This document shows positions 1 to 64,000 of a stretch of DNA of 64,000 nt, piece after piece. This DNA comes from Pecten maximus. Taxonomy: Eukaryota. The stretch's first letter is position 1. The number at the start of each line of letters is the position of its first letter. A program made the position numbers and the translations under genes. The DNA lies in assembly GCF_902652985.1 (NCBI RefSeq), contig NC_047019.1:42160001-42224000 (forward strand), written 5' to 3'. The notes beneath the pieces are model-generated. The model saw only the letters and a list, made by a program, of their open reading frames with translations. It searched no databases and was not told the origin of the DNA.

Positions 1-1069
1 ACCTAAGAAAAAATATCAATTTTGGACTTTGTCCACGGTTGATCATTTTTTCTTAGGTAGATATTACCATATATCAACCTTATCAAAATGCTGTAATTGT
101 ATAATATATATATTTATATCAGAGATTGAAAAATTCTGCATAGCATTGGAACAATTGTACTGATAGATCTATTTCTATTATTTTTTGCATGTTGAGATGT
201 AAATTGACTTTTGATATTAATTTTTTCGCTGCAGAGACATATGATGTCATTAATTTATGACATCACCAAAGAGTTATAACACATGTTCATATGTTGTATG
301 GTATTTAAATACAGGTGAATTATAACATACAGCAGGCCGTCCCATGACAAGGTCGGTAAGGAGGCGGTGGGGGCAGTTATATGTGATAATTAAAAATGAA
401 GAAATAGTTTTAAATTGAAGTTGAATGCTTTGGTCATTCCTTGACACTGACATTTAATATATTTGACTGATTTAAATTAGTTTTGAAATGTTTGGCTCGT
501 GACACACTTGGTCCATGGTCAATATTATCAGTGATGTATGTATGTCCAGTTTGACCACCTGGTGCCATATCTGGACAGTGTATACATATACCAGGGACTG
601 TTTAGCCCAGAGCTGTAAAAGCTACATTTTCACCTTTCTCTCTATAGAAATCAGAGGAATGCAAGGAATTTAAAGATTGGTATCTTGTATAAGGTTTGTC
701 AACATTGTTCAACTGTGTTTGATTCTAAGCCTATGTAGTTATATAATTAGGAGATAGATAAAAGAAAGAACAATATTGCTTAAAATTTGTAAGTCATTGT
801 CCAGATTGCATCATACAATGTATAATGTACAGAATAATAGAATTCAAAGAAAGTTGTTAAAATGGCTTAAAAGTATAATTTTGTCACATCCAGGAGAGTA
901 AAAAGCTTACTAGGACTAGGAATTTCGGACAATCTTAAGTTGTTTCAAAAAGGGAAATTGAGTTTTAGACAGTATGTCATAGTTACACATTACGTAACTT
1001 TGAAGACAAATATTAGCTACATAAAATTAAATACATTCTGCATAAGGAACAGGTACATTTTGTATTTGT

Positions 1070-1582
1070 TACCATGGTTAGTTGATGTGTTGCCAGTAAC
1101 CATGGTTAGTTGATGTGTTGCCAGTAACCATGGTTAGTTGATGTGTTGCCAGTAACCATGGTTAGTTGATGTGTTGCCAGTAACCATGGTTAGTTGATGT
1201 GTTGCCAGTAACCATGGTTAGTTGACGTGTTGCCAGTAACCATGGTTAGTTGACGTGTTGCCAGTAACCATGGTTAGTTGACGTGTTGCCAGTAACCATG
1301 GTTAGTTGACGTGTTGCCAGTAACCATGGTTAGTTGACGTGTTGCCAGTAACCATGGTTAGTTGATGTGTTGCCAGTAACCATGGTTAGTTGATGTGTTG
1401 CCAGTAACCATGGTTAGTTGATGTGTTGCCAGTAACCATGGTTAGTTGACACATTGCCAGTAACCATGGTTAGTTGACATGTTGCCAGTAACCATGGTTA
1501 GTTGACACATTGCCAGTAACCAGGTGAGGAGTTGCCAGTAACTATAGTTAGTTGACATGTTGCACGTAACCATGGTTAGTTG
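1070..1582. repeat. 28-bp minisatellite (~17 copies)
   Basis: Unit accatggttagttga(t/c)gtgttgccagta; contains palindrome TAACCATGGTTA. Confidence 0.95.
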
Positions 1583-2823
1583 TATTTGCTGTCTATGACA
1601 ATTGACCATGGTTATGATGGGTTGTTAATTCAGGTGAAATTGAAAACCTAGTTATCCAGGAGATATATAGGACTGATGATTTTGATAGAGCTATTATTGA
1701 GGATAGAAATTAAAGCTGAGAGATCGAGAAGTCACTATACAGTAGATATCATGAGATGGTGTTCCATTAGTATTTCTTTACTTTTTTTTTCTTGACTTTG
1801 TTTAATTTTTTGTAACCCATGTTTGTAACCAATTTTTTATAAAGTTTGACATGTTGCCAAACTATTTTATGTTTCCTCACAAAAAAATAAAGTTTTGACA
1901 TTCCCTGTCAACAAATTAGGGTGTGACAGATTGATTGTCATGGGTACAGATGTACTCTAGTGATTTTCAAAATTTTGTCAAAATAGGATGTAAAAGAAAA
2001 AATATTGATAAAATTGAATAACAAATATTTCAATAAGAAAGAGATGTCAATATTAGTATTTATGAATATTACAGTTAATTATTCAAGCTGTTTCAAGCGT
2101 ATGCATATTATTTTCATTATTTAATTGTTTTTGATATAAAATTCTATTTACCACAGACATTGTATAAGAAAGTGTACTCATGTACTCACTCAAAGTTAAA
2201 CGGATATTTCAATATGTATTTCTTTTTTTTTTTATGTAGAAGTGTTTTAATTTTCTATCAATTAATGGTTTTATATTTTATAATCTACTGAAAGATAGTC
2301 TGTTATGTGTTTGGTGATCATGGGGCAGGAGACCGTATGTTTGAAATCCAACCCAAGTGGATTTAAAGAAGAGTTCTAGATCTATATTACAGTAATTAAA
2401 AACTTGTTTATAAGGATGACCAGAGGAACTAGTTTGTCATATCCAAAATTCATTTACAGGATTTTATAATGAATAATTTTTTATAAGGTTAAGCCAGATT
2501 CAGGGATTTTAACTTACTTTGTAAAAAGCAGAATTTTTATCAGGTCTGTTAATCTTAAAAAAAGTTTTTACTCTATATTTATAATATATATAAACCAACT
2601 GACTGATTTCCTGATTTTTATAAGACAGATCAACTAACAAGTCCATGGGTTCTGATCAGCTTACTTAGATTGTATCCATAATTTACAACTAACCTGAAAA
2701 TCATCCTGTACATTGTACCTGAAAATTATATATTTTGTATGTTTAAAAAGTTATACAAGGTTACACATTTTGCAATAATCATAATTTAAGACTACTATCT
2801 AGTACCCAATGTAACTATACATC

Positions 2824-3853
2824 AAGCCTGGTTACCTTCCCTACTAGTACCCACTCCTATTGTCTGTATATGAAGCCTGGTTACCTTCCCTACTAGTACC
2901 CACTCTCACTATTGTCTGTATATGAAGCCTTGTTACCTTCCCTACTAGTACCCACTACTACTATTGTCTGTACATGAAGCCTGGTTTCCTTCCCTACTAG
3001 TACCCACTCCTATTGTCTGTATATGAAGCCTGGTTACCTTCCCTACTAGTACCCACTCTCACTATTGTCTGTATATGAAGCCTTGTTACCTTCCCTACTA
3101 GTACCCACTCTCACTATTGTCTGTACATGAAGCCTGGTTACCTTCCCTACTAGTACCCACTCCTATTGTCTGTACATGAGGCCTGGTTACCTTCCCTACT
3201 AGTACCCACTCCTACTATTGTCTGTATATGAAGCCTGGTTACCTTCCCTACTAGTACCCACTCTCACTATTGTCTGTACATGAGGCCTGGTTACCTTCCC
3301 TACTAGTACCCACTCTCACTATTGTCTGTATATGAAGCCTGGTTACCTTCCCTACTAGTACCCACTCCTACTATTGTCTGTACAGTAGCCTGGTTACCTT
3401 CCCTACTAGTACCCACTCCTATTGTCTGTACATGAGGCCTGGTTACCTTCCCTACTAGTACCCACTCCTACTATTGTCTGTACAGTAGCCTGGTTACCTT
3501 CCCTACTAGTACCCACTCCTATTGTCTGTATATGAAGCCTGGTTACCTTCCCTACTAGTACCAACTCCTATTGTCTGTATATGAAACCTGGTTACCTTCC
3601 CTACTAGTACCCACTCTCACTATTGTCTGTACATGAAGCCTGGTTACCTTCCCTACTAGTACCCATTTTTACTATTGTCTGTATATGAAGCCTGGTTACC
3701 TTCCCTACTAGTACCCACTACTATTGTCTGTATATGAAGCCTGGTTACCTTCCCTACTAGTACCCACTCCTACTATTGTCTGTACAGTAGCCTGGTTACC
3801 TTCCCTACTAGTACCATCTGTAACTATTGTCTGTACATAAAGCCTGGTTACCG
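2824..3853. repeat. 49/52-bp minisatellite (~20 copies)
   Basis: Unit aagcctggttaccttccctactagtacccactc(ct/tcact)attgtctgta(t/c)atg. Confidence 0.95.
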
Positions 3854-3974
3854 TATCTATCAGATCAATACCTTGAGTAGGGGATGGGTTTATTTGACCC
3901 CCCCCCCCCCCCTTTAACTGATCAGAGCAAAGTATATACAAGCCAGGAAGTCATGGTGTTTTGATAAGAAATTC

Positions 3975-4262
3975 AACCCCCAGCCCCACCTTTTCCTTCT
4001 CCATCCTCCCTCTATTCTGGAGCCCACTCCTCCCCCCTTGGGACCCAACACTTCCTCCCATTCCTGGACCCCACTCTCCCCTCTAACCTCAGGAGTCCAT
4101 TCTTACCTACAACCTCTGGATCCCACTCTTCCCCTTCCCACCCTGGGACTCCCCTCTCCCTCCTTGGGATTCCTCCACCTCCCCACCCCCTTCCCACCAT
4201 CGGACTACCCTCTCTCTTCTTGGGATTCCTCCACATCCCCCACCCCCTTCCCACCTCCATCC
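3975..4262. repeat. C-rich/pyrimidine-rich low-complexity tract
   Basis: Dense CCC/CCCC runs, with an internal duplicate of cttgggattcctccac...ccccacccccttcccacc. Confidence 0.8.
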
Positions 4263-5238
4263 ATTTGTAAAATCCTGCTTGGTCTCTCATGATCAGCTGG
4301 TTATTACAGAACAAAGTATTGTAGTGGACATTCCATGCACCAGTCTTGATCGATTTGTTATCAGAATGATAGATTATCAGTCAACAAGCAGAGTGCCATA
4401 TATAGAGAATTTACTCAATGAAATCCTGTAACTAAAGGCCTTTATTTGACATGAGTGGCCTGATGTTCATGTAGACAATGAATCACCCAATACAGGTATA
4501 ATGGGGAGGGGGGCTCTTTCTGTAAAAAGAGGGATAGTATTTACCTGAATATGTACATGTACATAGAATATAAATGTATCCAGGAATGTGAAATTGTTAT
4601 AGCAGTCCTATATATTCTGTATCTATATATGCAGGTTTTTTTTCTGGAGGCTTTTCGGGACTGATTATTGGGCCCCGATTCCCAATTATTTCATATTTAA
4701 GACAAATTCCCCAAAATTGCATTTTCCGCTTGAAACTGTCCTTCCCATTTCTCTAATTTTCTTTGATTCCCAAAATGAGACAAAAAGACCCCATCCCAAA
4801 TCAGTGTAAAAAAAAACATGGAATGTTGTGGACTGTGAAGGTGAGCTTGCATTGGTTAGTGGTTATGATTAGATTTGCGTCCATGTAACATCAAGGTAAA
4901 GATTTGAGGTGCGTGGTTTGTGGCTTAAGTTTTCCTAGTCTATATATGTAAACAGGAAGTAAGTTGGTTGTCAAGGCAATGAAGACAGGAAGTAGCTTGG
5001 TTGTCTTCTCTATGTAGGCTAGGAGTGACTTAGTTTTCTAGTCTTATATGTAGACAGGAAGTAAGTTGGTTATTTGTCTTCTCTATGTAGGCTAGAAATG
5101 ATTTAGTTTTCTTCTCTATGTGGAAAGTAGGGGCTTGGTTTTCTTCTCTATGTAGACAGGAAGTAGGTTGGTGGTTGTTCAGAAAACGAAAATAGTTTGG
5201 TTGTCCATATTCTATGTAGATATTAAATAAAAAACGAA

Positions 5239-6650
5239 GCTTGGTTGTGTAGTCTATATTGACAGGAAATAGCCTGTGTGTCTAGTCTATATAGACAGGA
5301 AGTAGCCTGGTTGTCTAGTCTATATAGACAGGAAGTAGCCTGTTTGTCTAGTCTATATAGACAGGAAGTAGCCTGTTTGTCTAGTCTATATAGACACGAA
5401 GAAGCCTGTTTGTCTAGTCTATATAGACAGGAAGTAGCCTGTGTGTCCAGTATATATATACAGGAAGTAGCCTGGTTGTCTAGTCTATATAGACAGGAAG
5501 TAGCCTGGTTGTCTAGCCTATATAGACAAGAAGTAGCCTGTGTGTCTAGTCTATATAGACATGAAGAAGCCTGTTTGTCTAGTCTATATAGACAGGAAGT
5601 AGCCTGGTTGTCTAGTCTATATAGACAGTAAGTAGCCTGTTTGTCTAGTCTATATAGACAGGAAGTAGCCTGGTTGTCTAGTCTATATAGACAGGAAGAA
5701 GCCTGTTTGTCTAGTCTATATAGACAGGAAGTAGCCTGGTTGTCTAGTCTATATAGACAGGAAGTAGCCAGTTTGTCTAGTTATATAGACAGGAAGTAGC
5801 CTGTTTGTCTAGTCTATATAGACAGGAAGTAGCCTGGTTGTCTAGACTATATAGACATGAAGAAGCCTGTTTGTCTAGTCTATATACACAGGAAGTAGCC
5901 AGTTTGTCTAGTATATATAGACAGGAAGTAGCCTGGTTGTCTAGTCTATATAGACAGGAAGTAGCCTGGTTGTCTAGTCTATATAGACAGTTAGTAGCCA
6001 GTTTGTCTAGTCTATATAGACAGGAAGTAGCCAGTTTGTCTAGTCTATATAGAAAGGAAGTAGCCAGTTTGTCTAGTCTATATAGAAAGGAAGTAGCCTG
6101 GTTGTCTAGTCTATATAGACATGAAGAAGCATGTTTGTCTAGTCTATATAGACAGGAAGTAGCCAGGTTGTCTAGTCTATATAGACAGGAAGTAGCCTGG
6201 TTGTCTAGTATTTATAGACAGGAAGTAGCCTGGTTGTCTAGTCTATATAGACATTAAGTAGCCAGTTTGTCTAGTCTATAGACAGGAAGTAGCCTGGTTG
6301 TCTAGTCTATATAGACAGGAAGTAGCCTGGTTGTCTAGTATATATAGAAAGGAAGTAGCCTGGTTGTCTAGTCTATATAGACATAAAGAAGCATGTTTGT
6401 CTAGTCTATATAGACAGGAAGTAGCCAGGTTGTCTAGTCTATATAGACAGGAAGTAGCCTGGTTGTCTAGTATTTATAGACAGGAAGTAGCCTGGTTGTC
6501 TAGTCTATATAGACATTAAGTAGCCAGTTTGTCTAGTCTATAGACAGGAAGTAGCCTGGTTGTCTAGTCTATATAGACAGGAAGTAGCCTGGTTGTCTTG
6601 TATATATAGACAGGAAGTAGCCTGGTTGTCTAGTATATATAGACCGGAAG
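5239..6650. repeat. 33-bp minisatellite (~43 copies) with degenerate flanks (~4930-7100)
   Basis: Unit gtctagtctatatagacaggaagtagcctggtt; explains the SSLYRQEVAWL ORFs. Confidence 0.95.
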
Positions 6651-9160
6651 TGGTTTGCATTGGGTTGTCTAGATAGGAATTAACTTGGTTGTCCACTCTG
6701 TATGAACAAGAAGTAGCTTGGTTGTCTAGCCTTTAAACATGGAAGGTAGCTTACGTTGCATTTGTTCCATGCCTAATTTAAGTATACAGGATGTAGCTTT
6801 AGTTCTTTGGGTCTTGAAAGACAAAGTAGCTTTGATTTAGTTATACGGAGTCTTTGTCTAAGCCAAAATACACAGGAAGTAACATTGGTTTCCAAGTCTT
6901 TGTTGACAGGAAGTAACATTGGTTGTACTTGTATTGCCAATATACACCGGAAGTTACTTTGGTTACCAAGTCTTTATTGACAGGAAGTAACATTGGTTGT
7001 ACTTGTATTGCCAATATACACCGGAAGTAACTTTGGTTACCAAGTCTTTGTTGATAGGAAGTACTTTTGGATGTAAAATCTGCAAATATGTAGACAGGAA
7101 ATAGTGTTAGCTGTTATGTATACACATCATACTGTATGTTTACAAAAACTTGTCTTGATGATGAATTCAGTATCAGGAAGCAGAAAAAGATGAGATATTA
7201 CTTTGTTAGCATAGCCAAGATATGATCTCATTGTAAACAGGAAGTAATCCAACAGCTGGTTCTTCATACAAAGTCTAACAAAAGAAGAATTGAACTGTTT
7301 CTGGTTGTATGTGGAATAATCAGTGAATCATTCTCGTTCAAGTTGTCTTCAACTGAGAAGTATACATATTTTTTTGGAAATTTTAAATTTTAATCCCTAT
7401 GGATTAGATATATGCGATGGTAATCTTTTGTCACTTGGTTGGGTATTATCATCTTGTGGCCTATGGTCTTGGCCTGATAGGAGAGTTGCCCCCTTGCACA
7501 CCTTGCCAAAATCAGGGAGGTTGATAATTGGTCCCTCACGAGTTTTGCCCTACAGGTGTACAGGGATGTATTTGGTGGAAGGTCCTGTCAGAGTGGAGCC
7601 ACTCGCATGTGTATAGATCTGCTGTAGTACATGCTGACTCAGTCCCTAAACTGCCACCGCTAATTAATAGGGGGACTAGACGGGGCTAGCCATTGTTTTC
7701 TGTGCACCTACAGGTACACATGTACATATACTTTTTCTGGTATGGACGTGTACTGGAGGAATGCTATAGAGATGTCTTCAGTAGTGTATTCATTCCCAGA
7801 CATCATGCGTCTTCCCTACTCCCACCTCATGCTCTTGAGAACAAATTTGAGCAGCATGTACAATTATCATTTTAACATGATCAAGTTTGCTTTATACTGT
7901 GTATATGAATGTCTTCACAACCAAAACATTGGGAGTGTTTGCCAACAAAGACTAGCACTGTTTATGAGCTGGACCCCAGGAACTGACACCCTCTCACAAC
8001 CAATAACGGTTTTCTTTACCTTCAGTTTGACTGCAAGGTAGCAACTCAAGGTCATTGGAAAGTTTATTCTGGTTGTGGTTAGTACTAGGAGTTAAGGTCA
8101 TTGTGACCAAAGCATTAAGGTCACACATAGGTCAAAGGTCATGATGACAGGCTTGTGTCTGTCCAAGGAATGGAAAGGTTTTGTTATATTTCTCCTGTCC
8201 TCTCCTAATTTAACTCCTAAATTTTTACTTAGATTCTTCAGAATGGACTTGTTTTGTATTCATTGTTATCTACATATGTAAGTACATGTACATTTATGTG
8301 AGACAAGTTGTATATATTAACCTATAAAATATGCAGATGAATTTTACTAGCTACTAAATGTTGATTGGTCCACAAGAAGAACAGTAATCAGTGAGCCAGT
8401 AACCTAGCTGACAGGTAGATATCCCATCATAAACCTGATAGCTCATAATAGAAAGGTCAAAGTCATAATTATGACAAAATGAAAGTCTGAAATGTTGTTT
8501 ACAATAGTAGCATACCTAGATAATGTCTACCCACCCTGTTTCTGACTGATGGACTGGTTCGTCCTGTAGTGTTGATATGGTTGGAAGTGGAGCAGAGGGA
8601 GGGACAGGTTACAGACGTGGCCTCTAAAGGTTGAGGTGCCCCTTGGTTGAGCTGAAGCTATGTGAGATATATATATTTAAATTATATAGTTGGAATGCCT
8701 GGGAAATAACACTTGTGTTATGTACTGAATATGTAGTTTAAATGCTGTTTGTTGGTATGGCGTATAATGTATTGGAATTCGTCTGACTGGCTACACTTGA
8801 CTGCACAAAGGAGTTTATGATATTTGTATGAATTATTGAGTGTATGTAAGACTAGGAGCATCTTCAATACAGGTGTATATATACCCTGGTCCAGGAAGCA
8901 AGTAACATTACTTACACTACATGTATCTCTGACTCATAGATGCATATGTTTGTAAATGGCAACCTGTATGCTCAAGTTTCTTTAAATACAGGTAAATTTC
9001 TTTTGTCCTTGGCTGTACAAGGAGGACATCTTGTTAAAAGTGAATGATTTATGTTTGTAAAGTTCTTCAAATTTACAAATGCTTGAAATTAAGCAATTAT
9101 GATATTACAGGTCTCTGTTGAACATTGTCCCCTACCAGATTACTCACGAACCTGTGTTGG

Positions 9161-9179
9161 TAGTGCCCCCTGGTGGTGA
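9161..9179 (-). promoter_or_regulatory. CTCF-like binding motif
   Basis: Reverse complement TCACCACCAGGGGGCACTA matches the CTCF core CCAC(C/T)AG(A/G)GGGC(A/G)C. Confidence 0.5.
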
Positions 9180-10763
9180 GGGGTTACATATTTGATGGTT
9201 ATGTTAATGCATTAGATAAAACAAATATGTTCCAAAAGTCATATTCTATAAACAGAATCAGTGCAATTTATTAATTTAGAGAGAAATGTTGATGGGTAGT
9301 ATGTTTTTATGGTTTTTTTTTTATGTTTTTTTGTTTTGTTTTTATTTTGGTGTGTGTTTATGGTATGGACATACAGATCAGGAATCACATGATCAGTTTC
9401 ATTACCTATGTGAAATGAACTTTCAAAAGCACTGAAAATCATGTGTATACACCTTAATATCAGGATATAGAATTTAATTTCTATCACAAAATATCATGAA
9501 TATTCATATTGGATGGATTATTTGCATAACAGATATGTCAAAGACTGTATATATATAGGTGAATGATATGTATACCACATATGTGCCAAGAATATCTTTA
9601 GGCCCGTCTCATCGCTCATGTTTTTTTATCTTGATAATTTTTTTAAACACCTTGAATACATGTGTTGTCAGAGAAGATAAGAATCTCTTGTGTCAATAAG
9701 CACACAGAATAATGCTGAATATGTGCCTTATACGTGTAGGTAATTGTAGAGGTTAGGAACTTAAAACATGATTTAGAACTTTTGATTTTCTATGCAATAT
9801 TGTTAGATTAATTTTATAAAATGGATGTTTAAATCAGTGTTATGTGTGGTGTGTGTATACCACTGTTTGTCATGAAACAGTCCATAAAATCATACATGCT
9901 ACGTACACCTCTAGATTGTAAGCTTTTCCAACCGTCTGATCATGAGCAACGCTTGTTTAATGTTGAAACTGACATGGAAAGAATGTATAAACAGCGACAG
10001 ACGTATACATATACCGATCAGCAGGTAGATTGGGAAGTAAGATTGTAATGCGAGAATGTTTGAAGATTTCTGTGAATAATGCCCCTGCTATTAACGGTGC
10101 ATTTGTTGAGTGATAGTGAAGTAGCAATATTGAATGGAATTGTTGTCCTTGTGAGATTCGTGAGGTCACTTTTATCGGTGGTTGTACTGTATGATGACGT
10201 GTGTGTTGGTTGACAATTACACCTCAGCTCCACCACATACCTGAGGTATAGACTATGATAAGCTGAATGTCTGCTACTTGATAAGTGGACAAATGTACAA
10301 GTGGACAGATAGAGAAAGGCTTCGCTGGTATACCCAGTATTGTACTTGTCAATTCTGTGCGTAACACGTCTCCATACCTGTGGATTAGATTTCACCTCAC
10401 CTGTCCCGAGGATGGGCCGAGGGGAAGCCATGTTTGTGTGCTGGTGTATACCTGACAGTTGGCAGGCTTTGGTGTAAGCTGAAATCTACCTGGAAATTGT
10501 ATTTCTGCAAAATTTCTCAGTTTGTCAGAGCCTACACATGCTGTAATGTGTACAGGTGTGATGGCGTAACTACACCTGTATATTATACTGTTGTTTGATA
10601 GCCGTATATGAACTATCAACCTGGTAGTTTGTGTCACCTTAAAATATGGCTGAATTTTTACTTTTACATCGTTATGCTGTAGCTGACAAACTTATGTGAC
10701 GTGGATTGACCTATTTCCTTACTTGGATTTAATATTTTTGTGAGTTTTTTGTGAAGTTTGATC

Positions 10764-10823
10764 ATGTTTAAGCGACGTTTCATAACAGCTGCACAGATGG
10801 AGGACCTTCGTCAGAGACAGATG
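10764..10823 (+). CDS. Candidate alternative first coding exon of LATS/Warts (MFKRRFITAAQMEDLRQRQM)
   Basis: ATG at 10764 with A at -3 and an in-frame upstream TGA (10752-10754). 20 open codons end at a consensus donor ATG|GTGAGT. The phase-0 end matches the phase-0 start of the 32550 microexon. No homology evidence. Confidence 0.4.
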
Positions 10824-11500
10824 GTGAGTTGGTATATATAACGGGGATACCTGTGGATGACATTACCTGCAATTATTATAATTCGTGTTCGATTACCTCT
10901 AATATCTATCTATATATATTCACAGTTCAACACTTGCTACCACAAAAATCAATTGATATCACCAGTATTTGCCATCACACATCAAATTTCCTGTTCTGTG
11001 TGTGTACTGATACAGTGTGTACATGTGTATACGGCCACACATGTGTTTACCCTAAGGTCACACTCTATATTGTATGGGCTGGATTTATATTGATATACAT
11101 TTTATTAGGGAAGGTACAAATACACTTCCCTTAAATGATTTCACTCTCTTTGAAAAGTATTCAACAAGAATATATCGGACAGCTGTCAGGCTGTCTCTCC
11201 TAACTAAAGCGTGTGTTGTTTTCCAAAAAAAAAGAAAAAAATTCAATGTCTTTTAAATTTTACATTGCTAAATTTGTAACTTCCTGGAAGAAATAAACAG
11301 CACTGAAGTGGGAACAAACATTTGACATGACAATGACCACTCCTGGTTTATAAGGTTAAAGGTCACTCACACAATGCCCTGATGGGCTCCTTATTTTGGT
11401 CAAACAAGGTCATGTTAAGACTGTGATGTTGTTGTCCTTTGGAAGCCTCATTAGAGGGCTAAGGTTGACCAACTGTTGAGTTACAATGTTGTTTGATATG

Positions 11501-11813
11501 GTGGCAGTGGACAGGACAGCCACTGTAGACAGCCACTGTAGTGGCGGTGGACAGGACAGCCACTGTAGTGGCAGTGGACAGGACAGCCACTGTACATGTA
11601 GTGGCGGTGGACAGGACAGCCACTACAGACAGCCACTGTAGTGGCAGTGGACAGGACAGCCACTACAGACAGCCACTGTAGTGGCAGTGGACAGGACAGC
11701 CACTACAGACAGCCACTGTAGTGGCGGTGGACGGGACAGCCACTGTAGTGGCGGTGGACAGGACAGCCACTGTAGACAGCCACTGTAGTGGCGGTGGACG
11801 GGACAGCCACTGT
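11501..11813. repeat. GC-rich 28/40-bp minisatellite (~9 copies)
   Basis: Unit gtggc(a/g)gtggacaggacagccactgta, with an optional (ca)gacagccactgta extension. Confidence 0.92.
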
Positions 11814-12093
11814 ATATAGGGTTAGGAAACAGTTCAGACTTACTTGTGTTGTGCAGCAGTGTACATGTATATGTATAGTATAAATAACAAATTCCTGCTC
11901 CACAATAGTTTTATATCCTGCACATTTGTCCATGCGTCTCAAAGGGTTCTAATGTCTCTAGTTTGTCAAATGTATCATCAATAAGGAACAGGTGCAAAAG
12001 CGTAATGCCAAAGGTCATGGTCACTTTGATAAATCAACATTAAGGTCACTAGGTCCTAATAAATTTGATTTCTCAGTCAAGCTCACTACCTAT

Positions 12094-15000
12094 TCACCAT
12101 ACTGTTCCTGGTAAACTTACCAAATCACCATACTGTTCCTGGTAAACTTACCAAATCACCATACTGTTCCTGGTAAACTTACCAAATCACCATACTGTTC
12201 CTGGTAAACTTACCAAATCACCATACTGTTCCTGGTAAACTTACCAAATCACCATACTGTTCCTAGGACTTACCAAATCACCATACTGTTCCTAGGACTT
12301 ACCAAATCACCATACTGTTCCTGGTAAACTTACCAAATCACCATACTGTTACTGGTAAACTTACCAAATCACCATACTGTTCTAGGACTTACCAAATCAC
12401 CATACTGTTCCTGGTAAACTTACCAAATCACCAAACTGTTCCTGGTAAACTTACCAAATCACCATACTGTTCCTAGGACTTACCAAATCACCATACTGTT
12501 CCTGGTAAACTTACCAAATCACCAAACTGTTCCTGGTAAACTTACCAAATCACCATACTGTTCCTGGTAAACTTACCAAATCACCATACTGTTCCTGGTA
12601 AACTTACCAAATCACCATACTGTTCCTGGGACTTACCAAATCACCATACTGTTCCTGGTAAACTCACCAAACTGTTCCTGGTAAACTTACCAAATCACCA
12701 TACTGTTCCTGGGACTTACCAAATCACCATACTGTTCCTGGGACTTACCAAATCACCATACTGTTCCTGGGACTTACCAAATCACCATACTGTTCCTGGT
12801 AAACTTACCAAATCACCATACTGTTCCTGGTAAACTTACCAAATCACCATACTGTTCCTGGTAAACTTACTAAATCACCATACTGTTCCTGGTAAACTTA
12901 CCAAATCACCAAACTGTTCCTAGGACTTACCAAATCACCATACTGTTCCTGGTAATCTTACCAAATCACCATACTGTTCCTAGGACTTACCAAATCACCA
13001 TACTGTTCCTGGTAAACTTACCAAATCACCATACTGTTCCTAGGACTTACCAAATCACCATACTGTTCCTAGGACTTACCAAATCACCATACTGTTCCTA
13101 GGACTTACCAAATCACCATACTGTTCCTGGTAAACTTACCAAATCACCATACTGTTCCTGGTAAACTTACCAAATCACCATACTGTTCCTGGGACTTACC
13201 AAATCACCATACTGTTCCTGGTAAACTCACCAAACTGTTCCTGGTAAACTTACCAAATCACCATACTGTTCCTAGGACTTACCAAATCACCATACTGTTC
13301 CTGGTAAACTTACCAAATCACAAAACTGTTCCTGGTAAACTTACCAAATCACCATACTGTTCCTGGTAAACTTACCAAATCACCATACTGTTCCTGGTAA
13401 ACTTACCAAATCACCATACTGTTCCTGGTAAACTTACCAAATCACCATACTGTTCCTGGTAAACTTACCAAATCACCATACTGTTCCTGGGACTTACCAA
13501 ATCACCATACTGTTCCTGGTAAACTCACCAAACTGTTCCTGGTAAACTTACCAAATCACCATACTGTTCCTGGGACTTACCAAATCACCATACTGTTCCT
13601 GGGACTTACCAAATCACCATACTGTTCCTGGGACTTACCAAATCACCATACTGTTCCTGGTAAACTTACCAAATCACCATACTGTTCCTGGTAAACTTAC
13701 CAAATCACCATACTGTTCCTGGTAAACTTACTAAATCACCATACTGTTCCTGGTAAACTTACCAAATCACCAAACTGTTCCTAGGACTTACCAAATCACC
13801 ATACTGTTCCTGGTAATCTTACCAAATCACCATACTGTTCCTAGGACTTACCAAATCACCATACTGTTCCTAGGACTTACCAAATCACCATAATGTTCCT
13901 GGTAAACTTACCAAATCACCATACTGTTCCTGGTAAACTTACCAAATCACCAAACTGTTCCTGGTAAACTTACCAAATCACCATACTGTTCCTGGGACTT
14001 ACCAAATCACCATACTGTTCCTGGTAAACTTACCAAATCACCATACTGTTCCTAGGACTTACCAAATCACCAAACTGTTCCTAGGACTTACAAAATCACC
14101 ATACTGTTCCTGGTAAACTTACCAAATCACCATACTGTTCCTGGTAAACTTACCAAATCACCATACTGTTCCTGGTAAACTTACCAAATCACCAAACTGT
14201 TCCTGGTAAACTTACCAAATCACCATACTGTTCCTGGTAAACTTACCAAATCACCATACTGTTCCTGGTAAACTTACCAAATCACCATACTGTTCCTGGT
14301 AACTTACCAAATCACCATACTGTTCCTGGTAAACTTACCAAATCACCATACTGTTCCTGGTAAACTTACCAAATCACCATACTGTTCCTGGGACTTACCA
14401 AATCACCATACTGTTCCTGGTAAACTCACCAAACTGTTCCTGGTAAACTTACCAAATCACCATACTGTTCCTGGTAAACTCACCAAACTGTTCCTGGTAA
14501 ACTTACCAAATCACCATACTGTTCCTGGGACTTACCAAATCACCATACTGTTCCTGGGACTTACCAAATCACCATACTGTTCCTGGTAAACTTACCAAAT
14601 CACCATACTGTTCCTGGTAAACTTACCAAATCACCATACTGTTCCTGGTAAACCTGGTAAACTTACCAAATCACCATACTGTTCCTGGTAAACTTACCAA
14701 ATCACCAAACTGTTCCTGGTAAACTTACCAAATCACCAAACTGTTCCATGGTAAAATTACCAAATCACCATACTGTTCCTAGGACTTACCAAATCACCAT
14801 ACTGTTCCTGGTAAACTTACCAAATCACCAAACTGTTCCTGGGACTTACCAAATCACCATACTGTTCCTGGTAAACTCACCAAACTGTTCCTGGTAAACT
14901 TACCAAATCACCATACTGTTCCTAGGACTTACCAAATCACCAAACTGTTCCTAGGACTTACCAAATCACCATACTGTTCCTGGTAAACTTACCAAATCAC

Positions 15001-15157
15001 CATACTGTTCCTGGTAAACTTACCAAATCACCATACTGTTCCTGGTAAACTTACCAAATCACCATACTGTTCCTAGGACTTACCAAATCACCATACTGTT
15101 CCTGGGACTTACCAAATCACCATACTGTTCCTGGTAAACTTACCAAATCACCATATT
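12094..15157. repeat. 31/29-bp minisatellite (~100 copies)
   Basis: Unit tcaccatactgttcctggtaaacttaccaaa, with taggac/tgggac 29-bp variants. Confidence 0.97.
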
Positions 15158-16330
15158 GTAGAGGAATGTTTCTGAGGTTGTTACCGAAATATGTATGCAG
15201 CATGTTTATCAAAATGAACATGTCACATTTAGCGTCAATCAAGTTGTCTTGAAGAAGCATGTACTTATGATGGGCTTCCTGAAAAATTCGCTGCAATCAT
15301 TTATCTTGTCTAGAAAGAATTTTTTGAAGAAAACATATATAGGGAGAGAATATATATATGATATATCTAAAACGTAAATCATTTCCATATGTATAGGGTC
15401 ACATCTGCTCTTGTATGAGAGGTCAGGGCTGTGTACAAATGCTTTTAAGTTTTTGTGATGTTGATCAATTATTAGATGTCGCCATGACAACTTAATGGAA
15501 GTGTTGTTTACACTTGTGATGAAGATGGTGTATTAAGACATTGTGATACTCCTTAGCATCCCGAGGAATTACCTAGGAATTCCATGCACGTCTCATTACC
15601 AGAGTGCTGGCAGCCAGTCTCCCACAATTGATGTCCCATTGTACAATGCCTTTAAAGCTATATCAGGAATGTAATTACCAAAGAAGCTTCATTATCAACT
15701 CATTAGTAAATATCATTGTACATAAGACATTGTTCTCAAATTAGCATATACAGCTTTAGAATTTTAAGTAATTTATCAATTATACTTTTATTCTATAATG
15801 CAAATGTGTAAATCACTCTGTGTGTATGATAAAAAAACAACTTTTAAAACCACTTTAGGATGTTTGCTTTCATATGCTGGCCACAAGACATATGGTACAT
15901 GTTAACAGAGAAACAAATCTCAGTTGCTAGATCATCTACCCCAAACTTTATCTGTAGAAATCCATCTTCATTTGTAAAAAAATGTGAAGAATTTTTTCCC
16001 TACAGACTTTAATTTAAAGTTATATGGAGTCTATAGATGTACTGTGTCAATGGTATGTATATGAATGTCTATTTATGGTTTGTGATTTATGGGTATATGA
16101 TGTTAAAAGGCAGAACTACAATATTTATTGGATGAAGTGTGACTAACACTAAGTCTAAGTGTGTTCTCCCCATCAATCGTGACACAGCATAATTTTACTA
16201 TCAAGGTAAAGCATTTTGATGGCCCTTTCCTAAATTATTGGTGTATATATTTAAATATTGTTACACTGTGCTACCAATTACAATGATAGAAATTAAAATG
16301 CCATCATTGGTAGTTGATGAAGTGCAGATG

Positions 16331-16823
16331 TGTTATACTGCCACCATTTGTCCAACTTAGTGTCATAATGAGGCTGAAATCTTGTTATACTGCCACCATT
16401 TGTCCAACTTAGTGTCATAATGAGGCTGAAATCTTGTTATACTGCCACTATTTGTCCAACTCAGTGTCATAATGAGGCTGAAATCTTGTTATACTGCCAC
16501 CATTTGTCCAACTCAGTGTCATATTGAGGCTGAAATCTTGTTATACTGCCACCATTTGTCCAACTTAGTGTCATATTGAGGCTAAAATCTTGTTATACTG
16601 CCACCATTTGTCCAACTCAGTGTCATATTGAGGCTGAAATCTTGTTATACTGCCACCATTTGTCCAACTTAGTGTCATATTGAGGCTCAAATCTTGTTAT
16701 ACTGCCACCATTTGTCCAACATGGTGTCATATTGAGGCTAAAATCTTGTTATACTGCCACCATTTGTCCCAACAGAGTGTCATATTGAGGCTGAAATCTT
16801 GTTATACTGCCACCATTTGTCCA
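16331..16823. repeat. 52-bp minisatellite (~9.5 copies)
   Basis: Unit tgttatactgccaccatttgtccaact(t/c)agtgtcata(a/t)tgaggctgaaatct. Confidence 0.95.
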
Positions 16824-16929
16824 CATTGTGATTACTTGGTTATGAAGTAGTTTGGGGGGTCGTTATTACTTACTAGATTCTGAAGAAACATACATCTGTA
16901 CAGGGATTTATATAGTCCTTCATCTGTCC

Positions 16930-17304
16930 AACAGTTTTAATTAGGTCTACATATATATACCAGGTAAAGTTTTAATTAGGTATACATATATACCAGGTAA
17001 AGTTTTAATTAGGTCTACATATATATACCAGGTAAACAGTTTTAATTAGGTCTACATATATATACCAGGTAAACAGTTTTAATTAGGTCTACGTATATAC
17101 CAGGTAAACAGTTTTAATTAGGTCTACATATATATACCAGGTAAACAGTTTTAATTAGGTCTACATATATATACCAGGTAAACAGTTTTAATTAGGTCTA
17201 CGTATATGTACCAGGTAAACAGTTTTAATTAGGTCTACGTATATACCAGGTAAAGTTTTAATTAGGTCTACGTATATACCAGGTAAAGTTTTAATTAGGT
17301 CTAC
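16930..17304. repeat. ~33-39-bp minisatellite (~10 copies)
   Basis: Unit acagttttaattaggtctac(at)nataccaggtaa. Confidence 0.93.
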
Positions 17305-17801
17305 CTTATCAGATGATTAGTCAGATAAGGTAGGTGTGGCAGTCTAGAGACTTTAGCCCCAGACATTGAGGAATGTATATGGGCATACAACCTGATGCTG
17401 TTTCTCAAATACTGAGCATGATTGTGTATTGTAGTGCACCCTGATCACAGGGAGGAAATGTTAACACTGCTAGGAAGAAAGGGAGCTGGGTGGATAATGA
17501 TTTTGTAACTGTTGGTTATCTTTATTCACAAACCTTGGTTTATACTCGTACTGTGGTATCTGATCGGACATTCCACTACTTGTGGAATGCTGGGTACGTA
17601 GGAGTTCTCTAACTCGGAAATATTTGTGGAGGAATTTTTATTATTGTAACACAGTACAGCCAGGTAGGTCCAGTATACCTGGGAGGCTTGTGTCTCAGAG
17701 AAGCTTTTTCAGGAATATTCAAGGTACATTGGGATTTATTTTACAAAGAAGACACATTTCTGATATTGACTGGAAGCAGGGATGTGATGCCTGGATTTAT
17801 G

Positions 17802-17880
17802 ACAGAAACACACCTGATGAATTCAGAGGACGAAATATTTAGTTGTAGATAAAATCAGAGATAAACTAGTGTGTTTATGT
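17802..17880 (+). ncRNA. Degenerate type I hammerhead-ribozyme-like motif (intronic, sense)
   Basis: Stem I ACAGAAACACAC (17802-13) pairs with GTGTGTTTATGT (17869-80). Core CTGATGA (17814-20), stem II ATTC-AGA-GGAC, GAAA (17832-35), and UH=TA (17867-68) directly before the stem I 3' strand. Stem III pairs poorly. Confidence 0.35.
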
Positions 17881-19257
17881 AGGAAATATATTTTAGATGG
17901 AAACATGTGTTACAAAGAATTTGTTTTACAAATGGATTAACTGTGTGAACTGCATCTTTATACTGTCATACATTGACAGGAGATATATATGGGGATTATT
18001 TCGGATAACAACATCACTAGTAAGGTTCAGTGAACGGAATTCCTGAATAGTTGTTATGGAAACATGGAATTGAGGCCCAGAAACAGATGTTAGTGTTGAC
18101 GTAGTTGGAGAGAATTGCTTTAAGAATGTATCAAAAAGATTTGGCTAGCTTGTCCAACAGCAGATGGTCGGGACAAAAACCTTGGCCAGTGTTGACTCGG
18201 TCAAGGAGGAAGCATTGTAGAGGTAGATCTGGCCTGAGTATCAGGAAGGCCAGTGGTCAGATCATCAGTGTAAGTTCTTCAAGCTACACATACATAATTA
18301 TGTACTTACCTCGGTATTGAAGATATTGACATATTATTACTAAATATTGACGATACACATTGATAGCTACTGTGTATAGTGTATCATACATCCATATTAA
18401 ACATACAGGATCTGTTTAGGAAAGGTGTTTATATGGGAAAGGTTTAAAGAAATTGATTTAGACAGATGTAATTGTATAATTTATATCTTTACATTAATTA
18501 GATATAGTATACAGACATATTAGCAAGAAATTGTGTACCAGGTAGATGTTGTAAAATTTCCAAATTATCTACATGTATAAAAATTCACATCCGAAAATTT
18601 CAAGAACTTCTAATTACAAGATGGAGCCTTATAAATTAATAAGTGCATTTTAAAACTGATAAGGTTTTTAACAAGTACTAGGGATGAAAGTGAAAATAAG
18701 AAATTAGTCTAATATTATAATCACATTATATTACAGGTTTTGATTATTGGTACCAATCATGGGATGGCCTTTCTTAATTTTGTTGGAGACAGTTTATATC
18801 TGGAATAAATTATTTATTTCTGAGGTTGCCCTTTATTGCTAGGTATAATTATTTTACTATGTTTATATGTCTAGAGCACATATTTTATACTTACGATACA
18901 TCATAAATCCCTTACAGAACTAATGTGTTGGCTCCAGTCCTAAAAATAGACATGGACCGACATACCACATAGTGTTACTACAAAATTCATAATAATGTAT
19001 TAATATATTTATCATATTCCTTTTTGGAAAAAAGTGTGTCTATGCTTTGAAATGATCATGAATCAAATATTTGTATCAGCTATAGAACATACAGCTCAGA
19101 CTCAGCATGGAATTCTGGGAATTGTTTTCCAGATTTGATTTTGTGTATAGACAAAAAAAAGTAGTGATTAGTTTAAATGTGTTCCAACTGGGTCTTGAAA
19201 AATGAATTTAAAAAATGGAAGTCAAAGATTAAGGCGGGTAGTTATGTTAGCAGGACG

Positions 19258-20428
19258 GCAGCTGATATTGTGTGTGGGGAGTATGGTAATTTATATAGAT
19301 AGGAGGGCTGGTGAGATTGTGTGTGGGCCCGGGGAGTGGGGTAATTTATATAGATAGGAGGGGCAGGTGAGATTGTGTGTGGGGAGTGTGTTAATTTATA
19401 TAGATAGGAGGGCAGGTGAGATTGTGTGTGGGGAGTGGGGTAATTTATATAGATAGGAGGGGCAGCTGATATTGTGTGTGGGGAGTGGGGTAATTTATAT
19501 AGATAGGAGGGGCAGGTGAGATTGTGTGTGGGGAGTGTGGTAATTTATATAGATAGGAGGGGCAGTTGAGATTGTGTGTGGGGAGTGGGGTAATTTATAT
19601 AGATAGGAGGGGCAGGTGAGATTGTGTGTGGGGAGTGGAGTAATTCATATAGATAGGAGGGCAGGTGAGATTGTGTGTGGGGAGTGGGGTAATTTATATA
19701 GATAGGAGGGGCAGCTGATATTGTGTGTGGGGAGTGGGGTAATTTATATAGATAGGAGGGGCAGGTGAGATTGTGTGTGGGGAGTGGGGTAATTTATATA
19801 GATAGGAGGGGCAGCTGATATTGTGTGTGGGGAGTGGGGTAATTTATATAGATAGGAGGGCAGGTGAGATTGTGTGTGGGGAGTGTGGTAATTTGTATAG
19901 ATAGGAGGGCAGGTGAGATTGTGTGTGGGGAGTGTGGTAATTTATAAAGATAGGAGGGCAGGTGAGATTGTGTGTGGGGAGTGTGGTAATTTATATAGAT
20001 AGGAGGGGCAGGTGAGATTGTGTGTGGGGAGTGGGGTTATTTATATAGATAGGAGGGACAGGTGAGATTGTGTGTGGGGAGTGGGGTAATTTATATAGAT
20101 AGGAGGGGCAGGTGAGATTGTGTGTGGGGAGTGGGGTAATTTGTATAGATAGGAGGGCAGGTGAGATTGTGTGTGGGGAGTGTTGTAATTTATATAGATA
20201 GGAGGGGCAGGTGAGATTGTGTGTGGGGAGTGTGGTAATTTATATAGATAGGAGGGGCAGGCCGTGAGATTGTGTGTGGGGAGTGTGGTAATTTATATAG
20301 ATAGGAGGGGCAGGTGAGATTGTGTGTGGGGAGTGGGGTAATTTATATTGATAGGAGGGGCAGGCCGTGAGATTGTGTGTGGGGAGTGTGGTAATTTATA
20401 TAGATAGGAGGGGCAGGCCGTGAGATTG
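19258..20428. repeat. 50-bp G-rich minisatellite (~23 copies)
   Basis: Unit gcaggtgagattgtgtgtggggagtg(g/t)ggtaatttatatagataggaggg. Confidence 0.96.
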
Positions 20429-20930
20429 TCTGGAGGCATAGTAGATTATATAAATATGAAATTCAGCAGGGATGGTATGTGGGGAGCTTGGTAGGTTATA
20501 GAGCCACATTATTTCTGAAACAGGATATTTTCGAACTATAAAAATATGTAGTGTTGCGGTGTGAGGATTGTGGACTGAATAAACAAACACTACCTGTACA
20601 TCTCACATGTGCCTCTGATAAAGATGTTGCTAGGGCTTGAATTAGCATCTCACCTGTCATGGTAGTGTCAGTATTCTACCAACACTTGTTTACAGACAAG
20701 GATTTCCACAGGAGCATTATTACTGACGGAAACTTGACCCACAACTCGTTATAATAAGGTGACACGGCAAACTAGACTATCAAACCACAGGACTGTAACT
20801 GTGACACCAGGTGTTATTTTCTCACCTGTGGTCAAACTGTGTATTACCTGTGAATACCTGACTGAATGCAATCCATCAAACCTACATTCCAGTGTCTCGG
20901 GTGGAGTCAGCATGTTGTAATGAGTACTTA

Positions 20931-21072
20931 TGATGGGTGTAGAGATGTTGTCATGATTAGAATGATTATTATGTAATATGATTACTTCATCCTGTGATGG
21001 GTGTAGAGATGTTGTCATGATTATAATGATTATTATGTAATATGATTACTTCGTCCTGTGATGGGTGTAGAA
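20931..21072. repeat. 64-bp direct duplication (2.2 copies)
   Basis: tgatgggtgtaga recurs at 20931, 20995 and 21059. Confidence 0.85.
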
Positions 21073-21106
21073 ATGTGGACCTGTGTTATGAGAACTTGCT
21101 CCAAAG

Positions 21107-24100
21107 TGACCTTTATGGACATTAGAGAGAGATATAATGCTGACCTTGTGGACTATAGAGAGAGATATAATGCTGACCTTGTGGACTATAGAGAGAGATA
21201 TAATGCTGACCTTGTGGACTATAGAGAGAGATATAATGCTGACCTTGTGGACTATAGAGAGATATAATGCTGACCTTGTGGACTATAGAGAGATATAATG
21301 CTGACCTTGTGGACTATAGAGAGAGATATAATGCTGACCTTGTGGACTATAGAGAGAGATATAATGCTGACCTTGTGGACTATAGAGAGAGATATAATGC
21401 TGACTTTGTGGACTATAGAGAGATGTATAATGCTGACCTTGTGGACTATAGAGAGAGATATAATGCTGACCTTGTGGACTATAGAGAGATATAATGCTGA
21501 CCTTGTGGACTATAGAGAGATATAATGCTGACCTTGTGGACTATAGAGAGAGATATAATGCTGACCTTGTGGACTATAGAGAGATATAATGCTGACCTTG
21601 TGGACTATAGAGAGAGATATAATGCTGACCTTGTGGACTATAGAGAGAGATATAATGCTGACCTTGTGGACTATAGAGAGATATAATGCTGACCTTGTGG
21701 ACTATAGAGAGATATAATGCTGACCTTGTGGACTATAGAGAGATATAATGCTGACCTTGTGGACTATAGAGAGATATAATGCTGACCTTGTGGACTACAG
21801 AGAGATATAATGCTGACCTTGTGGACTATAGAGAGAGGTATAATGCTGACCTTGTGGACTATAGAGAGAGATATAATGCTGACCTTGTGGACTATAGAGA
21901 GATATAATGCTGACCTTTATGGACAATAGAGAGAGATATAATGCTGACCTTGTGGACTATAGAGAGAGATATAATGCTGACCTTGTGGACTATAGAGAGA
22001 GGTATAATGCTGACTTTGTGGACTATAGAGAGAGATAAAATGCTGACCTTGTGGACTATAGAGAGATATAATGCTGACCTTGTGGACTATAGAGAGAGAT
22101 ATAATGCTGACCTTGTGGACTATAGAGAGAGGTATAATGCTGACCTTGTGGACTATAGAGAGAGATATAATGCTGACCTTTATGGACAATAGAGAGAGAT
22201 ATAATGCTGACCTTGTGGACTATAGAGAGAGATATAATGCTGACCTTGTGGACTATAGAGAGAGATATAATGCTGACCTTTATGGACAATAGAGAGAGAT
22301 ATAATGCTGACCTTGTGGACTATAGAGAGAGATATAATGCTGACCTTGTGGACTATAGAGAGAGGTATAATGCTGACCTTGTGGACTATAGAGAGATATA
22401 ATGCTGACCTTGTGGACTATAGAGAGATATAATGCTGACCTTTTGGACTATAGAGAGATATAATGCTGACCTTGTGGACTATAGAGAGAGATATAATGCT
22501 GACCTTGTGGACTATAGAGAGATATAATGCTGACCTTGTGGACTATAGAGAGAGATATAATGCTGACCTTGTGGACTATAGAGAGAGATATAATGCTGAC
22601 CTTGTGGACTATAGAGAGATATAATGCTGACCTTGTGGACTATAGAGAGATATAATGCTGACCTTGTGGACTATAGAGAGAGATATAATGCTGACCTTGT
22701 GGACTATAGAGAGAGATATAATGCTGACCTTGTGGACTATAGAGAGATATAATGCTGACCTTGTGGACTATAGAGAGATATAATGCTGACCTTGTGGACT
22801 ATAGAGATATAATGCTGACCTTGTGGACTATAGAGAGAGATATAATGCTGACCTTGTGGACTATAGAGAGGTATAATGCTGACCTTGTGGACTATAGAGA
22901 GAGATATAATGCTGACCTTGTGGACTATAGAGATATAATGCTGACCTTGTGGACTATAGAGAGATATAATGCTGACCTTGTGGACTATAGAGAGAGATAT
23001 AATGCTGACCTTGTGGACTATAGAGAGAGATAAAATGCTGACCTTGTGGACTATAGAGAGAGATATAATGCTGACCTTGTGGACTATAGAGAGAGGTATA
23101 ATGCTGACCTTGTGGACTATAGAGAGAGATATAATGCTGACCTTGTGGACTATAGAGAGATATAATGCTGACCTTGTGGACTATAGAGAGAGATATAATG
23201 CTGACCTTGTGGACTATAGAGAGAGATATAATGCTGACCTTGTGGACTATAGAGAGAGATATAATGCTGACCTTGTGGACTATAGAGAGAGATATAATGC
23301 TGACCTTGTGGACTATAGAGAGAGATATAATGCTGACCTTGTGGACTATAGAGAGAGATATAATGCTGACCTTGTGGACTATAGAGAGGTATAATGCTGA
23401 CCTTGTGGACTATAGAGAGAGATATAATGCTGACCTTGTGGACTATAGAGAGAGATATAATACTGACCTTGTGGACTATAGAGAGATATAATGCTGACCT
23501 TGTGGACTATAGAGAAAGGTATAATGCTGACCTTGTGGACTATAGAGAGAGATATAATGCTGACCTTGTGGACTATAGAGAGATATAATGCTGACCTTGT
23601 GGACTATAGAGAGATATAATGCTGACCTTTTGGACTATAGAGAGAGGTATAATGCTGACCTTGTGGACTATAGAGATATAATGCTGACCTTGTGGACTAT
23701 AGAGAGAGATATAATGCTGACCTTGTGGACTATAGAGAGAGATATAATGCTGACCTTGTGGACTATAGAGAGAGATATAATGCTGACCTTGTGGACTATA
23801 GAGAGAGGTATAATGCTGACCTTGTGGACTATAGAGAGAGATATAATGCTGACCTTGTGGACTATAGAGAGATATAATGCTGACCTTTTGGACTATAGAG
23901 AGATATATAATGCTGACCTTGTGGACTATAGAGAGATATAATGCTGACCTTTTGGACTATAGAGAGATATAATGCTGACCTTGTGGACTATAGAGATATA
24001 ATGCTGACCTTGTGGACTATAGAGAGAGGTATAATGCTGACCTTGTGGACTATAGAGATATAATGCTGACCTTGTGGACTATAGAGATATAATGCTGACC

Positions 24101-25942
24101 TTGTGGACTATAGAGAGATATAATGCTGACCTTGTGGACTATAGAGATATAATGCTGACCATGTGGACTATAGAGAGAGATATAATGCTGACCTTGTGGA
24201 CTATAGAGAGATATAATGCTGACCTTGTGGACTATAGAGAGAGATATAATGCTGACCTTGTGGACTATACAGATATAATTCTGACCTTGTGGACTATAGA
24301 GAGATATAATGCTGACCTTGTGGACTATAGAGAGATATAATGCTGACCTTGTGGACTATAGAGAGATATAATGCTGACCTTGTGGACTATAGAGAGAGGT
24401 ATAATGCTGACCTTGTGGACTATAGAGAGATATAATGCTGACCTTGTGGACTATAGAGATATAATGCTGACCTTGTGGACTATAGAGAGAGATATAATGC
24501 TGACCTTGTGGACTATAGAGAGGTATAATGCTGACCTTGTGGACTATAGAGAGATATAATGCTGACTTTGTGGACTATAGAGAGAGATAAAATGCTGACC
24601 TTGTGGGCTATAGAGAGATATAATGCTGACCTTGTGGACTATAGAGAGAGATATAATGCTGACCTTGTGGACTATAGAGATATAATGCTGACCTTGTGGA
24701 CTATAGAGAGAGATATAATGCTGACCTTGTGGACTATAGAGAGAGATATAATGCTGACCTTGTGGACTATAGAGAGATATAATGCTGACCTTGTGGACTA
24801 TAGAGAGATATAATGCTGACCTTGTGGACTATAGAGAGAGATATAATGCTGACCTTGTGGACTATAGAGAGATATAATGCTGACCTTGTGGACTATAGAG
24901 AGATATATAATGCTGACCTTGTGGACTATAGAGAGATATATAATGCTGACCTTGTGGACTATAGAGAGAGATATGATGCTGACCTTGTGGACTATAGAGA
25001 GATATAATGCTGACCTTTTGGACTATAGAGAGAGATATAATGCTGACCTTGTGGACTATAGAGAGGTATAATGCTGACCTTGTGGACTATAGAGAGAGAT
25101 ATAATGCTGACCTTGTGGACTATAGAGATATAATGCTGACCTTGTGGACTATAGAGATATAATGCTGACCTTGTGGACTATAGAGAGATATATAATGCTG
25201 ACCTTGTGGACTATAGAGAGAGGTATAATGCTGACCTTGTGGACTATAGAGAGATATAATGCTGACCTTGTGGACTATAGAGAGATATATAATGCTGACC
25301 TTGTGGACTATAGAGAGATATAATGCTGACCTTTTGGACTATAGAGAGATATAATGCTGACCTTTTGGACTATAGAGAGATATAATGCTGACCTTGTGGA
25401 CTATAGAGAGATATATAATGCTGACCTTGTGGACTATAGAGAGATATATAATGCTGACCTTGTGGACTATAGAGAAAGGTATAATGCTGACCTTGTGGAC
25501 TATAAAGATATAATGCTGACCTTGTGGACTATAGAGAGATATAATGCTGACCTTGTGGACTATAGAGAGATATAATGCTGACCTTGTGGACTATAGAGAG
25601 AGGTATAATGCTGACCTTGTGGACTATAGAGAGAGATATAATGCTGACCTTGTGGACTATAGAGAGATATAATGCTGACCTTGTGGACTATAGAGAGATG
25701 TATAATGCTGACCTTGTGGACTATAGAGAGAGATATAATGCTGACCTTGTGGACTATAGAGAGAGATATAATGCTGACCTTGTGGACTATAGAGAGATAT
25801 AATGCTGACCTTGTGGACTATAGAGAGATGTATAATGCTGACCTTGTGGACTATAGAGAGAGAAATAATGCTGACCTTGTGGACTATAGAGAGATATAAT
25901 GCTGACCTTGTGGACTATAGAGAGATATAATGCTGACCTTGT
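21107..25942. repeat. 29/31/33-bp minisatellite, 4.8 kb (~150 copies)
   Basis: Unit tataatgctgaccttgtggactat(ag)n-a. Length varies through the internal AG dinucleotide; explains the MLTLWTIER/YNADLVDYRE ORFs. Confidence 0.97.
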
Positions 25943-26442
25943 AGATTCAGTTTTCAGAAAGAGTGAATTTTGGGGTACAAATGACACACCTAGGTGAATC
26001 AAACTTCAATATACAACTGAATGTTAGCAGGTGCTTTGATTTCTTCAGTAGTGTTAAGTTAGAAGGCCTTATGTAATAGATAATGGTTTTGAAATCTACA
26101 TGGTACTGCATACATATGCAACCAGCATGTGGGTAAATTGGGGCAGTTGTAGACACTCCTTTTATGAATATTGCTGATAAGCTGCAGAGATATTCTTGCA
26201 GACAAATATTGTACAAGATCTAGGATAAGTGTTATATGTTCTCAGCCATTTTAATTACTGTCTATGTGGCTACAATACCTGTATAGGATATAGGCATGTC
26301 TATAACACTACCACAAACATTCCAGGTATTTGAGTCTGTCTAGATCAGGGAACACTACAGCACTACTCATCAAACCCCTCTTTGTGCTGGACAGGAATCG
26401 TGTTATATAGTTGTGTTCAGTGTGTACTTGTGATGTACAGTA

Positions 26443-26985
26443 GTGTATAGTTGTGAAATATACCTGTGTACAGTGTATAGTTGTGATATATACCTGTGTA
26501 CAGTGTATAGTTGTGATATATATACCTGTGTACAGTGTATAGGTGTGATATATACCTGTGTACAGTGTATAGTTGTGATATATACCTGTGTACAGTGTAT
26601 AGTTGTGATATATATCTGTGTACAGTGTATAGTTGTGATATATACCTGTGTACAGTGTATAGTTGTGATATATACCTGTGTATAGTTGTGATATATACCT
26701 GTGTACAGTGTATAGTTGTGATATATACCTGTGTACAGTGTATAGTTGTGATATATACCTGTGTACAGTGTATAGTTGTGATATATACCTGTGTACAGTG
26801 TATAGTTGTGATATATACCTGTGTACAGTGTATAGGTGTGATATATACCTGTGTACAGTGTATAGTTGTGATATATACCTGTGTACAGTGTATAGTTGTG
26901 ATATATACCTGTGTACAGTGTATAGTTGTGATATATATACCTATGTATAGGTGTGATATATACCTGTGTATAGTGTATAGTTATG
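26443..26985. repeat. 30-bp minisatellite (~18 copies)
   Basis: Unit tgtatagttgtgatatatacctgtgtacag. Confidence 0.95.
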
Positions 26986-27459
26986 TGTAATTTAATAGTT
27001 ACAGTTAGTGTGTCAGTATATGTCTGATAGTCTTGGTTATGTGTACAGGTTAGTTGTGTTCAGATATGTCTGATATTCTAAGGTAAGAGTGTATCTGTTA
27101 CAGGTTTTGTGTTTCAGTATAGTTGGATATTCTAGTAAGGGTGTATCTGTAGTAGGTTAGTTGTGTTCATGTATATGTTGATATTCTAGTACAGGAGTGT
27201 ATCTGTGTACAGTGTTAGTTGTGTTTCGTTAATGTTAGTTAATACGAAGTGTATGTTGTGTTTACTGTGTTCAGTTATGTTTGATTACTGTTACAGTATA
27301 GAGGTGTAATACTGTGTTACAGGTTAGTTGTGATATATCTGTTCTGTAAGGGTGATATACCTGTGTACAGTGTTAGTTGTGAATTTACAGTATAGTGTAT
27401 AATACTGTGTCTAAGGGTAAGTTTGTATGGTGATCTAGTAGTTACCAGTTCTGTAGTGG

Positions 27460-28632
27460 TGTTCAGTATAATGTCTGATATGTCTAAGTAAGGAGGTGTA
27501 TCTGTAGTTACAGGTTTTAGTTGTGTTCAGTATAATGTCTGATATGTCTAAGTAAGGAGGTGTATCTGTAGTTACAGGTTTTAGTTGTGTTCAGTATAAT
27601 GTCTGATATGTCTAAGTAAGAAGGTGTATCTGTAGTTACAGGTTTTAGTTGTGTTCAGTATAATGTCTGATATGTCTAAGTAAGGAGGTGTATCTGTAGT
27701 TACAGGTTTTAGTTGTGTTCAGTATAATGTCTGATATGTCTAAGTAAGGAGGTGTATCTGTAGTTACAGGTTTTAGTTGTGTTCAGTATAATGTCTGATA
27801 TGTCTAAGTAAGAAGGTGTATCTGTAGTTACAGGTTTTAGTTGTGTTCAGTATAATGTCTGATATGTCTAAGTAAGGAGGTGTATCTGTAGTTACAGGTT
27901 TTAGTTGTGTTCAGTATAATGTCTGATATGTCTAAGTAAGGAGGTGTATCTGTAGTTACAGGTTTTAGTTGTGTTCAGTATAATGTCTGCTATGTCTAAG
28001 TAAGAAGGTGTATCTGTAGTTACAGGTTTTAGTTGTGTTCAGTATGTCTAAGTAAGGAGGTGTATCTGTAGTTACAGGTTTTAGTTGTGTTCAGTATAAT
28101 GTCTGATATGTCTAAGTAAGGAGGTGTATCTGTAGTTACAGGTTTTAGTTGTGTTCAGTATGATGTCTGATATGTCTAAGTAAGGAGGTGTATCTGTAGT
28201 TACAGGTTTTAGTTGTGTTCAGTATGATGTCTGATATGTCTAAGTAAGGAGGTGTATCTGTAGTTACAGGTTTTAGTTGTGTTCAGTATAATGTCTGATA
28301 TGTCTAAGTAAGGAGGTGTATCTGTAGTTACAGGTTTTAGTTGTGTTCAGTATAATGTCTGATATGTCTAAGTAAGAAGGTGTATCTGTAGTTACAGGTT
28401 TTAGTTGTGTTCAGTATGTCTAAGTAAGGAGGTGTATCTGTAGTTACAGGTTTTAGTTGTGTTCAGTATAATGTCTGATATGTCTAAGTAAGGAGGTGTA
28501 TCTGTAGTTACAGGTTTTAGTTGTGTTCAGTATAATGTCTGATATGTCTAAGTAAGGAGGTGTATCTGTAGTTACAGGTTTTAGTTGTGTTCAGTATAAT
28601 GTCTGATATGTCTAAATAAGAAGGTGTATCTG
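27460..28632. repeat. 64-bp minisatellite (~18 copies)
   Basis: Unit gtgttcagtataatgtctgatatgtctaagtaaggaggtgtatctgtagttacaggttttagtt. Confidence 0.95.
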
Positions 28633-29004
28633 AACCATGGTACAATAATAGCTATTGATCTGCGTCAGTAAAACCAACACACATCTTCCTTATACACAAC
28701 TCATAAAGAAAACTTTCTCAATGGTGTACATTTTATTTTGAGCCAATTGAAGTGAATTGCTGACCTTGCTCCAGTGGGCTGTGTTTGGTAGTGTTGAATA
28801 GTTGAGAGATCTAGGCTTTTACAGATCTTAGTGTAATATTGGAAATGTTTTACCGACAGTTGGCGTGATGCCACCGATAGTTACATGGCTCACATATCAC
28901 TGTACTGTAAACGTGGTACACAAACTTTTATAATGGAATCATTGGTGGCCAGCGGGCCTCTTTAAACTTGTGAAAATATTTTAAGAATGGATATTTAGTA
29001 CTGT

Positions 29005-29899
29005 CCCATACCAAAAAAAGGTATAAAAAGTTATAACTTTTTAGTACCTTTTTAGTACCTTTTCTGTACCTTTTTCAAAAGGTACAAAAAAGTTATAACT
29101 TTTTTGTACCTTTTTGAAAACTTAGAATTAATGAATGTAACTTTTGATAACTTTTTTGGACTTAGACAATTTTAGATGTAACTTTTTTGTACCTTTCTAG
29201 ACTTAGAAAATTTCAGGTATAACTTTTCTATACCTTTTTTGTACCTTTTCAGTACCTTTTTCCATACCTTTTTTGTAACTTTTTAGTACCTAGAAAAAGT
29301 TATAACTTTTTTGTACCTTTTTCATACCTTTATAGTACCTAAAAAAAGTTATAACTTTTTTTTAACTTTTTAGTACCTAGAAAAAGTTATAACTTTTTTG
29401 TACCTTTTTTATACCTTTTCTGTACCTTTTTAGTACCTTTTTTGTAACTTTTTAGTACCTAGAAAAAGTTATAACTTTTTTTTAACTTTTTAGTACCTAG
29501 AAAAAGTTATAACTTTTTTGTACCTTTTTCATACCTTTTCTGTACCTTTTTAGTACCTAGAAAAAGTTATAACTTTTTTGTACCTTTTTCATACCTTTTC
29601 TGTACCTTTTTAGTACCTAGAAAAAGTTATAACTTTTTTTTAACTTTTTAGTACCTAAATTATACCTATTTTTGTGTGAAATGTAACTTTTTTATACCTT
29701 TTTTGTACCTTTTTTATACCTTTTTTGTACCTAATAAAAGTTATAACTTTTTTTAGGTACAGAAAAGTTATCAAAAGTTATAACTTTTTAGTACTAGATT
29801 GGAACCGCTGTTTAAACATGGTTCCAATCTAGCATCAAAAGTTATAACTTTTTTGTACCTAAAAAAGTATAACTTTTTTGTACCTTTTTTTGGTATGGG
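29005..29899. mobile_element. Non-autonomous TIR/foldback DNA transposon (MITE-like, possibly CMC/EnSpm-related)
   Basis: 19-bp perfect TIR CCCATACCAAAAAAAGGTA, extending imperfectly. The body is built of GTACC(T)n modules and AAAAAGTTATAACTTTTT palindromes. Flanks are gtactgt|...|gtattgt (2-bp GT or imperfect 7-bp TSD). No ORF. Confidence 0.8.
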
Positions 29900-30232
29900 G
29901 TATTGTGAATCACCGAACGGTCAGTGTTCACCCAATTTTCACCGAGGCCACTTGTACTGCTTATAAAATGAAAAGGAAGACTTCTATTAATGTTTTCGAA
30001 CATTGTTTTCTTTTTCTCTCCTTGTCTTTTTCACCCAGGCCGCCAAATATACATTACTGCTAATAAAATGAAAAGGAAGACTTCTTTAAATTTTTTCTAA
30101 CAATGTTTTCTTTTCCTCAATTAAACTGAAAAAAAATTCTTATGATAAAAGCATATTTCAGAATAATTGTCAAAAACAGGGCTTATATTATGCCCAACAA
30201 ATTACATGTATAAAAAGAACGGGTTGTAGTGG

Positions 30233-30985
30233 TTTGTATATGGTGTTAAACTCAGTCTCTGTCACTCAGCTGATGGAGCGGTTAGGTGTGACTTGTATAT
30301 GGTGTTAAACTCAGTCTCTGTCACTCAGCTGATGGAGCGGGTAGGTGTGACTTGTATACGGTGTTAAACTCAGTCTCTGTCACTCAGCTGATGGAGAGGG
30401 TAGGTGTGACTTGTATATGGTGTTAAACTCAGTCTCTGTCACTCAGCTGATGGAGCGGGTAGGTGTGACTTGTATATGGTGTTAAACTCAGTCTCTGACA
30501 CTCAGCTGATGGAGCGGGTAGGTGTGACTTGTATATGGTGTTAAACTCAGTCTCTGTCACTCAGCTGATGGAGCGGGTAGGTGTGACTTGTATATGGTGT
30601 TAAACTCAGTCTCTGACACTCAGCTGATGGAGCGGGTAGGTGTGACTTGTATATGGTGTTAAACTCAGTCTCTGTCACTCAGCTGATGGAGCGGGTAGGT
30701 GTGACTTGTATACGGTGTTAAACTCAGTCTCTGTCACTCAGCTGATGGAGCGGGTAGGTGTGACTTGTATACGGTGTTAAACTCAGTCTCTGACACTCAG
30801 CTGATGGAGCGGGTAGGTGTGACTTGTATATGGTGTTAAACTCAGTCTCTGTCACTCAGCTGATGGAGCGGGTAGGTGTGACTTGTATATGGTGTTAAAC
30901 TCAGTCTCTGTCACTCAGCTGATGGAGCGGGTAGGTGTGACTTGTATATGGTGTTAAACTCAGTCTGTCACTCACCTGATGGAGC
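30233..30985. repeat. 59-bp minisatellite (~12.5 copies)
   Basis: Unit ttgtatatggtgttaaactcagtctctgtcactcagctgatggagcgggtaggtgtgac. Confidence 0.95.
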
Positions 30986-30996
30986 ATATACTTGTT

Positions 30997-31115
30997 TGGT
31001 TCAGATGGTAGAGCTGTGGCTTACCACACCAGAGACTGGGCTCGATTCTTGTCACCACACCGGAGACTGGGCTCGATTCTTGTCACCACACCGGAGACTG
31101 GGCTCGATTCTTGTC
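30997..31115 (+). mobile_element. Degenerate tRNA-derived SINE-like head (Pol III A and B boxes), with the B-box segment triplicated
   Basis: TGGTTCAGATGGTAGAGC (A box/D-arm-like) at 30997, then GGGCTCGATTC (B box/T-arm-like) at 31038. The 31-bp unit accacacc(a/g)gagactgggctcgattcttgtc occurs three times. Confidence 0.45.
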
Positions 31116-31249
31116 GGGGCACTCACCAGGAATTTGTTTTTCCTTGTTCTTTCACACATGTATGACTGTTTGTGTGATTTCTATGGGAATCTCTTTTGAA
31201 GACTATACTGGCAGGTCTGCAGGCTTTGGGACTACAGGCTTTCAGTCAG

Positions 31250-32308
31250 ATTTATACTGACATACTGGGTTGTTATGGGATTATTTATACTGACATACTG
31301 GGTTGTTATGGGGTTATTTATACTGACATACTGGGTTGTTATGGGGTTATTTATACTGACATACTGGGTTGTTATGGGGTTATTTATACTGACATACTGG
31401 GTTGTTATGGGGTGATTTATACTGACATACTGGGTTGTTATGGGGTTATTTATACTGACATACTGGGTTGTTATGGGGTTATTTATACTGACATACTGGG
31501 TTGTTATGGGGTTATTTATACTGACATACTGGGTTGTTATGGGGTTATTTATACTGACATACTGGGTTGTTATGGGGTTATTTATACTGACATACTGGGT
31601 TGTTATGGGGTTATTTATACTGACATACTGGGTTGTTATGGGGTTATTTATACTGACATACTGGGTTGTTATGGGGTTATTTATACTGACATACTGGGTT
31701 GTTATCGGGTTATTTATACTGACATACTGGGTTGTTATGGGGTTATTTATACTGATATACTGGGTTGTTATGGGGTTATTTATACTGACATACTGGGTTG
31801 TTATCGGGTTATTTATACTGACATACTGGGTTGTTATCGGGTTATTTATACTGACATACTGGATTGTTATCGGGTTATTTATACCGACATACTGGGTTGT
31901 TATCGGGTTATTTATACTGACATACTGGGTTGTTATGGGGTTATTTTTAATGACATACTGGGTTGTTATGGGGTTATTTATACTGACATACTGGGTTGTT
32001 ATGGGGTTATTTATACTGACATACTGGGTTGTTATGGGGTTATTTATACTGACATACTGGGTTGTTATGGGGTGATTTATACTGACATACTGGGTTGTTA
32101 TGGGGTTATTTATACTGACATACTGGGTTGTTATGGGGTTATTTATACTGACATACTGGGTTGTTATGGGGTTATTTATACTGACATACTGGGTTGTTAT
32201 GGGGTTATTTATACTGACATACTGGGTTGTTATGGGGTTATTTTTACTGACATACTGGGTTGTTATGGGGTTATTTTACTGACATACTGGGTTGTTATCA
32301 GGTTATTT
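31250..32308. repeat. 33-bp minisatellite (~32 copies)
   Basis: Unit atttatactgacatactgggttgttatggggtt; explains the 406-aa YTDILGCYGVI ORF. Confidence 0.96.
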
Positions 32309-32549
32309 AAGAGTACTTTTCAGATGATGTTCAAAGACAACACAATGACATTTTGTATCTGGGTATACATTTTCCACCCACACACAATGTATTTTTTCAA
32401 AAGAGGATATTTGTAATTAATCACTTTAACCTTATATAAGATAAGTCTTTTATTTAGAAGTCACACTTACATCAGTCAGTTAAAATTACTCAAATAACTT
32501 TACTTACAAGACCTCTGTCAGGGAATAATTTACTTCCTTTCTTTTACAG

Positions 32550-32595
32550 GAGTCAATTGGCGGACACAATGGCTATATCAAGCTTGACAAGTCAC
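32550..32595 (+). CDS. LATS1: LATS/Warts 46-nt coding microexon (ESIGGHNGYIKLDKS-Q)
   Basis: Strong acceptor tacttcctttcttttacag|G and donor CAC|GTAAGT. Open frame of 15 codons + 1 nt, which joins the phase-1 start of exon 33231 to give ...DKSQLLQNRKQSIE. Confidence 0.7.
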
Positions 32596-33230
32596 GTAAG
32601 TTATATACCAATACCTTATAGTCACTGTTAGCAAGATTGACAAGTCACATCAGTTATATTATATACCATTAATAAAAATAACTTGCTATTTATTATCAAG
32701 TTCTCACAGATCGTTGACATTTGTCGTTAATAATTTCATTTGTTTGATTTTCCTTTTTTTTGATAATTTTAACGATTATTTATGAGCCTAATGATGTTTT
32801 CATTGTTGATTGGCTATTGAGGATGAGAAAATAACTATTTAAACCTATTATAGCTGATGAGAAAATAACTATTTAAACCTATTATAGTTTACCAATTGAT
32901 GATAATTGTATTTGTATTTTTAGTGTCATCATAGTGTCATAATAACATGAGTAAAACTCTATTTATAGTAATAAGTTGTGATTACCTGTTCCTACCATCA
33001 AAATACAATGAAATATACCTGCTGTTGCTTACAGTATATTGATCAACATATTTCATACATACCTGGTCAATTTCTGCTGTTACTAGAGCAGTACTGTTGT
33101 GATGTATCCAGTATATATAGATTTTAACTGTGATTAATTGTGAGTACAGACATCCTAATATCTTTATGATTTCTGCTATTGTCTATTAGACGTGTACATA
33201 TTTTAACGATGGATTTTCTTTACTTTACAG

Positions 33231-36056
33231 AACTCCTACAGAATCGTAAACAGAGTATTGAGATGCCAGTGCAGAATGGATTTACGGACAGTACTAGTGA
33301 AAGGTCTGATAGTCCGCAGTGTTCACTTCCTAGTCGGACATTACCGAATGATACATCAGTGGCGAATCTAACACCAGTAACTAACGGCGATCAGATTCCT
33401 CCACCTGTGCCCCCACGGATACCAATAGTGTCGAGTAGTTCGGCACTGGGAATGAATCAAACCACACCAATGAGCAAACAGAATATGATGGAGACTTCGC
33501 AAATTAACCACCACCATCAAATGGTCAACCAACAGCTGCCATCACGACAGTTGAACATGATTCCGTCGCCCGGTGACATGCAGCAAATAATTCCGGGACA
33601 ACCACATATCAAACACAGTACCATGTTAAATCAACTACATCATCATCAACAGCAGCAGGCGCAGGGCCTAACACACGCGGGGCATATCACACCGCAACGC
33701 AGGAGTCCTGTCAACAGTCTGGGTCACCAGCCTGTCATTGTACAGAGACCTACAGGACAGTTGGTAACAATATCTAATCCTAGTGGAATAGGCTCTGGTG
33801 GTAAAGGGCAGATAACTATCCGTTATTCCAAACCACCTCCACCGTATAGTCAGCATCCGGTGAGTAGATCACCAGTAGTTAACATATCAGGTCAAGGTCA
33901 TACGGAACAGTCGCACCTTATTTCATCCACCGTTCCTCCAGTGTATCGGCCAACTCCACGGTACGAGACTCAGATCACTGTTAATAACACAGTACCAGGT
34001 TCTGGATCAGATAATGTTCTCAAAAAGACTGGTCTTTCTCCAGCACAATCAATGGCATACTGTACTAAACCAGAAATTGTGTCTGAGACAGTAAAGAGTA
34101 AAAAAGTGACTAAACCTAAACCTATGACGGCCACAATACCTATGTCCCCGGCTCAGTCACCAGGGCCAAATTATGTTTCTCATTCACAGGGCACCAGCTA
34201 TGTAACATCTCAGTCTTCTGGGTCTAACTACGTCACCGCACAGTCTCGTGGTACAAACTTTGTTTCACAGTCACCAGGTACAAATTATGTGACATCACAG
34301 TCGCCAGGTACAAATTATGTGACATCACAGGCGCCAGGTACAAATTATGTGACATCACAGGCGCCTGGTACAAATTATGTGACATCACAGGCGCCAGGTA
34401 CAAATTATGTGACATCACAGGCGCCAGGTACAAATTATGTGACATCACAATCGCCTGGTACAAATTATGTGTCGTCTTATGAAGCAAAAGTAGGAGTGCC
34501 AAGCCCTCGACCTCCAACTCCTGAAGTTCAGATAAAAATCCAACATCAACCCCATATTGTGCAACAGAAATCTTCAATGATGCGTCCTGATTCCATGCAC
34601 CCCCATATGGCAGGTCAAGGCCATGGGGGCCAGCCCCAGATTCAAATAAATCTTGGACAGCATGGCCCCCACTTTGCTCGTAGTGTTGTGGTACAGCGGA
34701 GCCAGGTACCATATGAATATATCAGACGTCCTTTGGACACTCCTGGGTCGACCCCAAGGTCAGACTCCCCCATATCTTTAAGGGGCACAAACCAGTCACC
34801 CATGTCAACCACATCAACAAGTAATTCAGATATTCCAGATAGACTTTCAGATAAAATCCCTGACAAACCCCCACCCCCTTACCCTGGAAAACAAAACAAA
34901 CAGGCTCATTTACCCCCACATGTGCAAATAGTGACTCCGTACGCTCATCAGCATCCCCCTTCATCTCACCCACAGTTACAAATGAATTACCCTGTTCACT
35001 ATGGTCAAATTCAAGGGCAAAATCAGGAACAGCCACCGCTGCCACCAAGAGTGCCTCTACATAGAATTTCTCCAGAATCTTCAGACACACCTCCACCTGT
35101 GCCAACAAAAGGAACAGTAGTGTCACCCCCACCTCTTCCTCCCCATTCCACTGGCAAACCGTCGAGGGGGAGCTCACAAAAAGTTAATGGTGCAAGTAAA
35201 AATGAACAAAATGATGAAACCGATGAAACAACGTCAACAGTTTCTGACGCAAGCAGTTGTAGTCACTCTGAAAAAACAAGGTGTACATCTCCAATGCCGG
35301 AACGAAAAGCTGATGCAAAGGAAAAGGACTCTTTACGTGGTGAAACTTTAGTGAGAAACTATTCACCGCAAGCATTTAAATTTTATATGGAACAACATAT
35401 AGAAAATGTGTTAAAATCTCACAAGGAGCGAGAAAAAAGACGATTACAGTTAGAACGTGAAATGTCGAAAGTGGGACTGTCTGATGAAGCTCAGCACCAA
35501 ATGAGGCGCATGCTTCATCAGAAAGAATCCAACTACATCCGATTAAAAAGAGCAAAAATGGATAAATCTATGTTTGAAAAAATTAATTCGTTAGGCGTCG
35601 GTGCATTTGGAGAAGTGGCACTTGTACAAAAGAAAGAGGTCAATCAACTGTATGCCATGAAAATGTTACGGAAGAGTGATGTGTTAAAACGTAACCAAGT
35701 GGCTCACGTCAAGGCGGAGCGTGATATATTGGCGGAGGCAGACAATGAGTGGGTGGTGAAACTCTACTACTCCTTCCAAGATCGTGATAATCTGTACTTT
35801 GTGATGGACTATGTACCAGGCGGAGACCTTATGGGTCTTCTTATAAAAATGGAAATATTCGACGAACCTCTTGCTGTCTTCTATATTGCAGAATTAGTGC
35901 TAGCCATTGAAAGTGTGCATAAGATGGGGTTCATTCACAGAGACATCAAACCGGATAATATTTTAATTGACAAAGATGGACACATGAAACTAACAGACTT
36001 TGGATTATGTACCGGATTTCGATGGACACACAATTCCAAGTACTACCAGCCACAAG
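33231..36056 (+). CDS. LATS1: LATS/Warts kinase, large exon: P/Q/S-rich region, PPxY motifs, LCD2-like segment, MOB1-binding NTR and kinase subdomains I-VII
   Basis: Lies within ORF 33179-36121. Contains RNYSPQAFKFYMEQHIENVLK...QKESNYIRLKRAKM (MOB-binding region), LGVGAFGEV, YAMK, VAHVKAERDILAEADNEWVVKLYYSFQD, HRDIKPDN and DFGLCTGFRWTHNSKYYQ, all LATS-diagnostic. Acceptor ttttctttactttacag|; donor CAAG|GTACGT (phase 1). Confidence 0.97.
34157..34477 (+). repeat. Coding 30-bp minisatellite, 11 units of (S/A)PGTNYVTSQ
   Basis: Unit ccaggtacaaattatgtgacatcacag(g/t)cg. Four diverged units are followed by seven near-perfect ones, all in frame within the LATS exon. Confidence 0.95.
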
Positions 36057-36578
36057 GTACGTATATAACTCAGATTATACCTGTCCTGCACTGTAATGTA
36101 ATAGTATGTTCCTTAACTTGAGATTTTTCCATTAGAAAACATTATTGGAATAAAAGAATTCTTAGTCGATGACCTTTCCTTAAATTGTGTAATGTCTTTT
36201 GGAATAATTCAGTGTTTTCCTATGGACAATTTTCAATTAAGAAATGTTGATAAAACTGTCGCCCATTGAATTTAAAATTTAGAAAATCTACAGATTGGAA
36301 AATATACCTGGAAAAACCGATAGATTTCAGGTGACAAGTTAATTGTTAAGGAAAAATGTATTGGAGGCAGCAAATTGGAGAGAAAAGACAGAGCGATGCA
36401 AGTACCAGTAGGGACATTTTGGCTGCTTTTGAGATTTCCAATTCTTGTATGCATTAGTCAAGTATAGTTTTTGTAATAGTAATGAATCAGTTCTAGTAGG
36501 ACTATTTTAGGTGTCAGAATATCGTAACTTGTGTCATTGATCATGATTAAACCTTGTCAATGATGCTGCAGACTTAGA

Positions 36579-36661
36579 ATGAATACTGATTACTTATAGA
36601 GATGAATTTATTACCCTAGATGAATACTGATTACTTATAGAGATGAATTTATTACCCTAGA
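36579..36661. repeat. 41-bp direct duplication
   Basis: atgaatactgattacttatagagatgaatttattaccctag occurs twice. Confidence 0.85.
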
Positions 36662-37299
36662 AGGTTGTTCAGGTTTGGTATTTGACAGTAGTCTTTTGTT
36701 TATGTTAGGTATATATGTTACATATATATGAATGCCATTGCTGTTGGCCCAGTAGACATTTAAATGTTATGTAAGGTTTATTAGTATAGAGAATATTTAG
36801 ATATTTATCCTGTAAGAGTTTCTATTGTTAGGGAACATATTAAGATGTTTATCATGTTCAAGGACAATGCCCTGGATTTAAACAAATTCAATCTGGCAAT
36901 TGGAAATTGGAATTAAAATTTCTTTCAGCATTATATACAAATTTAATCTCTTCATAAGCTATTTTAAGAAATACACATGCCCTCCTTTCAAATTTTCCAG
37001 CTGGATGGATCCACAAATATCTAATGATATTTTAATAGTCCATGTGTTGTAAGAGATTGGAGAGTTCTTTTGAATGACAGATTTGTGCTGAACAGAATTG
37101 TTGAAATAACACTGTAATTGTAGAAATAGAATTGAAGAACCCAGTCAAATTTACAAATCGAAGCTGGTCTTTAACAGGGCAATATATATATATATGTACA
37201 CTTGCCTGTTACAACTCAATAAAAACACTAACAAATGCTATTTTATCAACAGCACCTCCAGTCCTTTGAGACAAAATATAGGCTTATATAGAGGTTGTC

Positions 37300-39135
37300 A
37301 TTTACCCTGACTAAGCTCTGATGAGAAGTGGGATATGTTTATCTTAACTAAGCTCTGATGAGAAGTGGGATATGTTTATCTTAACTAAGCCCTAATGAGA
37401 AGTGGGATATTTACCCTGACTAAGCTCTGATGAAAAGTGGGATATTTACCCTGACTAAGCCCTGATGAAAAGTGGGATATTTACCCTGACTAAGCTCTGA
37501 TGAAAAGTGGGATATTTACCCTGACTAAGCTCTGATGAAAAGTGGGATATTTACCCTGACTAAGCTCTGATGAGAAGTGGGATATTTACCCTGACTAAGC
37601 TCTGGTGAGAAGCGGGATATTTACCCTGACTAAGCTCTGATGAGAAGTGGGATGTTAATCCTGACTAAGCTCTGATGAGAAGTGAAATATGTTTACCCTG
37701 ACTAAGCCCTGATGAGAAGTGGGATATGTTTATCTTAACTAAGCTCTGATGAGAAGTGGGATATGTTTATCTTAACAAAGCCCTGATGAGAAGTGGGATA
37801 TGTTTATCTTTACTAAGCCCTGATGAGAAGTGGGATATGTTTATCTTTACTAAGCTCTGATGAGAAGTGGGATATGTTTATCTTTACTAAGCCCTGATGA
37901 GAAGTGGGATATGTTTATCTTAACAAAGCCCTGATGAGAAGTGGGATATGTTTATCTTTACTAAGCCCTGATGAGAAGTGGGATATGTTCCTTTACTAAG
38001 CCCTGGATGAGAAGTGGGATATGTTTATCTTACTCTAGTACTAAGCTCTGATGAGAAGTGGGATATTTTATCTTTACTAAAGCTCTGATGAGAAGTGGGA
38101 TATGTTTATCTTACTAAGCTCTGATGAGAAGTGGGATATGTTTATCTTTACTAAGCTCTGATGAGAAGTGGGATATGTTTATCTTTACTAAGCTCTGATG
38201 AGAAGTGGGATATGTTTATCTTTACTAAGCCCTGATGAGAAGTGGGATATGTTTATCTTAACTAAGCTCTGATGAGAAGTGGGATATGTTTATCTTTACT
38301 AAGCTCTGATGAGAAGTGGGATATGTTTATCTTTACTAAGCCTCGATGGAGAAGTGGGATATGTTTATCTTAACAAAGCCTGATGAGAAGGTGGATATGT
38401 TTATCTTTACTAAGCCCTGATGAGAAGTGGGATATGTTTATCTTTACTAAGCCCTGATGAGAAGTGGGATATGTTTATCTTTACTAAGCCCTGATGAGAA
38501 GTGGGATATGTTTATCTTTACTAAGCTCTGATGAGAAGTGGGATATGTTTATCTTTACTAAGCCCTGATGAGAAGTGGGATATGTTTATCTTTACTAAGC
38601 CCTGATGAGAAGTGGGATATGTTTATCTTAACAAAGCCCTGATGAGAAGTGGGGGATCTGTTTATCCTACTAGTACTGATATGGATATTATCTTACTAAG
38701 CTCTGATGAGAAGTGAGATACTTTTATCCGAAGCTCTGATGAGAAGTGGGATATGTTTATCCTAAGCTCTGATGAGAAGTGGGATATGTTTATCCTAGCT
38801 CTGATGAGAAGTGAAATATGTTTATCCTGACTAAGCCCTGATGAGAAGTGAGATATTTTTATCCTAAGCTCTGATGAGAAGTGGGATATGTTTATCCTAA
38901 GCTCTGATGAGAAGTGGGATATTTTTATCCTAAGCTCTGATGAGAAGTGGGATATGTTTATCCTTATTACTTATAAGCCCTGATTCGATAAGTGGGATAT
39001 GTTCATCCGATGCCCTGACGAGATAATTATAAGAGGGATATATGATTATCCTGACTAAGCCCTGGTGAGAAGTGGGATATGATTATCCTGACTAAGCCAT
39101 GATGAAATAAGTAGGATATATTTATCCTGACTGAG
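37300..39135. repeat. 33/35/37-bp minisatellite (~50 copies)
   Basis: Unit taagc(t/c)ctgatgagaagtgggatatgtttatctttac, with regional variants. Confidence 0.95.
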
Positions 39136-39699
39136 AAGAAAAAATGGGATTATTAGAACCTTTCATCCCCTAGTTGATCTAGGCGTTTGTAATTGGTACT
39201 AGTGTTTCTCATGACTAGCTAGGATTATAGCTGATCTCGATGTTTGTTATAGATATTTCGGGATGAAACTAAAGGAAATGTCGACATTTATGTAGATGTT
39301 TTCCACCTATGTCATGTGGAACCTTTGCCCTAACACAGAAGGAATGTGTCCATTAACCTATAAGATACTCAGGAGAACTGCTTCATCACACAGCATGGTT
39401 GAGAGCTCAGGTGTAACTAGGCTACAATGTGTAGGTGTCTTATTAATAGACTTTACTGTCCCTCTGTAGAATTAATGCTTTATACCTGTAAACTGACCAA
39501 ACTGACCGAGATAACACATGGTTCACATTCCTTAGAAGGTTTGGTGCTCATGATCAGTAGCTAATAAGATACATGCATACATGTATGATGTTGGTCAGCA
39601 TAGCTTTGTGGTAATATGCATATGTAGCTTTATCAAGATGTGTGTTGATAGTAGATTTACTATTGATTAACCCCAACCAAAAAATAATGAAAAATGACT

Positions 39700-40739
39700 A
39701 GCTATAGCGTCAAACTCAAGGTTGTAACAAGGGTTCAGGCAATCTATAACCCTAAACTCAGGGTTGTAACAAGGGTTCAGGCAAGCTATAACTCTAAACT
39801 CAGGGTTGTAACAAGGGTTCAGGCAAGCTATTGCATCAAACTTAGGGTTGTAACAAGGGTTCAGGCAAGCTATAACTCTAAACTCAGGGTTGTAACAAGG
39901 GTTCAGGCAAGCTATAGCCTCAAACTCAGGGTTGTAACAAGGGTTCAGGCAAGCTATAGCCTCAAACTCAGGGTTGTAACAAGGGTTCAGGCAAGCTATA
40001 GCCTCAAACTCAGGGTTGTAACAAGGGTTCAGACAAGCTATAACCTCAAACTCAGGGTTGTAACAAGGGTTCAGGCAAGCTATAGCCTCAAACTCAGGGT
40101 TGTAACAAGGGTTCAGACAAGCTATAACCCTAAACTCAGGGTTGTAACAAGGGTTCATGCAAGCTATAGCCTCAAACTCAGGGTTGTAACAAGGGTTCAG
40201 GCCAGCTATAACCCTAAACTCAGGGTTGTAACAAGGGTTCAGGCCAGCTTTAGCGTCAAACTCAGGGTTGTAACAAGGGTTAAGGCAAGCTATTACCCTA
40301 AACTCTGGGTTGTAACAAGGGTTCAGACAAGCTATAGCGTCAAACTCAGGGTTGTAACAAGGGTTCAGGCCAGCTATAGCGTCAAACTCAGGGTTGTTAC
40401 AAGGGTTCAGGCAAGCTATAGCCTCAAACTCAGGGTTGTAACAAGGGTTCAGACAAGCTATAACTCTAAACTCAGGGTTGTAACAAGGGTTCAGACAAGC
40501 TATTGCCTCAAACTCAGGGTTGTAACAAGGGTTCAGACAAGCTATTGCCTCAAACTCAGGGTTGTAACAAGGGTTCAGACAAGCTATTGCCTCAAACTCA
40601 GGGTTGTAACAAGGGTTCAGACAAGCTATTGCCTCAAACTCAGGGTTGTAACAAGGGTTCAGACCAGCGATAACCCTAAACTCAGGGTTGTAACAAGGGT
40701 TCAGACCAGCGATAACCCTTAACTCAGGGTTGTAACAAG
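39700..40739. repeat. 42-bp minisatellite (~25 copies)
   Basis: Unit aaactcagggttgtaacaagggttcaggcaagctatagcctc; explains the 342-aa and 163-aa ORFs. Confidence 0.96.
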
Positions 40740-42284
40740 TGTTCCTCAGGAGTTTGTTTCATGTGTTCAGGCCAAATTATAAACTTTTTACATAGTGGGC
40801 AGGATATCAAAGTTCTTTTTTGGCCCATGTAATGTCTTGCCCTTCAGGGCCATAGGTTATTTGTTGGTATAGAAGACTGGTTGGTAAGTTATTCCTGTAT
40901 TGTTCAGTTCGGAGTTAAGTTGGCCTTGGCCTCCATTTAATCATGACCTACATTCCAAGTTTGAATGACCTTATAAGGTTGTAGTTTGTGTAGTGTTATG
41001 TGGGGAGTAACGTTGTAAGTGGGGGATAGCTTTGTAAACACTTGATATAACTCTCCTTCACCATGCTATTTTAAGGCAGATTTGGGGCACTGTCTATTAT
41101 GTAATTCTGTGGTATTTCCTGTGTCCTCTTTTGGTTGTTTAACCATCTTATCTTTTATTGAGTATATTATACCGGTGTATCTGACTTATTACCTGACTGA
41201 ACATTTTGACTGGTGATGTTTGTTTAAGACACATATTCTGTTACGTAAAAGACTATAATTATGTGTGTGTGCACTCTGTGAGGTGGAAGAAGGGGTTTGT
41301 TTCCTTCGGGAAGTTCAATTGGTAAAACACACCTGGATTTTTCAATAGAGTAAATAGTAAATATTTGCTGATTTTTATCGTCATTAAAATTCATTACACT
41401 AAATGTAGCAAACAAAATTGCATGGGGAATTACTTGTCAGTCATCGGTTTTTTATCAGAGATAACATTTTCAGAATTGCTGTGGATTTTACGAATGACAT
41501 AGCCAGCTATCTTTGTCCCAGAGGTATTTAAAACATTACAACATAACTGATATCATGTGAGCTGTATGTATTTTCAAAATGTATTTAAATGGAACTGTCA
41601 TTGTTAGGCAGGTTAACTTGACCTAGCCAGCCAGTCTTAATGGGTATACGGCTATCTAAACTTAAAACAGAGATGTTCAGGTGTGGGCATTCATACATGC
41701 TATTGAAATTGGATATAAAGCTGGCTTTGTAAGGTGACAATAGCTAGGCAATATAATATGTACCCCAGGTCGACTGGTCATTACACTAATGTATGTAGGT
41801 GTAGGGCCTTTCATGTACCCAACATTCCATGGCTTGTCTTTGTCAGGAGTAAACAATCATATTTTTACAATACACTTTAGCCTAGATTCCTGGTATGCAT
41901 CTTATAGAAAAGGCCAAGCCAAGTTAAATATTTATTTCTGTATTAGTACCTAGTACATGTAATTGATAAAAAAAAAGGTCAGATTAAGACTTATTTTTAT
42001 TTTAAGATGTGTTCTGGATTTATTTGTGAAATTGAAAACTAGTAATCGGTTTGGACACATTATATTGTTGGTAATTCTAAATATCAAGAATCAAAATGTT
42101 AAGAATAACATCATTTAGTAAATCACTTTCCTAATATAGTATAAACAATTATTTTGATATATTTTTATTTTAAATTTTGGTCTTGTTAGAATTATTAGAA
42201 ATTACAAAGTTAAAACAACATTTGCCTTGCTACCGTATATTGTTTACTCCAATGAACAGACACAATCAATTTTTGTAAACATTG

Positions 42285-43781
42285 CTGAAGATCAGTAATT
42301 TTGCACTTTTAATTTTATGGACATTGAATCAATAAATTCTGTACTATTAATTTTATAAACAGTAAATATCGATAAATTCTGCACTATTAATTATATAAAC
42401 AGTGAAGATCGGTTAATTCTGCACTATTAATGATATAAACCTTGAAGATCGGTAAATTCTGCACTATTAATTATATAAACAGTGAATATCGATAAATTCT
42501 GCTTTATTAATTATATAAACCAAGAAGATCGGTAAATTCTGCACTATTAATTATATAAACAGTTAAGATCGGTAAATTCTGCACTATTAATTATATAAAC
42601 AGTGAAGATCAGTAAATTCTGCACTATTAATTATATAAACAGTGAAGATCGGTAAATTCTGCACTATTAATTATATAAACAGTGAAGATCGGTAAATTCT
42701 GCACTATTAATTATATAAACAGTGAAGATCAATAAATTCTGCATGCACTTTTAATTATATAAACAGTGAAAATCGGTGAATTCTGCACTATTAATTATAT
42801 AAACAGTGAAGATCAGTAAATTCTGCACTATTAATTATATAAACAGTGAAGATCAGTAAATTCTGCACTATTAATTATATAAACAGTGAAGATCAATAAA
42901 TTCTGCATGCACTATTAATTATATAAACAGTGAAGATCGGTAAATTCTGCACTATTAATTATATAAACAGTGAAGATCGGTGAATTCTGCACTATTAATT
43001 ATATAAACAGTGAAGATCAGTAAATTCTGCACTATTAATATTCTGCACTATTAATTATATAAACAGTGAAGATCGGTAAATTCTGCACTATTAATTATAT
43101 AAACAGTGAAGATCGGTGAATTCTGCACTATTAATTATATAAACAGTAAATTTAAAGATATACCCTGAAGATCAGTAAATTCTGCACTATTAATTATATA
43201 AACAGTGAAGATCAGTAAATTCTGCACTATTAATTATATAAACAGTGACGATCAATAAATTCTGCACTATTAATTATATAAACAGTGAAAATCGGTGAAT
43301 TCTGCACTATTAATTATATAAACAGTGAAGATCAATAAATTCTGCATGCACTTTTAATTATATAAACAGTGAAAATCGGTGAATTCTGCACTATTAATTA
43401 TATAAACAGTGAAGATCGGTGAGTTCTGCACTATTAATTATATAAACAGTGAAGATCAATAAATTCTGCACTATTAATTATATAAACAGTGAAGATCAAT
43501 AAATTCTGCATGCACTATTAATTATATAAACAGTGAAAATCGGTTAATTCTGCACTATTAATTATATAAACAGTGAAGATCGGTGAATTCTGCACTATTA
43601 ATTATATAAACAGTGAAGATCGGTTAATTCTGCACTATTAATTATATAAACAGTTAAGATCAGTAAATTCTGCACTATTAATTATATAAACAGTGAAGAT
43701 CGGTGAATTCTGCACTATTAATTATATAAACAGTGAAGATCGGTGAATTCTGCACTATGAATTTTATAAACAGTAAAGATC
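42285..43781. repeat. 40-bp AT-rich minisatellite (~36 copies)
   Basis: Unit aaattctgcactattaattatataaacagtgaagatcggt. Confidence 0.96.
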
Positions 43782-43889
43782 ACCAGAAAAGTCTTCCCCA
43801 TTATGTCACCTTGTTCAGTATGCAGTTTAATTCTGGGTTGTAAATTTACATGAGAAGTCTGAGACTTGAATTTGATTTTCCTTTTACAG

Positions 43890-44072
43890 GTCACCACCTA
43901 AGACAAGACTCTATGGATGTGAACTTTGCATCTGAAGTAGAGTGTAAATGTAGCCTACCCCTAAAACCCCTCGAACGGCGCCGAAAACGCCACAACCATC
44001 GCTGTCTCGCACACTCTCTTGTTGGCACTCCAAACTACATCGCTCCCGAAGTCCTTGCCGTCAGTGGTTCAG
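43890..44072 (+). CDS. LATS1: LATS/Warts exon: kinase insert and activation loop
   Basis: Encodes GHHLRQDSMD...LKPLERR...RCLAHSLVGTPNYIAPEVL, including the autophosphorylation serine (HS*LVGT). Acceptor ttttccttttacag|G; donor TCAG|GTATGT; phase 1 at both ends. Confidence 0.96.
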
Positions 44073-44142
44073 GTATGTGTCTTATCAGACATCTTATAAT
44101 GCACCAAACCTGTAGCAATCACTGATATTCTAGTGGTATGTT

Positions 44143-46126
44143 GATGCACATCTAGTGGTTCATACGATGATACACACATCTAGTGGTTCATACGATGATA
44201 CACATCTAGTGGTTCATACGATGATGCACATCTAGTAGTTCATACGATAACACACATCTAGTGGTTCATACGATGATAAACATCTAGTGGTTCCTACAAT
44301 GATACACATCTAGTGGTTCATACGATAACACACATCTAGTGGTTCATACAATGATAAACATCTAGTGGTTCATACGATGATAAACATCTAGTGGTTCATA
44401 CAATGATACACATCTAGTGGTTCATACGATGATAAACATCAAAGTAGTTCATACGATAACACACATCTAGTGGTTCATACGATGATGCACATCTAGTAGT
44501 TCATACGATAACACACATCTAGTGGTTCATACAATGATAAACATCTAGTAGTTCATACGATAACACACATCTAGTGGTTCATACGATGATGCACATCTAG
44601 TAGTTCATACGATAACACACATCTAGTGGTTCATACGATGATAAACATCTAGTAGTTCATACGATAACACACATCTAGTGGTTCATACGATGATAAACAT
44701 CTAGTGGTTCCTACAATGATACACATTTAGTGGTTCATACGATAACACACATCTAGTGGTTCATACAATGATAAACATCTAGTGGTTCATACGATGATAA
44801 ACATCTAGTGGTTCATACAATGATACACATCTAGTGGTTCATACGATGATAAACATCTAGTAGTTCATACGATAACACACATCTAGTGGTTCATACGATG
44901 ATGCACATCTAGTAGTTCATACGATAACACACATCTAGTGGTTCATACAATGATAAACATCTAGTAGTTCATACGATAACACACATCTAGTGGTTCATAC
45001 GATGATGCACATCTAGTAGTTCATACGATAACACACATCTAGTGGTTCATACGATAACACACATCTAGTGGTTCATACAATGATACACATCTAGTGGTAC
45101 AGTGACACACATCTAGTGGTTCATACGATGATAAACATCTAGTGGTTCATACGATGATAAACATCTAGTAGTTCATACGATAACACACATCTAGTGGTTC
45201 ATACGATAAACATCTAGTGGTTCATACGATAACACACATCTAGTGGTTCATACAATGATAAACATCTAGTGGTTCATACAATGATACACATCTAGTGGTT
45301 CATACAATAACACACATCTAGTGGTTCATACAATGATAAACATCTAGTGGTTCATACAATAACACACATCTAGTGGTTCATACAATGATAAACATCTAGT
45401 GGTTCATACAATGATACACATCTAGTGGTACAGTGACACACATCTAGTGGTTCATACGATGATAAACATCTAGTGGTTCACACAATGATAAACATCTAGT
45501 GGTTCATAAGATGATACACATCTAGTGGTTCATACAATGATACACATCTAGTGGTTCATATGATGATAAACATCTAGTGGTTCATACGATGATAAACATC
45601 TAGTGGTTCATATGATGATAAACATCTAGTGGTTCATACGATGATACACATCTAGTGGTTCATACGATGATAAACATCTAGTGGTTAACACAATGATAAA
45701 CATCTAGTGGTTCATACGATGATACACATCTAGTGGTTCATACAATGATACACATCTAGTGGTTCATATGATGATAAACATCTAGTGGTTCATACGATGA
45801 TAAACATCTAGTGATTCATACGATGATACACATCTAGTGGTTCATACAATGATAAACATCTAGTGGTTCATATGATGATAAACATCTAGTGGTTCATACG
45901 ATGATACACATCTAGTGGTTCATACAATGATTAACATCTAGTGGTACTGCAGTAAGACACACATCTAGTGGTACAGTGAGACACACATCTAGTGGTACAG
46001 TGAGACAAACATCTAGTGGTACAGTGAGACACATCTAGTGGTACTGCAGTAAGACACACATCTAGTGGTACGGTAAGACACGCATCTAGTGGTACAGTGA
46101 GACACATCTAGTGGTACAGTGAGACA
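44143..46126. repeat. 26-bp minisatellite (~70 copies), grading into a ~24-bp variant at the 3' end
   Basis: Unit acatctagtggttcatac(g/a)atgata(c/a); tail variant acacatctagtggtacagtgagac. Confidence 0.96.
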
Positions 46127-48035
46127 TATTATAGGTGTATCGTGGGATGTATAGCTGGATTATAGGTGTATCGTGGGATGTATAGCTGGATTATATGTGT
46201 ATCGTGGGATGTATAGCTGGATATAGGTGTATCGTGGGATGTATAGCTGGATTATAGGTGTATCGTGGGATGTATAGCTGGATTATAGGTGTATCGTGGG
46301 ATGTATAGCTGGATTATATGTGTATCGTAGGATGTATAGCTGAATTATAGGTTATCGTAGGATGTATAGCTGGATTATACGTGTATCGTAGGATGTATAG
46401 CTGAATTATAGGTTATCGTGGGATGTATAGCTGGATTTTACGTGTATTGTGGGATGTATAGCTGGATTATAGGTGTATCGTGGGATGTATAGCTGGATTA
46501 TAGGTGTATCGTGGGATGTATAGCTGGATTATAGGTGTATCGTGAGATGTATAGCTGAATTATAGGTTATCGTGGGATGTATAGCTGGATTATACGTGTA
46601 TCGTAGGATGTATAGCTGAATTATAGGTTATCGTGGGATGTATAGCTGAATTATAGGTTATCGTGGGATGTATAGCTGGATTATAGGTGTATCGTGGGAT
46701 GTATAGCTGGATTATAGGTGTATCGTGGGATGTATAGCTGGATTATACGTGTATCGTGGGACGTATAGCTGGATTATAGGTGTATCGTGGGATGTATAGC
46801 TGAATTATAGGTTATCATGGGATGTATAGCTGGATTATAGGTGTATCGTGGGATGTATAGCTGGATTATAGGTTATCGTAGGATGTATAGCTGAATTATA
46901 GGTGTATCGTGTGATGTATAGCTGGATTATAGGTTATCGTGGGATGTATAGCTGGATTATAGGTTATCGTGGGATGTATAGCTGGATTATACGTGTATCG
47001 TGGGATGTATAGCTGGATTATAGGTGTATCGTGTGACGTATAGCTGAATTATAGGTGTATCGTGGGACGTATAGCTGGATTATAGGTGTATCGTGTGACG
47101 TATAGCTGGATTATAGGTGTATCGTGGGATGTATAGCTGGATTATAGGTGTATCGTGGGATGTATAGCTGGATTAAAGGTGTATCATGGGATGTATAGCT
47201 GGATTATAGGTGTATCGTGGGACGTATAGCTGGATTATAGGTGTATCGTGGGACGTATAGCTGGATTATAGGTGTATCGTGGGATGTATAGCTGGATTTT
47301 AGGTGTATCGTGGGACGTATAGCTGGATTATAGGTGTATCGTGGGATGTATAGCTAAATTATAGGTTATCGTGGGATGTATAGCTGGATTATAGGTGTAT
47401 CGTGGGATGTATAGCTGAATTAAAGGTGTATCGTGGGATGTATAGCTGGATTATAGGTGTATCGTGGGATGTATAGCTGGATTATTGGTGTATCGAGGGA
47501 TGTATAGCTGGATTATAGGTGTATCGTGGGATGTATAGCTGGATTATAGGTGTATCGTGGGATGTATAGCTGGATTATAGGTGTATCGTGGGATGTATAG
47601 CTGGATTATAGGTGTATCGTAGGATGTATAGCTGGATTATAGGTGTATCGTGGGATGTATAGCTGGGTTATAGGTGGATCGTGGGATGTATAGCTGGATT
47701 ATAGGTGTATCGTGGGATGTATAGCTGGATTATAGGTTATCGTGGGATGTATAGCTGGATTATAGGTGTATCTTGGGATGTATAGCTGGATTATAGGTGT
47801 ATCGTGGGATGTATAGCTGGATTATAGGTGTATCGTGGGATGTATAGCTGGATTATAGGTGTATCGTGGGATGTATAGCTGGATTATAGGTTATCGTGGG
47901 ATGTATAGCTGGATTATAGGTGTATCTTGGGATGTATAGCTGGATTATAGGTGTATCGTGGGATGTATAGCTGGGTTATAGGTGTATCATGGGATGTATA
48001 GCTGAATTATAGGTGTATCGTGGGATGTATAGCTA
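46127..48035. repeat. 31-bp minisatellite (~61 copies)
   Basis: Unit attataggtgtatcgtgggatgtatagctgg; directly abuts the previous array. Confidence 0.96.
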
Positions 48036-48701
48036 AATGCATTACGCACTTTACTAGCATTTCTACAATTTTGAATTCTTTTTGGGTATAAACCTAAAAT
48101 TTCTGGACTTAGAAGAAAAGGTTTTGAGTTTAAGTTTCTGACTAAGTATAAGAGCTAGCCCAAACCTCAGTTATAAACTATCAGGTAGTAGAGCATACTA
48201 CACTAAAAGTATTTCATGGATTAATTTTTTTGGACAGGCCACACATCATAATCATGTATAATTCTTGTCATGATAATTTATAACAATAACTAATGAAAAT
48301 TCCACGGTAAGTTTAGTCATAGGTTTTAATGCTGAGTACATAATTTTGTATTTTGTAGTTAAAGAATCTATATTTAGCACAATGGACAGTTATTTTATAC
48401 CGCTCTATAGTGAGACTGATATACCTGTATTGGTTTTAGAAATTCTGTATCTGGTAAGCAGGTATATCATTTAGCATGATTGTGTAAACATTGACTTTGA
48501 CCTAAGTAGGATGTTCCTGCTTGTTATCGACTACAGCCTTTGGAGGTATAGATTCATACAGAAATCAATACCTTGTTGGATTATCATTAGCGTCCTATAA
48601 ATTAATGACGTAGAATACCTAAGTATTAGGTGTACTTAAGTAAACTTGATGTTAAATTATATATTGACAACGATCAGATGGTAACATCGTATCCAGGTAA
48701 C

Positions 48702-49572
<871 letters not shown>

Positions 49573-49602
49573 TGATCAATAAGAAAAAATGTATGATGTT
49601 AA

Positions 49603-50872
49603 GTATGGTTCTCTGATCTAAGATGCCACATTGTCATGTATGGTTCTCTGATCTAAGATACCACAGTGTCATGTATGGTTCTCTGATCTAAGGTGCCACA
49701 GTGTCATGTATGATTCTATGATCTAAGGTGCCACAGTGTCATGTATGATTCTATGATCTAAGGTGCCACAGTGTCGTGTATGATTCTATGATCTAAGGTG
49801 CCACAGTGTTGTGTATGGTTCTCTGATCTAAGGTGCCACAGTGTCGTGTATGGTTCTCTGATCTAAGGTGACACACTGTCGTGTATGGTTCTCTGATCTA
49901 AGATGCCAGTGTCATGTATGGTTCTCTGATCTAAGGTGCCACAGTGTCGTGTATGATTCTATGATCTAAGGTGCCACACTGTCGTGTATGGTTCTCTGAT
50001 CTAAGGTGACACAGTGTCATGTATGGTTCTCTGATCTAAGGTGCCACAGTGTCATGTATGGTTCTCTGATCTAAGGTGCCACACTGTCGTGTATGGTTCT
50101 CTGATCTAAGGTGCCACAGTGTCGTGTATGGTTCTCTGATCTAAGGTGCCACAGTGTCGTGTATGGTTCTCTGATCTAAGGTGCCACAGTGTCGTTTATG
50201 ATTCTATGATCGAAGGTGCCACAGTGTCGTGTATGGTTCTCTGATCTAAGGTGCCACACTGTCATGTATGGTTCTCTGATCTAAGGTGCCACAGTGTCGT
50301 GTATGGTTCTCTGATCTAAGGTGCCACAGTGTCGTGTATGGTTCTCTGATCTAAGGTGCCACAGTGTCATGTATGGTTCTCTGATCTAAGGTGCCACATT
50401 GTCGTGTATGGTTCTATGATCTAAGATGCCACAGTGTCGTGTATGTTCTCTGATCTAAGGTGCCACATTGTCGTGTATGGTTCTCTGATCTAAGATGCCA
50501 CAGTGTCGTGTATGGTTCTCTGATCTAAGGTGCCACAGTGTCGTGTATGGTTCTATGATCTAAGATGCCACACTGTTGTGTATGGTTCTCTGATCTAAGG
50601 TGCCACAGTGTCGTGTATGATTCTGATCTAAGAAGCCACATTGTCACTTATGGTTCTCTGATCTAAGATGCCACAGTGTCGTGTATGGTTCTCTGATCTA
50701 AGGTGCCACAGTGTCGTGTATGGTTCTCTGATCTAAGATGCCACAGTGTCATGTATGGTTCTCTGATCTAAGGTGCCACAGTGTCGTGTATGATTCTGAT
50801 CTAAGAAGCCACATTGTCGCTTATGGTTCTCTGATCTAAGATGCCACACTGTCGTGTATGGTTCGTTGATCT
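49603..50872. repeat. 35-bp minisatellite (~36 copies)
   Basis: Unit gtatggttctctgatctaaggtgccacagtgtcgt. Confidence 0.96.
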
Positions 50873-51614
50873 ATTAGTAGCTGTCAGAAAGGCACTTTGA
50901 ACAGTACATTGACAAAATAAAACAAATGATTAATCTTTAAATCTAATTCTATGATGTGTAAAAGGTACAACATTTTGACCTTAATAAAGGGCAGGTCACA
51001 CATGCTGATGGAGAATACCCAACATTGACTGTGGTATAAAGATGTTTAACCTCAACAAAGGCTTTAAGGCTTGGCTAAGCTTTGTTCTGTACTAAGTGAC
51101 CGACATACTACCGCCTACCTTATACCACAGCGTATCACTACCCCCTCTATACCCTCACCAAATTACTGCTTTCTTCTCCTCTCCGCTCACAAAAATATGC
51201 TCAATAAACCAAAGAGATTGTGAAGGGCACCTTATTTCTGTCCACATCACCATGAAAACAAAGCTATGGTATTGTAATTGATACAGGTAATTAGTTTATA
51301 CACATGGCCGCTGAAAATCAATCGGGAGGAACATTGTAGTATTTGTGGCCGCTTAATGATTTTTATCTAATTAATATTAGAGATTCTGTCGTCAGCTGCT
51401 GAAGTTAAAGTACAAAGGATTATATTTCAAACCACCGTCAGGATTTAGGCTCAGGTAGTCGATTTGTATGGACCAGGAAATAGCTGTCTCTGTTATCATC
51501 TGGCTAAGTCACATGGATTTTCTGGGCAGGTGTCAAATTAATTACAAAAGTTTGTTAATAATTTAATTTCCTTTCTAGCAGCATTTGGAGTTGTTGAGGA
51601 TAATATTTTATTAA

Positions 51615-54340
51615 CTGAGTTATATATCACTGACATTGTCACACAAATACACTGTGTTATATATCACTGACATTGTCACACAAATACACTGAGTTATATA
51701 TCACCGACATTGGACATCACAAATACACTGTGTTATATATCACTGACATCGCCACACAAATACACTGTGTTATATATCGCTGACATTGGACATCACAAAT
51801 ACACTGTGTTATATATCACTGACATCAGACATCACAAATACACTGTGTTATATATCACTGACATCGCCACACAAATACACTGTGTTATATATCACTGACA
51901 TCGGACATCACAAATACACTGTGTTATATATCACTGACATCGGACATCACAAATACACTGTGTTATATATCACCGACATCGCCACACAAATACACCGAGT
52001 TATATATCACTGACATTGCCACACAAATACACTGTGTTATATATCACTGACATTGTCACACAAATACACTGTGTTATATATCACTGACATCGGACATCAC
52101 AAATACACTGAGTTATATATCACTGACATTGTCACACAAATACACTGTGTTATATATCACTGACATTGCCACACAAATATACTGTGTTATATATCACTGA
52201 CATCACCACACAAATACACTGTGTTATATATCACTGACATTGCCACACAAAAACACTGTGTTATATATCACTGACATCGGACATCACAAATACACCGAGT
52301 TATATATCACTGACATCGGACATCACAAATACACTGTGTTATATATCACCGACACCGCCACACAAATACACTGAGTTATATATCACTGACATTGGACATC
52401 ACAAATACACTGTGTTATATATCACTGACATCGGACATCACAAATACACTGTGTTATATATCACCGACACCGCCACACAAATACACTGAGATATATATTA
52501 CTGACATCGGACATCACAAATACATCGAGTTATATATCACTGACATCGCCACACAAATACACTGTGTTATATATCACCGACATCGGACATCACAAATACA
52601 CTGTGTTATATATCACTGACATCGGACATCACAAATACACTGTGTTATATATCACTGACATCGCCACACAAATACACCGAGTTATATATCACTGACATCG
52701 CCACACAAATACACTGTGTTATATATCACTGACACTGCCACACAAATATACTGTGTTATATATCACTGACATCGGACATCACAAATACACTGTGTTATAT
52801 ATCACTGACATCGGACATCACAAATACACCGTGTTATATATCACTGACATCGGACATCACAAATACACTGTGTTATATATCACTGACACTGCCACACAAA
52901 TACACTGTGTTATATATCACTGACATCGGACATCACAAATACACTGTGTTATATATCACTGACATCGGACATCACAAATACACTGTGTTATATATCACCG
53001 ACACCGCCACACAAATACACCGAGTTATATATCACTGACATCGCCACACAAATACACTGTGTTATATATCACTGACACTGCCACACAAATATACTGTTAT
53101 ATATCACTGACATCGGACATCACAAATACACTGTGTTATATATCACTGACATTGGACATCACAAATACACTGTGTTATATATCACTGACATCACCACACA
53201 AATACACTGTGTTATATATCACTGACATCACCACACAAATACACTGTGTTATATATCACTGACATTGCCACACAAATACACCGAGTTATATATCACTGAC
53301 ATCGGACATCACAAATATACTGTGTTATATATCACTGACATCGCCACACAAATACACTGTGTTATATATCACTGACATCGCCACACAAATACACTGTGTT
53401 ATATATCACTGACATCGGACATCACAAATACACTGTGTTATATATCACTGACATTGGACATCACAAATACACTGTGTTATATATCACTGACATCACCACA
53501 CAAATACACTGTGTTATATATCACTGACATTGCCACACAAATACACCGAGTTATATATCACTGACATCGGACATTACAAATATACTGTGTTATATATCAC
53601 TGACATCGCCACACAAATACACTGTGTTATATATCACTGACATCGCCACACAAATACACTGTGTTATATATCACTGACATCGGACATCACAAATACACTG
53701 TGTTATATATCACTGACATTGGACATCACAAATACACTGTGTTATATATCACTGACATCACCACACAAATACACTGAGTTATATATCACTGACATCACCA
53801 CACAAATACACTGTGTTATATATCACTGACATCACCACACAAATACATAGAGGATTTCTAACAGTGTCTTCAGTAATACCAAATATATTTCACGAGTGGG
53901 GCTAATATTTTGATATTTTTCACGAGTGCGCAGCACGAGTGAAAAATATCAAAATATTAGCCACACGAGTGAAATATATTTGGTTTTACTGAAGACACTG
54001 TTAGATATTCTGTTTATTACATTTTTTATCAACGAAAACCCTACGCTGTATGCTAACTAGGACTACAGCGATAATTTGTAAACAAAAAAAGTAGTTTCCC
54101 CTGTCCAGGTGCTGACATATATGTTGGGCTTTCTGATTGGTCAATTATTTTGGTATTTTCTAATCATTAATTTGATTGGTCAAATCAGCAAAAGTGATAT
54201 TTTTCACTAGTGAAAAATATGATATTCTTCACTAGTGAAAAATATCACTTTTATAGAATGAATAATTTTTGATATTTCACTGGTAAAAATGTAATAAACT
54301 GTGTTATATACCACTGACATTGCCACACAAATACACTGTG
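51615..54340. repeat. 37/39-bp minisatellite (~58 copies), interrupted at 53848-54298
   Basis: Unit cacaaatacactgtgttatatatcactgacat(cgcca/cggacat); the array resumes in register at 54299. Confidence 0.96.
53848..54298. mobile_element. 451-bp non-autonomous palindromic insertion without TIR or TSD (Crypton-like candidate)
   Basis: Splits a satellite unit at aaataca^ctgtg with no duplication. Contains a 147-nt hairpin (53858-54004), two TTCACTAGTGAA palindromes and two TGATTGGTCAA motifs, and ends in AATAAA. Confidence 0.8.
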
Positions 54341-54455
54341 ACAGCTGTATTATCAGTGATCAGTGTTCCCTGGGTATTGATCTACATCACAGTTTTATAA
54401 AGCTACTCTTGTTTCACAGTTAATGAGGAAAGAAATATTACTGGGAGTTGTTCGA

Positions 54456-56048
54456 TCGGAGATTGTTTGTATACTTAACTACACATTGAACAGTTAGATC
54501 AGAGATTGTTAGTATACTTCACTACACATTGAACGGTTAGATCAGAGATTGTTGGTATACTTCACTACACATTGAACGGTTAGATCAGAGATTGTTGGTA
54601 TACTTCACTACACATTGAACAGATAGATCTGAGATTGTTTGTATACTTCACTACACATTGAACAGTTAGATCAGAGATTGTTGGTATACTTCACTACACA
54701 TTGAACAGTTAGATCAGAGATTGTTGGTATACTTCACTACACATTGAACAGTTAGATCAGAGATTGTTGGTATACTTCACTAAACATTGAACAGTTAGAT
54801 CAGAGATTGTTGGTATACTTCACTACACATTGAACGGTTAGATCAGAGATTGTTAGTATACTTCACTACACATTGAACGGTTAGATCTGTACATTGAACG
54901 GTTAGATCAGAGATTGTTTGTATACTTCACTATACATTGAACAGTTAGATCAGAGATTGTTTGTATACTTCACTACACATTGAACAGATAGATCTGAGAT
55001 TGTTAGTATACTTCACTACACATTGAACAGTTAGATCTGAGATTGTTGGTATACTTCACTACACATTGAACAGTTAGATCAGAGATTGTTGGTATACTTC
55101 ACTACACATTGAACAGTTAGATCAGAGATTGTTGGTATACTTCACTAAACATTGAACAGTTAGATCAGAGATTGTTGGTATACTTCACTACACATTGAAC
55201 GGTTAGATCAGAGATTGTTAGTATACTTCACTACACATTGAACGGTTAGATCTGTACATTGAACGGTTAGATCAGAGATTGTTTGTATACTTCACTATAC
55301 ATTGAACAGTTAGATCAGAGATTGTTAGTATACTTCACTACACATTGAACGGTTAGATCTGTACATTGAACGGTTAGATCAGAGATTGTTAGTATACTTC
55401 ACTGTACATTGAACAGTTAGATCAGAGATTGTTAGTATACTTCACTACACATTGAACAGTTAGATCAGAGATTGTTAGTATACTTCACTACACATTGAAC
55501 GGTTAGATCAGAGATTGTTAGTATACTTCACTGTACATTGAACAGTTAGATCAGAGATTGTTAGTATACTTCACTACACATTGAACGGTTAGATCTGTAC
55601 ATTGAACGGTTAGATCTGAGATTGTTGGTATACTTCACTACACATTGAACAGTTAGATCAGAGATTGTTAGTATACTTCACTACACATTGAACAGTTAGA
55701 TCAGAGATTGTTAGTATACTTCACTAAACATTGAACGGTTAGATCAGAGATTGTTAGTATACTTCACTACACATTGAACGGTTAGATCTGAGATTGTTGG
55801 TATACTTCACTACACATTGAACGGTTAGATCTGAGATTGTTAGGTATACTTCACTACACATTGAACAGTTAGATCTGTACATTGAACGGTTAGATCTGAG
55901 ATTGTTTGTATACTTCACTACACATTGAACGGTTAGATCTGAGATTGTTAGTATACTTCACTACACATTGAACGGTTAGATCTGAGATTGTTAGTATACT
56001 TCACTACACATTGAACGGTTAGATCTGTACATTGAACGGTTAGATCAG
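54456..56048. repeat. 43-bp minisatellite (~37 copies, with 21-bp partial units)
   Basis: Unit gttagatcagagattgtt(g/a/t)gtatacttcactacacattgaac(a/g). Confidence 0.96.
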
Positions 56049-56490
56049 CACTCGTGTATAGGTGGTTATCACAGTAATGATGAGTGACCGAGATTTTAAA
56101 AATAAATGAGACATCTGAAATGTCTTCACGCATCAGTAAACATGAAACACTGACCTAGATGTTTACCTGTCTGGTTCTTCGATGTTAGAGTATAAGGTGA
56201 GAACGAAAATTTGGCACAAATTCATAAAAAAAATGGTGACAGGTGAATGTCCTTGCCCTTTACCTGTGACATTCCTATCATGAATGCTGTCTCCTTTGTT
56301 CGGATGAAATTATCACCAATTCAAGTGGTTTGTGTGTCGGTGATGTCATTCTGACAACCTCTTGTTTTGTGTTCAGTTAGACCCCCTACTCCGAACTTAT
56401 GAAATGTGGCATACCTTAGAGATCGTCTGAGTGGCATTTTTGACAAAATATTCTAATGATTGGTGAAAGGTGGTAATCTGTTCCACTTTG

Positions 56491-56906
56491 GGGACACCTT
56501 CAATCATATCAGAGAGAATTTAGGGACACCTTCAGTCACATCGGACAGAATATAGGGACACCTTCAGTCACATCGGACAGAATTTAGGGACACCTTCAGT
56601 CACATCAGACAGAATATAGGGACACCTTCAGTCACATCGGACAGAATATAGGGACACCTTCAGTCACATCGGACAGAATATAGAGACACCTTCAGTCACA
56701 TCGGACAGAATATAGGGACACCTTCAATCATATCGGAGAGAATTTAGGGACACCTTCAGTCACATCAGAGAGAATTTAGGGACACCTTCAGTCACATCAG
56801 AGAGAATTTAGGGACACCTTCAGTCACATCGGACAGAATATAGGGACACCTTCAGTCACATCAGACAGAATATAGGGACACCTTCAGTCACATGGGCAGA
56901 ATTTTA
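56491..56906. repeat. 32-bp minisatellite (~13 copies)
   Basis: Unit agggacaccttcagtcacatcggacagaatat. Confidence 0.95.
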
Positions 56907-57469
56907 GATAATGGTTTTGATAGTGGGCAGTTAAACGAAATACCCACAGCAGTTAATGACTCTCTTTACAAAACTATTTCTGTTATACAAAAACTTTACA
57001 GAACGATAGAACTAACCAAATCATTTTCAGTGATACATCTACCAGGAAGAATATTTCTGATTTACACTAGAATTTCATTGACTCTGTAAATGGTTCCTTG
57101 GATTGCGAATAAAGATTTTCAATTAGTGGTTTTGGTTCTGGTAGAAGAACTATTGTGTTATCAGATGTTGTATCATGTCGGCTAGTTCCCTCTGTTTTTA
57201 TCGGCAAGAAGGGTTGACAGTAATTAATGTCTTCATTCTGTCAGGTAAACCAGGCCATTCAACACTCATAACATGTTATAATTTAATTTATGTATATAAT
57301 CAGTAATTTATTTCAAAATGAATCTTCACATATTCTCTGTCGTAACTTGATCTACATTGAATTGTATCACACCTGAAATTCTGTTTTAGCTTCTATCAGT
57401 TAATGATCAGGTGGAAAAAAAACTATATTTGTAATAAGGAATTGAATTAACTAAGATCATATCAAATGC

Positions 57470-57573
57470 ATCTGTACTTGATATCAATATACCTGTATTA
57501 CCTTATAACTTACTGAGATATCTGTACTTGATATCAATATACTTGTATTACCTTATAACCTACTGAGATATCT
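57470..57573. repeat. 50-bp direct duplication just upstream of the last exon
   Basis: tctgtacttgatatcaatatac...tactgagata at 57471 and 57521. Confidence 0.85.
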
Positions 57574-57615
57574 AGGGTTCTGTTAAGACTTTAATATCAT
57601 TGTTTTTATTTGTAG

Positions 57616-58080
57616 GTCATCAATTGGAAACAGAATTTGAAAATTCCAAGGGAGGCCAATCTGTCGCGTGCAGCAGAGGATCTGATCTTAAAACTGTGTT
57701 GCGACCAAGAGACGCGTTTAGGTGCTAAAGGTGCGGCTGAGATCAAGGAGCATCCATTCTTCTACTCACTGAACTTTGAGGGGTTACGGAAACAGACATC
57801 TCTGTATAAACCCAAAATTAGTCATCCCACTGACACATCAAACTTTGACCCCATTGACCCTGAAAGAGTCAGGGAAAGTGACCCAGACGAGGAAATTAAA
57901 AAACCAGACCATCCGGTCAACGGAAAACATCCTGAGCATGCATTTTTCGAGTTCACATTCCGCAGGTTTTTTGATGATGGTGGACATCCATATCCCATGA
58001 AAAACTGGGAGCATGGTATTGAGAAAGAAAGTGACACTGCAAAGGAATCCGAGTCATCTAATGCTCCAGTCTACGTATGA
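57616..58080 (+). CDS. LATS1: LATS/Warts last coding exon: subdomain XI and AGC C-terminal tail with hydrophobic motif
   Basis: Encodes VINWKQNLKIP...HPTDTSNFDP...HPEHAFFEFTFRRFFDD (Hippo/MST target Thr in FTF) and ends APVYV-TGA, the LATS-type xVYV terminus. Acceptor tttttatttgtag|GTC, phase 0. Confidence 0.96.
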   Translation, partial: VINWKQNLKIPREANLSRAAEDLILKLCCDQETRLGAKGAAEIKEHPFFYSLNFEGLRKQTSLYKPKISHPTDTSNFDPIDPERVRESDPDEEIKKPDHPVNGKHPEHAFFEFTFRRFFDDGGHPYPMKNWEHGIEKESDTAKESESSNAPVYV

Positions 58081-59200
58081 CATCACATCCTGACTCGCCT
58101 ATAAGTCCAAGGGGAGTATAGTCGAGTCTCATACCCAACACTACAAAAGTCGTCAAAGATAAAGATGGTTTTCACAAAAGCTGTTGTTAGGTTAAAAACA
58201 GAATTACATCTCTCTTTACAAAATGATATCTTTTTGCAAGTTCATTTATTAAATGTTTATAGTTTTTGAGTCAATTGCTTAGCAATGGAATGTGAGTGCA
58301 AAGGATTGTTTTGATGCCATGTTATTTTAGCCATACGACCACCCTACACTTGTGGATCATCTGAAACCTGATGGAGATGTTTAACCTCGACACCACTGAT
58401 GGAGTTTTCTCCAAATCAGAAACTGGTGGAAACTTCAATACTATCACATCAAAGTACTTTAATTTAACCTCAGCTTATCACAAAATAGGGTAAATTTGTT
58501 TTCATACATCTTGAGGCGAGCATACTTTTGTGACTCCATCTTTATTTATGAAGGGCTCTTGGAGGAAAATGAGATAATTCTACGTACCATATCTAAATTA
58601 TCAGCAGAAATTTTCTCATCAAATTTGAATTATATTAGATGTATATTGATGTGGTGGTTTTCCTCCAGGAGTCTTTATATTGATGATATTTGCAAGATGG
58701 GGTTATTGTTTTAGCTCCCATGACTTGTGGATAGATACTGGGAGACTTGTATCTTGTATAGAGAGAGAGAGAGAGCACTATCTGAACACAGATACATAGA
58801 GTGAGGGAGACATTTTGTTGTTAGATTTTTGTTTCATTTTGGATCAAATCCAAAGAAAAGATATTATTTTGTACCAATGAAAACAGTGTTTATAATGCTT
58901 ATCAAAACAGTCTTTCATCATTGTACAAATCTCGTAAATTTGACAACACGTTTTTGTGGACGTCTTTCAAAACTATGCATTTCTTGAGCGAGATGTTTGA
59001 TCACTGTCAAAACTAGATACCCTATCATGTCAATAAAAAAAGAAGTGGAAATTAACAAAATAGCGTCAATACCATGTGTAAGATGAGAAACGTGGCACTG
59101 TTGACATACAATATGTCTACATTGAGTAACGTACATCATGACAATTATTAATTATTATATTCAGAGTGTATAAGAAATAAACCACATTTTCAGAAGTAAA
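58081..59200 (+). other. Probable 3' UTR of LATS/Warts (end uncertain)
   Basis: Non-repetitive AT-rich sequence after the stop codon, with AATAAA at 59032 and 59176. Later AATAAA hexamers exist, so the UTR could be longer. Confidence 0.45.
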
Positions 59201-59465
59201 TTATTTCATATTTTTATGGAAAGTTATTTTGAAACTGCAGCTGAATTAATAGACATGGTTTGTAACATTCCTCCACAAAGTTATTCTTATTGTGCAATAT
59301 CAACAAACAAGTGCTCTTAACATTGGTTCAGGTAATTTAACAAATTTTGATTTTGAGATAAAATATTTATATGCAAATGTGTATATATTTTTTCTGGTAA
59401 ATAAGAAGTGTTTAGATTAAGCATAATGATGAAATTATCTTAAATTGACAGGTTATTGAGTATGT

Positions 59466-59865
59466 GGCCCAATCCCCACTGAGACAGGTGTATTACATGG
59501 CCCTAGTCCTCACTGAGACAGGTGTATTACATGGCCCTATTTCCCACTGAGACAGGTGTATTAAATGGCCCTGTTCCTCACTGAGACAGGTGTATTACAT
59601 GGCCCTGTTCCCCACTGAGACAGGTGTATTACATGGCCCTGTTCCCCACTGAGACAGGTGTATTACATGGCCCTATTTCCCACTGAGACAGGTGTATTAC
59701 ATGGCCCTGTTCCTCACTGAGACAGGTGTATTACATGGCCCTAGTCCCCACTGAGACAGGTGTATTACATGGCCCTGTTCCCCACTGAGACAGGTGTATT
59801 ACATGGCCCTGTTCCCCACTGAGACAGGTGTATTACATGGCCCTGTTCCCCACTGAGACAGGTGT
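59466..59865. repeat. 34-bp minisatellite (~12 copies)
   Basis: Unit ggccctgttccccactgagacaggtgtattacat. Confidence 0.95.
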
Positions 59866-61648
59866 GGGGACTAGGGCTGTATAATCAACACACCTGTCTC
59901 AGGTGTTGGTACATACTGACCACTTGAAATATTCACCAACCTTCTCTAGAATATTGACATACTCACAATGCTGTTGTAGCAGTTATTCCAATGGAACTGA
60001 CCACTTGAGCTTTTCCCAATGTCTGTTTGGTGAGAATTTTACCAAGGACTCCTTTAAATTTGTTTATTCATTGTTGGGAAATGTACAAGTACACAGTGTG
60101 GATCCACTGGGTCGTTCATGGGGTCAAAGGATTTGATGAGGGAAAAAAAAGAGAAAACTGACCATCCTATGTTAATGACATCTACACATTATAATCCTAC
60201 TAATACATACTGGTTATAAGGAGAAAATAGACTGTCCCAACACCTTTCTTCTGTATAAAACTTGATAGTTAATGTCTTATTTCGGCTAGAATTTCGACTG
60301 CTTCTCTTTAAAAGACAGGATGTCACAAGCTCCATTTTTCATAATAAAAAAAAAGATCCGAGATCCAATAGCAATCGCAGTTGCAAAGTTATGAATATGT
60401 GCTACAGATAATGGGGAGTAACCCCAGTTAGAAAAAAAAACAAGCTAAAAACAAGCTGAATACAGTATAAAGGATTGGGACACTCTACCTTAATCATAGG
60501 ATCTGGCGAGATGACAAACCTCTACATACCTAACTCCTTAAGGTTGTAAAAGCAATGTTGATTAACATTCTTAATTTCCACCTGTATGTTTTTGTTGAGT
60601 TTTTGTACCTGGCCCTCCCCTAATGCCTGTTTGTTAAGTAGAGCCTATCCAGACAGATGTGGTGATCCAACAGCCCGAGCGCTAGCCAACTTATCATAAT
60701 TTTGCAGGGTATATCATAATTTATAAGAGGAATGGTATCACCTTAAAGTGCTTTTAACAAGATTTCTGTGTTATCTAGTTTGATCTGTTGATCGACAGTC
60801 TTACCTTGTTGTCAAGGTATCTGTTTTAGTGTTTATGTTTACAGCTAATGCTTCTGTCCTGTATGTTTGTAAATATATATACATTATATATATATAGAAT
60901 TAATTTACCTGTATGTATAATAGTTATGTATAAAACAAGAAATAAAAAGGGCTTGAGCTTGTAGCTTGTATGCCTAGATTTCCCATGGTGCAACCTATGT
61001 ACAATGTAAAGAATTCCTCTGAGAGTGTTGAGTTTGAATGTGTGTATTGAATGTCTGCGGTATGTATGTGTTTAAATACAGGTGATGATGTGTAGAAGTT
61101 AATATGAGAGAGGACACAAAAAGGTCAGTATACATGTGTGTGATTAAGTGTGATAGGGGATGTACAGTTATGAGTGAACACCTTGGAGGAAATCTGTAAA
61201 TGTGATTGTGCACACAGCCTACATGTAAATAGTGTGCTCTCCCTGCCTATATTGGTAGTATAGTAGATGGCCACTCGCAACAGGGGTAACAACTGCCAGG
61301 CTACTGGGAATATGTATGATTAAACTGGCAATATTCTCAAAATAAAAGATGTCAACATAAACAGTTGTGAGTTGTTATTTATCGACAGACAGCTGCTTGA
61401 TGCTGAGGAACTGTGCAGCAAATAAGACACTTGTCTACATTGACTAGAAAATCACCAGACCTAACGAACATTATCGCTCAGACATGTTATACACAACGAA
61501 TAAAATTAGAATTGTTATAAATACAGTATGTCTGAAGTACCTGGGACTGGATGACACTCTACAAAGGTACTTGTCTGATGCATAACATTTTTAATTCATG
61601 GAATGATAGCCTATGCCCTCTCATATTTATACATGTGATAGATGCTGG

Positions 61649-62875
61649 AGTTAAGGTTATATGCTATCTTACATTACATACCTGGGATTTGGATTAGAGT
61701 TAAGGTTATATGCTATCTTACACCACATACCTGTGGTTTGGATTAGAGGTAAGGTTATATGCTATCTTACATTACATACCTGTGATTTGGATTAGAGTTA
61801 AGGTTATATGCTATCTTACACCACATATTGGCATTAGAGTTAAGGTAATATGCTATCTTACATTACATACCTGGGATTTGGATTAGAGTTAAGGTTATAT
61901 GCTATCTTACACCACATATTGGCATTAGAGTTAAGGTTATATGCTATCTTACATTACATACCCGTGGTTTGGATTAGAGTTAAGGTTATATGCTATCTTA
62001 CACCACATATTGGCATTAGAGTTAAGGTTATATGCTATCTTACATTACATACCCGTGGTTTGGATTAGAGTTAAGGTTATATGCTATCTTACACACCACA
62101 TATTGGCATTAGAGTTAAGGTTATATGCTGTCTTACATTACATACCCGTGGTTTGGATTAGAGTTAAGGTTATATGCTATCTTACACACCACATATTGGC
62201 ATTAGAGTTAAGGTTATATGCTGTCTTACACACCACATATTGGCATTAAAGTTAGGTTATATGCTATCTTGCACCACATACCTGTGGTTTGGATTAAAGT
62301 TAAGGTTATATGCTATCTTACACACCACATATTGGCATTAGAGTTAAGGTTATATGCTATCTTACATTACATACCCGTGGTTTGGATTAGAGTTAAGGTT
62401 ATATGCTATCTTACACACCACATATTGGCATTAGAGTTAAGGTTATATGCTATCTTGCACCACATACCTGTGGTTTGGATTAAAGTTAAGGTTATATGCT
62501 ATCTTACACACCACATATTGGCATTAAAGTTAAGGTTATATGCTATCTTACACACCACATATTGGCATTAAAGTTAAGGTTATATGCTATCTTACACACC
62601 ACATATTGGCATTAGAGTTTAGGTTATATGCTATCTTACACACCACATATTGGCATTAGAGTTAAGGTTATATGCTATCTTACACACCACATATTGGCAT
62701 TAGAGTTAAGGTTATATGCTATCTTACACACCACATATTGGCATTAGAGTTAAGGTTATATGCTATCTTACACTACATTCCTGTGGTTTGCATTAGAGTT
62801 AAGGTTATATGCTATCTTACACTACATTCCTGTGGTTTGCATTAGAGTTAAGGTTATATGCTATCTTACACCACA
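61649..62875. repeat. Composite 42-49-bp minisatellite with alternating A/B tails
   Basis: Constant agagttaaggttatatgctatcttaca followed by either ttacatacc(t/c)gtggtttggatt or (ca)ccacatattggcatt. Confidence 0.95.
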
Positions 62876-64000
62876 AACTGTGATTGTTATAGCTTTTCTG
62901 TAGTAAGGGGGGAACTCCAAACTTAATGTGAAGGCCAGTGTAAATTTGCGTTTTGATTTTTAAAACCAAAATATATGGTGATCCTCCATAGCCCACAAGT
63001 ATTATGCATGATATAGGTATAAACTTTTATAAACCTTGAAATAGAACAATTGGAAAGTTACAATTTATTGTTGCTTGATGTGTACTCCAACAATAGAGAT
63101 ACTGGCTGGATATCTCGAGGTCAAATTTGGGAGGCATAATGGACCAATATTGGACCAAACAACGAGGTTTGAATTGGTAGGTGTCTATAATCAAATGAAT
63201 AGCTCGGAAAATCTGAAAAAAATGACCGAAAAAAAGAGATGCGACAATGACGATAAACTTGCATGGTCCGAGTGGTCTAAGGGAGACAACCCCAGTTATC
63301 ATGAAACCGTATCCCTAACTGACGAGAATACGCTGTAGAATGGAGTTTCCTACCATGCTAAACTGTTACAGTGATAACATTTGGGGTATACTTTATAAAA
63401 CAACGCTGGTTAAGTGAATTCCTATGGACAGTAACTTAGTGATTGTGTGTTGCTGTCAGACTAGCGTTGACAAAGATTGAAAATCGCCACCATGCACGGC
63501 CAGGCATTTATGTCCTTGGCATGGCATATGGTAACATTTAATAGATTCTATAAACTCTAATCACATTACAATTTAACAATACAAAAATTACATATCATAA
63601 CATAATCATTAAAAACGTCTAAAATAAACATCTCAAAATGACAATGGTACTAAATTATAACAAACGCCTGTGTGAGGGTTGCCAAACTCCACTTCACTTT
63701 TCAAGGTCCTGTGGGTCCATCAAGATTGATCTCTGAGGTGTTACATTAAAAATACGACTATCGCGGGCGGAACAACATGCGCCCGTCGAATACCATATAT
63801 AGTATTATTTACTCTAGTGCATTGAGATATGATTTGTATCACCTTATGAGTGGTCATAGGTGGCAAGCTTTAACACTCACCTTTACCTCCACCCAAAGTC
63901 CAAGGTAACAATTCGAGGAGTACCATATAATTAATCAGGAGTTATTATTTTTGACGTCACGAATCTTGCGTCAGGTTTTGTAGATCTAACGTTAGTTATG

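Follow-up and report, generated by a model that had tools for sequence, protein, structure and literature searches.

Animal Cryptons were described by Kojima and Jurka in 2011 as elements without terminal repeats, with their termini listed as not determined (PMC3212892, in part). A CryptonA paper of 2026 reports poorly conserved terminal repeats, and the words "single-strand", "stem" and "palindrom" do not occur in its text (PMC13465315). In Chlamydomonas, Crypton transposition is regarded as more complex than the classical model (10.1101/2022.05.23.493040, in part). Among bacterial systems, CTX-phi carries the sites attP1 (12 bp) and attP2 (5-7 bp), which are unusable apart and work when folded, with homology required only beside one cut (PMC4246890, in part). 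For folded DNA in general, the stability of GCGNAGC and the strong stacking of tandem GA are documented (PMC13037366 and PMC8163305, both in part). The literature search, with Repbase, Dfam, subscription papers and bioRxiv supplements outside its scope, returned no account of the Crypton end design described below. The end anatomy is taken to be new, whereas the CryptonA class and its short derivatives were already known.

The element, its family and its target site

In the window (the whole 64,000-nt stretch of Pecten maximus DNA that was analysed), an insert of 451 bases interrupts one unit of a 37-bp satellite without adding to or removing any of the unit's own bases (table 1). The preliminary description had claimed an insertion without duplication or deletion at this satellite, and the unit is indeed intact around the insert. 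The insertion at this locus is accounted for by the satellite, since its unit is a near-perfect target which is found 39 times upstream. The limits first given, 53848..54298, enclose a real insertion but lie one base too far to the right. The A at 53847 is invariant (88/88 copies) and the A at 54298 is variable (82/88; Fisher p=0.03), which favours 53847 and 54297 as the ends of the element.

Table 1. Parts of the inserted element, its target and the host satellite, in positions of the window.
Feature	Position	Strand	Basis or remark
Host 37-bp satellite	51614..54343	.	39 upstream units with the same near-consensus target
Target, left half: arm AAATA and core base 1	53841..53846	+	Flank profile, 88 copies
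Non-autonomous CryptonA element, 451 bp, whole	53847..54297	+ (the GA strand)	Ends fixed in 88 copies, common to the 3.2-kb parents
Element's own 7-base core after the putative cut, ATAGAGG	53847..53853	+	99/100 listed left ends
Long hairpin	53854..54008	+	Folding and pairing
Outer tandem GA	53894..53895	+	Faces GA at 53967-53968 (CGAG/CGAG)
Apex: inner tandem GA/GA and GCGCAGC mini-hairpin (GCA loop 53930-53932)	53924..53938	+	
Internal complementary region	54009..54026	+	Pairs with the right terminus and, in the end-joined strand, with the junction (circular fold)
Join left by the parent's internal deletion, ~2.75 kb lost	54070..54078	+	Match to the L116 and L117 ends
What is left of the parental sequence upstream of the recombinase gene	54079..54297	-	Maps to L116:4861-5063, first ATG 4807
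3′ palindrome, TTCACTAGTGAA twice	54190..54252	.	Single in the parent
Right terminus	54285..54297	+	Gives the end-to-end junction its left arm
Target, right half: core bases 2-8 and arm TATAT (profile TATTT)	54298..54309	+	Flank profile, 88 copies

Exons of a protein-kinase gene lie on both sides of the satellite (+ strand; Pkinase at 33170-36118 and 49333-49572, Pkinase_C at 57616-58077). This host gene (33170-58077, +) includes one 983-codon open exon, and its product, with the Pkinase_C domain, is a kinase of the AGC type. Tandem repeats make up ~55% of the window, and each intron of the kinase gene has its own satellite.

The hairpin, its GCA cap and the four copies of CACGAGTG facing each other as GA mismatches, all named in the preliminary description, are present in the sequence. 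In detail, 53857/8 is paired with 54004/5, the GCA loop is closed by a C-G pair within the GCGCAGC at 53928, and the folding z-score is -19.9 against 100 shuffles. The direct copies of CACGAGTG, at 53891, 53921, 53934 and 53964, set GA opposite GA at 53924-5/53937-8 and 53894-5/53967-8. The apex pattern gave 1,457 matches versus 32 for its control. Directly after the hairpin, 54013-54026 is an inverted copy of the element's right terminus; the term "TIR-less" fits the termini, but there is this inverted copy of one of them inside. In the 3′ part, the twofold TTCACTAGTGAA palindrome had also been noted; it is found at 54203 and 54228 and was produced by a 25-bp duplication, the parent being without it. 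Two CCAAT-like boxes on the minus strand of 54079..54297 are likely parts of a promoter.

The left-end pattern had at least 1,289 exact matches, i.e., intact left ends, in the P. maximus genome and none in the control. The genome holds 1,834 candidate copies, and the 40 best scored were all full length at 98-100%. The single-copy result which the preliminary description had named as counting against it did not appear, and the family of the 451-bp element is a young, real family of non-autonomous CryptonA.

The profile of target and ends was built from 134 loci, which gave 88 distinct copies with both ends after 18 left-end-only copies were dropped. A fixed-length target duplication is absent: repeats of 5, 7 and 9 nt occur in 0/88, of 6 nt in three and of 4 nt in ten, and the 4-nt and 6-nt flank repeats follow AT runs. 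At locus L009, a contig of another sample (run X4, record 17) lacks exactly 451 nt without a gap. This copy is polymorphic with a clean empty site, as read from the coordinates of one contig at one locus. The alignment of ends and empty sites proposed earlier thus shows no duplication in the 88 copies and a clean empty allele at L009. At the same locus, run X14 gave a second organism label with both family ends and little of the middle, which suggests an independent deletion derivative in a related species.

To the left of the cut, the flanks read A(49) A(66) T(62) A(83) T(56), in counts out of 88; to the right they read A(82) T(50), five weak positions and T(70) A(50) T(59) T(41) T(42). This profile points to the target AAATA-8 nt-TATTT, with inverted arms around an 8-base core that would be cut after core base 1. 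Inverted arms around eight bases are also the spacing of loxP. The target core agrees with the element core at A in 82, T in 50, A in 39, G in 17, A in 27 and G in 24 of the 88 copies, so that the match is down to background by position 4. The earlier comparison of the end AATAAA with the target AATACA retains a partial likeness (AATA.A), but only the bases beside the cut match the element.

With a pattern that did not specify the core, 99 of 100 left ends listed (of 1,002) kept the element core with at most one change, and a target-like core was found in none of these 100. A double exchange of the Tn916 type is disfavoured by this retention of the element's own core at the left ends. The right junction recreates a target. 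The end-plus-start motif was met 19 times (control 0), 14 of them being exactly the predicted junction, and in the 12 loci read the partners at such junctions were unequal where both were family members.

Head-to-tail arrays arise where an insertion has occurred at the right junction of other Crypton copies (L091:6244, L238, L242, L248, L142 and L135), and they also form across families. At L245:1678-2716, a tandem array has grown out of 40 bp of the hairpin's 3′ arm, so that the element has itself given rise to a satellite.

The parent element and its recombinase

In the DUF3504 search, the best 150 of 327 candidates were scored and 60 stretches were fetched around matches. At L116 and L117, element bases 1-232 (92-96% identity) and 224-452 (87%) are the ends of a 3.2-kb unit. 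Six parent copies, at ≥96% in the gene region, carry the ends of the 451-bp element. Between the shared ends, on the strand opposite to the GA strand, lies a predicted gene with three exons, a model which rests on open frames and GT/AG sites. The recombinase motifs FGMRP, KTRT, YSVR, GHRN and NNY (R, K, xxR, H, Y) are spread across these exons, and exon 1 of L116 scores 54.5 bits for DUF3504 versus a cut-off of 29.7. The 3.2-kb parent contains no other long frame (longest <115 aa) and no reverse transcriptase frame.

Because a parent with the same two ends carries a DUF3504 recombinase gene, the 451-bp element is classified as a non-autonomous CryptonA. By sequence comparison, it is identified as a gene-less, internally deleted derivative of a 3.2-kb CryptonA in the same genome, the assignment to CryptonA resting on DUF3504. 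Longer copies with a tyrosine recombinase had been called for, and the 3.2-kb parents at L116 and L117 answer to this. The earlier view of a non-autonomous element of Crypton type rather than a Helitron agrees with the parent gene and with the ATAG...ATAA ends.

All parent copies read are defective in some way, and Tyr takes the place of the first catalytic His in 5/5 copies read at that exon end; an unseen copy or a relative may therefore be the active source. This His position is the least conserved of the catalytic set, with His in 79/98 relatives. Single-exon relatives pass the Phage_integrase cut-off as well; one of them, L107 (intact, 536 aa), shares the first nine bases and passes both this and the DUF3504 cut-off. 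For its structure model (pLDDT 94, from 98 sequences), QRICH1 ranks first by E-value and Cre by fold, with a TM of 0.65-0.68 versus Cre and 0.34 versus IntI; the parent's recombinase is predicted to be Cre-like. RNA contigs cover the parent at a low and patchy level, and no splice joint on the parent was found among the joints listed.

Two other candidates for the parent were rejected. In L056/L091, the short copy next to a DUF3504 gene was inserted separately, at the end of that element, and in L104 the short element within a Crypton belongs to a different family.

Hairpins and joined ends across recombinase families

A GA or TC hairpin is located within 2.6 kb at 44/66 recombinase loci, 22/66 being without one. 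The nearest GA hairpin is placed at the 5′ end of the GA strand at 40 of these 44 loci, and four break the rule. By family, the strand rule holds in 18/19, with the gene in sense in six and antisense in 12. The hairpin therefore follows the geometry of the DNA and not transcription, and a role at the RNA level is ruled out, the gene being on either strand. A match to the far end at ≥13/14 bases was detected in 25/41 recombinase-linked hairpins, compared with 1/41 in each of two controls; the remaining 16/41 had no 13/14 match to the far end within 1.5 kb.

Among 23 family representatives (~14 unrelated sequence groups), 44/49 of the 2x2 loops are GA/GA, although the choice of hairpins with at least one GA or TC loop inflates this share and not the agreement in loop, context and position. 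The YGAR context is found in 42 of the 44. Apex loops are GNA/GNNA or pyrimidine-rich on the GA strand in 23/23 representatives, and loop type and GA fall on the same strand in all 23. Tandem GA prefers the YGAR context, and CTTG and TTTA loops are also stable. Across families YGAR is kept and a longer motif is not, and in 12/15 families the GA loop lies 47-52 nt from the junction. For the 451-bp element's hairpin the computed energy is -67.4 kcal/mol on the GA strand versus -64.9 on the other; the GA strand is the lower in 22/23 representatives, the strand differences being a few kcal/mol. Conservation of the GA/GA mismatches and of the loop with a strand bias, which the preliminary description had singled out for examination, extends in this way across families.

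Some recombinase-coding copies (L060, L102 and L033) have the hairpin interior flipped to TC/TC or collapsed. Members of family B (L064, L078, L083, L085 and L087) often lie head-to-head in an inverted copy of their own right end region. Family C, of 1.19 kb (L104:5681-6873; L063; L080), shows the same end design with a gene-like interior and no recombinase frame. Some DUF3504 loci (L109:3481-3649, L095, L096 and L105) either gave no hairpin or have one with a GAA loop that lacks tandem GA; these are possibly other subgroups or domesticated genes.

After insertion, changes are found at 30/595 GA sites (5.0%) versus 142/10,837 stem sites (1.3%). The GA-site changes are mostly conversions to TC from the opposite arm; these occur in 13/86 copies, each pattern once and on several subfamily backgrounds, and the intact GA pattern is common to 51 of the 86. 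Mutation erases the GA pairs and amplification keeps them. The test of selection within the family is weak if few masters were active, and the strand rule across families is the stronger argument. Stem "covariation" is not counted as evidence because the hairpin arms convert each other. The internal complement has five changes of 1,378, a low rate that AT content or conversion could cause.

In the circular fold, the joined ends form a duplex with the internal complement in which the junction strand is longer by two bases. The same 2-nt excess was obtained in 15 families, a rule which is partly circular outside family A (that of the 451-bp element), X1 and those with head-to-tail junctions. The boundaries were all placed manually; those of A and X1 are firm, and the others rely on 2-6 copies, tandem junctions or analogy. 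In family B, the difference is -2 in a copy with a duplicated hairpin and +2 in another copy. In family A, the arms are nine bases apart on the junction strand, seven on the complement and eight in the targets. Neither duplex site therefore fits, and the folded hybrid averages the target spacing.

Proposed mechanism, alternatives and known systems

We consider it probable that the element is moved in trans by the DUF3504 tyrosine recombinase acting on one folded strand. The GA strand would fold when single-stranded, and the hairpin together with the stem of the internal complement and the right terminus would bring both ends together. One strand exchange would then release a single-stranded circle, in which the junction and the internal complement would rebuild a two-armed site with a 9/7 core, compared with 8/8 in the target. 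With a double-stranded AAATA-8 nt-TATTT, the recombinase would exchange one strand pair by a cut after core base 1; a single exchange at this point would need a match only at the first 1-3 core bases. Replication or repair would resolve the junction with no duplication. The tandem G.A pairs and the GNA or pyrimidine-rich loops would stabilise the hairpin of the GA strand and weaken that of the other strand. A folded substrate had been suggested in the preliminary description and now has independent anatomical support. While the identity of the element is read from its sequence, the folded-strand route is what we infer, as likely, from the end anatomy.

Retention of the core on one side also fits a double-stranded circle with one exchange, as in VGJ-phi. 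A CryptonA that integrates such a circle, by the Goodwin model or by the single exchange, with the hairpin and the complement as accessory protein-binding sites in duplex or cruciform form, is unlikely, though it deserves serious weight. It is the published Crypton model, CACnnGTG is itself a dyad, the one-sided retention agrees with a single exchange on duplex DNA, and CryptonF in Chlamydomonas shows clean excisions and short donor-target identity (10.1101/2022.05.23.493040, in part). Against it stand the arms of the duplex junction, nine apart, and those of the internal site, seven, when the target has eight; nor does duplex binding predict the upkeep of YGAR only or the 23/23 agreement of loop and GA strand. 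Folding could also serve copy-out or second-strand priming only, the internal complement being a splint as in DIRS and a double-stranded circle being integrated. This is somewhat less likely again, although the DIRS ICR is essential and complementary to both ends (PMC7192593, in part), GNA mini-hairpins are found at phage single-strand origins (PMC13037366, in part) and bacterial SE circularise one strand with tyrosine recombinases (PMC9345347, in part). The DIRS ICR is exact, whereas in all families measured the complement here falls 2 nt short, a feature more in keeping with a recombination site than with a splint.

The two remaining explanations carry very little weight. That the hairpin is a functionless, self-perpetuating palindrome, with its mismatches as accidents of descent, agrees with the frequent conversion of one arm by the other; conversion, however, removes or flips GA, and yet at least 14 unrelated hairpins keep strand, context and often distance, so this reading is disfavoured and very improbable. 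An HUH enzyme (Helitron, Replitron or IS200/605 type) as the mover is scarcely credible: a hairpin near an end, no TSD and an AT-rich target would suit it, but TC...CTRR ends are missing, the parent codes for a DUF3504 recombinase with no other long frame, and the target is a dyad.

For animal CryptonA as a group, we hold the chances to be even that they move as a folded single-stranded circle, with a recombination site formed only after folding (9/7 versus 8/8), sheared G.A as the strand selector and a Cre-like enzyme, this being the ancestral activity behind the domesticated ZMYM and QRICH1. If the folded-strand route is true, a eukaryotic recombinase would place folded single-stranded DNA in loosely defined, AT-rich targets without duplicating them, a bacterial mechanism would be extended to animals, and a tool for scar-free insertion could follow. 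The exact ends, the target profile of 88 insertions, the named parent and the structural rule from many families together specify which substrates a first biochemical test should use. Curators can also apply the rule "hairpin, then inverted far terminus" to locate Crypton boundaries.

Helitrons begin with 5′ TC and end with 3′ CTRR; here, the ends are ATAG...ATAA and the partner is DUF3504, not a Rep-helicase. Of the two likenesses drawn at the outset, that to attC stands and is joined by CTX-phi attP(+), but IS200/605 is less apt, given a dyad target with two arms and an enzyme that does not belong to the HUH nucleases. DIRS, also tyrosine-recombinase elements, have an internal sequence complementary to the joined ends, but they are retroelements with an exact 88-nt ICR, in contrast to ~18 nt, 2 nt short, and no reverse transcriptase frame here (PMC7192593, in part). 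The reverse transcriptase/RNase H frame and the inverted long terminal repeats that mark DIRS were not found in the 3.2-kb parent. SE elements likewise have a tyrosine recombinase and copy out one strand; they are bacterial, with four genes and a 6-bp spacer from the donor flank, whereas the element core is fixed here (PMC9345347, in part).

Integron attC with IntI is alike in the structure kept and the sequence left free, in strand selection and in an asymmetric unpaired spacer. Its extrahelical bases are single, in place of the tandem G.A pairs, and the enzyme model here is closer to Cre than to IntI (PMC2727003, in part). CTX-phi attP(+), used with XerC/dif, has unequal core lengths that fold into one and tandem insertions at the regenerated site, a parallel that would hold by analogy; it depends on host recombinases, one chromosomal target and a phage-supplied strand, compared with an element-encoded enzyme and loose targets (PMC4246890, in part). 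The 4-6-bp terminal direct repeats of CryptonF and CryptonS are absent, the partial likeness AATA.A being between the right end and the target. Animal CryptonA are alike in the DUF3504-type sole gene and in having neither TIR nor TSD, and their short derivatives keep both ends and far outnumber the parent, as here (PMC3212892, in part). The hairpin, the internal complement, the strand rule and the 8-bp target dyad are found here and not in the consulted part of the account of Kojima and Jurka (PMC3212892).
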